Source of the DNA: Candidatus Latescibacterota bacterium
Lineage (GTDB): Bacteria; Latescibacterota; UBA2968; GCA-2709665
NCBI GenBank assembly: GCA_965237675.1
Contig: OZ250150.1
Span: 2,048,001-2,112,000 of the forward strand
Direction: 5' to 3'
DNA length: 64,000 bases
This document shows, piece after piece, positions 1-64,000 of the stretch. Within the stretch, counting starts at the first letter, position 1. Each line of letters begins with the position of its first letter. The notes under the pieces were generated by a model. It made no database searches. It had not been told where the DNA came from and saw only the letters and a list, made by a program, of their open reading frames with translations. The position numbers were made by a program, and so were the translations under genes.

Positions 1-123
1 ATATCTTTATTCCCACAATGCCTTTAAGGCTTCATTTGCTGAATTATGAATTTTGGGGGAATGAGTTCGTCGTGTGTTATAGATAACGCTCATTCGCCAA
101 TGACTTTCCCTTAAAACACTTAA

Positions 124-1811
124 CCCGATTAATTCATGAATCGTCAGATAGAGCATTTTAAGGAAGCAGAAAGAGCTTCCGAGTGAGACAAGAAACGAAA
201 GCGCATGGGCTGTGACGGATTTGGCGTGTTCAAGCCGTTTGGGCGGCGCCTGCTTTGCCTCGTGACGTCAGGTTGACCTCGATGCCCGTGTCAAGCGCAC
301 AGACTTCTCCATGACCTTTGGTGGTGGTCGATGCAAATGTGAAGGCGGGGTCAGCACGTCGATGGGTTATGGAACACCCGTTGCCAGATTATAGAGGATC
401 TTGCCATAAAGGTGTTTGAGTGGAAACGCCGTTGGCAGATGGAACTTGATTTTAGTTTTCAACTCACAAACGCGCCCGGCGACTTTCAAGAGACGATTTT
501 GCAGGGTATTGAACTGTGCGTTGGTCCACTTCGTGCCGCGCAATCCGATTGCAGCCAGGCTGTGCATCAGGACATAGGCGGCGCTGTGGAGAAAGAGACG
601 GAAGTGATTGGCCTGGAAGGTGTGACAAGAGGTGCGATCGGAATGGAGAAAGGTCTTGTGATTTTTGATGAAGTTTTCCATCCTGCCGCGTGTGCAATAG
701 GCGGTTTTGTAGATGAATGACGGTTGGGCGCGCTTCAGGTTGGTGACCACGAATCGGATATTGACACCTTGCGGTGTCACTTCCGCCTTGCAGACGATGC
801 GTTGTGGACACGCCCAGGTGCCGGCCTGATAGGCCCAACAGCGATAAAGGCGCACGGTTTCTCCGGAATCGGCATACCGCGTTTTGGCCTGGTCTATCAA
901 GGACTGTGCCTTCCGCAGGAGTTTGGCGTTGCCGTTCTGTCCGAGGACAAAATACACATCTTCTTCCTCACACAACACGTGCACTTCCGGACACGAAAAA
1001 TGCGCATCGCCACGTAACAGGATCTCCACGTCGGGCCAGGCTTTACGCAGGTAGGCGATCACCCGTTTGAGGATGGTGACGATCTCTTTACCCGCAGGCC
1101 GCCTGCCAGGACGCAAGACCGTCGTGATCAACTTGCCGGTTTGGCCTTCATAGATATGCAGGGGCTGGTAGCAATAGCCATTGAAATACGCATTGAACAA
1201 CGACAACTGTTGAGACCCATGCACCTTGTCTTCGGTGTCATCGATGTCCAACAGAATGGCTTCCGGCGGTTCCTCATACGAGGCGACAAACACATCCGCA
1301 AAGGCCTTGGCGATCCGATACAAATCGGTTCTGCTGATGCGGTTCTCGAACCGACTCATCGTGGGCTGACTGGCCAGGTCCGCGCCAGACAACGGCAACC
1401 GATCACAGGCCGCCTTGAAGCCGGGGTCCTCGCGTAACGTCTTGCAATCATTCGCATCCTCATACCCACAGGCCATCTGAAAGACACGTTGTTTGATCAG
1501 GTCCATCATCGAATGATGTACGTAACTTTGATGTCGATGATCGGTGAGCGCCGCAACCATCCGATGCAAAATGCCGACATTGGCCTCGACCTCACGAAGC
1601 AGCATCACCCCGACGTCGGTCGTCAGCACGCCCCCGTCGAACGTGGCTTCTACCTGCCTACCAGAAAGACTTGCGAAAGACAACCTGTGATGTTTATCTT
1701 GAACTCCCACGGTAGTTTCCTCCTGTTTCATTGTTATTAGGTTATTTGCGTAACCATAATATAATACAATGACTTGGGTATGGAAACTACCTTTTTTGTG
1801 AATTATTCAGG
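124..1811 (-). mobile_element. IS1380-family insertion sequence, complete (1688 bp)
   Basis: Imperfect terminal IRs CCCGATTAATTCATGAA (124-140) and revcomp CCTGAATAATTCACAAA (1795-1811), 13/17 identical. TTAA duplicated at 120-123 and 1812-1815. Transposase inside. Confidence 0.93.
367..1731 (-). CDS. IS1380-family DDE transposase
   Basis: 454 aa with motifs FDGGVLTTDVG, CGYEDAND, LASQPTMSRFEN, LDIDDT, LRGDAHF, RGRMENFIK. Confidence 0.95.
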   Translation of the reverse strand: MKQEETTVGVQDKHHRLSFASLSGRQVEATFDGGVLTTDVGVMLLREVEANVGILHRMVAALTDHRHQSYVHHSMMDLIKQRVFQMACGYEDANDCKTLREDPGFKAACDRLPLSGADLASQPTMSRFENRISRTDLYRIAKAFADVFVASYEEPPEAILLDIDDTEDKVHGSQQLSLFNAYFNGYCYQPLHIYEGQTGKLITTVLRPGRRPAGKEIVTILKRVIAYLRKAWPDVEILLRGDAHFSCPEVHVLCEEEDVYFVLGQNGNAKLLRKAQSLIDQAKTRYADSGETVRLYRCWAYQAGTWACPQRIVCKAEVTPQGVNIRFVVTNLKRAQPSFIYKTAYCTRGRMENFIKNHKTFLHSDRTSCHTFQANHFRLFLHSAAYVLMHSLAAIGLRGTKWTNAQFNTLQNRLLKVAGRVCELKTKIKFHLPTAFPLKHLYGKILYNLATGVP

Positions 1812-2311
1812 TTAAGATGTGATCCATGTTTTTCATTGTCCTGTTTGCAATTTTTGTGAATTTGCGTATTTCTATTGCCGCTCCAGGAAATCTCTTTCTA
1901 CATTCCCTCATTTTCATTATTGCAGATCTTATCCTATTCTTCCAATCAACATAGTCTGTTTCTCTTTTTTCAGTAAATTCCAAATAACTCGCAATTCTAT
2001 TGAAAGAATCTTCGTCAAGAGAATCTATGTCGACTATTTCTAATGTTCCTATAAAAAAAGCATACTTGGAACGCAGGATTTCGACCATGTCATTATTTAT
2101 TTCCTGCATATCTTTGCAAAGGCGTTTGACACCGGCTCTGACATATTGAGTCTTTTCCTTTTGCACTTTATAAGAGTCACAAATTTCATCTACTGCGGTG
2201 ATATTTATAGGCAATTTGTCTTCCAAAGCCTTTGTTTCAGGAAATGTAATCACCTCTGCCATTCCGATATCCCCTTTCCGATTGGGGCTGTTGAGCGTTC
2301 GCGTCAAAATT

Positions 2312-2340
2312 AATATATCGTAGTTACGTATACGCGGCAA
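2312..2340 (-). promoter_or_regulatory. putative sigma-70 promoter of the interrupted gene
   Basis: TTGCCG-17 nt-TATATT on the minus strand. Confidence 0.45.
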
Positions 2341-2429
2341 GGATAAGTTAAGATAGCTGAATCGCAATACTTCCTCTGAAATGATATGACATAGACTTTC
2401 CGTTCAACATGAATTTGTATAGGCAAGGT

Positions 2430-2573
2430 CACTGCTGTCCAAGATAATTTGGCAACGACGATTTTGGGCGGGTAAGTACCTGGTTTTCTTGAAAGTCGTT
2501 TCGTAGCGCCAATACAGGTCACCTTCTTTAGGCCAATGCTGTCCAAGAATGAAGCCGATTTCGGACAGGTGTG
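2430..2573. mobile_element. MITE copy 1 (144 bp)
   Basis: Ends CACTGCTGTCCAAGA and TTTCGGACAGGTGTG are imperfect inverted repeats. Near-identical to 2776-2919. No transposase. Confidence 0.75.
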
Positions 2574-2575
2574 AC

Positions 2576-2670
2576 CTTTTGTGTTTTTGTGCCTTTTGTG
2601 GCAAATGTTTTTTCGCGGCAAACTGGTAGAGCAGGACAATAGCCACAAAAAGCACAGAAGGCACAGAAGG
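2576..2670. repeat. imperfect inverted repeat of short tandem units (TTTTGTG / CACAAAA-CACAGAA)
   Basis: CTTTTGTGTTTTTGTGCCTTTTGTGGC ... GCCACAAAAAGCACAGAAGGCACAGAAGG. Confidence 0.65.
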
Positions 2671-2775
2671 ACTACAAGCCAACCGGTGGGTGAAGAAACG
2701 CCTGCAGTCCGTATGAAATATTGGCGTTTTTCGTAGTTATTCAGCCGTTCACGGAATAAACTTTTTACCCTATGT

Positions 2776-2919
2776 CACTGCTGTCCAAGATAATTTGGCA
2801 ACGACGATTTTGGGCGCGTAAGTACCTGGTTTTCTTGAAAGTCGTTTCGTAGCGCCAATACAGGTCACCTTCTTTAGGCCAATGCTGTCCAAGAATGAAG
2901 CCGATTTTGGACAGGTGTG
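2776..2919. mobile_element. MITE copy 2 (144 bp), direct repeat of copy 1
   Basis: 2 mismatches versus copy 1. AGGCAAGGT lies immediately outside both outer ends (2421-2429, 2920-2928). Confidence 0.75.
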
Positions 2920-3030
2920 AGGCAAGGTATAATAACCCAGTGTAAGCGCCGAAAGTGAGGCCGCAGGTCGAGCGAAGGGTGAACCTTTGCAAGCCGGCGG
3001 GACTTTAGGGCATAAACGAAGGATCTCGAA

Positions 3031-3576
3031 ATGTTGCCAGAGCTGATCGAAACGGACCGGTTGAGACTCAGGCTGCCCAGCCTGAAGGATGTTGAAGATG
3101 TCCTGGCGTACGCATCCAATGCGGATTGGGCGCGCTACCTTCCGGTTCCTCAGCCCTACACGAGAGCCGACGCCGAGAATTTCCTGGCGGGACAACTGTT
3201 GCAAGATCCCAAGAAACGCGTGCAGTGGGCGATTGAACACGCCGGATCCGCTATCGGCGGAATCAATATCCGGTTTGACTTTGAGAATCGCGTCGGCACA
3301 TTAGGTTATAGCGTTGCCAGGCGCCATTGGGGGAAAGGGTTGGCCACGGAAGCCGTTGGAGCGGTGATCGACGAAGCGTTTACGGTCCATCCGGACTTGA
3401 ATCGCATTCAAGCTTCGGCCGATGAGAGAAACATCGGTTCCCTACGCGTCATGGAGAAACTTGGGATGGTCCGGGAGGGTGTCCTGCGCGAGGATCAATA
3501 TCTGAGAGGGGAATTCAGAAACACGGTGTGGTGCGGCTTGTTGCGTTGTGAATGGGAAGCTCGCAAGAATAGGTGA
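3031..3576 (+). CDS. GNAT N-acetyltransferase, RimJ/RimL-like
   Basis: IETDRLRLR start, HWGKGLATEA acetyl-CoA motif, NIGSLRVMEKLGMVREG. Confidence 0.92.
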   Translation: MLPELIETDRLRLRLPSLKDVEDVLAYASNADWARYLPVPQPYTRADAENFLAGQLLQDPKKRVQWAIEHAGSAIGGINIRFDFENRVGTLGYSVARRHWGKGLATEAVGAVIDEAFTVHPDLNRIQASADERNIGSLRVMEKLGMVREGVLREDQYLRGEFRNTVWCGLLRCEWEARKNR

Positions 3577-4094
3577 AAGAGACGATGCGAATCAGTCTGA
3601 AAAAGGCACTTATTGCAGACGCGGAAGCTATTCACCGGCTTCAGGTTGAATCGTTCCTGCCGCTGCTCCACAAGTATCGGGATTCCGATACGAATCCAGC
3701 CAACGACGGTGTCGAACGAATTATCGCCAGACTGAAACAGCCCCATACGACTTACTACCTCATCATGCTCGATGGCGTCCGCATCGGAGCGATCAGAACA
3801 ATCTACGATGGCGAGGCCAGACGGGCGAGAATCAGTCCCATGTTTATCGTTCCAGAGCATCAAAGGAAGGGGTATGGTCAGGATACCATCGCGCTTGTTG
3901 AGGATGTTGTTGATGCGGAATACTGGGAACTCGAGACGATCCTGCAGGAGAAAGGCAACTGTCATTTCTATGAGAAAATGGGTTGTCGGAGAACTGGAAT
4001 CGCCCGGGAGATCAATTCCAGAATGACCATTGTATCCTATGTGAAATCAACGGGTGGAGGAAAGACCAATGGGCGACCTGGAAAAGTATATTGA
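3573..4094 (+). CDS. GNAT N-acetyltransferase
   Basis: PEHQRKGYG motif A and NCHFYEKMG motif B. GTG overlaps the upstream stop. Confidence 0.88.
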   Translation: MKETMRISLKKALIADAEAIHRLQVESFLPLLHKYRDSDTNPANDGVERIIARLKQPHTTYYLIMLDGVRIGAIRTIYDGEARRARISPMFIVPEHQRKGYGQDTIALVEDVVDAEYWELETILQEKGNCHFYEKMGCRRTGIAREINSRMTIVSYVKSTGGGKTNGRPGKVY

Positions 4095-4344
4095 GAAACG
4101 CAAAGCAAGAGACCCCGAATTCGCCGCGAATTACGAAAGCGGTTATCTGGAATTCAAGATCGGTGTTTTGCTCCGACAAGCCCGAAGAGACGCCGGTCTG
4201 ACACAGGAGGAGGTGGCAAAAAAGCTGAATACAAAGAGGTCCGCAATTTCGAGAATGGAAAACCATGCACAGGACATCAGACTGTCGACTATGGGGAAGT
4301 ATGCAAGAGCGATTGGAAGGAAATTGCACTTTTCGGTGGGATAG
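4069..4344 (+). CDS. XRE/HTH_3 regulator, HigA-like antitoxin (no toxin adjacent)
   Basis: GGAGG RBS then ATG 4069. LRQARRDAGLTQEEVAKKLNTKRSAISRMEN helix-turn-helix. Confidence 0.85.
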   Translation: MGDLEKYIEKRKARDPEFAANYESGYLEFKIGVLLRQARRDAGLTQEEVAKKLNTKRSAISRMENHAQDIRLSTMGKYARAIGRKLHFSVG

Positions 4345-4364
4345 GTAAGACATACTCTGCGCAG

Positions 4365-4442
4365 CCTGAACCTGCCCTCTGAGCCGCTCCCTGAGCTTGC
4401 GGTCCCTGAGCCTGTCGAAGGGTCGAAGGGTCGGCCGAAGTG
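4365..4442. repeat. nested CCCTGAGCYTGTCGAAGGG-type palindromic repeats
   Basis: One complete unit at 4404-4422, preceded by extra CTGARC half-sites and followed by extra GYCGAAG half-sites. Related cluster at 19801-19864. Confidence 0.6.
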
Positions 4443-4498
4443 TGTCAGATGCTGTGCGCTGTAGCGGCTCCGGGAAACGCCAGAGAGGACTCTAAACA

Positions 4499-5227
4499 AT
4501 GACTGAACATGCGGGCAAGACGCTTGCAGGCAAAGGAGCGGTTATCACGGGCGCCGGTCGTGGCATCGGCCAGGCCATCGCGCTGGGTTACGCCCGGGTG
4601 GGCGCATCGATCTGTTGCGCGGCGAGAACCGAAACCGAAATCCAGGAAACGGCACGTCGGATTCGAGGGGAGGGTGGAACCGCGGTCTCATTCCAAACCG
4701 ACATAACGCAATGGCCTGCGGTACAGGCGCTTTTCGATTTTGCGGAATCCGAACTCGGCGGAATCGACATCGCGGTGTTGAATGCAGGGGTGAATCTCAA
4801 TCACGGCGCCGTCGAGGATAGCGATCCGGCGGCCTGGGAGGAAACCATTCGCACCAATCTGCTTGGCGCGTACTATTGCGCCAGGGCGGCAATTCCGGCC
4901 ATGAAGAAGCGGGGCGGCGGAAAGATCATCACGATTGGTTCCGGCATGGGCCACAGGGGATTCGCGGAAAGTTCGGCATACTGCTGCTCGAAGGCCGGTC
5001 TCTGGATGTTGACGCGTGTTCTAGCACAGGAACTCTGGCAGCACAATATCAGCGTCAACGAACTCATCCCCGGGCCGGTACGAACCGAAATGGACGCGGT
5101 ACTCGACATCGAGAGCGAGTGGATCAAGTCTCCTGAGGACGTCGTGCCGATGGCGCTTTTTCTGGCGACGCAACCCGATATCGGGCCGACCGCGCAGAGT
5201 TACAGTCTGATGCGGCGGGATACATAA
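4499..5227 (+). CDS. SDR-family oxidoreductase
   Basis: TGAGRGIG cofactor motif, LNAG, YCCSK (YxxxK). Confidence 0.95.
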   Translation: MTEHAGKTLAGKGAVITGAGRGIGQAIALGYARVGASICCAARTETEIQETARRIRGEGGTAVSFQTDITQWPAVQALFDFAESELGGIDIAVLNAGVNLNHGAVEDSDPAAWEETIRTNLLGAYYCARAAIPAMKKRGGGKIITIGSGMGHRGFAESSAYCCSKAGLWMLTRVLAQELWQHNISVNELIPGPVRTEMDAVLDIESEWIKSPEDVVPMALFLATQPDIGPTAQSYSLMRRDT

Positions 5228-6270
5228 TGAGTGTGCAGCTGGCCAGCATGAAGGATATCCGGGCCTTATTCCGCAATAAGCCGGATCTTTCCCGAGCCCG
5301 GATCGATGCGCTCCTCGAGAAACACGGCTTCAGTTCGTCCCGGACTATTCAGCGCCTGGATGGCAATTTCACAAATCTGACTCTTGATGTGGAAACTCAA
5401 GCCCACGGCCGTGTATTCCTCAAGATGCAATTCCGGCGAACCCGCGGCTTCAGTCTGGAGGCCGAGTTCATCGCCACACGGGCGTTGCAGGCGGCCGCCG
5501 ACGTTCCCGTGTCTGAGTCCCTGGTGTACGACGGCGACGGGGAACCGCTTCCGTTTGAATGTCTATTGATCCCCCATGAACCTGGTGAGCCGGGCCTTGG
5601 CTTCTACAGGGGCGCATCCCGGGCGCAGCGACTGCAGTTGGGCGCCCTGCTGGGCGAGACCCTGGCGCGCGTGCATAGCCAGCAATGTCCGGAAGCGCTT
5701 CAGGCGGAGCATACGAGGGACCTGGCACGTTGGGAGGGGACGGTCCGGGATGCGTTGTTCGGAGACGAGGCGCTGGCTTCTTCCCTTGCGGTAACCCTGC
5801 CCGAACTGTGGGGCAGGGTGCAGGCCGCCATGGAACGCGCGCCCGATGTGAGGATACGCGGCGGTAACGTCTTCCTGTGGGGAGAACCCGGACTCCACAA
5901 CGTGCTCGTGATGAACGGCGGTTCGCTGCAAATCACAAACGCGCATGATTTCCAGTCGGCCGGATGGGGAACGGCGATCCTCGACCTGCAGCAGGTCGAA
6001 GGCGAAACCCTGGCCAGGCCGGGGTCGGATTACTATGAATCCGGTTACGTCGATGCATTTCGATCTTCCTACGAGGCCGCCGTCGAAAAACCTGTCGCGC
6101 GGTTATCGCAACACGAGGAAAAGCTTCTGGCAATTGTCAAGAATATCCGCGGGATCAGGTTTTTCTGGGACTGCGGAAGTCTTCTCCACCCCAGGACACC
6201 TGAGTTCCTGGGCGCCGCGGTTACCGATCTCGAGAGTCTGCGTCTCGGGCAGGACGAGTATTCCTCCTGA
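5227..6270 (+). CDS. aminoglycoside phosphotransferase/choline kinase-like protein
   Basis: VFLK lysine, LGETLARVHS, catalytic-loop-like WGEPGLHNVLV, HDFQSA metal motif. Confidence 0.7.
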   Translation: MSVQLASMKDIRALFRNKPDLSRARIDALLEKHGFSSSRTIQRLDGNFTNLTLDVETQAHGRVFLKMQFRRTRGFSLEAEFIATRALQAAADVPVSESLVYDGDGEPLPFECLLIPHEPGEPGLGFYRGASRAQRLQLGALLGETLARVHSQQCPEALQAEHTRDLARWEGTVRDALFGDEALASSLAVTLPELWGRVQAAMERAPDVRIRGGNVFLWGEPGLHNVLVMNGGSLQITNAHDFQSAGWGTAILDLQQVEGETLARPGSDYYESGYVDAFRSSYEAAVEKPVARLSQHEEKLLAIVKNIRGIRFFWDCGSLLHPRTPEFLGAAVTDLESLRLGQDEYSS

Positions 6271-6289
6271 CACCAGTTGAGGTGTGACG

Positions 6290-6412
6290 CGGCTATTCAC
6301 CATCGCCGGCAACAAGTACCGTATGATTGCCTCCATTCATTTCAATCGGGGCAAAGTATATATCCATCATGTGCGTACGCAAAATGCCTACTTCCGCGGA
6401 GGATTGGAGGAC
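6290..6412 (+). pseudogene. 3' remnant of HigB toxin
   Basis: LFTIAGNKYRMIASIHFNRGKVYIHHVRT matches the HigB C-terminal half. No 5' half, and it reads in frame into higA. Confidence 0.75.
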
Positions 6413-6818
6413 ATGAACTTCTTTACCCCACAGCTTCAGCGATCCTGGACGCACGTGAGCGCCTTACTTGAGATTCGAAACGAGCGTGATTACGATATGG
6501 CTGTGGAGCGCCTTAACAGCCTCATTGACGAGGTAGGCACGGATGAGGAAACATCCGCTCCATTCTCTGCTTGATACGCTAGGCGCCGTTGTCCATGCTT
6601 GGGAGGAACACCATCATCCCATGCCCCGGGTCAATGGCAGAGATGTGCTTAGATTGCTCATGGAGGTACATAACTTGACGCAGGCGGAACTGCCAGAGGT
6701 GGGTTCGCAAGGGGTTGTTTCGGAGATTCTGGGTGGCCGCCGAGAGCTGAACATCCGGCAGATTCGTGCTCTGTCCGACCGTTTCTGCGTATCACCGTCG
6801 GCTTTTGTATACCATTAA
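6413..6818 (+). pseudogene. HigA antitoxin, frameshifted near 6550
   Basis: GGAGG-ATG 6413. IRNERDYDMAVERLNSLIDEVG in one frame, HPLHSLLDTLG...VGSQGVVSEILGGRRELNIRQI in the next. Confidence 0.82.
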
Positions 6819-6943
6819 TCTCCGGCGAACGCCCGCCCTGAAACACCCTGCCGCCACCTTCGGTCCTTGCGGTGTTCAAGCCGCGACCTGCGAATCAGAC
6901 AAAACAAACAGTAAGACCCGCATCAACGGAAGGAGATTCCGGA

Positions 6944-7684
6944 ATGGGACGATACCAGGCATATGACCCCTTTGCCCGCATTTACGACATGCACTGGAGC
7001 AATTTCGCAGAGAGGATTTACCCGGTACTGGATCGTCTCGTGCTGGGGCATCTCCCGAGAGGCTGCGCCGTTATGGATCTCTGTTGCGGTACCGGACAGC
7101 TTGCCGCGGTGCTTTCCGCTAAGGGATACGCTACGACTGGCGTGGATGGGTCCGAGGGGATGGTCGAGATCGCGAGGAAAAACGCGCCGGACGTGGCGTT
7201 CTTCGTGCAGGACGCCCGAAACATCTCCCTGAACCGTCAATTTTCGGCGGTGTTCTCAACCTTCGACAGCCTCAACCACGTGATGAGCCTGGACGAACTG
7301 GAGCAGGTTTTTCGAAACGTGCACGCCGTCCTGGAAGAGGGCGGACACTTCGAATTCGACCTGAACATGGAAGAGGGCTACCTGCAGCGCTGGCGCGGTA
7401 GTTTTGGAATTGTGGAGGATGATCACGTATGTGTGGCCCGATCGTCGAGAGATGAAGAAAAAAGGATCGGACGGATGGACCTGACGGTGTTCGAGTCGGT
7501 GGTGACAGGCTGGATGCGGACCGACGTTTCCCTTCTGCAGCGCTGGTACCGGGAGAGCGATATCAGGGAGCGACTCTCGAGTGCTGGTTTCGTGGAGTTG
7601 CAGACGTTCGATGGAAAGGATCCGATCGTGGAGGGAGCAAAGGATTGCCCAGGCAGGATGTTTTTCGTAGCGAGAAAACCGTAG
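6944..7684 (+). CDS. class I SAM-dependent methyltransferase
   Basis: AGGAG RBS. VMDLCCGTG motif I, GVDGSEGM, STFDSLNH. Confidence 0.93.
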   Translation: MGRYQAYDPFARIYDMHWSNFAERIYPVLDRLVLGHLPRGCAVMDLCCGTGQLAAVLSAKGYATTGVDGSEGMVEIARKNAPDVAFFVQDARNISLNRQFSAVFSTFDSLNHVMSLDELEQVFRNVHAVLEEGGHFEFDLNMEEGYLQRWRGSFGIVEDDHVCVARSSRDEEKRIGRMDLTVFESVVTGWMRTDVSLLQRWYRESDIRERLSSAGFVELQTFDGKDPIVEGAKDCPGRMFFVARKP

Positions 7685-7818
7685 GATCGACCGTCGGAGG
7701 GGAGCGTGAGACGCGCTGGATACCGGGCTGAGTGGGGAGAGGGCCACGTTCTGTGTCGAGGGCGAGATGTCCTCGGTTGCTGGTCTTGCGGCTTCTCAGC
7801 CCGGATACCGCGTGGGGT

Positions 7819-9762
7819 TCAATCTCTGTCAAGACTGTATTTCTTTAGTTTACGGTGTAATGTCGCCCGATGGATGCCGAGCGCATGTGCGGCGCGCGTA
7901 ATGTTGTCGCCAGCGGCTTCCAGTGCCAGGAGCAGGGCCTGTCGCTCCACCTCGGCGAGAGGAAGGATAGCCGTCGGCGCGGCCCGGTCCTGTCCGGACG
8001 CAATTGCCGGAGACAGCTGAGGCGGCAGGTTGCCAGCCCGAATCACAGATGCCGTCTCCAGAAGCATGGCGCGCTCGATGGCGTTTTCCAATTCGCGTAC
8101 GTTTCCTGGCCATTCGTACTGTAGCAACAGACGCATGGCGGCCGTGGAGATGCCGTTAATGGATTTTTTCATGCGTACGGCGTATTTCTTCAGGAAGTGT
8201 TCGGCAAGCACGGGAATATCCTCACGACGCTCTCTAAGCGGCGGAATCGAAATGGGGAAGGCCGCCACTCGATAGAACAGATCCTCACGGAACTCGCCCG
8301 CCTTTACCGCGCGCTCCAGGTCTTTGTTGGTGGCCGTTATCACCCGGATGTCGACGGATATGGGGGCTGTTCCACCGATCCGCTGGATTTCCCGCTCCTG
8401 CAAAACCCGCAACAGCTTGCCCTGCAGGGTGTGCGGCAGGTCGCCGATTTCGTCGATAAGGATCGTGCCTGTGCCCGCACGCTCGAAGGCACCGGTTCTC
8501 CGCGTGGTTGCGCCCGTGAAAGCTCCTTTTTCATGTCCGAACAACTCGCTTTCGATGAGCGTTTCGGGAATTGTGGCGCAATCGAGGGCAACGAACGGAC
8601 CTTTTTTTCGCGAACTGTTAAAGTGAAACGACCTGGCAACCAGTTCTTTGCCGGTGCCGCTTTCGCCTCGGATCAGAACCGTAATATCGCTTTCGGTGGC
8701 CTGTTTCATGAGCGCGTACACACGCTGCATTCCTCTGCTCGTGCCTACCATTCCTGCAAAGGAATAGGTCGTTTCCAATTCCGTGCGCAGGCGCAGGACC
8801 TCGGCCTTCATCTGCTCGGCATCGATTTCCCTGGACACGTCCCGATACAAGACGAGGTTGCCGACTACGTGTCCCTGGTCGTCGCTAACCGGCGCGGCTG
8901 AGCGGTAAAACAGGCGTTGCTTCGGCAAGCCGCCGGCGCCGGTTGTTTCCACCACGTCTCCGCTGTCGAGGAGAACTCTGCCCTCCATGTGGCTCAGGTC
9001 AGGTTCCCGGAACCGCTCCTTGAAACGTGCCGAGAGAACACCCGGCGGGAATTTCTCCAGTTCGATTCCCTCCAGACCCAGCAGATTCAGGTACATCTCG
9101 TTGGCGAATACCAGGCGTCCGGTGACGTCGTGCATTGCGATAGCGTCGCCGGTAGCATTTAGCACCGCTTCCAGTCTTCCATGGCTGGCGGCAAGTTGCC
9201 GCCTTTGTTCCGCCAACTCTTGTTCGACGTTCCACTTTCCGACCAGCGACAGGGTAATTTGCTGTATTTCCTCGTGTGTAAAGGGTTTTCTTATGTAGAG
9301 CAGTTTGTGCAGCAATTCCATGTCGTAGACGATTTCGGGCAGCGACCTGTCGGTGTAAGCGGTCATAATGACAATTTCAATGTCGCGATCGATTTCTCTC
9401 ACCCTGCGCACTGTTTCAATGCCATCGATGCCTGGGGGCATTCGAATATCGATATAGGCCACGGCGACTGGGCGGTTCGATTCCCTTCCACCCCGGATGA
9501 TGTCGCATGCTTCCTCCCCGTTGTTCGCGTGCAGCAACTCGAACTCCGGGAGATAGTTTCCTTCCTGTTCGTGCACGAACGAAGCCGCCAGATCGTCATC
9601 CGACGGGCTCGCGACATCGGAACAAAGCATTTCCGCAAAGTCGTCGTGTATCTCGGGCTGATCATCGACGATCAGAACGCGATTGTTTCCGTGATTAAAG
9701 GATTCCATCGACCACCTTCGTCCCCGTCCGGTTGACAAGTAATCTGAAAACGGCGCATTCAT
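7819..9762 (-). CDS. sigma-54 enhancer-binding response regulator (REC-PAS-AAA+-Fis HTH)
   Basis: VLIVDD...YIDIRMP...KPF receiver, PAS-like segment, GESGTGKE, GAFTGA, WPGNVRELEN, C-terminal HTH. Confidence 0.95.
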   Translation of the reverse strand: MNAPFSDYLSTGRGRRWSMESFNHGNNRVLIVDDQPEIHDDFAEMLCSDVASPSDDDLAASFVHEQEGNYLPEFELLHANNGEEACDIIRGGRESNRPVAVAYIDIRMPPGIDGIETVRRVREIDRDIEIVIMTAYTDRSLPEIVYDMELLHKLLYIRKPFTHEEIQQITLSLVGKWNVEQELAEQRRQLAASHGRLEAVLNATGDAIAMHDVTGRLVFANEMYLNLLGLEGIELEKFPPGVLSARFKERFREPDLSHMEGRVLLDSGDVVETTGAGGLPKQRLFYRSAAPVSDDQGHVVGNLVLYRDVSREIDAEQMKAEVLRLRTELETTYSFAGMVGTSRGMQRVYALMKQATESDITVLIRGESGTGKELVARSFHFNSSRKKGPFVALDCATIPETLIESELFGHEKGAFTGATTRRTGAFERAGTGTILIDEIGDLPHTLQGKLLRVLQEREIQRIGGTAPISVDIRVITATNKDLERAVKAGEFREDLFYRVAAFPISIPPLRERREDIPVLAEHFLKKYAVRMKKSINGISTAAMRLLLQYEWPGNVRELENAIERAMLLETASVIRAGNLPPQLSPAIASGQDRAAPTAILPLAEVERQALLLALEAAGDNITRAAHALGIHRATLHRKLKKYSLDRD

Positions 9763-9788
9763 GTCTCATCCTGCCCTTCACGGTTTAC

Positions 9789-9804
9789 TGCACAAATTGT
9801 GCCA
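9789..9804 (-). promoter_or_regulatory. sigma-54 -24/-12 promoter
   Basis: TGGCACAATTTGTGCA on the minus strand with canonical GG-N10-GC spacing, just upstream of the 9762 start. Confidence 0.75.
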
Positions 9805-10001
9805 ACTATTCCTGAAAACGATCAATTCATTGAAGATTAGGGAGTTAGATCATACAGGAGAATGACGGAAGATCTTGCGAGTGTTGTATAATGCGTCGCC
9901 GTAGATCGTCAGGGTGACTGCATGTCAGTTGCAAAGAATATGTCATAAATAACTGTTTATAAGGAAATTATGAGAATAATCCTAAAGGAGTATGGAGGGA
10001 A

Positions 10002-10037
10002 TGTTGCAAATGACGACTAAAGTCGCTTTTTGCAACG
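10002..10037. promoter_or_regulatory. candidate tandem enhancer (UAS) sites
   Basis: TGTTGCAAATGACGACT-AA-AGTCGCTTTTTGCAACG dyad ~200 bp upstream of the sigma-54 promoter. Similar TGTTGTATAATGCGTCG at 9882-9898. Confidence 0.5.
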
Positions 10038-10297
10038 CAATGGCTGGGTTCTCTGTCTCGAGTTCTGCCTAACAACGAATAAAAAACTCCTGACGAACCG
10101 GTATTGCCCCGGGGCGGGAGCGAGAGCCACTCGAGTTCGGGGAAGAAGGCTTCCGGGCGCCGGCGCCAATGCTGCTTCCGCCCGCAGATGCAGGTCGTGA
10201 GTATGGTGTTCACGCCGCAATTCATGCGTGACCCGCCGGCGCGGACGGACGTTCACCAGGTACCGGATGCGAGCGTAAGAGGGCGTTTTTGCAATGG

Positions 10298-12415
10298 CTA
10301 TCCCGCATCTACCCGCGAGGTTACTGCGGAAAGCGGCAGCAAGACGCCCATGGTCGTTCCATGGCCCTTGCCTTCGCTCAACGGTTCGATTCGTCCACCG
10401 GAAGCAATGACGAAGTTGGCCGCCGAATGGAGGCCGAGCCCGCTGCCCGATTTCTTTGTGGTATAACCCGGGGTAAACAGCACCCCGGTGTCTTTGTTCT
10501 CGATACCGATGCCGTTGTCGATTATTTCAAGGTAAAGAAAGCCGTCGGCGACGCGGGCCGTTATCCTTATGTGGGGCGTTTCCTGGAGTCCGAACAAAAC
10601 GGCATGTTCATCGATGGCTTCAATCGAATTCTTGACCAGGTTGACCAGCATCTGGTGAAACTGGCTCTCACGGACGCGAATCTCCTGCGGCGCATTACCA
10701 CAGTCTACGTCGGTCTGGATCCCCCTTCTGTTGAGTGAGTCTCTCAACACCCTGAATGCACCCGAGAGTGCGTCGTAGAGATCGATATCCTTTCGATCCA
10801 TATCGGAACCGTCGAGGGCCTTTTGGGTGCGGATGATATCGGCGATGCGATTGGCGCGATCCCTGACGCGCACGACCGTCTTCATCAGTTCGTCATTTCT
10901 CCTGCCGAAGTCTTCGGCGAGGTTGATGATGAACGGCATCACCTTTCGGCCCTGTGGGTCGTTGGCAATATAGCCGATCCAATCGCCCTGGTGCGCGCCA
11001 ATAGCGTCGGCGAGTGCGAACAGGCGGCGTCCGGCGCGGTCATTGGTCAAATTTCGGCGGACGGTCTCGATTCCTGTGGTGACACTGTTCATTGCGTTGC
11101 CGATGTTGTGGAGAATGGTATCGACCATCTCCAGGCGCCCCTGGTCGAATGCCTGCGCCAAGGACTCCTCGACGAGGACGCGCTCGGTAACATCGCGGAA
11201 GATAACCACGCCGCCCCTGATTTCTCCCATGTTGTCGAGAAGGGGCCGTCCGCTCATCCGGATGTAGACGCCATCCGGCTTCTTCTCGTTCCGTATGAAT
11301 ACCTCCTCCTCGTCCGTGGACTCGCCGCGGCGAATGGCTCGCATAAGCGGCAGATCCTCCGTCTTCATGGGTGTTTCCCGATTGGGATAGTATGCGCCGC
11401 ATTTCTCGGCCCACTTGTCGGGGGGTTCGTCGGTTATATCCATTCCCAAGATTTGTTGTGCGCCAGGATTGACATAGAGGAACTTTCCCGCTGAATCAGC
11501 GACGGCGATGCCGTCACTGATACTCTTGAAAGTGGTTTCCATGAGTTCGCTCTGGTTGCGGAGTTCCCTGATGGTTGTCTCCAATTCCGCAGCCGAACGT
11601 TTCGGCCAGGTAACGTCGCGGAACACGAACACGGCGCCTCTCGAAACACCGGTTTCCCGCATCAAGGGCCTGCTGCTCACCCTGATATGGACGCCCTCCT
11701 GCTTCTGGTCGTTCCGTATGAACGCCTCGACCTCGTCGACGGGCTCGCCTTTGAGCGCGGAATACAGCGGGTTCTGGTCGAACGGAAAGTGTGTCTTTCC
11801 GTCCGGTTGAAAAACACCGTATTTTTCGGGCCACCGGACGATATCCGTTTCGAGGGGATGGTCGCCAACAATGCGTAGCCCGCTCGAATTGTGAAATAGA
11901 ATGGTCCCGTCTTCACTTATGGCCACCACACCCTCGCTCATGCTATTGAATACGGTTTCCAGGAGTTCCGTGTGGTATCTCAATTTATCGATTGTACGTT
12001 CCAACCCGATTCGAGTCTCTCGGTGATTGCGTTCCCTCTCGTGCAGGAGGACTGCGGTCTGGATGTTCAGTTGGAGTTGGCCAGCGTCGAAAGGCTTAAG
12101 CACGTATCCGTACGGATTCGTTGCCTGCGCCCGTTCAATCAGTTCTCCCCTGGTGGTGTCAGTCAGGTACACAACGGGAACATCGTACCGGCCGCCAAGC
12201 AGTTCGGCTACTTCAGGACCGGTTTGGTCCCCGACAAGCCCGAGATTGACCAGCGCCAAGTGGGGTCGGGCGTTCTCGGCGATTTCGACAGCCTCGCGCG
12301 CGCCCTCAACCGTCGCGGATACAGTGTATCCCATATTCTTCAGGCATTCCTTCAGATCCGATGCGAAGGGTTGGTCGTGTTCTACAATCAGAATCTTTGG
12401 AATTGGATTCGACAT
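10298..12415 (-). CDS. cytoplasmic hybrid histidine kinase (REC-PAS-PAS-HisKA-HATPase)
   Basis: ILIVEHD receiver, two similar PAS blocks, ILHNIGN H-box, NLVKNS, DNGIGI, GSGLGL. Start placed at MSNPIPK. Confidence 0.92.
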   Translation of the reverse strand: MSNPIPKILIVEHDQPFASDLKECLKNMGYTVSATVEGAREAVEIAENARPHLALVNLGLVGDQTGPEVAELLGGRYDVPVVYLTDTTRGELIERAQATNPYGYVLKPFDAGQLQLNIQTAVLLHERERNHRETRIGLERTIDKLRYHTELLETVFNSMSEGVVAISEDGTILFHNSSGLRIVGDHPLETDIVRWPEKYGVFQPDGKTHFPFDQNPLYSALKGEPVDEVEAFIRNDQKQEGVHIRVSSRPLMRETGVSRGAVFVFRDVTWPKRSAAELETTIRELRNQSELMETTFKSISDGIAVADSAGKFLYVNPGAQQILGMDITDEPPDKWAEKCGAYYPNRETPMKTEDLPLMRAIRRGESTDEEEVFIRNEKKPDGVYIRMSGRPLLDNMGEIRGGVVIFRDVTERVLVEESLAQAFDQGRLEMVDTILHNIGNAMNSVTTGIETVRRNLTNDRAGRRLFALADAIGAHQGDWIGYIANDPQGRKVMPFIINLAEDFGRRNDELMKTVVRVRDRANRIADIIRTQKALDGSDMDRKDIDLYDALSGAFRVLRDSLNRRGIQTDVDCGNAPQEIRVRESQFHQMLVNLVKNSIEAIDEHAVLFGLQETPHIRITARVADGFLYLEIIDNGIGIENKDTGVLFTPGYTTKKSGSGLGLHSAANFVIASGGRIEPLSEGKGHGTTMGVLLPLSAVTSRVDAG

Positions 12416-12613
12416 ACTTTGCACTTTCTCTATTGGCTTATCGTATTCGCGGGTGAATCGATGCCGGCGCCCAACGCTGGTTTGAACCGCATGGGTCCGA
12501 ACGCCACCGGACAAAACGCATGCGTACGTAACAAGGGCGCCGCCAAACTCGTACGTCTTCTTGACGCTGCCATGGCCTACGCATCTAACACCGCCCCGAC
12601 CCCTTCCGCCTAT

Positions 12614-13846
12614 TCATTCCGCCTGCGGTTTTTCCCAGGACACCCGCATCCCCCGCTTTCGAAATTCAGCAATATGCGTTCGTATCGACTCCCCTGTTAG
12701 GGGATTGCCGCGGACAATCAGCCTCGCCAGGTTGTTGAGCCCGGAAAGGGCGGATATGTCCATGATGCGGTTTTGCCCAAGATTCAGGGTTTCCAGGTTA
12801 ACCAGACCGGACAGAGACTTTATGTCGCTGATGGCGTTGTTGTGAAGGTACAGGTGTTCGAGATTGGCCAACCCGGAGAGGGGCGACAGGTCCGTAATGC
12901 CGTTATGACCGAGATGCAGCCTTTCGAGTTTTCTCAATGGGGACAACAGCCTCAAATCGCTGATGCCGTTCCTGTCAACGTACAGTCGGGTCAGGTTGGT
13001 CAATCCCGACAGCGGCGAGAGGTCACTGATGCCGTTTCTATCCAGGTCCAGTTCTTTCAGGTTCTTCAACCCGGATAGAGGTTTCAGGTCACTGATGCCG
13101 TTGCTGTCAAGCCGCAGCCCGGTCAGGCTGGTCAGTCCAGATAGGGGCGCCATGTCGCTGATGCCGTTGCTGTCCAGATCCAGTTCCTTCAGGTTTTTCA
13201 GTTCGGACAGAGGCGCTATGTCACTGATGCCGTTGCCTTCAAGTCGCAGCCCCGTCAGGCTGGTCAGCCCGGACAGGGGTGACAGGTCGCTGATGCCGTT
13301 GCTGTCCAGATCCAGTCCCTTCAGGTTTTTCAGTTCGGACAGAGGCTCTATATTGCTGATGCCATTGCCTTCAAGACGCAACCTTTTCAGGTTGGTCAGC
13401 CCCGACAGGGGCGATACGTCACTGATGCCGTTATCACCCAGGTACAGCCTTTCGAGGGTTTTCAACTCCGACAGAGGCCCTATGTCGCTGATGCGGTTGC
13501 CATCAAGACGCAGCCTTGTAAGATTGGTCAGGCCGGACAGGGGTGAAAGATCGCTGATGTCGTTGGCGTCAAAATTCAGCGACACCAGGTTTTTTGCATG
13601 CTCAAGTCCGTCCAGATGAACGATACTGTCGCGCTGCGCTGCCAGACGTGTTAATGTTGCCAGATCGGCCGCGGTGATCGGCTCACCGTCCGGCTTGTTC
13701 AGGGAATTCCGAACAACCGCTTGCAAACGTTTGTCTGGAAACAAAAACAGCGTGGATTCGGGAGCCGGAGGTTTGGCGACTTCCCGCGGTCCGGCGCAAC
13801 CGGGAAAGCCAAAGACGGCCGCCGACAATATGACTCTGTAGATCAT
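12614..13846 (-). CDS. internalin-like leucine-rich-repeat protein, probable lipoprotein
   Basis: Signal MIYRVILSAAVFGFPGC, cap FPDKRLQAVVR, ~14 repeats of 22 aa (LSPLSGLTNLxxLxLxxNxISD). Confidence 0.92.
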   Translation of the reverse strand: MIYRVILSAAVFGFPGCAGPREVAKPPAPESTLFLFPDKRLQAVVRNSLNKPDGEPITAADLATLTRLAAQRDSIVHLDGLEHAKNLVSLNFDANDISDLSPLSGLTNLTRLRLDGNRISDIGPLSELKTLERLYLGDNGISDVSPLSGLTNLKRLRLEGNGISNIEPLSELKNLKGLDLDSNGISDLSPLSGLTSLTGLRLEGNGISDIAPLSELKNLKELDLDSNGISDMAPLSGLTSLTGLRLDSNGISDLKPLSGLKNLKELDLDRNGISDLSPLSGLTNLTRLYVDRNGISDLRLLSPLRKLERLHLGHNGITDLSPLSGLANLEHLYLHNNAISDIKSLSGLVNLETLNLGQNRIMDISALSGLNNLARLIVRGNPLTGESIRTHIAEFRKRGMRVSWEKPQAE

Positions 13847-14167
13847 GCGCATCTCCATTTTTGCTGTCTGGCGCCGCCGCGTGCGTGTTCCTGGCGACGA
13901 GCCGGGCATAGTTTTACCCACTCGATCCCGGAAACCGGGGTCTCCGCGATTACACATGTGTCCACTGATTGGTGACAATATGGTTAGGTTGAAGAATTCG
14001 CCTGTGAAGATAGGGTGAAAGCATCGCTTTGACAATTCAAAACCGAAACGGCCCGGGCCGTTCGGCTTCGGACCGACAGGAGAGGAGGGGAAGAGGTCTG
14101 GTGGGTTGGTAACGATTGGGGTGCGCGGATGCGGCGGTCCTTCAGGGGTTCCCGGCCAGTTGGTTTC

Positions 14168-14611
14168 TTAATCCGACTGATGGACGAAAATAAGTCCAGT
14201 AACGAAGAAACCTAATATCGTTCCGACTGCAACGCCCGCCACAAAAACAGGTAATTCACGAACCAATTCACGATATTCGATGCTCTCGATGTCTGAATAG
14301 TGCAACGTTAACTCCCGACTGACAGTACCACGGGCATAAAACACGATAGGGGTTACTGTCAGTGACGTTAGACCGATCTTTTCAATAATACCCTCGATAA
14401 CTTCACCGTTTGTCGGCCCACGGGCACCCTCGCGAATTCTTATCCTTACGCGCATGCCCTCTTTGAGTTTCCCCAGAACCAGCTCTTGCATCGGAGTCTT
14501 TTTGTCCCACCAGGGGACCCCGCTCCCGCGATCCAGGGGTCGCCATGTACTGCATCCGACCGTTTGCAGCGCAATCGCTATGATCAAAACGATATTAATC
14601 GCGCGTATCAT
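14168..14611 (-). CDS. hypothetical lipoprotein, paralogue A1 (Sm-like module + C-terminal TM helix)
   Basis: GAGGAGG RBS, lipobox-like TVGC, hydrophobic C-terminus. Close paralogue of 14777-15223 and 19976-20419. Confidence 0.85.
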   Translation of the reverse strand: MIRAINIVLIIAIALQTVGCSTWRPLDRGSGVPWWDKKTPMQELVLGKLKEGMRVRIRIREGARGPTNGEVIEGIIEKIGLTSLTVTPIVFYARGTVSRELTLHYSDIESIEYRELVRELPVFVAGVAVGTILGFFVTGLIFVHQSD

Positions 14612-14776
14612 TCTGTAGCCTCCTCACACTAAGACAGCGTGACGGCATTGTTCTCCGCCACAGGTGCGGTTAGCCTTCGCGACGAAGGGGAAACCCCCGA
14701 CGGAGATCCGTGAGGTGGTCGCGATTGGCGTTCCGCCGACGGGGCGGCACTGCCGGTATTCCGGTTAGTTGTGTTG

Positions 14777-15223
14777 TTAGTCCAACTGGATCCCAGATAG
14801 TCCATAAAGAAAGAGGAAGAAACCCAATACCGTTCCGACTGCAACGCCCGCCACAAAAACAGTTAATCCACGATTCGATTCGCGATATTCGATACTCTCG
14901 ATGTCTGGATAGTTCAACGTTAGCCTCCGACTGACATTATCGGGGAAAAAATATGTCGAAGCGGTTAATGTCAGCGTCGTTTTCCCGATCTTTTCAACTA
15001 TACATTCGAGAACTTGGCCTTTGATCGGAGCAGGGGTACCCTCGAGAATCCTTATCCTTACGCGCATACCTTCTTTGAGATTCCCCAGAACCAGCTCTTG
15101 CATGGAAGACTGTCTGTCATCCTCGGAGACCTCGTTCACGCGAGCCAGGGGTCGCCATGTACTGCATCCGACCGTTTGCAACGCAATCGCTACGATCAAG
15201 ACGATATTGATGGCGCGTATCAT
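14777..15223 (-). CDS. hypothetical lipoprotein, paralogue A2
   Basis: MIRAINIVLIVAIALQTVGCSTWRPL, KEGMRVRIRI, DIESIEYR, VFVAGVAVG. Confidence 0.85.
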   Translation of the reverse strand: MIRAINIVLIVAIALQTVGCSTWRPLARVNEVSEDDRQSSMQELVLGNLKEGMRVRIRILEGTPAPIKGQVLECIVEKIGKTTLTLTASTYFFPDNVSRRLTLNYPDIESIEYRESNRGLTVFVAGVAVGTVLGFFLFLYGLSGIQLD

Positions 15224-15331
15224 TCTTTCGCCTCCTCGATTCGTGGGGATGCGACGATTTTATTGATCATGGAATCGGCCATCTGTGTGTGTTGCCCGTC
15301 GGACATCTCGGCATAAAAGCCGGCCTTTCGT

Positions 15332-16300
15332 TCAGAGATACAGCGCGACGCTGAAGACATGGATCCTTTGATCTCTCACAGACCCGCCAAAGCCCCTGTT
15401 GGCGTAATCCACGGCGATTCCACTGCCGCCTGCTGTGGTAAAATCGAATCCGAAACCCAACGCGATGGGAGTCCGGGATTTTTGTCCTGCTCGCAGCGAA
15501 ATGGCAAGTGAATACCCCGGAGCCAATGAAGTAATATGGGTATACTCCACACCCGTGTGCAGTGCGGATTGACCGTGGGGATAGAAGGGTCTGGTCAGGT
15601 CAACGGCGATGTCGAGGCGATACGGGAAGGGCTCGAAACCCATCGTCGATATCAAATCGATGAGCACCCCCGCCCGGACCTGCTTCGGAACGGCAATGCG
15701 CTCTGGCTCGCCCATTGCTCCGGTGCTCAGGTTTCGTGCGCCCAGCGCGATCATCGCATTCCGGGACTCCGTGGCGAAATACGCGCCGAGATCGAGGGCA
15801 AAAGCGTTCCAGGTCCCGTCCCCATACCCTTCGCGGATCAACTTGACAGCGGTACCCAGCGCAAATCGGTCGTTCATCTCCGCTCCCCAGGCGCCGGTAA
15901 CGGCGTAGTTTTTAACGTCCAGGGTCGTGCTGCTTCGGTTATCGTAAATGGTAGTGCGTCCGGCGTCGAAGTTCTGCAACGAAAGTCCGAACGTTCCTGC
16001 CTTCGATACCCTCCCCGCAATGCATGCTACGTGTTTTTTGGTACGACCATACCAATCCACATACGTATAAGTCGCGTCTATCCTCTCCACGAAGGCGAGC
16101 CCCGCCGGATTATACACCATGGTCGAGGCGCTTCCCACCGACGCGACGCCGGTTGCGCCAAGCGCTTCGTCACGGGCGCCGTTGGGCAACAGGAGAAAGG
16201 TGAACCCAACTCTGCGATCGGGTAGTCCCTGGGCGAATCCCTTGTCTGCCATCAGTCCGGCAGATAGCACACATAGTCCCAACGCGATGAACTGTCTCAT
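15332..16300 (-). CDS. PorV/PorQ-like (UPF0164) outer-membrane beta-barrel
   Basis: Signal peptide, FTFLLLPNGARDEALG, YNPAGLA, AFALDLG, amphipathic terminal strand. Confidence 0.85.
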   Translation of the reverse strand: MRQFIALGLCVLSAGLMADKGFAQGLPDRRVGFTFLLLPNGARDEALGATGVASVGSASTMVYNPAGLAFVERIDATYTYVDWYGRTKKHVACIAGRVSKAGTFGLSLQNFDAGRTTIYDNRSSTTLDVKNYAVTGAWGAEMNDRFALGTAVKLIREGYGDGTWNAFALDLGAYFATESRNAMIALGARNLSTGAMGEPERIAVPKQVRAGVLIDLISTMGFEPFPYRLDIAVDLTRPFYPHGQSALHTGVEYTHITSLAPGYSLAISLRAGQKSRTPIALGFGFDFTTAGGSGIAVDYANRGFGGSVRDQRIHVFSVALYL

Positions 16301-16397
16301 GATCTGCCAGCCTCCAGAATGGATTGCCGTACAAGAAACCTGGAATGCCATACGGCGTGGAAAAGAGGTTCTCCCGTTGCCACCGAGCCACTTCTGA

Positions 16398-17435
16398 TCA
16401 CATCTCGATTGAGACGCTTAGCAACTGCACGCGATCGTCCTTGATCTCCTCATTAATGATCGCCCCAATATAGGAGTCAACCGCGACGCCCAGACCCCTT
16501 CTGACGTAATCCACGGCAATCCGCCGGCCGCTCGCCGACCTGAATTCCAGCCCGCCGCCCCATCCAAAGGGATTCGGGGATGCGTACCCTCCTCGAATGG
16601 AAATACCGAGTGAATATCCGCCTGCTCGTCGCATCAAATACGTATATTCGACACCCACGCGCAGCGTGGTGTCACCTGACGTTCGGATAGGCTTGTAGAG
16701 GTCGGCGGCCAGGTCCAGGTAGTGCGGAAAGGGTTCCAGACCCAGCGTGGAGATCAGATCGATGAGTACCCCGGCGCGGATACGCTTCGGTACGACGTAT
16801 TCCTCCGGCTCGCCCAGAAAGCCACCAGTCAGGTTCCGCGCGCCCACGGCGATGATTGTATTGCGGGACTTCGACGCGTAGTACGCGCCCAGATCGAAGG
16901 CAAAGACATTTTCATTCCTGACCGTAAACGCCTCATGGATGAGCTTGAGGGTGGATCCGATCGCAAATCGATCGGCAATCCTCCAGCCGCAGGCGCCGGA
17001 AACGGCATACTGGTTTACATCTTCAGTGCGTAATCCTCGATCGTAATTCTGGACTGAAAGACCGAGCGACCATCTTTCGGCTGCATTCGCGGCAATCCCG
17101 ACGACATAGTTCCTTTCATTATATTCCAGGTCCGCGTATCCCTGCTCGGCCGAGATCCAAACGTTGTCAGCTTTCCGGTTCGTGTTCGCGAATGTTAAGC
17201 CCGCATCCAATCCCACCACGAAGGCGAGGCCCGCCGGATTGTACATAATGGCCATAGCACTCCCGATGGTACTCACGCCGGTTGCGCCTAACGCTTCGTC
17301 ACGGGCGCTGAAGGGTTGCCGCAGAAAGTGAAAACCCGTGTATTGGGCGGGCGTCTCCTGAGCGTATCCTCGTTGTGCCATTGGACAGGCGCAGAGTGCG
17401 CAGAATATAGTCAGAATAATGCGTCTCATCGTCAT
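16398..17435 (-). CDS. PorV/PorQ-like (UPF0164) outer-membrane beta-barrel, paralogue
   Basis: FHFLRQPFSARDEALG, YNPAGLA, VFAFDLG. Tandem duplicate of the adjacent gene. Confidence 0.85.
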   Translation of the reverse strand: MTMRRIILTIFCALCACPMAQRGYAQETPAQYTGFHFLRQPFSARDEALGATGVSTIGSAMAIMYNPAGLAFVVGLDAGLTFANTNRKADNVWISAEQGYADLEYNERNYVVGIAANAAERWSLGLSVQNYDRGLRTEDVNQYAVSGACGWRIADRFAIGSTLKLIHEAFTVRNENVFAFDLGAYYASKSRNTIIAVGARNLTGGFLGEPEEYVVPKRIRAGVLIDLISTLGLEPFPHYLDLAADLYKPIRTSGDTTLRVGVEYTYLMRRAGGYSLGISIRGGYASPNPFGWGGGLEFRSASGRRIAVDYVRRGLGVAVDSYIGAIINEEIKDDRVQLLSVSIEM

Positions 17436-17628
17436 TCACCCTTCGTGATTGGTTGCCGCACCGAACCTGGAGACTATCGAACCGCATCGAAACTGAACGT
17501 CACCCTAGGGCGCTGTGGGCGACGCGAAATTTCTACGGAGTTACCGTGTACGACCCGTTGAGACCACCGGAGGCCGGGAACGACGCTGAATGCCGCTTCC
17601 CGACGGTGCCCGGGTCCAATGTTGGCTT

Positions 17629-18888
17629 CTACCTGCCGCCGAGTACGGTGCCGACGTTCAAAAGGAGCTCGATCTGATTTGCCTGTTCGTACTCATCCCC
17701 GAGCCATCGCACGTATTGCACCTCGTATCTGAGCACGATGCCGCTGTGGAGAACATGCCGGGTTCCCAGGCCAACCCCGGCGCCGAATCGAGAGCCAAAA
17801 TAGTCGCCGTCAATAGTCGTGGCGAAAATCCGGCCATACGGCGAACTCGAAGCCGATCCACGGGCGAGAAAACTGAATCCACCCTGTGCGACCCTCGCAG
17901 TGCTGGCGTCCCCTTCGCCAAGTGAGACATGGGAAACGGCTATTCCAAAATCGAAAGCCAGACGATCCATAAGAAATGAGGTCATATAAATCGATGGCGA
18001 CAGCCGTACCAGACCTCCCCCGGCGCTGGCGATCTTCAGGGCATCACCGGATTGGCCCTTCAGGACAGAATACGAGAGTAGATTCGCGCCAATTTCGCCC
18101 CTGGGCCTGTTCCGAGTTTCGAATCCTGCAGTAACCCTGGGTTTGGGCCAGGCTTCAACGGCGTCGCGTTTTTCAGCAACAACGATCACGTCGATCTCCT
18201 CGAACGCAATCTGCAGGCTTTTCCGTCTTGCAAGCCCGCGCCGCCTGGCGGGAGGCGCGTATTCGATTGTGACGCCAACGGAGTCCATGGCAACAATCTC
18301 TCCTGTTACCGCGCCTTCCTTCCCTTCCGTCGTGTAGACCACGTGAGCATACCAGCCCGTCGCGATTTGCGAAGGGTCGAGGTCGCCCCGGTACATTACG
18401 GTCACGTAGTCGGCAGCCTGCCGTGCCCGTCGCCATTTCTCAAGGGTCCGCCTGTCCGGTGCGACGGCGAGTGTCTCAATAACCGCATAAGCGATTTCCC
18501 GTCTTTCCCAGGGTCCGGATTTCACGACTATGCCATCCGTGTCTTTACCGACAATTTCCCCGTTGACGGTTCCCCGGACGCCTTCCGCCGCGTAGACGAC
18601 GTGCGCGAACCACCCCTTGACAATCTTCAAGGTGTCCAATTCCGCACGCGTCATTACAAGAACGCCCATCTCGCGGGACCACTGGTCGGATAGTTGCTCC
18701 CCACCGCTCTCGTCCCCCGTCTGCTCTACTTCTGTACTGTCTTCGGCGGCGATTGAGGCGAGTGTAGGCCCGGTTGGTGCGCTTCCTACGGGATCGACAC
18801 CCGCATCGCGTTGTGCCGCAAACGAATGGCCAGGCCAGAACATGATTACAAGCGTGATCGCGATCAGAACTGTAGGGTAACGTATCAT
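17629..18888 (-). CDS. secreted protein: two GWYAHVVY modules + probable small beta-barrel
   Basis: GGGAGG RBS, signal peptide, two ~85-aa repeats, C-terminal ~150 aa of alternating strands (SPYGRIF, FGAGVGLGTRH, LRYEVQYVRW). Confidence 0.8.
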   Translation of the reverse strand: MIRYPTVLIAITLVIMFWPGHSFAAQRDAGVDPVGSAPTGPTLASIAAEDSTEVEQTGDESGGEQLSDQWSREMGVLVMTRAELDTLKIVKGWFAHVVYAAEGVRGTVNGEIVGKDTDGIVVKSGPWERREIAYAVIETLAVAPDRRTLEKWRRARQAADYVTVMYRGDLDPSQIATGWYAHVVYTTEGKEGAVTGEIVAMDSVGVTIEYAPPARRRGLARRKSLQIAFEEIDVIVVAEKRDAVEAWPKPRVTAGFETRNRPRGEIGANLLSYSVLKGQSGDALKIASAGGGLVRLSPSIYMTSFLMDRLAFDFGIAVSHVSLGEGDASTARVAQGGFSFLARGSASSSPYGRIFATTIDGDYFGSRFGAGVGLGTRHVLHSGIVLRYEVQYVRWLGDEYEQANQIELLLNVGTVLGGR

Positions 18889-18968
18889 AAATGCCTCCCG
18901 GGTTAAGGATTTTTCGTTTACCTTCTCGCATTAGCGAGCGACACGTAATTGGTTGGTAGCATGATGCA

Positions 18969-18996
18969 GCTGTCAGCGATCAGCTCTCAGCCGTCA
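18969..18996 (+). repeat. heptamer tandem repeat (GCNNTCA)x4
   Basis: GCTGTCA GCGATCA GCTCTCA GCCGTCA directly before the intron 5' end. Confidence 0.8.
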
Positions 18997-19545
18997 GTGC
19001 GCCGTGCAAAGGCGCGGATCTTCAGTGGGTGAGAGTCCCACCCGACAAGGGTTGCTTCAGTCGGTAGCAACCGGAGCAGGGACGTAGGTAACGAAATCTC
19101 TGACGCCTCCGGTGTAAAGGGTCGCAAGGCGACCCCGCGAGTATGCAGGCCGTAACGAGCAGTGAACGCTGAGCAGGCCTCGGAAAAAGCTAATGCGGGA
19201 GCCGGGAGATTGGTATGAGCCGGAGACCTCCGGAGAAGGTTCGGAAGCTACAGAGGACGTTACATGCCAAAGCGAAGGAATCGCCCGACTACCGATTCTA
19301 CGCGGTTTATGACAAAGTGTATCGGGAGGACGTCCTGCACTGGGCCTACCGCTGTTGCAAGGCCAACGGCGGCGCGGCAGGTGTGGATGGAGAGACGTTC
19401 GAGGATAACGAGTCATATGGACGAGAACGGTGGTTAGGCGAACTGTCGGAAGCCGTGAGAAGCAAATCGTATCGAGCAGCCCCGATCCGCCGGGTCTACA
19501 TCCCGAAGGGGGACGGCAGGCAGCGTCCGCTGGGCATCCCGACGA
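18997..19545 (+). mobile_element. group II intron, 5' fragment
   Basis: Starts GTGCG, has domain-I-like sequence (GTGAGAGTCCC, GGTAACGAA, GGCCGTAAC) and is followed by the RT N-terminus. No DV/DVI seen. Confidence 0.85.
19215..19545 (+). pseudogene. group II intron reverse transcriptase, truncated at RPLGIPT
   Basis: KVRKLQRTL, RFYAVYDKV, GAAGVDG, RRVYIPKGDGRQRPLGIPT, then unrelated sequence. No YADD. Confidence 0.92.
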
Positions 19546-19645
19546 CGTGCCCGTTATATTCGGTGAGCGAATCGGCCTGCACCGGCTTGCCGGACCAGGG
19601 GCAGGTCTCATTGATGCAATCGTCAATGTCAAGAGCGCGTTTCAT
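19538..19645 (-). pseudogene. 5' fragment of small YHS-like Cys protein
   Basis: AGGAG RBS. MKRALDIDDCINETCPWSGKPVQADSLTEYNGHVVG, with the expected FC..C continuation replaced by antisense intron sequence. Confidence 0.7.
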
Positions 19646-19800
19646 CCTTAGTTCTCCTGGCGCGGCCTCGCAATGCTTGCCCGCGACAAAAAAGCGGCAA
19701 TGATCGAGCGAGCCCGTTTGATGGTTCAATCACTCCCCCCTTGAGGAGGAGTCGCAAAAGCCGGGCCCGTCCACTGAGACTTGCCCTCTTGTGCTGCTTG

Positions 19801-19864
19801 CACTGAGCTTGCCGAAGTGAATTGTCGAAGCAAGCCTGTCGAAGGGTGTCGAAATGTCGAAGGG
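19801..19864. repeat. cluster of CTGAGCTTGCCGAAG/TGTCGAAG repeats
   Basis: Five GYCGAA half-sites. Same family as 4365-4442. Confidence 0.6.
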
Positions 19865-19975
19865 CCGGCCTGTTTGCGTGCAACGCACAGGCAGGCGACG
19901 GCTGATGCGGTGGGGGGATCGCATATGGGCTGCGCCGCAAGACCGGCACTTCAGGAGTTTCAAGCAGTTGTTTTT

Positions 19976-20419
19976 CTAGTCCGAACCCCGACGAAATACA
20001 ATACCAGTGACCAGGATACCCAATATCACTCCGGTCGAAAGTCCCCCGGCGAAAACAAGCGATTTACGTGCCACGCCGCGATATTCGATGCTGACGATGT
20101 CGGCAAAACGCAATGTGAACTCCCGCCCAGCGTTGCTACGGGCAAAGGAGGTGTACGGGGTTACCGTCAGCGACATGTGCCCGATTTTTTCAATAACACA
20201 CTCGACAACGCGGCCTGTGATCGGCGTAGGGGCACCCGCCCGTATTCTAATCCTTATGCGCATGCCCTCCTTGAGTTTACCGAGAACTTGCTCTCGCATC
20301 CAAGTCTGATTGTCTTCCTCGAATACTTCGTTTGTGCGAACCAGAGGTTGCCATGTACTGCATCCGACGGTTTGTAGCGGAATTACTGCGATTAAAGCGA
20401 TACTGACTGAGCGTCTCAT
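19976..20419 (-). CDS. hypothetical lipoprotein, paralogue A3
   Basis: LQTVGCSTWQPL, KEGMRIRIRI, DIVSIEYR, C-terminal TM. Confidence 0.85.
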   Translation of the reverse strand: MRRSVSIALIAVIPLQTVGCSTWQPLVRTNEVFEEDNQTWMREQVLGKLKEGMRIRIRIRAGAPTPITGRVVECVIEKIGHMSLTVTPYTSFARSNAGREFTLRFADIVSIEYRGVARKSLVFAGGLSTGVILGILVTGIVFRRGSD

Positions 20420-20507
20420 TCAGTTATCTCCTCGTATTTTAGGCAGCGTGAATGCATCGTTCCATACTCAATGGGCAGTTCGCCTTCGCGGCGATGAGGA
20501 AAGCCCG

Positions 20508-21598
20508 CTAGTGTCCCGTCCCAGAAATAGCTTTACAAAATCGTTCGACTTTTTGGATGATCGATTGTGCGGTGGCGGTCCAGAGGAAAGGCTTCGACGT
20601 GTCGTTGTAGTTGTCGGTGAAGGTTTGTATTCTGTCGATAAGTTCATTGACAGATCTGAAGGAGCCGCGCCTGATGGCCTTCTGAGTGATGATATTGAAC
20701 CAGATCTCGACCTGGTTGAGCCAGGATGCGTAGGTCGGTGTAAAGTGAACGTGGTATCTGGGTCTTTGTGAAAGCCATCGTTTCACTTTGGTGTGTTTGT
20801 GCGTACAATAGTTGTCGACGATCAAATGCACATCGAGATCATCAGGGACGTTTTGGTCGATGTGGTTGAGAAACTGCAAAAACTCCTGGTGGCGGTGCCT
20901 GCGCTTGCATTGCGTCAACACCTCGCCCGAGGCAATGTCCAGGGCAGCGAACAACGTCGTGGTGCCGTGGCGGCGGTAATCGTGCGTCACGCCCTCCACA
21001 TATCCCAGCCCCATCGGCAAAAGCGGCTGGGTACGCTCCAACGCCTGCGTCTGGCTTTTCTCGTCGACACAAAGCACTATCGCAGAATCCGGTGGGTCCA
21101 GATACAGACCGACGATGTCGTGGACTTTTTCTGTGAAGAAGGGATCGTTAGATAGCTTGAAGTGCTTCTGACGGTGTGGCGCAATCCCCAATGTGGACCA
21201 GATACGTTGCACCTCGGATTTGGATATCTTCGTTTCGGCAGCGATGGAACGACACGTCCAATGGGTGCTGCCGTCTTCGGGTTTTTGGTCAGCGTCTTGC
21301 GGATCAGTGCGGTGATGTCTTCGGCCTCAACCGTGCGTGGTCTGCCCGAACGGCGTTCATCATACAGACCCATTAATCCTTGCTGGAGAAAGCGGTTACG
21401 CCAGGTGATGACGCTCTGCTGGCTCAGCCCGACTTTTTGGGCAATCACCCGGTTACTGAGACCTTCGACGCTCATCAAGACGATCTTGGCACGTCGCACG
21501 AGACCATGCGACAACGTACGAGAGGTTGAAAGTGAGTTGAGTTCCTCACGGACCTGGCCAGACAACACAATGGGCTTCCGAGGACGACCGCGTCCCAT
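20508..21598 (-). CDS. IS630 transposase in two frames (-1 shift at A5, 21282-21286)
   Basis: HTH part MGRGRPRK...RSGRPR. Catalytic part [29 protein letters not shown]. Programmed shift or mutation is unresolved. Confidence 0.88.
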
Positions 21599-21690
21599 GG
21601 TTCTCTCCTTTCCCGATGGGTGTAAGAAGCGTGTAGAGAGAACATAGGACAGGCTCAATAAATAGTCAAGTTACTTTAGGGACAAAACAC
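20511..21690 (-). mobile_element. IS630-family insertion sequence
   Basis: IRs GTGTCCCGTCCCAGAAATAGCTT and revcomp GTGTTTTGTCCCTAAAGTAACTT. TA on both sides (20509-10, 21691-92). Confidence 0.92.
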
Positions 21691-22499
21691 TAGAGCATAG
21701 AAGGATTCAGATCCCAGCGCGACATTCTGAGGATGCCGCTTTGGGTCCACCTCTGCCACCTTTCCAGGGCCTGTAAGGTTTTAGCGAAAGCGAGTGTGTC
21801 AATTTCCGAAGCTGTAATTTTCCAAGTTTCCGGTCGTTCGGCCCCGGACTTGATCACAATGCCATCCGCATCTATCTCCAGGACCTTTCCGGATGCCGTC
21901 TTTTTGAGACCCCGCCACGTGTAGACCGCGTGCGCATACCATCCCGTCGTGAGCTTCGACAGGTCGAGATCTTTACGGGACATGACGGTGATCTTCTCCG
22001 CGGCCAGTCTTGCATTCAGCCAGGATTCGAAGGTGAGCCGATCTTCTGCGACGGCCAGAATGTTAATGTCGCCAAATGCTGTTTTTCGCGTTTCAAATGG
22101 CGCGGCCTCGGATTCAATCAGGATACCATCCGGATCTATTCTCGCAATCACGCCCCATGCCACTCCTTCGATCCCTTCCGTGGTGTAGACAACATGCGCA
22201 AAGGATCCCGTTTTAAGCGTTGAGGGGTCCACTTCTCCACGCGACATCACTTTGATGCCGGTCTCCCGGGTCCTTTGGCCGGGCGCTCTCAAAATCTGCT
22301 CCTTCTTCTCGCCGCCGCTATCGTTTTCCGTCTCCAGCTTGTCCTTCACATCTGCACCGTCCGACACAGCTTCGGAAGCACTAAATGGCGCTCTACCTGC
22401 CATCTGAGTTGCGGAGAGTCGCTGCGCGGCGTGCGAACGCGACGATGCTGCAATGGTCGTCAGGATGGCTGCGAGCAATACCAGGGCGGATGACTTCAT
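21690..22499 (-). pseudogene. secreted GWYAHVVY-module protein truncated at IS630 at the start of a third repeat
   Basis: GAGGAG-ATG 22499, signal peptide, two full repeats, then ILRMSRWDLNPSML-stop at the IS end. Confidence 0.8.
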
Positions 22500-22751
22500 G
22501 GATTCTCCTCGTTGAAATACTCTACCTGCTATTTTTGTTGAAGGAGGTGAAACGGGAGAGGGAAGAAGGTAGAGGCAAAGGCGGATTCCTTGATGAGCCA
22601 GACGTGTGACGTCCCCATCATGCCTGTTGTTTGTGGTTTTTCTAACTTCTCCCCTCTTCCGTCTCTCGTCTCCCCTCATTCAGCGTCTTGCCACTTACTG
22701 TGACGATCTACCTTCATAGTAATCGCGACATTCTGGTGCCCTGGCAGACGC

Positions 22752-23975
22752 CTAAAACTCGAACGACAATGCGGCTCGCAGACCCTTGTCTCTTGTCGGC
22801 GCGATGCTCAAGTTGAGGCGGTTAATTGGAGCGTCGACCCATCGGTCGGTCTGAATCAGAGAGCCGATTGCAGTAAAGACAATAACCGGCACAAAGAACC
22901 CGGTAAACAACCGATTGACTTCATACCCGGTATCGGGGTCGTTCCATTGCGGTTCTTCCGTATTTGCTGTAACTACCAGCGCAGTCAACATTCCTGCGGC
23001 CAAACCGATCAGCAGCCCTTTGCCCGTGTTTCGGCGACGCCCATTATAAAACTCCAAATCAGTTATTGAAGAAGCGGGTACTGGAAAGACATCCCGCCTG
23101 GATGGACCAACCCCAATCAGGAATGTATCCTGTTTCACGTCGACAAGCCTGCCACGTGTCCATCTCTTTTCGGACAGTTTATCAATAGTCAAGGGCGCCT
23201 TGAAATGTAGTTCGGAATCCTCCATCAGGCGTTTGATGGCGAGTTTCACGTTTCTCCATCCCGTAATGTCGCCACGTCTTTCAGCGCCGACGATGATGTG
23301 GATGTCGTTAAACGGGATTTTTCTCAATGTGCCCGAACTCCCCCAGGAACCGTAACTGGAATTGACAACAAAGTGTCGATTTCCAATTTCCACAATTTCC
23401 GCGAGTTCGGCTCGTTTGTCGTAATTGAAATCGTATACCACGTACGCGTACCATCCGTTCTTGAGTCTAGTTACGTCGAACGTGCTACGCGACATGACGA
23501 CGAGACGGCCTTCCATCCGCCTTTGCCACCTCTCCAGCGCCTGTGGATCCCTGGCGACAACGAGCGTGTCAATTTCGGCGTACCTTATATGTATTTTTCT
23601 CCGGATTATGCCGGCGGATTTTATCCAGATGCCCTCCGGATATTTCCCGCTGATCTGGCCGGTAAAGGTGCTCTTCGCGCCTGACGAAGTGTAGATTACA
23701 TGCGCATACAATCGCTTCTCTAACTTCGATTCAATCATATTCGCCCCCGACATCACCACGACGTCCATCTGATAGAATAACCTTATTGCCCGTTCAGCGA
23801 CAGCCAGGGCACGGTCCCTCTCGGACAGGGGTTTCCGCCCGCTAAGCCTCGTGGCTTTGGTCTGTCCGATCCGCTCGGGCTTTCCGCCGGGGAGTTCCTC
23901 CGCCAGCACGGAAACGTACGGCGCAAGGATCTCGATCAACAGGCATGCGATCAATATCAAAGAGGTTGACTTCAT
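22752..23975 (-). CDS. secreted GWYAHVVY-module protein with Gly-rich TM hairpin and terminal beta-hairpin ending in F
   Basis: Signal peptide, two repeats plus a third Sm-like unit, NTGKGLLIGLAAG, LNLSIAPTRDKGLRAALSFEF. Confidence 0.85.
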   Translation of the reverse strand: MKSTSLILIACLLIEILAPYVSVLAEELPGGKPERIGQTKATRLSGRKPLSERDRALAVAERAIRLFYQMDVVVMSGANMIESKLEKRLYAHVIYTSSGAKSTFTGQISGKYPEGIWIKSAGIIRRKIHIRYAEIDTLVVARDPQALERWQRRMEGRLVVMSRSTFDVTRLKNGWYAYVVYDFNYDKRAELAEIVEIGNRHFVVNSSYGSWGSSGTLRKIPFNDIHIIVGAERRGDITGWRNVKLAIKRLMEDSELHFKAPLTIDKLSEKRWTRGRLVDVKQDTFLIGVGPSRRDVFPVPASSITDLEFYNGRRRNTGKGLLIGLAAGMLTALVVTANTEEPQWNDPDTGYEVNRLFTGFFVPVIVFTAIGSLIQTDRWVDAPINRLNLSIAPTRDKGLRAALSFEF

Positions 23976-24097
23976 TGATTCCTCAAATCTCCGAGTACTC
24001 GTGGAACTCTACTCGGGCCGTGATCCTAGCTCATTGAGACAAAGACCGGCTATCCTCCCACTCTGTTTACCTGGCAGAATGCGATCGTGGATCTTGA

Positions 24098-25306
24098 TTA
24101 AAATCGATACGTTGTGACAGCGGTTACGCTACCGTTTCTCCTGGGCGCCAGGCCGACCGAAAAACCAGGCGCGTCAGGCGGCCTTCGCGAACGCTCGAAC
24201 ATCATTGTAGCTCCAACCAGAGGGCCTAAGAGAAGTGATGGCCAAAGGACTTCGTCTAACATCGTCATTACGACGCCTGCTCCGCATCCTGTCGCGGAAC
24301 CGGCCAATGAGTAGATGTGTCGATCATACGGATCTGCGAGGCTTGCCATGGATACACCAAGTAAATACCCCAGGGACAATCCCAGAGCGGTTTCGCCCTC
24401 GATGCAGATCTCACCTCTCATCCCGGGACGATTGCAGTTGTTTTCTGTGAAACCCATTCCGATACTGCCGATCAGAATTGCACCCCCTGCTGAGCCAAGG
24501 ATCCCTCCAAGTGCTCCGTAGATCAACTTGCCTGCAATCCGCATCGGCGCTCCGACCGTTATGGGTTGGCTTGCATTTCTCCACTGACGGATCATCTTTC
24601 TTTTTACCGTGACAGCGATGGTCTCGATGTCACCATACTCGATTTCCAGCTCTTTTCCCCATCTGGATGAATTACTGCTTCGGTCCCATGACGTGATCAG
24701 GATAACCCGATGGTCCACGTGGGTAATTTCTCCGGTGGCAGCGTCTTTGTTTCCACCCGACGTATAGGTTACGTCCGCATACCATCCCTTCCTGATCTTC
24801 GAGAGTTCAAGCGCTCCACGCGCCATCACCAGGAAACGGCCATTCGATCGTGCTTTCCACTTCTCCATCGTTTGACGGTTTCTGGCGACTACGACCGTGT
24901 CGATGTCGCTATACTCTATTTGCCACCTTTCAATGAATCCGGCTGTAGATTTAAGTGTCATTCCTTCCTGGCTTCTTTCTGCAATGGTGCCTGTCGATGT
25001 TGCCCTGACTCCTTCCGAGGTGTAGACCACATGCGTGTAACGTCCTCTCTTCAGCTTCTTCAGGTCAATACTTCCGCGTAACATTACTGCGACATCCTTT
25101 TCGAAGAATTGCTTAACTGACCGATCAACGATCTCCGCGGCGCTATCAGTCTCCATCGTCTGTTTGTGCGTCTGTTCAACAGCCGGATCCAGTCCTGCCG
25201 TGCGTTGCGTCCTCATGTAATGCAGTCGACCGGTGGCGTGGGCAAGACAGGGTGCCAGGATCTCAAGCATCAGGCCTGCATTTAATATCACGGCAGTTAA
25301 TTTCAT
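24098..25306 (-). CDS. secreted GWYAHVVY-module protein with glycine-zipper helices and terminal beta-hairpin ending in F
   Basis: Two repeats, GALGGILGSAGG, GLSLGYLLG, FSVGLAPRRNGSVTAVTTYRF. Confidence 0.85.
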   Translation of the reverse strand: MKLTAVILNAGLMLEILAPCLAHATGRLHYMRTQRTAGLDPAVEQTHKQTMETDSAAEIVDRSVKQFFEKDVAVMLRGSIDLKKLKRGRYTHVVYTSEGVRATSTGTIAERSQEGMTLKSTAGFIERWQIEYSDIDTVVVARNRQTMEKWKARSNGRFLVMARGALELSKIRKGWYADVTYTSGGNKDAATGEITHVDHRVILITSWDRSSNSSRWGKELEIEYGDIETIAVTVKRKMIRQWRNASQPITVGAPMRIAGKLIYGALGGILGSAGGAILIGSIGMGFTENNCNRPGMRGEICIEGETALGLSLGYLLGVSMASLADPYDRHIYSLAGSATGCGAGVVMTMLDEVLWPSLLLGPLVGATMMFERSRRPPDAPGFSVGLAPRRNGSVTAVTTYRF

Positions 25307-25516
25307 CGACACACCTCGCTGAAAAACTCTTCGTACTGTCCTTATGCAAGAAGGTAGGAAGAAAGAGGGTGGAAGGAAGAGGAAAACGCGGTTTTATCGA
25401 GGCGCACCGCGCGTGAGGTCTCTTGCGCGCCTTTCATTTCAGGTTTTTTCTCACCTCTTACGTCTCGCCGTATTTCGGGTTTTTCTCACGTCGCACCTCT
25501 TCCCTCTCACTGCTTT

Positions 25517-26666
25517 TTAGAACTTGAACGACATCGCGGCTCGCAGACCTCTGTCTCTTGTCGGCGCGATGCTCAGATTGATCCGTGAAGGGGAGACTTC
25601 GACCCATTTTTCGCTAATGGTTCTAACACCGACCAGGGTTCCACACAGTGTCGCGAGAGGCACAGCCAGTACCCGCGTAGAAGAATCGATCGTTGCCCTC
25701 CCGTTCTCCAACTTTCTCTCTTCTATCGTTGTCAGATACATCATGAGGATATATCAGAAATGCCGCGCCAAGTCCGGAAAGAAACCCGATCCCTATACCC
25801 TTGATCGTGTTTCGATGAAGACCCATGCTTACTTCCAGATCTTTGACTAAAGCGCGGGGGATCCGTTCGGCGCCGCGTTCGGACAGGATCTCAAGCGTGT
25901 CCTGGACGGAACCAATAAACCTCCCGGTCACCCATTTCGGCGATATCGAGGGCGCCTTTAACCGGACCCTGGGTCCCTGGAGCTCACGCATCGCCCTCTG
26001 CGTTCTCTGCCAGCGATCCATGTCTCTGCGATTGCGGGCGACGATGATGCGCTCGATATCGTCCGACCGGATTGTCCAACGGACTCCGGATTTCTTCCCG
26101 GGTTTGATTACGATATGATTCGCGTCTCTACGGATAATCACACCCGTAGTGGAGCGCCTGACACCTGAGGATCTATAATCAACGTGTACGTGCCATCCGA
26201 ATCTCAGCTTCCCGAGGTTGAGGTCTTCGTCGGACAACACCGTCATCGCCGACTTCTGAACCTGAAGCATCGCCCGTCTTGACATTCGCCACAATTCGAT
26301 GCCTCCCGGGTTGTCGGAAAACGCGAGGACCACAATATCGCGACGCGCGATCTCCCATCCTTTCCCTTCACCCGCCGCGATGACGACTCGATTCGAATTG
26401 CAGCTAACGATTCGGCCCATCGCCGCGTTTTCAACCTCGTTCGAATTGAACACCACGTACGCATACAATCCGGGCGAAAGCTTTTTCACATCAAGTTCCT
26501 TACCGGGCATGACCGTAACCGCCTTCGCATGGAGCCTCTGAATGGCCGCTTCAATTGCCGGATCCGCCTGCTGCGCGCCTCGAAGTTGTGTGGCTGCGTG
26601 CGCAAGGGCGGGTGCAATCGCGTTTGACATCAGGGTCGCGGTCAAGATGAGTGCGACAGATTTCAT
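25517..26666 (-). pseudogene. paralogue of 22752-23975 with one frameshift (probably CCC at 25672-25674)
   Basis: Removing one base gives NDRFFYA-VLAVPLATLCG...INLSIAPTRDRGLRAAMSFKF, collinear with the paralogue. Could be a sequencing error. Confidence 0.8.
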
Positions 26667-26728
26667 GATTACCCTCCACAGGCTCTTACATGGCGATTTC
26701 TGCAGCGTTCGAGACGTTCTCCGGACGC

Positions 26729-27763
26729 TTATCCCTGGTGCAGTGGCGCCGCCGTTTCCATCTGCTCGAGACCGTCTTTCTCCTTCGGCGCGCCGAACTG
26801 TATAATGCTCGATCCGAGCAGGAGCAGCAGCAGGCCCAACAGCATCCAGAAGATCTTCCGGATTCGACGGATAATTCCCACGGCCAATCCGGTACCCGGT
26901 TCCAGTCCCATCAAATGAAAGAGGAACACGTGCCCGCCTTCGAAGACCCCCATGCCGTAGGGAACGAAACCGAATATCACGTTGATCACCATCATCAGTG
27001 AATGGAACAGGTAGACCGAAACGAACGGCAGTGGTTCACCCAGCACTTGAAGAATCACGTAAATCTCCAGTGTGCCGAGGCTCCATGTCAGCAGATGGAG
27101 TCCCAACAGGCCCGCCAGCCGCAAAGGGTTCAGACGGTAAAACGCGGCCAGGCTCCGATCGATCTCCGCCGCCCGGTCGCGGTACCGCTCCACAAACGTG
27201 ATCCGCATCCGCAGCAACAGATTCAAGAGCCCGGTGAAGGGATTGCGGCGCTGTCTGACGACGGTCAGAACGCCGCCGCCGACGGCCAGTGCCAGCATGG
27301 CAAAAAGCGTCCACCGGATCTCCTCCGAAAACGCGTACCGATTAAGACCCGCGATGACGCCGCCCAGGACGAAAATGACGCCGCTGATCATCTCGCCCGT
27401 TTTATTGAGGACAAGCGAGGACACGCCGGCGATCACGCCCATTCTCTGCCGCAGCATCATCACTTTGGCGACCTCTTTGCCGATCTGCGAAGCCGGCATC
27501 ACGTTTCCCAACGCTTCGCCAACCAGTTTGACCCACAGCAACGGTCTCAATCGGGGCCTCTTCTTCCCACCGTCGAAGCATTTCCGCCATGCGCAGACGT
27601 TAATGATATAGGCCGCCAGGGTAATTCCGATCGTCGGAATATATCCCCAGCCCATCATCACCACGTGCTGCCACACCTCCGGATCGCCAAGCTGGTGCAG
27701 GAGCACGCCGAGGCATGCAAGGCCCAACAGCCAGAGCAGTATATACGTTTCCTGTCTCATCAT
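26729..27763 (-). CDS. lysylphosphatidylglycerol-synthase TM / flippase-like membrane protein (UPF0104)
   Basis: Multi-TM. GEALGNVMPASQIGKE and FVPYGMGVFEGG motifs. Confidence 0.85.
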   Translation of the reverse strand: MMRQETYILLWLLGLACLGVLLHQLGDPEVWQHVVMMGWGYIPTIGITLAAYIINVCAWRKCFDGGKKRPRLRPLLWVKLVGEALGNVMPASQIGKEVAKVMMLRQRMGVIAGVSSLVLNKTGEMISGVIFVLGGVIAGLNRYAFSEEIRWTLFAMLALAVGGGVLTVVRQRRNPFTGLLNLLLRMRITFVERYRDRAAEIDRSLAAFYRLNPLRLAGLLGLHLLTWSLGTLEIYVILQVLGEPLPFVSVYLFHSLMMVINVIFGFVPYGMGVFEGGHVFLFHLMGLEPGTGLAVGIIRRIRKIFWMLLGLLLLLLGSSIIQFGAPKEKDGLEQMETAAPLHQG

Positions 27764-27785
27764 ATTCTCCTCGAATAGCGACCAG

Positions 27786-28433
27786 TCAGATCACGACCCT
27801 CTTGGCCGCGGTGATTACGGGAATTCCCCGGATCGCGCACAGGGCGACGGTCAGGTAGGTCGCTGCCAGAGCGACCCTCTCCACACCCGGTTCGACCGCA
27901 CCCGCCAGGTTCGGTGAATGTTGCACGGCGTTCAGGATGAACAACGCGACGAAAGCGATCACCTTCGCAACGCCGTACGTCGCCCGGCTCGCCCGGGAGG
28001 CAACAAGGGCGTACCCCATGCGCGACCGCATCATCGATGTCTCACCGAACGCGGTCTCACCTCGGGCCAGCGCGCAACTCCGAATCGCGTCCGTCACGAA
28101 TCCCCTGCTGAGCACAACCAGGGGCACCCAGAGGGGGATCACATGTAACCACGCGAACACCACCCACCACACGTTCTCCGCTATCCGGTCTCCGACGATA
28201 TCGAGCAATCCGCCGACTTTGCTCTCGCATCCCAGGCGGCGTGCGGCGTACCCATCCAGCCAATCCATCAGCAGCGCGGCAAACGCGAGGGGCACCGCAA
28301 TCCAGGCCAGCACGGTATTTCCGGTGACCGCGAAGGCCGCCGCCAGAAACAGGCAGACGACCCGGGTGGCGGTGATCAGGTTGGCAACGTGGCGCTGAAG
28401 GGTGGCTGCAACCATCAATGTCTGTGTTGACAT
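27786..28433 (-). CDS. CDP-alcohol phosphatidyltransferase
   Basis: AGGAGG-ATG 28433. ANLITATR, signature DWLDGYAARRLGCESKVGGLLDIVGD. Confidence 0.93.
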   Translation of the reverse strand: MSTQTLMVAATLQRHVANLITATRVVCLFLAAAFAVTGNTVLAWIAVPLAFAALLMDWLDGYAARRLGCESKVGGLLDIVGDRIAENVWWVVFAWLHVIPLWVPLVVLSRGFVTDAIRSCALARGETAFGETSMMRSRMGYALVASRASRATYGVAKVIAFVALFILNAVQHSPNLAGAVEPGVERVALAATYLTVALCAIRGIPVITAAKRVVI

Positions 28434-28462
28434 AACTTCCTCCTTTCTTGCACCACACATTT

Positions 28463-28478
28463 CGCAAACCCCGTGCCA
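28463..28478 (-). promoter_or_regulatory. sigma-54 -24/-12 promoter
   Basis: TGGCACGGGGTTTGCG, near-consensus, ~30 nt upstream of ATG 28433. Confidence 0.88.
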
Positions 28479-28542
28479 CAGCCGTTCGGGCTCGAAATCA
28501 GGCCGATTAGATGATTTTCGGCACCTGAAAGCGCCCGACCTG

Positions 28543-28580
28543 TGCAATGTTTTATTTGCACCTGCAATCCCGGTCTTGCA
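28543..28580. promoter_or_regulatory. tandem enhancer sites TGCAA-N8-TTGCA x2
   Basis: TGCAATGTTTTATTTGCA (28543-60) and TGCAATCCCGGTCTTGCA (28563-80), 20 bp period. Confidence 0.75.
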
Positions 28581-28913
28581 GGCAACGCGCCGATAGGCGG
28601 CACAAAAAAACCCGAAGACAAGAAATTTGTCTTCGGGCACCCTTTGGGGAGGCGACGATCCAACTGCATTGTTTATTATTATAATTTTACGTCCTTTTTC
28701 TTGTACGCCCAAGAAAAAGGACCAAAAAGAACGGCGCCGCTCGGCGCGGAGCCGGTTTTTCCGCGAATCGCCTCAGAGGCATAAACGGGAATTGGGTACC
28801 CTGCGAACCTGTCAGGTGTACCTGTACCACCGTGCTGGACGGAACAGTACGGAAAAACCCCCCTTTCCACCACCGGTCGCACGATCGGTAGATCGGGAAG
28901 CTGCGCGAAAGGC

Positions 28914-29018
28914 GGGCGGTTCGCGAACCGCCCCTACGAAAACCTGATGTCCGTGATGTTGATATCACGGTGTTTCTCGCCAACCTCGTATTCGTAGGGG
29001 CGACTCTTAGAGTCGCCC
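28914..29018. repeat. pair of GTAG-type REP palindromes
   Basis: GGGCGGTTCGCGAACCGCCC-CTAC (28914-37) and GTAG-GGGCGACTCTTAGAGTCGCCC (28994-29018). Confidence 0.8.
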
Positions 29019-29170
29019 ACGTCGTGGCGTGCATATCGCTAATTGGCTTCGCCAAGCCATGTCGATGTCCGGTGTTGGCTTTTTGCTGTCTACTGACCGC
29101 TGTTCTCGCCGGAGGCAGGGAATTTGGGGAGATGTGGATTTTGAAATTGGTTTTCGGTTTTGATCTTTGT

Positions 29171-29198
29171 TGACTGCTGAAGGCTGACTGCTGACTGC
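29171..29198 (-). repeat. heptamer tandem repeat (TGANNGC)x4
   Basis: TGACTGC TGAAGGC TGACTGC TGACTGC, the reverse-complement class of 18969-18996. Confidence 0.8.
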
Positions 29199-30595
29199 TA
29201 TCTGTAAATCCCGGGATCGATCCCGAGTTCCCTCACTTTCTGCTGCAGCGCCTGTCGCTTCATGCCAATGGCGGGCGCCGTCCGGCTCATATTGCCGTTG
29301 TGGCGTTCCAGAGCCGACCGGAGAAACGCTGCTTCGAAATCCTGCACGACCTCCTGTTTGGCGTCCTGAAAACAATCGCCATCCCTCCAGCCGGGCGTCG
29401 CGGCCCCGGCGTATTCCGCCCCGCTCGTACGGATTTCCTCCGGAAACAGATCTCTGCTCAGGGTGGATCCGTCCGCCAGAATGATCGCGCGCTCGAGCGC
29501 GTGCATCAGTTCCCGAATGTTTCCCGGCCAGGCGTATGCCACCAGCAGCTTCATCGCGTCAGCCGGCAGTTCCGTTACGGCCTTACCATGCCGGCGATTG
29601 AATCGATCCAGGAAATATTGAACAAGCAGCGGAATATCCTCACGTCGGTCGCGCAACGGCGGAAGGAGAATATCCACCACTCTCAGTCGATAATAGAGGT
29701 CCTCGCGGAACTGCCCTCGCGCAATCTCACTCGGAAGGTCCCGATTGGTCGCGCTGATCGTCCGCACGTCTACAGCCACCGTCTCCGTACCGCCCAGGCG
29801 CTCGAACCGTTGTTCCTGGAGCACCCGCAGCAGTTTTGCCTGGGTCTCCACGTGCATATCGCCGATCTCATCCAGAAAGAGCGTTCCGCCATCCGCAAGC
29901 TCAAACTTGCCCTGCCGCCTCGCCGCGGCTCCCGTAAAAGCGCCTTTCTCATGCCCGAACAGCTCGCTTTCGATCAGCTCCGTGGGGAGCGCCGCGGCAT
30001 TCACGGCGATAAACGGCCGCTCCTTCCTCCCGCTTTGTTCGTGAATCGCACGGGCCACGAGTTCCTTGCCGGTTCCGCTTTCCCCGTGAACCAGCACGGC
30101 AGCATCCGTTCCGGCCACCTTGCCGATCATGTCATACACCCCGTCCATCGCCCGGCTCCGGCCGATCATCAGTCCGAACCCCGACTGTCGCCGAATCTCG
30201 TTGCGCAGCGTTTCGTTCTCCCTGCGCAGTCTCACGGTCTCCAACGCGTTTTGTACGAGACAGCGAAGTTCGTCCACGTCGTAGGGCTTGCTCACGTAGT
30301 CGTACGCGCCCGCCTTCATTGCCTCCACGGCAATCCGCTCCGATCCGTAGGCTGTCATGACAATGACCGGCGGCGCGCTTCCCTGATCGCCAAGGCGCTT
30401 GACCAGCGTCAACCCATCCATTTTCGGCATCTGGATGTCACAGATCAACAGATCGGGACGGCTGCGTGCAATTTCCTCGAGTGCCGCCGCCCCATCTCCC
30501 GCTTCGACGATCTCGAAGGACAGTGCCGCCAGGGCCCGCTTCAGGCCGTGCCGAGCGGCAGGGTCGTCGTCTACAACCAGAATCTTATGCCGCAT
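29198..30595 (-). CDS. NtrC-family sigma-54 response regulator
   Basis: ILVVDDD, CDIQMP, GESGTGKE, GAFTGA, FLDEIG, WPGNIRELMH, HTH. Confidence 0.96.
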   Translation of the reverse strand: MRHKILVVDDDPAARHGLKRALAALSFEIVEAGDGAAALEEIARSRPDLLICDIQMPKMDGLTLVKRLGDQGSAPPVIVMTAYGSERIAVEAMKAGAYDYVSKPYDVDELRCLVQNALETVRLRRENETLRNEIRRQSGFGLMIGRSRAMDGVYDMIGKVAGTDAAVLVHGESGTGKELVARAIHEQSGRKERPFIAVNAAALPTELIESELFGHEKGAFTGAAARRQGKFELADGGTLFLDEIGDMHVETQAKLLRVLQEQRFERLGGTETVAVDVRTISATNRDLPSEIARGQFREDLYYRLRVVDILLPPLRDRREDIPLLVQYFLDRFNRRHGKAVTELPADAMKLLVAYAWPGNIRELMHALERAIILADGSTLSRDLFPEEIRTSGAEYAGAATPGWRDGDCFQDAKQEVVQDFEAAFLRSALERHNGNMSRTAPAIGMKRQALQQKVRELGIDPGIYR

Positions 30596-32708
30596 CGTCT
30601 CCTCCGGGAAGTTGAACTTCGAACACAGCTCCATCCGGGTTCTCGTTTGCGACCGCGATCGATCCGCCCATTCGTTCCACGTCCCGCTTCACGATGGCAA
30701 GCCCCAACCCGGTCCCAGAAGATTTTGTGGTAAAGAACGGTTCGAAAACGTGGGAGAGGGCCTCATCTTGAATTCCCGGCCCGGTATCCGACACCCGCAC
30801 CGCCACCCGCCCATCCGAATGTCCCGCCCGCACGGTCAGACGCCGTTCCGTCCCGTCATCCGCCTCTTCCATTGCCTGAATGCCGTTTAGTATCAGGTTG
30901 AAAAACACCTCCTTCAGATCCTCGGGATCTCCCCTGACCACAAGGCCCTCTCCAACCTCGGATCGGATCTCCACGTTCCTTCGCTCCGCCTCATGCGACA
31001 GGATCAACACCACGTCTCCAAGCACGGCCTTCAGGTCCACCGGATGGAATGCGTCGCCCTGTTTGGGCTGGGCAAACCTGAGCAGCCGGTCCACCACGCG
31101 GCCCAACCGGTCGATTTCATTCAACACAACGGTCAGATCTCCGGACTTGGTTGCGTCGTTCGCGAGGTCTTCACGTAGCACGGTGGTAATCGCCTTGATC
31201 GAACTGAGCGGATTCTTCACCTCGTGCGCGATGCTCGCCGAAAGCAGCCCCAGCGCCGACAGCCGCTCCGCCTCGTACATACGTCGTTCCAGGTGCAGTC
31301 GACGTTCCACCAGACGGGTATTCTCCACGGCCAGCGCAATCTGATTACAGAGCGTGCCGAGCAGGTCCCACTCCTCCGACGAAAAAGGCACGCCGCGTTT
31401 TTTCTCTCCCAGGCACAGGAATCCGGCGGGCTTATCCTCCTGCATCACGGGTATGCACAGCCGGACCCCCTGCTCGGTGAGGACCGCGGCGAGGGCCGGA
31501 CGATGCAACTCGCCCACGTCCAGCGGCCGTCGGTTGAACGACATCCATACCGCCACTTGCTCTACCTGCCCCAATTCGTGGTTCCTTCGACTGAACGGTG
31601 CCTCGGGAGGATCGAAGCCCGCCAGACCGCCGCCTGAAACCACACGCACGTCACTGACCCGTCCCTCCTCGTACTCGAACAACACCAGCGAAACAAGATG
31701 CACTTTCAACACGGTTCCCACGGCGTCCACAACCACCTTCAACCGCCTTTCGAGCGCGTCCGGCACGTTCAACGTCTGGCTAAGCGTGCCCAGCAGGTGC
31801 TGATATTCGTATCGCGCTTTAAAAAACAGCCGGTTGATCGCCCTCTGCAACCGATTCTTGACCGGCTGAAAGAGGAAGATCAACAGGGAAATCAGTACCG
31901 CCTCAACGACTTCCACCCGGAACCCGCCGCCCAGGCGTCCGAATTCCTCCGCAACGCGACGGATCACAAGCAGGTAAACGGTCAGGACGATGCCCGTCAG
32001 CGCGGAATAGAGCAAAGCCGGATTTACCACGATCCGGAAGAAGCTGTACCGATAGATGTAATAGCCCAGAATATACGCCGGCAGGATCGGGGAAAGGAAC
32101 AGCGCCAGGTCCAGCCCCGGGCCAACGATGCCGAGTCTGATTCCCCCGATCGGATATGCGAAACCGGCCAGGGCGGATATGGCGACGAGAGCCAGGGCCG
32201 TCAGCCGGTAGAACGACCTCTGTACCTCGGTGACCAATTGCCTTGCAAACCCCCGGCACAGCCAGGCCGAATACAACAGCGCCACAATGGTGTACAGGCT
32301 GAACCCCACGCGTTTCAGCGGGGTCTCCCACATACCGATAAGAAATACGATCAACCCGGGGACAAGAGCGAATGGGACGAGGTTCCGGCGCAACCCGGCC
32401 GGGACCCGCGTCTTAAGTTCATTCGCGGAAACCAGCACCGTTGCCAGCAGCGCCGACGGCAAAAAGCACAACCCGAAACGCGCGACATGGGCGGCATAGC
32501 CTGCCGCGGGTGCGCCTGGCGTCGCCTGTTCAATCAGAAGCTTCAGCGCGTCGCCCGTATACCACAAAGCCCCCGCCGAGATCAACACCAGCAACGGAAC
32601 CGGCGTCCCCTTGCGCTTCATGGCGGACACAAAAATGCCCCAGAGCAGCCCCGCGGCGACCGCCGCCCCGACCAGCCAGATCGTGTCATATAGCGAAAGA
32701 TGAATCAT
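30585..32708 (-). CDS. membrane sensor histidine kinase (multi-TM, GAF, HisKA, HATPase; PrsK-like architecture)
   Basis: ~9 TM segments, GAF (LCLGEKKRGVPFSSEE), AHEVKNPL, DTGPGI, GTGLGL. Confidence 0.93.
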   Translation of the reverse strand: MIHLSLYDTIWLVGAAVAAGLLWGIFVSAMKRKGTPVPLLVLISAGALWYTGDALKLLIEQATPGAPAAGYAAHVARFGLCFLPSALLATVLVSANELKTRVPAGLRRNLVPFALVPGLIVFLIGMWETPLKRVGFSLYTIVALLYSAWLCRGFARQLVTEVQRSFYRLTALALVAISALAGFAYPIGGIRLGIVGPGLDLALFLSPILPAYILGYYIYRYSFFRIVVNPALLYSALTGIVLTVYLLVIRRVAEEFGRLGGGFRVEVVEAVLISLLIFLFQPVKNRLQRAINRLFFKARYEYQHLLGTLSQTLNVPDALERRLKVVVDAVGTVLKVHLVSLVLFEYEEGRVSDVRVVSGGGLAGFDPPEAPFSRRNHELGQVEQVAVWMSFNRRPLDVGELHRPALAAVLTEQGVRLCIPVMQEDKPAGFLCLGEKKRGVPFSSEEWDLLGTLCNQIALAVENTRLVERRLHLERRMYEAERLSALGLLSASIAHEVKNPLSSIKAITTVLREDLANDATKSGDLTVVLNEIDRLGRVVDRLLRFAQPKQGDAFHPVDLKAVLGDVVLILSHEAERRNVEIRSEVGEGLVVRGDPEDLKEVFFNLILNGIQAMEEADDGTERRLTVRAGHSDGRVAVRVSDTGPGIQDEALSHVFEPFFTTKSSGTGLGLAIVKRDVERMGGSIAVANENPDGAVFEVQLPGGDDAA

Positions 32709-32782
32709 TTCGGATTTACCTGTAACCTGCCGGAGGAAGGGGAAAACCAAGATAATGTGAATGTTGGGTTGCGCTTTGGGCG

Positions 32783-32861
32783 CGCGAACTAACAGTTCGC
32801 GTTACGATCGTACACCGGGTTCAAGTTATGCAACGTGGGCAACCACAAGGGTTGCCCCTAC
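32783..32861. repeat. REP-like palindromes
   Basis: CGCGAACTAACAGTTCGCG-TTAC and GGGCAACCACAAGGGTTGCCC-CTAC. Confidence 0.7.
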
Positions 32862-33041
32862 ATAAACATAGTACCAGGCGATGACGTCGATCGATTGGCT
32901 CTTTGCTGTTCACTGATCTTCCAATATGAAAATTAGCGAAAACAGGACGGGATTTCAACTCAAACTGCGGGTAGACCCCGCGAGTGGTTCACCCGGCCAC
33001 CCTCGCCGAAGGGGGCGTCGGGCTGGGGGGTGCACTGTAGA

Positions 33042-33501
33042 TCAACTCCCGGTGGAACAATACTGGCGGACCCCTAGATTCCAGACGCGAAGGGCGATGA
33101 GCAGGAATACCACGCCCGCCGCGGGCGACAGCCACTGGATCAAGATTGTGGATCCGAGGGGGTCCGTTCGCCCCATAATGGCCCCCACTGCGAGTGCGAC
33201 TGTGGGGGCAGACCAGGCGACCTCCAGCGCGTACTGCGCCCAGAGCAGAACGGCGAGGGCCTGGAGGAACCGGCCGATTCGCAGGAGGTGGAGTTCTTGG
33301 CCCATCAGCTGCAGCGCGGTGCTGCGGGGGCGCAGCAGGAGGCGGTCGAAATCCCCGGACCTGACGATGGTTCCGAAGCTGTCGAAGCCCCGGGCAATGG
33401 TGTTGGCGACGAGCCATGCCCTGGATTTCGCCCCACAAGCCGGGCCGCCGTTCGGCGATGCGGAAGGATATTATCAGATTTTCAACGATGATGTGGGACA
33501 T
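33042..33501 (-). pseudogene. collapsed ABC exporter operon relic (ATPase N-terminus joined to ABC-2 permease pieces)
   Basis: MSHIIVENLIISFRIAERRPGLWG, then in another frame RGFDSFGTIVRSGDFDRLLLRPRS...RIGR...WNLGVRQYCSTGS. Confidence 0.7.
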
Positions 33502-33790
33502 TTTCAGTCTCCTTTGCAGGGGTTGTGTATCGATCTGCGGGGCGGGCGCCGATACCACCGAATCGCCGAACGGACGGCCAAGGCGCAGTCCGCATCGTGG
33601 ATAGCGTCTAAACGCCACGCAGAAAAACACTTGCGCGCCTGACGAACGCCAATTATAATGGTTATGAGTCGGATCCTCGCAGACATGTCGAATGGGCCAA
33701 CAGGAATCCGTGCCGTTCTGAAAATCGCCTTGGCCGGCATTTGGAAGAGAAGTGAAAGACGTGGCAGGCCCTTCGGTAAAGGAATGGACG

Positions 33791-34798
33791 ATGAACCACC
33801 ACGCGTACATAACCGTTTCCAGCGACGACAGGATTCTGAAATACCGGATGGATCCGGATACGGGCAATCTCGTGTTCGAAAGCAGCATCGACGCTATCGG
33901 CGCACCGGGCCCGCTTGCCGTCGACCCCCAACAAAGATATCTTTATCTGAGCAGGCGCGGCGCGCGTGAAATCTCGACGTATTCCCTCGATTCCAGCACA
34001 GGCGGTCTGTCCTTCGTCGGCGCTGTATCCGTGGAGGCCGACGCGTGTTATCTGAGCATGGACCGAACCGGACGCTTTCTGCTATCGGCCTCGTACGGCG
34101 GCGGGCTGGCAACCGTACACGCCGTCGCAGAAGACGGAATGCCGGGCGATTCTCCCATCCAGACGGTGAAGACCCTGCCCAAAGCCCACTGTATTCTCAC
34201 CGACCCGTCGAATCGTCTGGTCCTTTTGCCTCATGTCGGAGAATCCAACACCATTATTGGATTTCGTTTCGACGAAAACACGGGCACGCTCCGGGAGGTT
34301 TCCCGCACGTCGCACGAACCCGATGTGGGTCCACGCCACCTTGTATTTCACCCAAGCCTGGAAAAGGTCTACGTGTCGAACGAACAGGGCAGCAGCGTAT
34401 CGGCCCTTGCTTACGACACCTCGTCTGGCGTCCTGAGACACGTGCAGACCCTGTCCACCCTGCCTGAGTGTTTCCGCGGTGAAAACACCTGCGCCCAGAT
34501 TCACATGCACCCCTCGGGACGGTTTCTCTATGTTTCCAACAGGGGCCACGACAGCATCGCTTGTTTTGCGGTTGACCAGGTCGGCCACCTCACGGACACC
34601 GGCAATCAACCCACGGAACCCGTTCCCAGGGCTTTCGGGATCGATCCCACGGGCAGCTTTCTATACGCCGGCGGTCAGGCGTCCGGCAAGCTGGCATCAT
34701 ACCGGATTGACGTCCAGACAGGACGCCTGCATCCACTAAAGGCCTATGTCGTCGGCGAACAATCCATGTGGGTGCTGATTCTGGCGCTTCAGCAATGA
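33791..34798 (+). CDS. 6-phosphogluconolactonase-like beta-propeller lactonase
   Basis: SASYGGG, AHCILTDP, GPRHLVFHP, FLYVSNRGHDSI, PRAFGIDP. Confidence 0.92.
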   Translation: MNHHAYITVSSDDRILKYRMDPDTGNLVFESSIDAIGAPGPLAVDPQQRYLYLSRRGAREISTYSLDSSTGGLSFVGAVSVEADACYLSMDRTGRFLLSASYGGGLATVHAVAEDGMPGDSPIQTVKTLPKAHCILTDPSNRLVLLPHVGESNTIIGFRFDENTGTLREVSRTSHEPDVGPRHLVFHPSLEKVYVSNEQGSSVSALAYDTSSGVLRHVQTLSTLPECFRGENTCAQIHMHPSGRFLYVSNRGHDSIACFAVDQVGHLTDTGNQPTEPVPRAFGIDPTGSFLYAGGQASGKLASYRIDVQTGRLHPLKAYVVGEQSMWVLILALQQ

Positions 34799-34985
34799 TA
34801 AACGACGCCAGCGGCAATTCGTCTTCCAGGTACGTGTGGACGGTCTCCGTTCCAAGAGATCTGTGCAGAGACATTTTAAAAACGGAGGATACGACCCGCG
34901 GCACACTGAGAACCGCCGTCCGGTTCGTTAATTCGAGAAACAGGTCTAAATGCCTTATTTCCCATCAATAACCTCATTTAATGTA

Positions 34986-35014
34986 TTGACAAACTCCATC
35001 TTGTGCCGTAATAT
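34986..35014 (+). promoter_or_regulatory. sigma-70 promoter for the SPOR...rodA operon
   Basis: TTGACA-17 nt-TAATAT. Confidence 0.6.
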
Positions 35015-35044
35015 ATGGTATAGTTCAATATTCAAGACAACAAG

Positions 35045-35827
35045 ATGTTGGGACGGCTGACCGTGTTTCGTTCAATCTCACAAACATACCCATGTCTTTT
35101 CTGGGGAGGGCTGCTGGTGTCGCTGGTGGCATGCGCGAGCCCCAGCCGTAGAATTGCCCCCCCTGTAACAACCGCCGAAGAGGAATTCGATCCGCAAAGC
35201 CTCAACGACGACGACTTCGCGCTGAAACCGACGGCAGAGGCAGAAACAGCCCCGCTCGATCAGACTCCCGCGGCAGCGCCTTCCGTCCTTCATACCGACG
35301 GATTTCGCGTGCAGATCGCGGTGGTATCGAGTCTTGACCGGGCAGAGACCCTTAAGAACGAAGCAGGAATGAAATTCGACGTTCCGGTTCATATCTACCG
35401 CGACCCGGACACAGGCCTGCATAAAATCCAGGTGGGAAACTGCCGGTCAGCCGCGGAGGTCGAATCCCTGCGTCACGAGGCGAAGAGCCTGGGGTACCCC
35501 GAAGCCTTCATTGTACGCGCCAAAATCGAAATCCCCCGCGGCGCGGTTCACGAACCGGATGCAATCGTCGGTTTCCGCGTGCAGATCTTTGCAGCATCGA
35601 ATCGGGCGGCCGCTGAAAGCGAGTTGGCCAACGTCCGGGATACCCTCGGCCAGGACGACGTTTACATAGAATCCGAGCCGCCGTACTTCAAGGTCCGAAT
35701 CGGCAACTTCCGAACGCGGGAAGCCGCTGAAGGGCTCATAGAAAGGCTTAAGTCATACGGTTACGATACTCCCTTTGTGGTCCGGACACGCATCGATACA
35801 TCCACGGAACAAACAACCGGCAACTGA
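35045..35827 (+). CDS. lipoprotein with two SPOR domains
   Basis: LVAC lipobox. GFRVQI...KIQVGN and GFRVQIFA...FKVRIGNF. Confidence 0.9.
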   Translation: MLGRLTVFRSISQTYPCLFWGGLLVSLVACASPSRRIAPPVTTAEEEFDPQSLNDDDFALKPTAEAETAPLDQTPAAAPSVLHTDGFRVQIAVVSSLDRAETLKNEAGMKFDVPVHIYRDPDTGLHKIQVGNCRSAAEVESLRHEAKSLGYPEAFIVRAKIEIPRGAVHEPDAIVGFRVQIFAASNRAAAESELANVRDTLGQDDVYIESEPPYFKVRIGNFRTREAAEGLIERLKSYGYDTPFVVRTRIDTSTEQTTGN

Positions 35828-35967
35828 ACGCATACAGGGTTAACAGCGAGCGGTCACATCGCCTTGACCGCCGCAATCATAGGCCTGCTTTGCGCGCTCG
35901 GTCCGGCACACGTTCATCAATATTTCCGATGGCCGGATTTCTGGATCGTCTTTTTGATAGTGCCCGG

Positions 35968-37824
35968 ATGAGAGTTTCCCCGTTGTCCCTGCGCGTCGCG
36001 TTTTACAGCCTTCTCCTGCTGTTTCTGCTCCAGGGATGTTCGACCACGAAACAGGTCGCGACATTTCCGGATGTGGAAGCGCCGACCCTTTCCAGGGAGA
36101 CGTCGGAGGCTACCGAGGATTCCACGGCGGGCAAGTCGGACCACACGCCGCCGGACGATCAGGTCCTACGGAACATAGAGGAACTAAAGACGGCCCGCTT
36201 CGACAACGGGGCGTTATCCGTGGATCGCGTTTGCATTTTGCTCACGGATTCCACCGTAACCAACTCCCTGCCGCCGGGGCGTCACCTCGAATTGCTTCGC
36301 ACGACCCTCAAGCGCTATCGGGAAATGCTTCCGCCATCCGCGCTCGTACGGCCAAACACCGTTCTGGCCCGGCTGCTCGACGCCATTCCCGATAGTCTCC
36401 TTTCACGCTTGCGCGACGACGTTCATTACAGGGAACTCTATGTCCGCAAACTGGCAGGTTCCGCCGATGTTCCGGTCGACTACAATTCCAAGGTCATCAA
36501 GACAATCCGTTATTTCCAGACCACTGCCCGGAAAGTATTCAGAGTCTGGCTGTCCCGTTCGCCTCTTTATGTCCCAATGATCCGCACGGCGCTTCGCGAA
36601 GCGGGTCTGCCGGAGGATCTGGTTTACAAGGCCATGATCGAAAGCGGCTTCAATCCGAGAGCCTATTCGCGGGCAAGGGCCGCCGGAATCTGGCAGTTCG
36701 TGAGAGGCACGGCGCTGCTTTACGGTCTTAAAAACAGCAGTTGGATCGATGAACGCCGTGACCCCGAAAAATCGACACGTGCGGCAATCCAGCATATCCG
36801 CCACCTGTACGGGTTGTTCCGCGACTGGCGTCTCGTAATTGCCGCGTATAACTGTGGGCAGGGTCGTCTCCAACGCATTATCAAGCGTTCAGGTACAAAC
36901 GATTTCTGGAAGCTCAGGGGTCTGCCCAGGGAAACCCGTCGACATGTGCCGCGATTTATGGCGGCCCTGATAATCTCCAAGGATCCGGAGTGGTTCGGTT
37001 TTCGTGACGTGGTCTATCAAGTGCCGAAAAAATTCGACGTTGTGCAAATATCGGAATGCGTCGACCTTCGGGTGGCCGCCGAATGCGCGGGCACGACCTA
37101 CGAACGCATGCGAAGCCTCAATCCCGAACTTCGCCTGGGTTACACCCCGCCGCACGTGCGCGGGCCCTATTCCTTGAGAATTCCGGCCGGTACTGCCGAT
37201 AGGTTCAAAGTCAACTATGCCCGAGTTCCCGCCGAGAGGAAAGGCCGGATGGTTGAATATCTGGTGCGCCCCGGCGATACGCCTTCCGGCATTGCAAGGC
37301 AGATTGGTGTTTCCACCCGCGTCGTTCTCGAGGCGAACAACATATTGAATCCCAGGCGGGTACGCGCCGGCAGACGGCTGAAAATCCCGATCCGTCCGAA
37401 TGCCAAACCCGAACGGGCCGGAAGAACGGCAACGCGCGTTGCGGTGGCGCCCGATCCGGACACGAACCGGAAAATCACGTACCGGGTAAGAAAAGGGGAC
37501 ACCCTGTGGGGAATCGGACGCCGGCATGGAGTCACGCCGAATCAGATCCGAGTGTGGAACAAGCTCAAGAAGCATATAACGCCCGGCGACCAACTGATGA
37601 TCTGGAAGCCGCAGTCTCCCCAGGTTGCCCTGGCTGATCGTTCTGACCTGCGTCGCGGTGACTTCTATGTCGTGCGGCAGGGGGATACACTCTGGGACAT
37701 TGCCCGCAGTTTTCGCATCCGTGTCAACGACCTCAAGAAATGGAACCGAATCCGGAGACCGGGCCGCCTGCGGGTGGGCGCCAGGCTTCTGATACGCCCA
37801 TCCGGTTTTCAGGTGGCCGACTGA
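35968..37824 (+). CDS. mltD: membrane-bound lytic murein transglycosylase D with three LysM domains
   Basis: LQGC lipobox, AMIESGFNP, AAGIWQF, AAYNCG, three YxVRxGDT LysM motifs. Start uncertain. Confidence 0.9.
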   Translation: MRVSPLSLRVAFYSLLLLFLLQGCSTTKQVATFPDVEAPTLSRETSEATEDSTAGKSDHTPPDDQVLRNIEELKTARFDNGALSVDRVCILLTDSTVTNSLPPGRHLELLRTTLKRYREMLPPSALVRPNTVLARLLDAIPDSLLSRLRDDVHYRELYVRKLAGSADVPVDYNSKVIKTIRYFQTTARKVFRVWLSRSPLYVPMIRTALREAGLPEDLVYKAMIESGFNPRAYSRARAAGIWQFVRGTALLYGLKNSSWIDERRDPEKSTRAAIQHIRHLYGLFRDWRLVIAAYNCGQGRLQRIIKRSGTNDFWKLRGLPRETRRHVPRFMAALIISKDPEWFGFRDVVYQVPKKFDVVQISECVDLRVAAECAGTTYERMRSLNPELRLGYTPPHVRGPYSLRIPAGTADRFKVNYARVPAERKGRMVEYLVRPGDTPSGIARQIGVSTRVVLEANNILNPRRVRAGRRLKIPIRPNAKPERAGRTATRVAVAPDPDTNRKITYRVRKGDTLWGIGRRHGVTPNQIRVWNKLKKHITPGDQLMIWKPQSPQVALADRSDLRRGDFYVVRQGDTLWDIARSFRIRVNDLKKWNRIRRPGRLRVGARLLIRPSGFQVAD

Positions 37825-37869
37825 GTCAACACGCAAGAATAGGGGGAGCATGCGCCCCAACTGTCGCTC

Positions 37870-38379
37870 ATGAAGATCGTTCGAGACCTTCTGCTCATTG
37901 CCCTAGCGCTGCTTGTTCAGACCTCCTGGGCACATGCGGTCCGAATTCTGGGTATTGGCCCCGACATTGTCATCATTGTTCTGGTTTACCTGGGGATACG
38001 CGGCGGGCGGATTGAAGGCACCCTGTACGGATTCGTATCCGGCTTCTTGCTGGATGTCTACAACCCCGAGACGATGGGTGTCAACGCGCTTGCAAACAGC
38101 GTGGTTGGTTTCTGTGTGGGGCATTTCCGGGCGCGCGTCAGTGCCGAAGATTTCCGCGTGCAGGCGCCTTTGCTGTCCCTTGCGGTCCTGATGCACGATC
38201 TGATCTATTTCTTATTCGCTAACGTTCTCTCGAATCCGGACGCGATTTTCGGGTTGATCGTCCGGTTTGGGTTCGGAACGGCATTTTATACCGCAGTCGT
38301 TGGAGTCGGAATTTCGTTGGTATTGTCCATTCGCTTCAACAAGGGAATTTACCTGGATGCGCGACGACTTTATGGATAA
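37870..38379 (+). CDS. mreD: rod shape-determining protein MreD
   Basis: PDIVII, YGFVSGFLLD, GVNALA. Directly upstream of PBP2. Confidence 0.9.
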   Translation: MKIVRDLLLIALALLVQTSWAHAVRILGIGPDIVIIVLVYLGIRGGRIEGTLYGFVSGFLLDVYNPETMGVNALANSVVGFCVGHFRARVSAEDFRVQAPLLSLAVLMHDLIYFLFANVLSNPDAIFGLIVRFGFGTAFYTAVVGVGISLVLSIRFNKGIYLDARRLYG

Positions 38380-40249
38380 TGGCTGTCGCAAGGCCCGGGC
38401 GCGATGGATGATGTCGGTGGTGATCGGTCTGTTCGCCGTTCTTTTCGTCGGGTTGTTTCGGTTGCAGATTGCAGACACTGAACACTACCGCATCCAATCC
38501 AAGAAAAATACGATGCAGGTCGTGCCAGTCGAAGCCAGACGAGGTCTTATACGGGATCGCAACGGCGTCATCCTCGTAGACAATCGCCCCTCCTACACCA
38601 TCTCCGTGCTGCCGCAGCGACTGCGTCGAAATACCGAACCGACAGTTCGCGGGCACGTGGTCAACCGCCTCAGTCAGGTTGCAGGTCTGCCGGTACAACG
38701 CATCAACCAAATGCTCGCGAACCGAAACCGTTTCTTCCATGAGCCGATAAGACTCAAAAGGGACGTTGGATTCAACGTCGTGTCTGTCGTGGAAGAAGAA
38801 CGCCACGATCTGCCAGGCGTGGAAATACAGGTTGAAGCCCGGAGAGGATATCTGAGCTTCAACGGCGGCTTCCCACTGGCGCCTCATATCGTCGGTTATG
38901 TCGGGCTGATCGACGCGGAGACATATAAACGGAAGCGAGAGTTGGGGTACCGTCTGGACGACCAGATTGGGAAACGGGGCGTTGAGCGCCTGTGCGAGGC
39001 GGTTCTGAGGGGTCGGGAAGGCATGAATTTCATTGAGGTCAATGCCTTCGGCAGGGAGGTCGGCAGTTTTCCCGGAAAGACAGTCCTGCCCATACCGGGC
39101 AACGACATCCTGCTGACCCTGGACTGGCGGTTGCAGCAGGCGGCGGAGCTTGCGTTTTCCGATTCGTTGAGAGGCAGCCTGGTGGCGATGGATCCGAACA
39201 ACGGGGAGATCCTCGCCATGGTCAGCAAACCCCGGTTTCATCCGCAGTCCATCCGCAACGTACGCGAATGGCGTACCCTGCAGGGCGACACGTCAATTCC
39301 CCTTCTGAACCGAAGCATACATGGCGAATATCCGCCTGCCTCGGTGTTCAAAATGATCCCGGCGATTGCCGGTCTTGAAATGGGCCTGATCGATTCGGAA
39401 ACGGCGCGTTACCGGCCCTGCCGAGGCAGACTGAAGTTCGGCGACAGGTTTTTCCGTTGCCACAAGGCCGCAGGGTGTGGACGGTTGTCGCTGCGAGGGG
39501 CGCTTATCCGGTCTTGCGACGTCTATTTTTACCAGTTGGGGCGCAAGGTGGGCATTGCCAACTGGAATCGTTACACCAGGATGCTCGGATTCGGTCAACC
39601 CACGGGCATCGACATCGCTGCCGGTGGCGACGGCGAGGGGGCCGGCCTGGTGACTGACCGTTCGTACTACAAGGAACGCTTCGGACACTGGGCGGAGGGG
39701 TACATGCTGAACCTGACAATCGGACAGGGCGAAACCTCCGTGACCCCGGTCCAGATTGCGCGGTACATCAGCGCTCTGGCCGTCGGCACACTCCCCAGAC
39801 CCCATATCCTGAAGAGCACGCCGCCTGAGTCCACGCCGGTTCAGATTTCCGCCCAGACCCTGAAGACAATACGAAGCATTATGCTCGATGTTGTCGAGGA
39901 TCCGTACGGTACCGGAAAACGCGCCCGTGTGAAAGGCGTACGTGTGGCTGGCAAAACCGGTACCGCGCAAAACCCTCACGGCGAAGACCACGCCTGGTTC
40001 ACCGCCCTTGCTCCGGCGCATCGTCCTGAAATCGTGGTCGCGGTTGTGGTGGAGAACGCAGGCCATGGCGGGGCGGTGGCCGCCCCGATCGCCGGTCGGT
40101 TTCTGGAAACATATTTCGACCTGGCGCGCCCGGAACAGAAAGCGGACATCATCGTAGCCGCGCACGTCGACACCGAACCATCTCCGGATGCGGACGCTTC
40201 CAAACCCGCGCCAGCGGACAACGCGCCGCCCGTCGTTGTCTTGCGTTAA
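38372..40249 (+). CDS. mrdA: penicillin-binding protein 2
   Basis: RRGLIRDRNG, SVFK, SCD, KTGTAQ. Confidence 0.95.
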   Translation: MDNGCRKARARWMMSVVIGLFAVLFVGLFRLQIADTEHYRIQSKKNTMQVVPVEARRGLIRDRNGVILVDNRPSYTISVLPQRLRRNTEPTVRGHVVNRLSQVAGLPVQRINQMLANRNRFFHEPIRLKRDVGFNVVSVVEEERHDLPGVEIQVEARRGYLSFNGGFPLAPHIVGYVGLIDAETYKRKRELGYRLDDQIGKRGVERLCEAVLRGREGMNFIEVNAFGREVGSFPGKTVLPIPGNDILLTLDWRLQQAAELAFSDSLRGSLVAMDPNNGEILAMVSKPRFHPQSIRNVREWRTLQGDTSIPLLNRSIHGEYPPASVFKMIPAIAGLEMGLIDSETARYRPCRGRLKFGDRFFRCHKAAGCGRLSLRGALIRSCDVYFYQLGRKVGIANWNRYTRMLGFGQPTGIDIAAGGDGEGAGLVTDRSYYKERFGHWAEGYMLNLTIGQGETSVTPVQIARYISALAVGTLPRPHILKSTPPESTPVQISAQTLKTIRSIMLDVVEDPYGTGKRARVKGVRVAGKTGTAQNPHGEDHAWFTALAPAHRPEIVVAVVVENAGHGGAVAAPIAGRFLETYFDLARPEQKADIIVAAHVDTEPSPDADASKPAPADNAPPVVVLR

Positions 40250-40312
40250 TACGCTCCGCAACAGACGAACTCAATTCCGTAAGACCCATTCACGTTTCAC
40301 AGGAATCTCCAC

Positions 40313-41533
40313 GTGGTTCTTTCCCGTTTCGTAAAATACGAACTCGACCTGCCGCTGCTGCTTTCGGTTGTTCTTGCCACACTGCTCGGAATTGGCGCAA
40401 TTTACAGCGCCACGTACAACTGGGAGCAGGGCGCTGCCGGCGGGGTCTACGAAAAGCAGATCGTCTGGAGCGTGCTTGCGATCGGGGCCCTTCTGCTTAC
40501 TCTGTTCGTCCCACCCAAATATTTCTATGCCTTCGCCTACATCCTATATGGCGTCTCGATCTTACTGCTCGTGCTTGTTCTGTTGATCGGCGAAAGACGT
40601 TGGTTCGATCTGGGCCCCTTTCATATGCAGCCTTCGGAATTGGCCAAAATCGCAACCGTTCTGGCTCTGGCTAGATACCTCGCCGTGCGCAACCTGGATC
40701 TGGACCGGCCCCGCTCTCTGATTACGGCGTTTCTTCTGGTATTGCTTCCAGCGGTTCTGGTTTTTAAGCAGCCCGACCTGGGCACCGCGCTGGTATTCGG
40801 TTCCGTACTCCTGCCCATGTTCTACTGGGCGGGCATGAGACCCATTGTTCTGTTTTTCTTGATTTCGCCCATTTTGAGCTTGATCTGCGCTTTCCACTAT
40901 TTGGCTTTGGTAATCCTGATTCTGACGATTGCGGGCGTTGTTTTTCTCGTCCGGCCAGGACGATTGATAACAACCGCCATCGTCGTGGTCAATCTCGCCG
41001 TTGCGGTCGGCGCTCCTTATCTTTGGGAAAATAAACTGCACGACTATCAACGCCGGCGCATACTGACCTTTCTGAATCCCGACATGGACAGACTCGGCGC
41101 GGGCTATCAGGTCATGCAATCCAAGGTGGCAATTGGTTCCGGCGGCCTCAACGGAAAAGGATTCCTGCAGGGTACACAGACAAAACTCTCCTTCCTTCCC
41201 GAACAACACACCGATTTTGTGTTTTCGGTTATCGGTGAGGAGTTCGGCTTCGCAGGCGCGATCCTTGTACTCGCCATGTTTTTCCTGATCATATGGCGGG
41301 CCATCCATATTGCCAGTCTTGTCAAGAGTCGTTTTTCCAGTCTGGTTGCCATCGGCCTGGCTGCCATGCTCATCTTTCACGTCTTTGTCAATATAGGCAT
41401 GACCGTCGGCCTCGTCCCGGTTACCGGCCTGCCACTACCGTATATCAGCTACGGCGGATCGCAACTTGTGGTCAGTCTGGTACTCGCGGGCCTGTTGCTC
41501 AACATCTATGCTTGCCGGCACGAATATTACTAG
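40313..41533 (+). CDS. rodA: SEDS peptidoglycan glycosyltransferase RodA
   Basis: QPSELAK, QPDLGT, PEQHTDF, GEEFG, SYGGS. Confidence 0.96.
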   Translation: MVLSRFVKYELDLPLLLSVVLATLLGIGAIYSATYNWEQGAAGGVYEKQIVWSVLAIGALLLTLFVPPKYFYAFAYILYGVSILLLVLVLLIGERRWFDLGPFHMQPSELAKIATVLALARYLAVRNLDLDRPRSLITAFLLVLLPAVLVFKQPDLGTALVFGSVLLPMFYWAGMRPIVLFFLISPILSLICAFHYLALVILILTIAGVVFLVRPGRLITTAIVVVNLAVAVGAPYLWENKLHDYQRRRILTFLNPDMDRLGAGYQVMQSKVAIGSGGLNGKGFLQGTQTKLSFLPEQHTDFVFSVIGEEFGFAGAILVLAMFFLIIWRAIHIASLVKSRFSSLVAIGLAAMLIFHVFVNIGMTVGLVPVTGLPLPYISYGGSQLVVSLVLAGLLLNIYACRHEYY

Positions 41534-41561
41534 AAGACGCACAATTGCGGTGTTATTCATG

Positions 41562-41597
41562 CACAAAAGGCGACCTTGCGGTCGCCTTTTGTGTTTT
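41562..41597. terminator. probable bidirectional intrinsic terminator
   Basis: CACAAAAGGCGACC-TTGC-GGTCGCCTTTTGTG between convergent rodA and dnaE. Confidence 0.85.
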
Positions 41598-41682
41598 CCT
41601 CCACACGCCGGTATGCGCGTCGAAATAATGAATCGGTTGTCCGATACGCCGGCCGGTAACCGGACCGCCGGATTCCACGCTC

Positions 41683-44600
41683 TCAAGATTTCTGGGATAC
41701 CCAGGCGCGCCGTTCCCCCACAAACGCGCCGATTTCCGAGATCAACGCCTCAGAGGGCGCCACGGTAAGCGCCCGGGAACGAATCACCTCCGTTTTTCCG
41801 TCGCCCAGTTCAAGGTGCAAATAGAGTGTACACCCGCCACGATGACCTTCCAGCAACGACTTCAGGTGTCCCAGCGGCTCCGCATCCAGCATCTCCGCGG
41901 GAAGCTTTACGTTCAACGCGTCCGCAAGTGTCTCCCTCGCGTGCTCCATCGACAGGACCTGCTCCACCCGCAACGACTGTCGTCCATTGCGTCCGGAGAG
42001 CCTGCCCTGGATCACCACCATCGCATCGGCCACAAACATAGCTTTGACTTTCTCGTACGCATCCGGGAACACGACCAGATCCACGGCGCCATCCAGATCC
42101 TCGATGGTGCCGAACGCCATCGACCGACCGTTTCGGTCGGTATGCGACCTTGTTTCGGAAATCAGCCCACCAAGTTTGACTTCCGCGCCATCCGGCAACG
42201 TACCCACATCCTGCGACGAACGAATGCCGAGCCCGACCAGATCCGTCTGGTACCTGTCCAACGGATGCCCGGAGAGATAAAATCCGAGCATGTCCTTTTC
42301 GTGTGACAGCCTTTCACGTTCCGTCCACTCCGGCTGCTCGGGAAGCACATGGTTGTTGATAACCGCCGTCTGGTCCGCAAGGGCTACCGTGTCAAAAAGC
42401 GAAATCTGACGTCGCTGCCGGGCAGCCTGAGCGGATTGACCCGCGTCTAGAGCCCGGTCGAGGCCCTGGAGATGCTGCGCCCGATGTCCAGTCAGACAAT
42501 CCATGGCTCCGGCGCAGATCAGGCTCTCGATGGCCCGGCGGTTTACCGCGCGCAAATCCACGCGTTCGCAGAAATTGAAGAGGGATTTATAGGGTCCGGC
42601 TGCCTCCCTCGCGGCGACAATGGCCTCGACGGCGCCGCGCCCCACGTTTCGTACCGCCGCCATTCCCATCAGAAGGCACTTTTCCGAAGCCACGAAATCC
42701 ACATAGGAGGTATTCACATCGGGGGGCAGAACCTCCAGTTTCATTCGCCGGCATTCTTCGATTGCGACCACCATCCGCTCAATATTGCCAATCTCGCCGT
42801 TCAGACTGGCCGCCATATATTCCTGAGGGTAATTCGCTTTGAGGTAGCCGTTTCGGTACGCAACGACCGCGTATGCCGCCGCGTGCGCCTTGGGAAACGC
42901 GTATCCTGCGAACACTTCAATATTAGCGAAAATCTTCTGGGCCAGTTTCGGATCCACCCCATGCGTTTCGCACCCGCCTATAAACGCGTCTTTCTGCCGC
43001 GCCATCTCGTCGGGTTTCTTTTTGCCCATCGCATCCCGAAGGATATCGGCCTGGCCGAGTGTGAACCCGGCCAGGACTTGCACACTCTGCATCACCTGCT
43101 CCTGGTACACCATGATGCCGTATGTATCCTTCAGAATGGGCTCCAGCTTCGGATGGTCGTAGACCACCTCTTCCTGCCCGTGTTTGCGTGCGACGAAGTT
43201 CGGGATATGTTGCATCGGCCCCGGGCGGTAGAGCGCGTTCATGGCGATGATGTCCTCAATACAGTCCGGCTTCAACTGCACAAGGTATTCCCGCATCCCC
43301 GGGCTTTCAAACTGAAACACCCCCACGGTATCTCCACGCCCGAACAGATCCAGCGTTTTTCTGTCGTCTTCCGGGATCTTCGTCAGGTCGAACGCCGGCT
43401 CGTTCTTCCTGATCAGATCCACCGTCTCGTCGGCAAGTGAAAGCTCTTTGAGGCCCAGGATGTCCATTTTCAGAAGTCCGATATCCTGGCAGGTCGGGCC
43501 ATCGAACTGAGTGGTCACCTTGCCGTCTTTCGGGGCTTTGTAAAGCGGTACGAAATTCGTCAAATCGTCCGGTGCGATAATCACCGCTGCGGCATGCACC
43601 GACGCGTGCCGCGCCAGCCCCTCCAGGGCCCGGGCATGCCGGATCAACTGCGCCTCGGGGCCGCCGCCGTCGGCCATCTGTCGCAGTTCGGGCACCTGTT
43701 TTATTGCCTTGTCAAGCGTCATCTTCAAATCGTTGGGCACCAGCTTGGCAATCCGGTCGACCTCGCCGTACGACATGTCATGCACGCGGCCAACGTCCCG
43801 GATCACCGCCTTTGCCTTCATTGTACCGAACGTGATAATCTGACAGACATTGTTCTCGCCGTACTTCTCGGTCACGTATTTAATCACCTGGTCGCGTTTT
43901 TTGTCGGAAAAATCGATATCGATGTCCGGCAGGCTCACACGCTCCGGGTTCAGAAATCGCTCGAACAGAAGATTGTACTTCATCGGATCCAGGTCGGTTA
44001 TCCGTAACGAATACGCCGCCAGGCTTCCTGCGCAGGAACCCCGCCCCGGACCTACCGAAATTCCGTGCTCCTTTGCGTAGTTGACGTAATCCCAAACGAT
44101 CAGGAAGTATCCGGAAAATCCCATTCTTACGATCAGGTCCAGTTCGAATTCGAGGCGATTCCGGAACTCCTGCGGCACGGTACCGAACCGTCTTTCCAGA
44201 CCCTGTCGGGCCAGATGTTTGAGGTAGTTGTCGGCCGACTCAAACCCCTCGGGTAACGGAAACTCCGGCGCGAGATAGTTTCCGAAATCGAGTTCTATAT
44301 TGCTTTTTTCCGCAATCTCCAGCGTCCGCTCCACCGCGTGGGGTATATCCGAAAACAGCGTCTGCATCTCGTCCGCGGACTTGAAGTAGACGTCGGTCGG
44401 ATAACACATCCTGCCGGGATCGTTGAGGGTCTTGCCGGTCTGTAACGCCACGAGAACGGCGTGGGCCTCGTGATCGTCAGCTCCTAGAAAATGGGAGTCG
44501 TTCGTCGCCACGAGCGGCACATCCATTTCCCGGTGAATTCGAATCAGGCCGTCGTTGATTCTGGGCTCTCTATCGATGCCATGCCGCTGTATCTCCAGGT

Positions 44601-45117
44601 AATAGTCGTCGCCGAAGATGTCGAGATATTCTTCCACCGCGGACATCGCGGCGGGTACGCCTTCGCGTTCGATCAGATGAGGCACCTCGCCGCTCAGGCA
44701 TCCCGACAGGCAGATCAGGCCGTCCGAGTGTTCCCGCAACAGTTCCTTATCGATTCTGGGATGGTAGTAAAACCCTTCCAAGTAGCCGGCCGAGACCAAC
44801 TTTACCAGGTTGTAATACCCACGGGTATTCTTTGCCAGCAGCACCAGATGGTTCGAACCGCTGGGGACGCCCCGGGCCGGTTTTTTCTCCAACCTGCTCC
44901 CAATCGCGCAATAGACCTCGCATCCGATAATGGGCTTGACGTTTACCTCTTTCATGGCCCGATAAAAATCCATGGCGCCAAAGAGATTGCCGTGGTCGGT
45001 AATGGCCACCGCGGGCATTCCCCATTCGGCGGCTCTTGTAGCCAGACAATCGATCTTGCAGGCGCCGTCCAGCAGACTGTACATGCTGTGGCTATGGAGA
45101 TGCACGAATTCGGCCAT
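41683..45117 (-). CDS. dnaE: DNA polymerase III alpha subunit
   Basis: PHP HLHSHSMYSLLDG, GPGRGS, FERFLNPER, PDIDIDF, KMDILGL, OB fold. No intein-sized insert. Confidence 0.98.
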   Translation of the reverse strand: MAEFVHLHSHSMYSLLDGACKIDCLATRAAEWGMPAVAITDHGNLFGAMDFYRAMKEVNVKPIIGCEVYCAIGSRLEKKPARGVPSGSNHLVLLAKNTRGYYNLVKLVSAGYLEGFYYHPRIDKELLREHSDGLICLSGCLSGEVPHLIEREGVPAAMSAVEEYLDIFGDDYYLEIQRHGIDREPRINDGLIRIHREMDVPLVATNDSHFLGADDHEAHAVLVALQTGKTLNDPGRMCYPTDVYFKSADEMQTLFSDIPHAVERTLEIAEKSNIELDFGNYLAPEFPLPEGFESADNYLKHLARQGLERRFGTVPQEFRNRLEFELDLIVRMGFSGYFLIVWDYVNYAKEHGISVGPGRGSCAGSLAAYSLRITDLDPMKYNLLFERFLNPERVSLPDIDIDFSDKKRDQVIKYVTEKYGENNVCQIITFGTMKAKAVIRDVGRVHDMSYGEVDRIAKLVPNDLKMTLDKAIKQVPELRQMADGGGPEAQLIRHARALEGLARHASVHAAAVIIAPDDLTNFVPLYKAPKDGKVTTQFDGPTCQDIGLLKMDILGLKELSLADETVDLIRKNEPAFDLTKIPEDDRKTLDLFGRGDTVGVFQFESPGMREYLVQLKPDCIEDIIAMNALYRPGPMQHIPNFVARKHGQEEVVYDHPKLEPILKDTYGIMVYQEQVMQSVQVLAGFTLGQADILRDAMGKKKPDEMARQKDAFIGGCETHGVDPKLAQKIFANIEVFAGYAFPKAHAAAYAVVAYRNGYLKANYPQEYMAASLNGEIGNIERMVVAIEECRRMKLEVLPPDVNTSYVDFVASEKCLLMGMAAVRNVGRGAVEAIVAAREAAGPYKSLFNFCERVDLRAVNRRAIESLICAGAMDCLTGHRAQHLQGLDRALDAGQSAQAARQRRQISLFDTVALADQTAVINNHVLPEQPEWTERERLSHEKDMLGFYLSGHPLDRYQTDLVGLGIRSSQDVGTLPDGAEVKLGGLISETRSHTDRNGRSMAFGTIEDLDGAVDLVVFPDAYEKVKAMFVADAMVVIQGRLSGRNGRQSLRVEQVLSMEHARETLADALNVKLPAEMLDAEPLGHLKSLLEGHRGGCTLYLHLELGDGKTEVIRSRALTVAPSEALISEIGAFVGERRAWVSQKS

Positions 45118-45270
45118 GGCGAGGCGCTCCGGATGCACAGGTTAGACAGGTTTCGTTCAGGAGAGAACAGCGTTGCTGGGGGAAAGCGGAGAACATTTAA
45201 GGGGGAGGGGGACACTCGATACCCGCGGGCGCCAGTGACGCGGCGGGTACGAATATTCCGAAGTGGTATA

Positions 45271-45299
45271 ATCTTACTTACGGTCCGGCCAAAAGTCAA
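45271..45299 (-). promoter_or_regulatory. sigma-70 promoter for dnaE
   Basis: TTGACT-17 nt-TAAGAT. Confidence 0.65.
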
Positions 45300-45505
45300 G
45301 AGGGAGATTGACAGGTGGACTGGCCTATGACTCGCGGGTCAACTGCCTGGCGGAATCCCGGCCTGACAACGCTATCCGCGCCGGCCCTGGTGTCCGGCGC
45401 GAGAGGGCGGGCCTCATCCCGCGTCGAAGCATTGACGCGGGCGACGGGTTGCCCTCGCTTCGACGCGCGTGGCACGGCGCTACCGCTCCACAAGGGCGTT
45501 TCCCA

Positions 45506-45534
45506 TTGAACTTTCCGCGCCTTTGCGTTATCTT
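45506..45534 (+). promoter_or_regulatory. sigma-70 promoter for aroA
   Basis: TTGAAC-17 nt-TATCTT. Confidence 0.5.
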
Positions 45535-45591
45535 AACTCATGTCCGGGCAGGGTCGTGACGACTACCGCTCCGGATTCAGGAATCCTCCCA

Positions 45592-46872
45592 ATGGCCAAA
45601 ATCCTGGAAATTAACCCGCTCTGCCACCCAGTCGACGCAGACGTCTCCATACCGGGCTCCAAGTCCTACACAAACCGGGCGTTGCTGATTGCGGCGCTGG
45701 CCGACGGCCGCACCCGGCTTACCGGGGCCCTTGAGAGCGACGACACCCGGTATATGGCCGGGGCGCTCGCCACCCTCGGCGTCGATATACAGGTGGAGAG
45801 CGAAAACACATTCAGCATCGCAGGCGCGGGTGGCCGGATTCCCGTTTCGAGCGCAACACTCTTCGTGGGAAACTCAGGTACCACCTCCCGGTTCCTCACC
45901 GCCTATCTCGGCCTGGGCAGCGGCGCATACACGCTGGACGGCGTCCCCCGAATGAGAGAACGGCCAATCCAGGATCTGATCGACAGCCTTCGTCCTCTTG
46001 GGGTTCGCGCCCGCAGCCTGGCGGGCAACGGCTGTCCTCCGGTTGTCGTCGACGCGTCCGGCCTTGAGGGCGGGCGCACGCACGTTCCGGGAGACCGAAG
46101 CAGCCAGTATCTCACGGCTCTCCTCCTGGTTGCGCCCTATGCGCGAAAGGACGTCGAGATCCGCGTTACCGGCGCCCTGGTATCCAGGCCCTACATCGAC
46201 ATGACCGTTCGCATCATGCGCGACTTCGGCGTCAACGTCGCCGTAGAAGACCGTAACGTCTTCCTGGTGAAAGCAGGGCAACGTTACACGCCTGCCGAAT
46301 ACGCCATCGAACCGGACGCCTCCAACGCCTCGTATTTTTTCGCAGCAGCGGCGCTGACCGGCGGTCGGATCAAGGTCCGCGACCTCTCCCCATATTCCGC
46401 GCAGGGTGACGTTCGTTTCGTGGATATTCTGGGACGTATGGGCTGTGGTGTGAGCAAACGCCCGGACGGTATCGAAGTCCAGGGTCCCAAACGGTTATCG
46501 GGCATCGATATCGACATGAACGCCACGCCGGACGTGGTTCAGACCCTCTGTGCACTCGCCCCGTTCGCCTCGGAGCCGGTCACCATGCGAAATATCGCCA
46601 ATCTGCGCATCAAGGAGACCGACCGCATCGCCGCTGTCGTGTCTGAACTGACCAAACTGGGGGTACGCGTTGACGCACGGCCCGACGCACTGACTGTTCA
46701 TCCCGCTTCGTGCATCCGCCCGGCCGAACTCGATACGTACGACGATCACCGCATGGCCATGAGCCTGGCGTTGATCGGCCTGAAAGCGCCGGGTATCGCC
46801 ATACGGGATCCGGCCTGCGTCAATAAAACCTTTCCCTCGTACTTCAAGTGCCTCGACGCGTTTCGGAGATAG
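45592..46872 (+). CDS. aroA: EPSP synthase
   Basis: PGSKSYTNR, GNSGTTSR, SSQY, LRIKETDRI, DDHRMAM. Confidence 0.97.
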   Translation: MAKILEINPLCHPVDADVSIPGSKSYTNRALLIAALADGRTRLTGALESDDTRYMAGALATLGVDIQVESENTFSIAGAGGRIPVSSATLFVGNSGTTSRFLTAYLGLGSGAYTLDGVPRMRERPIQDLIDSLRPLGVRARSLAGNGCPPVVVDASGLEGGRTHVPGDRSSQYLTALLLVAPYARKDVEIRVTGALVSRPYIDMTVRIMRDFGVNVAVEDRNVFLVKAGQRYTPAEYAIEPDASNASYFFAAAALTGGRIKVRDLSPYSAQGDVRFVDILGRMGCGVSKRPDGIEVQGPKRLSGIDIDMNATPDVVQTLCALAPFASEPVTMRNIANLRIKETDRIAAVVSELTKLGVRVDARPDALTVHPASCIRPAELDTYDDHRMAMSLALIGLKAPGIAIRDPACVNKTFPSYFKCLDAFRR

Positions 46873-46899
46873 ATCCTTCACGACGCTCGCATCGCGCCT

Positions 46900-47769
46900 T
46901 TATCGCCGCCCCCGTCTAACGCGGCTCCCTGCTTTCTTCCCGCCGCTACGCCGCGCGCGCTTCCGTTCCATTATCCTCTTCTTCACGGCCTGAAAACGCC
47001 CCGAGTCCTTCCGCAATCCGTTCTTGGGTGGCAATTCCTCTATCTGGGCACGGACGTTGTTGACCCGCTCCCGGCTGGGGGGATGGGTGGAGAACAGGAA
47101 CTCCAGCCGTCCGGGCTCTTTCTTCTGCATCGCCATCAGCTTTTCAAAAAAGGTGGCCGTTCCCTCCGGATCGATCCCCGCCGCGTATGTTGCTTCCACG
47201 GCAAACCGGTCTGCCTCCCGCTCGGCATCCCGACCGTAACTCAACTGTTTCATCCCGATGAAGAGGGCGGCGATCTGCTTCCCTGCCCGACGGCGCGAGG
47301 AAGCGTCCTTTCCGCCCAGCGCCATCTCGAGAACAAAGGCGGCGCCAAGCTGTCTGCTGATTGCCTCCGCGCCGTGTTTGCCATCTACGTGCCCGATTTC
47401 ATGACCGATGACCGCTGCCAGTTCCGACTCGTTCTCCGCCGTTGTAATCAGACCACGGTTCACGTACAGCCAGCCGCCGGGCAACGCGAATGCGTTCACC
47501 TCATCGGTATCCACCACTTTGAAGTAATAGGTCAGATCCGAACGCCGCGAGTGCCGTGCGAGGGTCCGGCCCAGGCTGTTGATGTACGCCGCCACGGCCG
47601 GGTCGTTGTAGAGTCTGAGTTCCCGTTCAACTTGAAGCGCCGCCTCCCGGCCCATCTCGACTTCCTGCTCCGTACTCAATATATTGAACTGGCTCACCGC
47701 CGCGCAGGACACCACCGATCCCAGAAGGCAAGCGGCTACCCACCATCGCAAGCGTGAAATTCTCGACAT
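46900..47769 (-). CDS. M48-family zinc metalloprotease, probable lipoprotein
   Basis: NAFALPGG, HEIGH, EREAD, STHP. Confidence 0.93.
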   Translation of the reverse strand: MSRISRLRWWVAACLLGSVVSCAAVSQFNILSTEQEVEMGREAALQVERELRLYNDPAVAAYINSLGRTLARHSRRSDLTYYFKVVDTDEVNAFALPGGWLYVNRGLITTAENESELAAVIGHEIGHVDGKHGAEAISRQLGAAFVLEMALGGKDASSRRRAGKQIAALFIGMKQLSYGRDAEREADRFAVEATYAAGIDPEGTATFFEKLMAMQKKEPGRLEFLFSTHPPSRERVNNVRAQIEELPPKNGLRKDSGRFQAVKKRIMERKRARRSGGKKAGSRVRRGRR

Positions 47770-47935
47770 CGGCCGCTTCTCTCCTCCTTGAGGCAGGGCC
47801 CGGCCGGTTGCCAGGTTTCCTGTCATGAACGCCATCGCCAAGCCACCGCCGGTGCGGCGCCGGCATTCGCGCCCGAACCGCTGTTACTTTTGAATGACGG
47901 CGGTCAACCGGACGGGACACCTGAGCAGTTGCCCG

Positions 47936-48841
47936 TCACCTATCGATATGTATCTGCAACGTCCCCCGGCCTCCGTCCACGGTTGCCCTGAGTCCGATGG
48001 GCAGCACGCGCCGTCCGGGACCGTGTCCATAAGGGAGGCCACAGAAAACAGGAGTGGTAACAGTACGGGAAAAATTCCGAAGAACGTCGTCCACCGTGCC
48101 CTCCTCCTCCCGTTCGGGCTCGCAACCCTGGAACTGTCCGAACACCACACCGGCAGCCCGGTCGAATACGCCCGCCATTCGAAGCTGGACCAGCATCCGG
48201 TCCACCCGGTAAGGGGCCTCGTTCACGTCCTCCAGAAAAATCAGTGCATCTCTGGTATCCGGCAGATATCCAGTACCCGCCAGCGAGGCGACCACGGACA
48301 GACAACCTCCCAGAAGACGCCCTTCGGCAAGTTCTCCACGAAGTGAATAGAGGTCGGCAATGGCCTCGAAACGCCCGGCAGTGATCGCACGCCACAACGA
48401 CGCTTCCGTGGCTTCCGGCATGCCCGCCTCCGTCACGTCTCCACAAAGCGTCACGCCCGAGTAACTCACCAACCCCGTCCGGGCGTAAATTCCGAGTTGC
48501 AGGGCGGTCGTATCGCTAAAGCCGACCAGGGCTTTCGGGTCTCTCCGAATGGCGCTATAATCCAGAAGTCCCAGAACCCGGGAAGAACCATATCCACCCC
48601 GGGTCGCAAAGATCGCCCGGACCTCGCGGTCGGCGAACATTGCGTTCAAGTCCGCCGCCCGGACAGGGTCGTCGCCAGCCAGGTACCGATCCCGGTCGTA
48701 CACCGCCGGTCCGACCCGCACCCCGTATCCCAGACCCCGCAGGTACGCCAGACCCGGACACAAACGTTCCCTTTCAAAGGATCCCGAAGGCGATACCACT
48801 CCGATCAGATCGCCCCGTCTAATATATGGTGGAATCACCAA
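47936..48841 (-). CDS. S66 LD-carboxypeptidase (LdcA-like)
   Basis: RGGYG, GFSDTT, LEDVNE, PYGH (Ser-Glu-His triad). Confidence 0.93.
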   Translation of the reverse strand: MVIPPYIRRGDLIGVVSPSGSFERERLCPGLAYLRGLGYGVRVGPAVYDRDRYLAGDDPVRAADLNAMFADREVRAIFATRGGYGSSRVLGLLDYSAIRRDPKALVGFSDTTALQLGIYARTGLVSYSGVTLCGDVTEAGMPEATEASLWRAITAGRFEAIADLYSLRGELAEGRLLGGCLSVVASLAGTGYLPDTRDALIFLEDVNEAPYRVDRMLVQLRMAGVFDRAAGVVFGQFQGCEPEREEEGTVDDVLRNFSRTVTTPVFCGLPYGHGPGRRVLPIGLRATVDGGRGTLQIHIDR

Positions 48842-48925
48842 GAAACCCGTCCCCGTTTCCAGACGGCAAAATGACCCGCCACCGTCGCCCGGACGAAGTC
48901 ACCTGCAGACAACGTTCCCCGAAGA

Positions 48926-50293
48926 TCATGACGCGAACGCATTCAATATACCCGTGGCGAAATCAGTCAGCGTGTCGTCACGCGCTCCCATAATCACCAC
49001 CCGGTCGCCAGGCCGCGCCTCTTCCGAAAACCAGCGCGCAATCGCTTCTCTCTCATGGAAAAACGCCGCGTAAACGCCCCGGCCGGAAATCGCTTCGATC
49101 AAATCTCTGGAGGAGATATCCCGCACCGCCGTCCCGCCGGCATAATAGATTTCCGGCATCGCAAGCAGGTCCCGCCCTTCAAGCCCCGTCGCAAACGCGG
49201 CGATCAGCCCGTCCTTGAGAAACCGGGTGGGCGCGAATCCCGTTGGCTGAAACATCACCAGCAGCCGACCGGGTTGTTCTTTGAGTGTGGAGAGAGACGC
49301 CGCAATCTTGTCCGGATTATGTGCGAAGTCATCGATCACCGTCACGCCGCCGAGCGTCCCCAGTACCTGCAGGCGTCGCCGGATCCCGGCAAAATCCGCC
49401 AGCGCATCCGCCGTTTGAATGATCGGGACGTCCAGCGCCGAACAGGCGGCCACGGCCGCGGCGGCATTCGAAACGTTGTGCCTGCCCGGCACTTTCAGCC
49501 GAAACCCGACCCCATTGACTTCAAACGCCACACCAGCCGCCAGTGGTTGGATCTTCTCGGCGCAGACCTGAGCCCGGTTATTTTCGACGCCAAAACCGAC
49601 GCCCTCCACGCGGAGGGACACGGATGACTCGCAGTCCAGGTTGATTACCGCCGCCCTCCGTGCTTTTTGCGCAAATTCCCGGAACATCCCGCACAGAACG
49701 TCGAGCGGCTTGTGGTCCTCCGAAATATTGGTCAACACCGAAATCGAGGGCTTATACAAAACGATGGTTCCGTCGCTCTCGTCTGCCTCGATCACGGGGA
49801 GGTCCGGGTCGCCGCACATCGCGTTGCTCGAATCCGACGGCGCCGTCGGATTCAGGAGCGCACCTCCGAGAATAACGGTAGGGTTCCGGCCCGTACGCTT
49901 CAGGATATGACCGATCATGCCCGCTACCGTCGTCTTTCCGCTTGTGCCGCCAACGGCGACGCCCTCCGCCCGGTTGAACAGCTCCGCCAGAACCTCCGCG
50001 CGCTTCCGAACCGGAATCTTCCGACGCAACGCGGCGCGCACGTCGGGAATGTCTTTCTCCACCGCTGCGGACACCACCAGTTCGTCCACGGTGTCGTCCA
50101 CACCCGAACCATCCTGGGGGAACAACGTGATGCGCCGCGACCGGAGTTGATCGAAAAGCCCGCGGTTCTGTCCGTTGTCCCAACTGCGGTCGGAACCGCG
50201 CACCGCATGGCCGTGATGCCGCAACACCTGCGCGAGCGCGCTCATCCCGCTCCCGCCGATCCCGCAGAAAAAAACCGTCCTGGCGGCCGCCAC
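48926..50293 (-). CDS. MurC/Mpl-like Mur ligase
   Basis: GIGGSGMSALA, GTSGKTT, EADESDG, DDFAHNP. Confidence 0.9.
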   Translation of the reverse strand: MAAARTVFFCGIGGSGMSALAQVLRHHGHAVRGSDRSWDNGQNRGLFDQLRSRRITLFPQDGSGVDDTVDELVVSAAVEKDIPDVRAALRRKIPVRKRAEVLAELFNRAEGVAVGGTSGKTTVAGMIGHILKRTGRNPTVILGGALLNPTAPSDSSNAMCGDPDLPVIEADESDGTIVLYKPSISVLTNISEDHKPLDVLCGMFREFAQKARRAAVINLDCESSVSLRVEGVGFGVENNRAQVCAEKIQPLAAGVAFEVNGVGFRLKVPGRHNVSNAAAAVAACSALDVPIIQTADALADFAGIRRRLQVLGTLGGVTVIDDFAHNPDKIAASLSTLKEQPGRLLVMFQPTGFAPTRFLKDGLIAAFATGLEGRDLLAMPEIYYAGGTAVRDISSRDLIEAISGRGVYAAFFHEREAIARWFSEEARPGDRVVIMGARDDTLTDFATGILNAFAS

Positions 50294-50342
50294 ATCCTCT
50301 CCTTTCTCCGTTCATCCGATGCGCACAGGCGAATCTGATTCC

Positions 50343-50371
50343 ATACTACAGACCAATACCCGGTTTGTCAA
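50343..50371 (-). promoter_or_regulatory. sigma-70 promoter for the Mur ligase gene
   Basis: TTGACA-17 nt-TAGTAT. Confidence 0.6.
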
Positions 50372-50619
50372 GCATACAAGAAAATCGACGGAAATCGGAG
50401 ACCCGGGCATCAACCATCTTCGTTCAGCAACGAGCGGGGTCCCGGTAATTCGCCCGCCGCGCGGAAAAAGTCGAGCGTCTCGTACCGGGGCAAGCGCCGC
50501 GAAGCAGCACCGAATCCACTTCCCGGCTCAATTTCACACAGCGTAATATAGCCATACACCGCAAGACGGAAGATAGCCCTTGCGCCCGTCCATGTATGCG
50601 GTTCGCCGGGCTTCTTTCA

Positions 50620-50648
50620 TTGACACACTGCTCCGTGTACAGTATATT
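50620..50648 (+). promoter_or_regulatory. sigma-70 promoter for the DUF4432 gene
   Basis: TTGACA-17 nt-TATATT. Confidence 0.7.
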
Positions 50649-50710
50649 CACACCTCTGATTCGGCGGCGTATGCCACATTACAACCTCCTATTATACAAG
50701 GAGTTCCTAC

Positions 50711-51913
50711 ATGGGCGACATGTTTCGATACGTGCTCACCGACGTGGAACGAGCGCTCTGGGCCGAATCCTGGTGTGTGGATGAGGAAACCCTGTCCCTC
50801 GGGACCGGATGTGCGTGGAGCGTTAAAAAAACGACCCTCAATGGCGGCCTCCAGGCGGGCATCGACATCATTGAAGTGGACAACGGCGCCTTCTCCTTCT
50901 CCATTGTACCGACTCGCGGCATGGGGATCTGGAAGGGCGTCTACGGGGATATCCCGATCGGCTGGGAATCGCCGGTCCGCGACCTGGTTCATCCCGCGTA
51001 TGTAGACGCCAATGACAGGGGCGGGCTCGGCTGGCTGAAGGGCTTTAACGAATGGATCGTTCGCTGCGGTCTGGAGAGCAATGGCGCGCCGACGACCGAT
51101 GTGGTGATCGACAACAACGGCAATGAGGCCACGGTTTTCCTCCCGCTTCATGGAAAGATCGCGAATATTCCCGCGCGGCAGGTCGAAGTCCGTATCGACC
51201 TCGCGCCACCACATCGCATCACCGTGATGGGAGTTGTCGACGAAACCATGATGTTCGGCCCGGCGCTGCGGTTGACCACCTTTATCTCCACCGAACCCGG
51301 CGCCAACAGTTTCAACATTTCGGATCGGGTTAGCAACCTCAATCAAAAGCCCGCCGAAATGCAGCTTCTATACCACTGCAACTATGGCTCTCCTTTTCTG
51401 GAAGGTGGAAGCACTCTGGTTGCGCCCTTCAAATCCGTTTCACCGAGAGATACCCGCGCGCAGGAGGGTGCGGACGCCCATAACAGGTTCGGGGCGCCGG
51501 AACCGGGTTTTGTGGAACAGGTCTATTTTTACGAACTGGCAGGAAAGAGGGGCAGCGGGCAGACCGCGGTCCTGCTCAGGAACGCTAAGGGAGACCTGGG
51601 GTCCAGCTTGCACTGTTCGCTCAACCAGTTGCCCTGTTTTACGCTATGGAAAAACACGGCGGCAACCGAAGACGGATACGTCACCGGCCTGGAACCCGCT
51701 ACCAGCTACCCCAACCCCAAGCCGTTCGAGCGCAAACAGGGCCGTGTGACCAGGCTCGACGCCGGCGAGACCCGCCGAATGGACCTTACGGTTGCCGTCC
51801 ACGACAGCAGAAAAAAGGTGCGGAACGTGGAACGGTCTATCAAGCGGATCCAAAAGAACGTAAAATCCAGAGTTTCCCGGACGCCCATCAAGAGGCTTTC
51901 CGGGGCAGGTTAG
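50711..51913 (+). CDS. DUF4432 / aldose 1-epimerase-like protein
   Basis: PTRGMGIW, GWESPV, LHGKIANIPA, LYHCNYG, GYVTGLEPAT. Confidence 0.88.
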   Translation: MGDMFRYVLTDVERALWAESWCVDEETLSLGTGCAWSVKKTTLNGGLQAGIDIIEVDNGAFSFSIVPTRGMGIWKGVYGDIPIGWESPVRDLVHPAYVDANDRGGLGWLKGFNEWIVRCGLESNGAPTTDVVIDNNGNEATVFLPLHGKIANIPARQVEVRIDLAPPHRITVMGVVDETMMFGPALRLTTFISTEPGANSFNISDRVSNLNQKPAEMQLLYHCNYGSPFLEGGSTLVAPFKSVSPRDTRAQEGADAHNRFGAPEPGFVEQVYFYELAGKRGSGQTAVLLRNAKGDLGSSLHCSLNQLPCFTLWKNTAATEDGYVTGLEPATSYPNPKPFERKQGRVTRLDAGETRRMDLTVAVHDSRKKVRNVERSIKRIQKNVKSRVSRTPIKRLSGAG

Positions 51914-52021
51914 GGGGTCTCACGCAATCCGAGCGCGAGCATTGGCCACGTTTCCTCATTTGCAATCGGAGCCGAGGGTCTCTGCCGATCGTCCCGTGGA
52001 AACAACGAAAGGATATCATTC

Positions 52022-55018
52022 GTGAACGCCACATCGACCTTCCAGGAGCTCATTCTCCGCCTCGAACGATTCTGGGCGGATAACGGGTGTATCATCTGGC
52101 AGCCGCTCAGCGAAAAGGTGGGTGCCGGTACGCTGAACCCGGGCACCGCGCTTCGCGTGCTGGGACCGGAGCCCTGGAACGTGGCCTACGTTGAACCCAG
52201 CTTCCGTCCCGACGACGGCCGATTCGGCGAAAATCCGAACCGGATGCAAATGCACACGCAGTACCAGGTTGTTCTCAAACCCGAGCCTGGCAACCCCCAG
52301 GAGCTCTACCTGGACAGCCTGGAAGCGTTAGGTCTGAATCGCAGACAACACGACATCCGTTTTGTGGAAGACAACTGGGAATCCCCCGCGCTGGGCGCGT
52401 GGGGCCTGGGGTGGGAGGTCTGGCTCGATGGCCTGGAAATCACTCAGTTCACTTACTTCCAGCAGGCTGGTGGTCTACCGCTCGACCCTGTGCCGGTAGA
52501 AATCACTTACGGCATGGAACGTATTGCCATGTACGTTCAGGATGTGCGCGAAGTCTGGCAGCTTCGCTGGAATGAGAACGTCACCTACGGCGACATTCTC
52601 AGACAGCAGGAAGTGGAGTATTGCAATTACGAGTTCTACTACGCAAACGTCCAGCGCCTGCGGGCCATGTTCGATCTTTTCCTCGAGGAAGCCAGAGCCG
52701 CCATAGACCGTGGCCTCGTAATACCCGCCCATGACTATGTGTTGCGGTGCTCTCACACCTTCAACCTGCTGGACACCCGTGGGGCGGTCGGTGTTACCGA
52801 ACGTGCGAGGTACTTCGCACAAATACGCGATCTCGCCAGGCAGGTTGCCGAAGGTTTTGCCGGACAGCGCGAAGCATCCGGTCACCCCCTGATCAAGAAA
52901 ACCGCAGACGCGGCTGCTCCGAAACCGGTACGGGATTTTGAACCTTGCGAACACGCCGACCTTCTTGTGGAAATCGGCTCCGAAGAACTCCCGTCCCACG
53001 ACGTCCGGTCCGGCATCGAACAACTCGAGGGGCGCCTCCCCCAGCTTCTTCAGGAGCAGAGGCTTGAATATGACGGCGTCGAAATAACGGGGACCCCCAG
53101 ACGGCTTGTCGCGAGCGTCAGGAACCTCGCGGGCCGGCAGCCAGACCGGATGCGCGAAGTGCGCGGCCCGGCTGTCAGGGCCGCTTACGACGACGATGGA
53201 AAACCCACTCGCGCCCTTGAAGGATTCAGTCGCGGACAGGGCATCACTCCTGGTTCCGTGGAACACCGGAAAGACGACAAGGGCGTTGAATACGTTTACG
53301 CCCGGCGCCATGAACCCGGACTCGAAACACAGGAAATTCTGACGAAACTTCTTCCCGACCTGATTGCGGGCCTGAACTTCACTAAAACGATGCGCTGGGA
53401 CTCCGACGGTTTCGTCTATCCTCGACCTCTCCGATGGATTGTCGCACTCTTCGGAGACCAGATTGTCCCGTTTCCAATCGCCCGGATCCGGAGCGGGGAT
53501 ACCAGCCGGGGATCGAGGCCCGAGGGTGCTCCGCCAGTCCAGCTGAAATCCGCCAACGACTACCACCGGCAAATGGAGGAACACGGTCTGGTCGTCAACC
53601 GGGACCGGCGGAAGGACGCCATCTGGAATCAGGTTCTCGAACAGGCGCGGGCGGTGGGCGGTACCGTAAAGGAAGATCCGGACCTGCTCGACGAAGTTAC
53701 CGATCTGGTCGAAGCGCCCTTTGCGCTGCGCGGCGGGTTCGACGAAGCCCATCTTGAACTTCCGCAGGAGGTCCTGGTCACGGTACTCAAGAAATACCAG
53801 CGCTACTTCCCTATAGTACACCCGCAAACAGGCCGGCTGCTGCCCTATTTCGTGGCCGTATCCAACGGCCGGTCGGCCGATTCCGGCACGGTTATTCGAG
53901 GAAACGAGAGTGTCGTCCGCGCCCGGTTTACAGACGCCGCCTTCTTCTACAGGGAAGATGGCCGGAAGCCCCTGGAAGGCTACCTGCCGCGGTTGGATAC
54001 ACTCACCTACCAGGACGAACTGGGCTCCGTTAGGGACAAAAGCGAGCGAATCGAGCGACTGCTCACCGTCGTCGCCCGGGATCTGGGTCTGTCGGAAGGC
54101 GATACGAACACAGCGAAGAGGGCGGCCCGGCTCTGTAAAGCCGACCTGGCCACCGGTATGGTCGTCGAGATGACGTCCCTCCAGGGTGTGATGGGCCGTT
54201 ACTACGCCTTGTTGTCCAACGAAACGGACGCGGTGGCCGTTGCCATCCAGGAACACTATTTTCCCCGGTTTCCTGGCGACACCCTCCCAGCGAGTAATTC
54301 CGGTTTTGCGGTCTCGGTAGCCGACCGGCTGGACAGCCTGGCAGGCCTATTCTGCGTCGGAATCAAACCCCGGTCCACCGCCGATCCCTACGGGCTCCGC
54401 CGGGACGCGCTGGGTCTGTTGGCCCTGCTTATCGGGAAGGGCCGTCCGTTCTCCCTTAAGAAAGGCCTGGACGCCGCGGCAACGGGGCTACCTATCCGAA
54501 TCGATCCCAGTCGATTGAAGGACGCCTATGCGTTTATCCTGCGCCGCCTGGGTGTGCAACTGAAAGAAGAAGGTTTTCGTCACGACGTGGTTGAGGCCGC
54601 CCTTGCCGGCGGATGCGATGACCCCTTTCGGCTCCGGACCATTGTGGAAGGCCTTAATCATATGGTTGGTTCGGATAACTGGATGGAAACCCTCCATGCC
54701 TACGCGCGTTGCAATCGTATCGTCCGGGATCTGAGCGAGAGCCATTCAATGAATCCTGAGGCAGATCCAACCCCTGCCTCGCGGAGCCTACATCAGATGT
54801 GGGGTGAAGCCCGCCGCAGGATGGATCATTCGGAAGACAGAATCGATACCCTGGATAACGTGCTGGCCGACCTGTGCGGCCCGATTAACAGCTTTTTCGA
54901 AGACGTCCTGGTGATGGATGAAGATCCCGTGCTCCGCCGCGCCCGGCTGGCTCTCGTTCAGCGTATTGCCTCTCTTACGGACGGCATTGCGGACCTGAGC
55001 CGGCTTGAAGGGTTTTAG
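52022..55018 (+). CDS. glyQS: glycine-tRNA ligase, fused alpha and beta subunits
   Basis: Alpha motifs [24 protein letters not shown] and beta motifs [30 protein letters not shown] in one 998-aa ORF. Confidence 0.97.
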
Positions 55019-55178
55019 CAGTCCGTTGATAAAGTCGCTCTGCAGGCGAGGCCGAGTCATTGTGGCCGAGGATAAGGCGCGCGACCGCGTCGAATCGGGG
55101 GATTCGGGGAGGGAGTGCAACGCAGTAATTCGGCCACAAGGGCCGGCCGCAGCCCGGATGGACTTTTTCAACGGGCTG
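55019..55178. mobile_element. 160-bp MITE with IS5-like YTAR target
   Basis: TIR CAGTCCGTTGATAAAGTC versus revcomp CAGCCCGTTGAAAAAGTC (16/18). TTAG duplicated at 55015-18 and 55179-82. Confidence 0.85.
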
Positions 55179-55341
55179 TTAGGGCGGGAACACGCCTTGC
55201 ACACGCTCGGTTGAATTCCACCGGGTGTTCTTCCACCTCGCCCCGAACCCGGACGAGGCGGTCGTGTTGCGACATCCAGCCGCAAGGACGCCGGCGCCTA
55301 CCAACTCTATAGCTTCTTCACGCAGCTTCTTCACGGTTCCC

Positions 55342-55923
55342 ATGCGTATCATCACCGGGAAACTCAAAGGTCGGATCATTCCCTTTGATGTCAGGAAACA
55401 CGGCAACGCCCGCGTCACGCCGGAAAGGATCAAAGAGTCCGCGTTCACGATTCTGGGCGCCGGGCTGCCCCATCTTCACTTTCTCGACCTCTTTTCCTGT
55501 TCGGGCCAGATCGGCCTCGAGGCGTACAGCCGGGGTGCCCGGGTGCTTTTGAACGAACCGAATCGTCTCAGGCGCCGGTTTATTTCCAGGCTGCTGAAGG
55601 ACTGGGGCGTGGAAAAACACATCCGTCTTCTGGATCAGCCTGCTGAGAGCCTCCTGCCAACTCTCGAAACGGAACAACGGTTTTTTGACGTAATCTACGT
55701 GGATCCGCCGTACCGACGACAACTGGACGACGTTCCGTTCGCACTTGCCATACTCGCCCGCCTGAGCAGAACGAACCTCGTTGCTACGTCGGGCCATATC
55801 CTCATTCAACATTCCGCCGACCTGGAGTTGCCTGCCGCCATCCGGCGCCTTTCGTTGTGCAGGCGAAAGACCTATGGCGGCACCTCATTATCCATCTACC
55901 GGAAGGTGGGCCGAGGCGAGTAA
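55342..55923 (+). CDS. rsmD: 16S rRNA m2G966 methyltransferase-like
   Basis: MRIITGKLKGR, RIKESAF, LDLFSCSG, GLEAYSRGA, DPPY, YGGT. Confidence 0.88.
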   Translation: MRIITGKLKGRIIPFDVRKHGNARVTPERIKESAFTILGAGLPHLHFLDLFSCSGQIGLEAYSRGARVLLNEPNRLRRRFISRLLKDWGVEKHIRLLDQPAESLLPTLETEQRFFDVIYVDPPYRRQLDDVPFALAILARLSRTNLVATSGHILIQHSADLELPAAIRRLSLCRRKTYGGTSLSIYRKVGRGE

Positions 55924-56009
55924 GCCCCTGACAGCAATATCCATTTGCTTTCGTACGCTGTTACGTGTATTTTTTCCATTCAACCCCTATTCGGAAAGGA
56001 GCCGATCAG

Positions 56010-56288
56010 ATGGATACCATGCACGCGTCCATCGAATTCCGTCCCCGCGGGCGAACGCTTGCCATGGGCGGGATCCCCTGGCTGCCGAGGATTACGGACA
56101 AAGCGCGGGCTATGCTGCGGAACAACATCGGCGACTATATCTACCCGTGACCCGCCGACCAGAAGTTCCTGGAGGAACTCGGCATGCCGGCAGAAGAATT
56201 CACGCAAATTGTGTCCGAATGCAACCTGGACGCTGAAGTCATCGAGCGTGTCCGACCCTATTACGAAAAGTCCCGAAAGGGAGAATGA
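56010..56288 (+). CDS. DUF5069-like small protein with in-frame TGA (codon 47), candidate selenoprotein (92 aa)
   Basis: AAGGAG-ATG 56010. GGIPWLPRITDKARA...GDYIYP*PADQKFLEELG...EEF reads as one domain across TGA 56148-50, with 45 more sense codons. Confidence 0.75.
56154..56183 (+). promoter_or_regulatory. candidate bacterial SECIS hairpin
   Basis: GCCG/CGGC lower stem, AGTTCC/GGAACT upper stem, TGGA loop beginning after 19 nt downstream of the TGA. Confidence 0.6.
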
Positions 56289-56525
56289 AAATACAGAAGC
56301 CGCCACGCGTTGCGTGGCGGCTTTGCTCGTTTATCACCTCAGGTTGTTTTCATCTCCCACCATACGATTCACGTCCCATCAAATTCGGCCTCCCGCCAGC
56401 CTCCCTTCAGGTCCAGTCAAACAGAACCAGGGATTCGATCTCCTCTGTATCAGACGACAAACATCGCATTTCATCCGCGCGGTCCTTCATCTGGCCGCTC
56501 GCAAAGATCCACCTGCCGTCTGGTC

Positions 56526-57461
56526 CTACCGTTCCCCGCCCTCCGGCAGGGCTTGGCGGGCCAGCGCCCGGACCTCGCCGGACCCCATCCGAAGCAACCC
56601 GTCGATCCCTATCACGTCGGCCGCAAAGAGCTGCGGACATTCCTGGGCAGCCAGATCGTATGCTTCCTGCACATTGTAATTCACACCCCTGTAGCGGTAG
56701 AGGTGGCCCAGGCTCTCCAATTGTCCGTTTCGTCTCAATGAATTCGTTACACCCATCTTGAAATAATACAACTGCCGGTCTCTCTTGTCCCCCCACGTCA
56801 ATGTATCCGGCTCGGGAACATGCGCCATCGACCTGTCCAGTTCTGCCTGAAAGGCTTCGATCTGGCCATCGACCATCTCCAGCAGCCCTCGAAGGACCTC
56901 ACTGCGGGCGGCTTCGGATTCGTCTTGAAGCATATCCTGGAGCGCCAGAGCGGCCTTGCCGTAAAATGCGTAACGATCTCGTCTTCCCTCTCCGAACAGG
57001 TCCATTTCAATGGCTTCGGCTCTCCGGGCCAGTGCCTCCAGATCCAGGTGGTCATCACCCACACCCGCGTAGTCGTCATCCGCGCGTGCGACCTGTAGTC
57101 CCACCAGCAACGCCCGCTCGACAAGATGCATCATGTCATCCGCAGGATCATAAACCCTCAAATTCCGTGACTTTCCTGCATCGGTTCGTTTCACATCCAC
57201 GCCGTGCGCAAACCCCCGTCTGACCAGTTCCTGCTCCGCCTCTATACCCAACCTTGACAATAGTTCGTGTAGTACCCCGCCCAGTATCGGGTGGCTTCCG
57301 GCCGGCAGGTATTCCTCCCGGTCTTCGATCACCATATCCGCCACCTCCGCCGCCAACGCTTCGTCTCCCTCGGAATTTCCGTTGCTTTTGAAACCCCTTC
57401 CACGCCTCAGACCGAAAGCAACCACGAGGACCAAAAGGACAACCAGAACGGTAGTAACCAT
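56526..57461 (-). CDS. hypothetical protein with N-terminal membrane anchor
   Basis: 311 aa, acidic and helical. GGAG RBS, hydrophobic MVTTVLVVLLVLVVAFG. Confidence 0.75.
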   Translation of the reverse strand: MVTTVLVVLLVLVVAFGLRRGRGFKSNGNSEGDEALAAEVADMVIEDREEYLPAGSHPILGGVLHELLSRLGIEAEQELVRRGFAHGVDVKRTDAGKSRNLRVYDPADDMMHLVERALLVGLQVARADDDYAGVGDDHLDLEALARRAEAIEMDLFGEGRRDRYAFYGKAALALQDMLQDESEAARSEVLRGLLEMVDGQIEAFQAELDRSMAHVPEPDTLTWGDKRDRQLYYFKMGVTNSLRRNGQLESLGHLYRYRGVNYNVQEAYDLAAQECPQLFAADVIGIDGLLRMGSGEVRALARQALPEGGER

Positions 57462-57497
57462 CTCCGGTATACTCCCTCTTCGAAAAAATCACGCATT

Positions 57498-59201
57498 TTA
57501 CGCTCGGAACAACTCCCCCATGCGCCGGCCCAGGAACCGTCCCGCCAGAAAGAGGCTGAGCATAAGAAGCAGCATTCCGAGCATGCCCATGGCGCTGGCG
57601 ATATAGGGACCGTCCGCAATCCTGCCCATCAGTGCGTAGATCGCCTTGGTGATGGGGTAATATTGTGCCTTCAACGCCAGTATGAGGCTATCGCTGACCT
57701 CCAGCATCGCGAACGAAAAACAGAGAATGGCACCTGCGACCAGATTGGCCAGAATGAGCGGAAAGGTAATCTGCAAGGTCGTTCGAACGGGTGAAGCGCC
57801 CATATTTCGGGCGGCCTCCTCAAGGGTGACACTCGTTTGCTGGAATCCCGCGTATGCGGACCTGACCATATAGGGCAGCCGCCTTACCGCGTATGCTATG
57901 ACAAGCAGTGGCACGGGATTGTGTCTTGCATCAAGAAAAGTGCCCGAATATCCCGCCAGATATCCGAAGGCCAGCACCGGGCCGGGCAGGGCCAGCGGCA
58001 ACATGGCAACGGCATCCAGCGCGCCCTTAAACGGAATCCGCGTTCGGGCCAGCAGATAGGCAATGGCTATGCCGAGTCCCACGTCGCATATCGTGCTCAA
58101 CGTACTCAACATCAGACTCATGGTAACGCTGGGGCCAGCGATTGGATGTCGATACACAAGCGGGTAATACTTGCCTGTGATTTCCTGGGGCCAGATCGAC
58201 ATGAACCAGCGCTCGGAAATCGAGGTCAGAAAAACGCTCATGTGGGGGATCAGCGCGATGGCCGTCAAAGAAATCATAATCGTGTAGATGAGCGCGGTCA
58301 TCCTGGACGAAGCGCGGCGCGTTGCGGAACCCACGTGTCCCCGCGCCACCATTTCGTACCGTTTATTGCCCAGCAACAGTTTGGATATGTAGAAAAAAAA
58401 CACGGTAAGCATGAGCAAGAAAACCACGAGCGCGTACGCCATGGGGTTTTCGTTGATGTCCGAAATCGCGTTGAAAATCTCGACCATAACGACCTGCCGA
58501 TAGTTGAAAATCAGCGGTGTCCCCAGGTCTGTAAACGCCCAGATAAAAACGATAACTGCGCCGGCAAAATAACCCGGTAACATCAGCGGAAAGGTTACGG
58601 TTCGAAACAGCCGGAAACCGCGGGCGCCCATATTGCGGGCAGCTTCTTCGAGGCTGGGGTCGATATTGGCCAGCGCCGCCGCCACATTCAGGAACATGAT
58701 GGGATAGAGGTGTAACACCTGCAGTATGACCACACCGACAAAGCCGCTGCCGAACCAATCGATCGGTTGATCGATGACACCCAGTTTGAGCAAGAACAGG
58801 TTGATGGATCCGAATCGGGCGAACATCTGCTTCATGCCAATGGCGCCAACGAAGGGCGGAAGCACCATCGGCACCAGAATCAAACCGTGCAGGATGTTTT
58901 TCCCCCTGAAGTCGTACCTCACCAGCAAGATAGCGATAGGTAAACTCAACAGCGTCGTTGCGATCGTACTCAACATCCCGAGACGGAAGCTATTCAGGAT
59001 CATCTCCCTATAGACCGGATTGGTTGCCATCAGCTCAAAAAAAACGAGCGAGAACCCTCCGTTCACCCAGAGTGCTCTCACAAACGCGTACCAGAGCGGA
59101 TAGAAAAGAAAACAGACAAAAAAGGCAGCCAGCCCCGCCAAAAAGAGGATCTGAGCCCAATTCAAGCCGTATCGATCAAGCAGCGGTGTTTTCACCTTCA
59201 T
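57498..59201 (-). CDS. iron(III)-type ABC transporter permease (FbpB-like)
   Basis: Two EEAARNMGA EAA loops, ~12 TM. Confidence 0.93.
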   Translation of the reverse strand: MKVKTPLLDRYGLNWAQILFLAGLAAFFVCFLFYPLWYAFVRALWVNGGFSLVFFELMATNPVYREMILNSFRLGMLSTIATTLLSLPIAILLVRYDFRGKNILHGLILVPMVLPPFVGAIGMKQMFARFGSINLFLLKLGVIDQPIDWFGSGFVGVVILQVLHLYPIMFLNVAAALANIDPSLEEAARNMGARGFRLFRTVTFPLMLPGYFAGAVIVFIWAFTDLGTPLIFNYRQVVMVEIFNAISDINENPMAYALVVFLLMLTVFFFYISKLLLGNKRYEMVARGHVGSATRRASSRMTALIYTIMISLTAIALIPHMSVFLTSISERWFMSIWPQEITGKYYPLVYRHPIAGPSVTMSLMLSTLSTICDVGLGIAIAYLLARTRIPFKGALDAVAMLPLALPGPVLAFGYLAGYSGTFLDARHNPVPLLVIAYAVRRLPYMVRSAYAGFQQTSVTLEEAARNMGASPVRTTLQITFPLILANLVAGAILCFSFAMLEVSDSLILALKAQYYPITKAIYALMGRIADGPYIASAMGMLGMLLLMLSLFLAGRFLGRRMGELFRA

Positions 59202-60267
59202 CCTTCAGTATGGAAATCGCGTCCTGAGCGAACCGAATGCACACCGGATCGCCAGGGAATGCTTTCTGAATCACGGGATGCCCCTCCACGAGCTTCACCC
59301 GCACCCCATCGACAAGGTCGACAACATACTGTTCCATTTCGCCCAGATAGATTGCGTTCCGTACCGTTCCCGACAGGACCTGATCCGACTCGTCCGGCTG
59401 TCCGTCGAGAAACTCCATCGCTTCGGGCCGAATGGCGCACAACACGCGGTCGCCGTTCCGAATGCCCTCGTAGCCCGGCCGGCCACACAGAACCCCCACC
59501 GCGGTCTTTACCTCGATTTTATCGCCCAGACCGACGACCGTTCCCGAAAGCAAGTTGATTTCACCGATGAAATCAGCGACAAATCGGTTGGAAGGCCTGG
59601 AATATAACGTCCGTGGAGCGCCCAACTGTACCACTTTCCCCTCCTGCATCACGGCGACACGGTTGGCCATCGCAAGCGCCTCTTTCTGGTCGTGCGTGAC
59701 GTAGATCATGGTGATGCCGAGGTCTTGGTGGAGCGCCTGAATCTGTTCGCGCATCTCCAGGCGCAGACGGGCGTCAAGATTGGAAAGCGGTTCGTCCAGC
59801 AGCACCACGTCGGGCTCGATCACCAGGGCCCGCGCCAGCGCGATCCGCTGCTGCTGCCCACCCGACAACTGGTTGGGCGACCGATCCCTGTAATCCTCCA
59901 TTCGCACCATTTGCAACGCCCGCCGGATCCGTTCCTCGCGCATTCGGGGCGCGACGTTCCGCACGGAAAGGCCATATTCCACGTTCTGCCAGACCGTCAT
60001 GTGCGGCCATAGGGCGTAATTCTGGAAGACCATTCCGGTGTTCCGCTTTTCGGGCGGCACGTCGGTAACCTCCCGATCGTCGAAAAACACACGGCCACTA
60101 TCCGGTCTGTAGAATCCGGCGATCACTCTCAACAACGTGGTCTTTCCGCATCCGGAAGGTCCCAACAGAAAGAAAAACTCACCCCTTTCGATTTCCAGAT
60201 TGACGTTTTCCACGGCGACTACACCGCCAAACCGCTTTGAAACATCCCGCAGTCGAACACGCACCAT
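59176..60267 (-). CDS. ABC transporter ATPase (FbpC/PotA-like)
   Basis: [32 protein letters not shown]. Confidence 0.96.
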
Positions 60268-60344
60268 AAATTTCCCTCGAATCCAGGTATACCGGAGTCC
60301 CTCCATTAAAGGACGGTCACCACCTGGTCCGTAACGCGTCCTTT

Positions 60345-61910
60345 TCAGGAACCGGAGGATCGGCGACGGAACCCGAACCAATACATGACAGATGCGCCGG
60401 AAATGATCAGCAAAACAAGAATCCGCGGTGAAATACTAATGAGGTCGAGGGCTGCCAGAAGTACGACGACCCCCAATACCGAGGGTATGAGATACCGGCG
60501 AACCGTTCGAGGCGAGGGCCTTCCCAGGTAGAGTACCACGGCGCCCGCCAGACCCAATGGAAAAAACAAGGTCAGCCAGTCCATTAGCCGCGTCTGAGAC
60601 GCCGGTTCGCCGTCGCCGTATTTGGCGCGCGCGAATTGCGTCCAGGACGCCAGGGTCTTGTTGCGCAACTCCGAATCCCGCCACCGGGCACCCAGTTGGC
60701 CACACGCTTCCTCAGTGACGGGCACAGCCGAAAGCCGGCGGACATTCTCGGGCGTAATCCCGTTCCCGATTGCCTGTTTCCAGGCGTCTTGAAGTTGCTG
60801 GTGAGAATCGATCACCATCACGCCGATCAGGTCGTTCAACACGCGCCACCGGGCAGAAGCCTTTTCCGAGTCATAGACGAGATCCGAGGTCCACTCAAAC
60901 GGGTTCAGGGTCACGGCAGCTTCTTCCCTATACCGCCGATACAGGTCGGGCAATACCGTAAAACGATTCAACGCAGTTTCCACGGGACCGCCCGAAACGC
61001 CTCTTTTCAGAAACCAGAGTTTTTGGCCCGCATCCGACATGACGAATTCCACGAATCTCCGCGCCGCGTGCATGTTGGGTGCGCCTTTAAGGATGGCTAC
61101 CCCGTCCGGATTGACGATGGTCAGATTGTCGGGCATCGTGAATCCGATGTATTCTTCTCCTACCCGGCTGACCTGGGCCCAGGCATAAAAGTCGATGGAC
61201 AGACCGTAGGCTACGTCACCCGCGGCAACATCCTTGGGCGCCTGGGAGCCCCCGGAAGCGAAGTTGCGTACATTGGCCCCCAGTGTCGTGATGACGTCCC
61301 AACCCCTATCCCAACCGTATGCCTGCAGCATCAACTCGTAGGCCATATGCACACTGCCGCTGCTTCTGGGATCCCCCGACCCCACCCAGGAAAAAAGCCT
61401 CGGATCTCCCAGGTCGGCCCAGGTTTGCGGAACCGGCAAATTCACGAGCTTCAGGACGGCCCGGTTGTACACAATACCGAAACCTGCCAGGGTGGCGCCG
61501 TACCACCGGCAATCGGGATCGTATAGTGGCACGCCGCCAATCTTCTGAGGTAGACGATCCAGCAGGTTGTCGGGCAGGCGATGAGGCGAGCAGAGGCCCA
61601 TATCGGCAATTTCCATGAATGGATCGATGCCGCCGCCAAAGAAAATGTCGATCCCGATGCCTCCGGGCGCACGACTGAACTCCGATTTGATATACCTCAG
61701 AATCGAGCTGGTGCCGCCTCCCACGTCGAGCCATTCCAATGCGATTTCCCGGCCGGTCAGCCTGAAATAGTGGGATTTGAAGGCCGCTTCAAACTCATTT
61801 TGTACCCCGTCGGGATGCGGCGATATCAACACCAGTCGATCCATCGCGGCCGGAGTCGAGACCGACATGTGGGTACAAAAGCAAACAAAGAGTAGAATTC
61901 GGGTCTTCAC
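60345..61910 (-). CDS. ABC substrate-binding protein with C-terminal TM extension
   Basis: LISPH, DIFFGGG, GDPRSSGS, ILKGAPN, 2-3 hydrophobic C-terminal segments. GTG 61910 start is inferred. Confidence 0.88.
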   Translation of the reverse strand: MKTRILLFVCFCTHMSVSTPAAMDRLVLISPHPDGVQNEFEAAFKSHYFRLTGREIALEWLDVGGGTSSILRYIKSEFSRAPGGIGIDIFFGGGIDPFMEIADMGLCSPHRLPDNLLDRLPQKIGGVPLYDPDCRWYGATLAGFGIVYNRAVLKLVNLPVPQTWADLGDPRLFSWVGSGDPRSSGSVHMAYELMLQAYGWDRGWDVITTLGANVRNFASGGSQAPKDVAAGDVAYGLSIDFYAWAQVSRVGEEYIGFTMPDNLTIVNPDGVAILKGAPNMHAARRFVEFVMSDAGQKLWFLKRGVSGGPVETALNRFTVLPDLYRRYREEAAVTLNPFEWTSDLVYDSEKASARWRVLNDLIGVMVIDSHQQLQDAWKQAIGNGITPENVRRLSAVPVTEEACGQLGARWRDSELRNKTLASWTQFARAKYGDGEPASQTRLMDWLTLFFPLGLAGAVVLYLGRPSPRTVRRYLIPSVLGVVVLLAALDLISISPRILVLLIISGASVMYWFGFRRRSSGS

Positions 61911-61967
61911 GGGCGGTCCACTCGTCTCGATGCAGGTGATTCTCTCGTCCCTCCAACTCCGGGCGGA

Positions 61968-61996
61968 ATGGTACCGAAGCCCCCCATCCATGTCAA
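61968..61996 (-). promoter_or_regulatory. sigma-70 promoter for the ABC operon
   Basis: TTGACA-17 nt-TACCAT. Confidence 0.65.
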
Positions 61997-62089
61997 TTTC
62001 TTTTTCGGGCCTCCCGCCTTTACGCCGGGCAAAAAAAAATCTCAATCCCCAGGACTGAGACGCGTGCAAACGGCAGTGAGACAAGCGAT

Positions 62090-63280
62090 TCAGGGGCCGA
62101 TATCCTCCACGCTTCCGATCCTGTTCCTGGCGGGATCGGTAAACCAGATCCGGCCGCGCCGATCTACCGTCAGGCCTCCGACGCCTGAAATCGAAAACGG
62201 CAGTTCGAGAATCCGAATGTTGCCAGACTCAGGATCGAATCGCGCGACAAATCTGGACTGATCACTCGCATACCAGATGCGTCCGTTCAGATCCACAGAC
62301 AGCGAAGATGGATCGGGCCCATCTTCAGGCAATATATAGCTCACGAAATTCCCGGTCGCCTGGAGATCCCACATATGCAGTTGATAGGAATTGGCGGAAA
62401 ACCAGATTTGTCCCGCGGCGTCTAATACGAATTGTCTTATCGTCAAGTCCTGGACGGGTAACGCAATCTCCACGATTTCGTTCGTTTCCGGATTCATCCG
62501 GCCGAATTTCCCGGCGGCTCGTTCCACAAATACCAGCACGCCGTCACTATCGACCAGAATCTCGTCCAGACCTGCCGAGGGGGTGAACAGAGGATACTCA
62601 TCGAACGTACCGCGATCGGGATCGAAACGGCCGATTTGGTTACCGGATTCCTGCGTGAACCAGAGAATCCCCTTTCGGTCGATAACCAGACCACTCGGTC
62701 GGCTTCCCGGCGTGGGCACGGAATATATCCGGATCTCTTCGGAAATCGGATCGAGGCGGCCGATGGCGTTCGCATCGATATCCGTAAACCAGACAATCCC
62801 GCGGCCGTCAACAACAAGCCTGGCTGGCCGGCCCCCTGGCGTCGGCAACGGATATTCAACAAATGTCTCGGTTGCCGGGTCAAAGCGGCCGATCTGGTTT
62901 GCGCCCACCTGTGCGAACCAGACGCGATCCAGCGGGTCCACCACGATTTCGTGAGGCTGACTCCCCAGCGTTGGCACCTCATAGACATCCACGGAACCTA
63001 CCGCGAGTTCGTCATCGACATAAGAATGCATGACTGTATGTTGGGCTCTGTCGTAAAGGCGCGCGAAGATCAGGAAATCCTGCAGATCAACGGAGCCGTC
63101 GTCGTTGAGGTCAAACCGTGCGTCTCCCGTCCCGAATGCCCGTGCCAGGACAATAAAATCCCGGATGTCGATCACGTCGTTTTCGTCGAAATCGATGTCG
63201 GAAATGGTCTGCGCCCCGGCGGTCGATACCAGCATACCGACCGAGAACATCCAGACCAGAATTTTCAGACGGATACTCAC
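62090..63280 (-). CDS. secreted EF-hand/dockerin-like + Vgb-type beta-propeller protein
   Basis: Signal peptide, DFDENDVIDIRDF and DLNDDGSVDLQDF, ~7 blades (VDxxGxxWFT...NxIGRFDP). Confidence 0.88.
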   Translation of the reverse strand: MSIRLKILVWMFSVGMLVSTAGAQTISDIDFDENDVIDIRDFIVLARAFGTGDARFDLNDDGSVDLQDFLIFARLYDRAQHTVMHSYVDDELAVGSVDVYEVPTLGSQPHEIVVDPLDRVWFAQVGANQIGRFDPATETFVEYPLPTPGGRPARLVVDGRGIVWFTDIDANAIGRLDPISEEIRIYSVPTPGSRPSGLVIDRKGILWFTQESGNQIGRFDPDRGTFDEYPLFTPSAGLDEILVDSDGVLVFVERAAGKFGRMNPETNEIVEIALPVQDLTIRQFVLDAAGQIWFSANSYQLHMWDLQATGNFVSYILPEDGPDPSSLSVDLNGRIWYASDQSRFVARFDPESGNIRILELPFSISGVGGLTVDRRGRIWFTDPARNRIGSVEDIGP

Positions 63281-63332
63281 CTGTCACTCACACTCGAAAA
63301 CCGCACGATTCGTGGAAGAAACGACTCCGGAG

Positions 63333-64000
63333 TCAATTGAGCCGGTCTTTCGTGCGCGCAATTTCAAAGATACCTCTGGCGGCTTCCAGGCACACGCCCG
63401 GGTCCGCGTTCTTAAGGTACGACCGAAGCGTCTCCAACAGTTTCGAATCGCGCGACTGTGCCAATCCTCTCAAAGCCGCTGCTTGAAGGATCGCTTCGTT
63501 GCTCTGCGCAAGGACTTCCTTCAGCGCTTTGGGCGCCTCGCTGAGCGTCATCTGTCCAAGCGCTTCAACAATGGACTCTCTCATGTCCAGTGACACGTCC
63601 TGTTGAAACGCCCACATCAGAACTTCGACCGACTCAACGTTGTTGAGATTACCCAGAGCCCGCACAACGGACCGCCGGACGGAAAATTCCTTACTTTTCG
63701 ACAACGCATTTTTCAGGGCCGGTATCCGTCTTGCATCACCGATGATTCCCAGAATCTCCGCGGAACGCCGTTGAAACGGTGGGTACACACTTTGTAAATC
63801 GACTTCCAGTTCCTCTGAAATCTCGTGCCCGTAGCCGAGCTTTGCAAGGGACCACGCCGCGCTGAGCCGGAACGGTTGATTCGCGGGGCCGTAAAAGGCG
63901 GACCGCAGGAGGTCCACCGCCGTTGAATCCTGGATCCACCCCAATCCCTCCACGGCCAGCAACCGGTCCAATGCCTCTCCCTCCTCCAATAACCGTTCCT
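63333..64000 (-). CDS. HEAT-repeat protein (5' end outside window)
   Basis: Repeated RxxAAxxLG / VRRSVVRALG / IVEALG helical pairs. Confidence 0.85.
   Translation of the reverse strand, partial: ERLLEEGEALDRLLAVEGLGWIQDSTAVDLLRSAFYGPANQPFRLSAAWSLAKLGYGHEISEELEVDLQSVYPPFQRRSAEILGIIGDARRIPALKNALSKSKEFSVRRSVVRALGNLNNVESVEVLMWAFQQDVSLDMRESIVEALGQMTLSEAPKALKEVLAQSNEAILQAAALRGLAQSRDSKLLETLRSYLKNADPGVCLEAARGIFEIARTKDRLN

What the first reader, a model, noticed from the sequence alone, without database searches (positions are those of the whole stretch)
56010..56288. Hidden candidate selenoprotein of the DUF5069-like family with a SECIS-like hairpin
Seen: a strong RBS and ATG at 56010, a frame interrupted only by TGA 56148-50 in YIYP*PAD, then 45 more codons that look like the same domain. 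A GCCG/AGTTCC-TGGA-GGAACT/CGGC hairpin follows, with its loop starting after 19 nt and G as the second loop base. Knowledge: from memory, DUF5069 proteins read LPRxxDKARA...GdYxYxCPxDxxF, so the TGA sits at the Cys. Bacterial SECIS elements lie immediately 3' of the UGA with a G early in the apical loop. Inference: Sec is inserted here, implying a redox or metal-binding catalytic residue in an uncharacterised family. I do not recall this family as a described selenoprotein, but could not check. The ORF track truncates the gene.
Basis: partly seen in the sequence, partly recalled or inferred. Interest (0 to 1): 0.85.

Follow-up and report, generated by a model that had tools for sequence, protein, structure and literature searches.

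The report
New selenoprotein family in DUF5069
A small bacterial gene that seems cut short by a stop codon is almost certainly read through to insert selenocysteine, which would add an uncharacterised protein family (DUF5069) to the known selenium-containing proteins.

Summary
ATG 56010 follows an AAGGAG ribosome-binding site. The frame is broken only by TGA 56148-50 and ends at TGA 56286-88, 8 nt before a strong terminator. The 92-aa read-through matches Pfam DUF5069 across the TGA (E 1.6e-13).

In 80 related genomic loci the same column is TGA in 59 and Cys (TGC/TGT) in 21. All 60 TGA genes stay open for 39-47 more codons, and those codons vary mainly at third positions, as coding sequence does.

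A 6-bp hairpin with a UGGA loop starts 19 nt after the TGA. It is present in 58 of 59 TGA genes examined and is paired in 99% of cells. One pair switches G-C to C-G (42 versus 12, none unpaired). Its synonymous sites are frozen in TGA genes and free in Cys genes. It fits the published bacterial SECIS model.

TGA is an ordinary stop elsewhere in the window (20 of 47 long ORFs).

DUF5069 is not among the 119 families of a May 2026 review table. It hits no NCBIfam model, and no searchable paper names it.

Untested: selA/B/C/D in the genome and actual selenium incorporation. Function is inferred only: a lone selenol at a helix N-cap, probably redox. Verdict: a new member of a known kind.

The parts
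55993..56001 (+). Ribosome-binding site GGAAAGGAG (core AAGGAG 55996-56001), 8 nt before the start codon
   Evidence: Read directly from the sequence.
56010..56288 (+). Full selenoprotein gene: 92 codons (46 + Sec + 45) plus terminal TGA 56286-88; a short-form DUF5069 protein
   Evidence: Translation with TGA=U. Pfam PF16798 at 51.4 bits, residues 12-85 spanning the TGA. Full-length ~90-aa Cys homologues at 52-76% identity.
56148..56150 (+). In-frame TGA read as selenocysteine (U47), at the family's conserved Cys column
   Evidence: The same codon is TGA in 59 and TGC/TGT in 21 of 80 related loci. 77 of 85 diverse family representatives have Cys there.
56164..56179 (+). Conserved SECIS upper hairpin: stem AGTTCC/GGAACT (6 bp) and apical loop TGGA (56170-56173); 19 nt between the TGA and the loop
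   Evidence: The helix is paired in 99.1% of cells over 54 distinct TGA genes. Pair 18-31 is G-C in 42 and C-G in 12, with 0 unpaired. 58 of 59 genes have the same geometry. The 12-mer core is present in 56 of 59 TGA loci and in 1 of 21 Cys loci.
56154..56191 (+). Extended local stem-loop around the upper hairpin (lower pairings GCCG with CGGC); lineage-specific
   Evidence: MFE structure of 56148-56200 is -13 kcal/mol. The lower stem 7-10/33-36 is paired in only 64.8% of cells across the family.
56296..56324 (.). Intrinsic-terminator-like hairpin (13-bp stem, 9 G-C, T-run on both strands) 8 nt after the terminal TGA; closes the gene and the convergent gene 56526-57461
   Evidence: Terminator scan: 3 sites found against 0.6 expected.

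Best explanation
window:56010-56288 (+) is one gene for a 92-residue selenoprotein of the DUF5069 family.

Inferred from the canonical bacterial pathway: the mRNA hairpin AGUUCC-UGGA-GGAACU, 19 nt downstream of UGA 56148-50, is bound by the Sec-specific elongation factor SelB carrying Sec-tRNA(Sec). UGA is therefore decoded as selenocysteine instead of ending translation. The ribosome goes on for 45 codons to the real stop at 56286-88, just before the terminator.

Shown: the frame, the conserved TGA/Cys column, the conserved and co-varying hairpin, and purifying selection on the downstream codons.

Inferred: Sec replaces the single family-wide conserved Cys, which the model places at the N-terminal cap of helix 48-57. 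It most likely acts as a lone redox-active or nucleophilic selenolate with an external partner, because there is no second conserved Cys and no UxxC/CxxU motif. In more distant relatives, both Cys and Sec forms, the gene overlaps by 4 nt an upstream small-molecule-kinase-fold gene and a downstream FNR-type flavoprotein reductase gene. That points to an NAD(P)H-linked redox task.
For: Frame and family: Pfam DUF5069 matches across the TGA at E 1.6e-13. Homologues of ~90 aa are full length with YIYPCPAD.

Truncated relatives: four close relatives in the protein collection (78-96% identical) end exactly at Y[IV]YP. So do 9 of the 150 listed hits of the exhaustive search.

DNA of 80 loci from 80 genome records: TGA in 59, TGC in 15, TGT in 6.

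Downstream coding: all 60 TGA genes stay open 39-47 codons after the TGA. Entropy by codon position downstream is 0.93/0.69/1.53, like upstream at 0.58/0.37/1.39.

Hairpin: spacing 19, loop 4 and stem 5-7 in 58 of 59 genes. Cells paired: 92.3% for 7 pairs against 83.8% shuffled (0 of 500 shuffles reach it) and 12-60% when slid. The 6-bp core is 99.1% paired. G-C/C-G is 42/12 with none unpaired.

Synonymous sites: TGA genes have TTC 58/59, CTG 59/59, GAG 58/59 and GAA 57/59. Cys genes have 12, 12, 6 and 5 of 21. The Ala codon two codons after the TGA uses all four synonyms in TGA genes. Third-position entropy is 0-0.12 in TGA genes against 1.13-1.55 in Cys genes.

SECIS model: the hairpin fits the rules quoted in PMC13188914, Fig. 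2 legend.

Code: TGA is a normal stop in the window, ending 20 of 47 long ORFs. A terminator follows the second TGA, not the first.

Tree: Sec forms lie in every major clade. There are 6 Sec/Cys changes by parsimony, at least 2 of them forced by well-supported branches.

Residue position: the AF2 model (pLDDT 88.5) puts U47 just before helix 48-57. No other Cys column is conserved.

Operon with kinase-fold and FNR-like genes.
Against: No selA, selB or selD, and no tRNA-Sec, is visible in the window. None is visible in the 871 kb of flanks of the 80 loci either (tRNA scan of L001-L060 only). This is uninformative, but it leaves the machinery unshown.

The hairpin is not more stable than shuffled sequence (z -0.5). 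Its perfect upper stem alone is -5.8 kcal/mol, weaker than the model's -7.5, which only the longer fold reaches. No Rfam family matches it.

The sequences are related. The G-C to C-G switch may be one or two events, and well-supported branches force only 2 Sec/Cys changes.

No second selenoprotein gene was found in the window. There is no experimental evidence of selenium incorporation. The functional part (redox, flavoprotein partner) rests on residue position and gene order only.
Confidence: 0.88

Rival explanations
1. UGA here is decoded, but as an ordinary amino acid (Trp, Gly or Cys). The cause would be a suppressor tRNA, a local read-through signal or a variant genetic code, not selenocysteine.
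For: The Sec machinery was not seen. One public protein record of this family shows W at the column (P0046), so at least one gene caller read the TGA under a UGA=Trp code.
Against: TGA ends 20 of 47 long ORFs in the window and ends this gene itself. 10 of 60 TGA-form genes also end in TGA. This excludes a general reassignment. The column alternates only with Cys codons in the 80 loci, which is the signature of Sec. The downstream hairpin meets the bacterial SECIS rules for loop, stem, spacing and loop G.
Confidence: 0.05
2. The TGA is a true stop. The locus makes a 46-residue peptide (or a 61-aa one from GTG 55965). The downstream part is untranslated or is a separate 34-aa gene from ATG 56184.
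For: This is what standard ORF calling gives and how public collections hold the relatives. An ATG exists at 56184.
Against: The Pfam domain and the 3OMD fold run across the TGA. The downstream 39-47 codons are open in all 60 genes and show third-position-dominated variation. The Met at 56184 is Leu, Ile or Val in relatives (GLPAEEF, GISAEEF), so there is no conserved restart. The terminator lies after 56288.
Confidence: 0.03
3. The gene is a pseudogene, or the TGA is an assembly or sequencing error of TGC/TGT.
For: A single base separates TGA from TGC/TGT. The window's reads could not be inspected.
Against: The same TGA occurs in 59 of 80 independently assembled genome records at 43-91% protein identity. 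It comes with a co-conserved RNA hairpin that the Cys genes lack.
Confidence: 0.01

Closest known systems
Bacterial selenoproteins with Cys-containing homologues and an intragenic bSECIS (the 119 families/subfamilies of Table 1 in PMC13188914, 2026)
   Same: An in-frame UGA at a conserved Cys column, and TGA-form orthologues in many genomes. A stem-loop directly 3' of the UGA has a 4-nt loop, a 6-bp upper stem, G as the second loop base and 19-nt spacing. All of these lie within the consensus model quoted in that review.
   Different: The family (Pfam PF16798) is not in the table, which I read in full. The read-through protein hits none of NCBIfam's selenoprotein models (0 families at E<=1). 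It has no UxxC/CxxU motif and no thioredoxin-like fold, unlike most listed families.
DUF5069 (PF16798) and its only solved member, PDB 3OMD (Leptospirillum rubarum, function unknown)
   Same: Sequence profile match at E 3e-17, with the Cys of YTYNCPLD aligned to U47. Fold match: TM 0.77 on the query, rmsd 1.6 A over 78 columns.
   Different: The window protein is a short form. It covers profile positions 4-77 of 133 and about half of the 145-residue 3OMD chain (TM on target 0.50). It has Sec where 3OMD has Cys.
'Hypothetical protein GOS_A' of the Global Ocean Sampling selenoproteome (PMC2398784)
   Same: A selenoprotein family of unknown function and no assigned domain, found in marine metagenomes. 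It had 2 Sec sequences and 155 Cys homologues.
   Different: Identity could not be tested. The alignment is a figure and the sequences are in a supplement, neither of which is held. The 2022 review lists no domain, motif or accession for it, and the 2026 table no longer lists it. A DUF5069 match would normally have been reported as a domain, so equivalence is unlikely but not excluded.
New families reported by deep-Sep (PMC12013277), e.g. DUF523 protein and hypothetical proteins DG/DW/DF
   Same: The same kind of finding and the same evidence standard: TGA/Cys pairs, TGA-form homologues in other organisms, and a bSECIS-like structure (passages read).
   Different: Different families. Here the Sec form is the majority (59 of 80 loci) and is documented in far more genomes than several of those families were. 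The hairpin core is almost invariant in sequence.

Membership tests
Bacterial selenoprotein gene (Sec-UGA with bSECIS) | In-frame UGA inside a frame that is conserved as coding on both sides | tested here: met
   The Pfam domain spans the TGA. The frame is open 39-47 codons after the TGA in all 60 genes, and entropy peaks at codon position 3 both upstream and downstream.
Bacterial selenoprotein gene (Sec-UGA with bSECIS) | Homologues with Cys aligned to the UGA, and UGA kept in orthologues of other genomes | tested here: met
   80 loci: TGA 59, TGC 15, TGT 6. Sec forms occur in all major clades of the tree.
Bacterial selenoprotein gene (Sec-UGA with bSECIS) | bSECIS fitting the consensus model: 3-9 nt loop, 4-16 bp upper stem, G in the first two loop positions, 16-37 nt spacing, MFE <= -7.5 kcal/mol (PMC13188914, Fig. 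2 legend) | tested here: met
   Loop UGGA (4 nt), stem 6 bp, spacing 19 nt. MFE is -13 kcal/mol for the 53 nt from the UGA. Caveat: the perfect upper stem alone is -5.8 kcal/mol. bSECISearch itself was not available.
Bacterial selenoprotein gene (Sec-UGA with bSECIS) | Structure of the SECIS supported by covariation and by RNA-level constraint | tested here: met
   Pair 18-31 is G-C 42 / C-G 12 / unpaired 0, and the covariation score is 0.226 against 0.100 shuffled (0 of 500). Synonymous sites are frozen in TGA genes only.
Bacterial selenoprotein gene (Sec-UGA with bSECIS) | selA, selB, selC (tRNA-Sec) and selD present in the same genome | not testable with these tools
   None is in the 64-kb window or in the flanks of the 80 loci.
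Bacterial selenoprotein gene (Sec-UGA with bSECIS) | Selenium shown in the protein (75Se labelling or mass spectrometry) | not testable with these tools
   This needs an experiment.
DUF5069 (Pfam PF16798) | Score above Pfam's gathering cut-off | tested here: met
   51.4 bits against 27, E 1.6e-13. Only profile positions 4-77 of 133 are covered, so this is a short form.
DUF5069 (Pfam PF16798) | Family-conserved residues and fold of the solved member | tested here: met
   K31 and D50 are invariant; P12, L25, R27, D30, R33 and C47 are conserved in at least 90% of 86 rows. Foldseek finds 3omd_A as the only match at E<=0.001, TM 0.77.
Any already listed prokaryotic selenoprotein family | Domain accession or family name present in the 2026 inventory, or a match to an NCBIfam selenoprotein model | tested here: not met
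   PF16798/DUF5069 is absent from the 119-row Table 1. NCBIfam gives 0 hits at E<=1. 'DUF5069' and 'PF16798' occur in 0 papers of the library. Supplements were not seen.
Thioredoxin-fold / UxxC-CxxU redox selenoproteins | A second redox Cys two residues from Sec, and a thioredoxin-like fold | tested here: not met
   The motif is YPU[PGAS]AD, and no other Cys column reaches 30%. The model is a short two-strand hairpin followed by four helices.

The most novel reading that the evidence does not exclude
DUF5069 is a selenoprotein family that has gone unrecognised, with a fold and motif (YP-U-[PGA]-AD, a single Sec at a helix N-cap) unlike the thioredoxin-type families. With the kinase-fold protein and the FNR-type flavoprotein whose genes overlap it in many genomes, it would form a so far undescribed NAD(P)H-driven selenol/thiol module. 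That module would act on a phosphorylated small molecule.
Probability: 0.2. Interest if true: 0.75.

Novelty: new member of a known kind. Interest (0 to 1): 0.6.

Why it matters
It would add a family to the prokaryotic selenoproteome, which a May 2026 review puts at 119 families and subfamilies. In this family the Sec form is the majority: 59 of 80 species-representative genomes examined. The records are labelled Latescibacterota, Gemmatimonadota, Poribacteria and Planctomycetota. I found no paper linking selenoproteins to three of these phyla (Planctomycetota was not among the search terms).

It gives the first functional handle on DUF5069, a family with a solved structure and no known function. 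A Sec/Cys exchange marks that residue as chemically active, most often redox-active.

It also shows a systematic annotation error. Public protein sets hold these genes as 45-90-aa stumps ending in YP, as C-terminal fragments, or with Trp at the site.

Tried and rejected
Sec machinery. NCBIfam scan of 50 window ORFs found no selA, selB or selD. ARAGORN found no tRNA in the window and no tRNA-Sec in L001-L060 (L061-L080 not scanned). tblastn with E. coli SelA, SelB and SelD against the window plus 871,243 b of locus flanks gave no hit. None of this bears on the genome as a whole.

Other selenoprotein genes in the window. 21 further TGA-read-through candidates lying in unassigned stretches gave no Pfam match, apart from a HigB fragment upstream of its TGA. 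Read-through extensions of the 47 assigned ORFs were not screened.

Sec/Cys-pair tblastn of 2,530 flank ORFs against all held DNA. It recovered the known site in 59 sequences. Otherwise it gave only off-frame or antisense artefacts of conserved genes, so it was dropped as noise.

Rfam. No family matches the hairpin.

Folding energy against shuffles. Not significant, so it was not used as evidence.

ABC transporter as a functional partner. Loose BLAST hits suggested a link. Strict clustering shows the permease only in the window's wider clade, on the opposite strand, so it is synteny by descent.

Complex prediction of the Cys-form DUF5069 with its FNR-like neighbour and FAD. No verdict: score 0.00 and controls not run.

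Protein-atlas look-up. It could not be made with the read-through protein. With the natural Cys homologue P0034 it gave no usable hit.

Cluster and name look-up of the truncated public records. It could not be made.

Literature. A search for '3OMD' returned only 3-O-methyldopa papers. Searches pairing selenocysteine or selenoprotein with Latescibacterota, Poribacteria or Gemmatimonadota found nothing relevant.

Not checked: the metagenome and viral contig collections, and the papers' supplements.

Full report
WHAT IS THERE. The window sequence shows GGAAAGGAG at 55993-56001, then 8 nt, then ATG 56010. The frame runs 46 codons to TGA 56148-50 (...NNIGDYIYP*PADQKFLEEL...). It runs 45 more sense codons to a second TGA at 56286-88. 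A 13-bp, G+C-rich, T-tailed terminator hairpin lies at 56296-56324. Mechanical ORF calling splits the locus into a 61-aa and a 34-aa ORF. The read-through protein (92 aa, C standing for U in the programs) matches Pfam DUF5069 (PF16798) at 51.4 bits (cut-off 27; E 1.6e-13). The single matched stretch, residues 12-85, crosses the TGA. It covers only profile positions 4-77 of 133, so this is a short form of the domain. NCBIfam has no model for it (0 families at E<=1).

THE COLUMN. A word-indexed search of 5.8 billion proteins gave 43 relatives of 50-161 aa. The full-length ones (~90 aa, 41-76% identical) read YIYPCPAD (one row in two shown). Four of the closest (P0033 96%, P0036 91%, P0040 85%, P0043 78%) end exactly at Y[IV]YP.

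The exhaustive search of 1.84 billion cluster representatives found 372 relatives at E<=0.001. Among the 150 listed, nine end at query residue 46 at their own last residue, and one 34-aa protein matches only residues 59-90.

One scan of the genome collection (163 pattern matches, 127 confirmed, best 80 kept) gave loci L001-L080, each from a different genome record. A strict motif found the codon in 57 loci. A relaxed one found it in 79. The last locus, L035, was read by eye. In all: TGA in 59 of 80 loci, TGC in 15, TGT in 6, and TGA in the window.

After U the next residue is P, G, A or S. After C it is P in all 21 Cys loci. In a sample of 85 diverse family representatives the column is C in 77, S in 4, G in 2, P in 1 and W in 1. 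I chose these 85 from the 150 listed, leaving out stumps, fragments and long multi-domain proteins. The W protein, P0046, reads IYPWGADKKF. It is best explained as a TGA translated under a UGA=Trp code by a gene caller (my inference). PDB 3OMD, the one solved DUF5069 protein, aligns YTYNCPLD to the site.

IS THE DOWNSTREAM PART TRANSLATED? In all 60 TGA genes the frame stays open for 39-47 codons after the TGA. It ends at TAA (26), TAG (24) or TGA (10). Mean column entropy by codon position is 0.93/0.69/1.53 for codons +11 to +38. Upstream of the TGA it is 0.58/0.37/1.39. That is the pattern of coding sequence under purifying selection. The ATG at 56184 is not conserved: relatives have Leu, Ile or Val there. 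TGA ends 20 of 47 long ORFs in the window, so the code is not reassigned.

THE HAIRPIN. In the window AGTTCC (56164-69) pairs with GGAACT (56174-79) around the loop TGGA. The loop begins 19 nt after the TGA. In 58 of 59 TGA genes examined (58 loci plus the window; L035 not in that run) the best hairpin obeying the loop-G, loop-size and spacing rules has the same geometry. Spacing is 19 and the loop is 4 nt. The stem is 6 bp in 30 genes, 7 bp in 26 and 5 bp in 2.

On the alignment of these 59 stretches (54 distinct rows) the 6-bp core is paired in 99.1% of cells. A 7-pair version is paired in 92.3% of cells. Shuffled controls give 83.8% (0 of 500 shuffles reach the observed value) and slid partners give 12-60%.

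Pair 18-31 is G-C in 42 rows and C-G in 12, never unpaired. Pair 17-32 is A-U 36, G-U 13, G-C 3. The two variants encode K-F-L-E-E-L and R-F-L-E-E-V/A.

RNA-level constraint is plain at synonymous sites. Codons +6 to +9 are TTC 58/59, CTG 59/59, GAG 58/59 and GAA 57/59 in TGA genes. In Cys genes they are 12, 12, 6 and 5 of 21. The Ala codon at +2 uses GCT 25, GCC 21, GCA 7 and GCG 5 in TGA genes. Third-position entropy at +6 to +9 is 0-0.12 in TGA genes against 1.13-1.55 in Cys genes.

The 12-mer TTCCTGGAGGAA occurs once in the window (0.01 expected). It occurs once each in 56 of 59 TGA loci, always at the same offset. Among the 21 Cys loci only L020 has it. L020 and L019 are Cys forms nested inside a Sec clade, apparently recent conversions.

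The hairpin meets the bacterial SECIS model as quoted in the Fig. 2 legend of PMC13188914 (passage read). That model asks for a loop of 3-9 nt, an upper stem of 4-16 bp, G in the first two loop positions, 16-37 nt spacing and MFE <= -7.5 kcal/mol.

Three weaknesses. The fold of the 53 nt is -13 kcal/mol, no better than shuffles (z -0.5). The perfect upper stem alone is -5.8 kcal/mol. No Rfam family matches.

PHYLOGENY. A maximum-likelihood tree of 80 rows (79 loci and the window; L035 left out; 72 columns, so many forks are unresolved) puts the window in a well-supported all-Sec clade of 13 with L001-L012. It needs 6 Sec/Cys changes by parsimony, against 17.7 for shuffled labels. Well-supported branches alone force 2. 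Sec forms occur in every major clade, in records labelled Latescibacterota, Gemmatimonadota, Poribacteria and Planctomycetota.

WHAT COULD NOT BE SHOWN. The window has no tRNA gene and no selA, selB or selD among 50 ORFs scanned. E. coli SelA, SelB and SelD find nothing in the window or in 871 kb of flanks. No tRNA-Sec lies in L001-L060. I found no second selenoprotein gene among 21 candidates in unassigned parts of the window.

FUNCTION (INFERRED). The AlphaFold2 model (44-row alignment; pLDDT 88.5, pTM 0.79) has a short two-strand hairpin (residues 18-23) followed by four helices. U47 lies directly before helix 48-57. From general knowledge, a helix N-cap is a position that favours a thiolate or selenolate. 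Foldseek finds only 3omd_A at E<=0.001 (TM 0.77 on the query, rmsd 1.6 A). No other Cys column is conserved, and K31 and D50 are invariant across 86 rows. The protein is therefore not a UxxC/CxxU thioredoxin-type protein.

Gene order gives the other hint. In the window's wider clade rsmD lies upstream (38 of 58 Sec loci, 2 of 21 Cys loci). In the more distant clades the gene sits between two other genes. Upstream is a 336-350-aa protein, found in 24 loci (10 Sec, 14 Cys). Downstream is a ~297-aa protein, found in 14 loci (4 Sec, 10 Cys). In L057 there are 4-nt start/stop overlaps on both sides.

The downstream protein has the FNR-type NAD-binding domain (PF00175). It resembles the reductase parts of PaaE, Hmp and NqrF, below their cut-offs. 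The upstream protein has no Pfam or NCBIfam match. It folds confidently (pLDDT 92.9) into the aminoglycoside/choline/homoserine-kinase fold (3csv E 1.3e-7; 311 matches at E<=0.001), with invariant K52, E71, D205, N210 and D231. A kinase-fold enzyme, a lone-Sec/Cys protein and a flavoprotein reductase in one operon suggest an NAD(P)H-linked redox step on a small molecule. This is a hypothesis, not a result.

IS IT KNOWN? 'DUF5069' and 'PF16798' occur in no paper of the searchable library. Table 1 of the May 2026 review PMC13188914 lists 119 prokaryotic selenoprotein families and subfamilies with their domain accessions. I read it in full and it does not contain this family. The BSepDB paper (111 families) names no DUF in its main text (passages). 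The deep-Sep families are different ones (passages).

One loose end is 'hypothetical protein GOS_A' of PMC2398784, with 2 Sec sequences, 155 Cys homologues and no domain. It cannot be identified from the text held. Supplementary tables of these papers were not available and could hold the family.

On this evidence it is a new selenoprotein family that works by the known bacterial mechanism, that is, a new member of a known kind.

Noticed in passing
window 19023-19160 (+): Full-length match to Rfam group II intron domain D1-D4-4 (RF02003, 99.7 bits against a gathering score of 49). It is the only Rfam match above threshold in the window. The ORFs around it (17629-18888 -, 19057-19632 -) had no NCBIfam match.
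   Followed up: no
window 20508-21212 (-) and 21077-21658 (-): An IS630-family transposase is split over two overlapping ORFs. Profile positions 101-299 lie in one ORF and 1-75 in the other. It is either frameshifted or made by programmed frameshifting. An intact IS1380 transposase lies at 367-1731 (-).
   Followed up: no
window 6284-6649 (+): The first 36 residues of this ORF match the C-terminal half of the HigB/RelE-type toxin profile (positions 39-71 of 74, E 1.6e-8). It is a truncated or mis-started toxin-antitoxin gene.
   Followed up: no
protein P0046 (public collection): The best full-length public relative (91 aa, 62% identical) reads IYPWGADKKF, with Trp at the Sec column. The likely cause is a TGA translated under a UGA=Trp code by an automatic gene caller, so some selenoproteins hide in protein sets as Trp variants.
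   Followed up: partly
L019 6139, L020 6139: Two Cys-form genes (TGC) are nested within an otherwise all-Sec clade. They still carry most of the hairpin; L020 keeps the exact 12-mer. They look like recent Sec-to-Cys conversions with a decaying SECIS.
   Followed up: partly
proteins P0052, P0069, P0057, P0062 and others: Long proteins of 640-1,400 aa have 5-10 separate matches to the N-terminal part of the query (P0052: 1,300 aa, 9 stretches; P0069: 1,140 aa, 10 stretches). These are repeat arrays of the PRxR...LPRxxDKARA segment, and their nature is unknown.
   Followed up: no
L057 846-1856 (+) and homologues in 24 loci: A conserved protein with no Pfam or NCBIfam match folds as an aminoglycoside/choline-kinase-type small-molecule kinase (pLDDT 92.9). 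It has the catalytic Lys, Glu, Asp and Asn conserved. Its stop overlaps the start of the DUF5069 gene.
   Followed up: partly
window 52022-55018 (+): A fused alpha-beta glycine-tRNA ligase of 998 aa scores 1170.8 bits, just under the 1244-bit cut-off of the fused-form model NF011499. With rsmD it lies upstream of the selenoprotein gene in the window's clade.
   Followed up: no
window 15332-16351 (-) and 16398-17435 (-): Two tandem PorV/PorQ-family outer-membrane protein genes (type IX secretion), one above and one below the subfamily cut-off.
   Followed up: no
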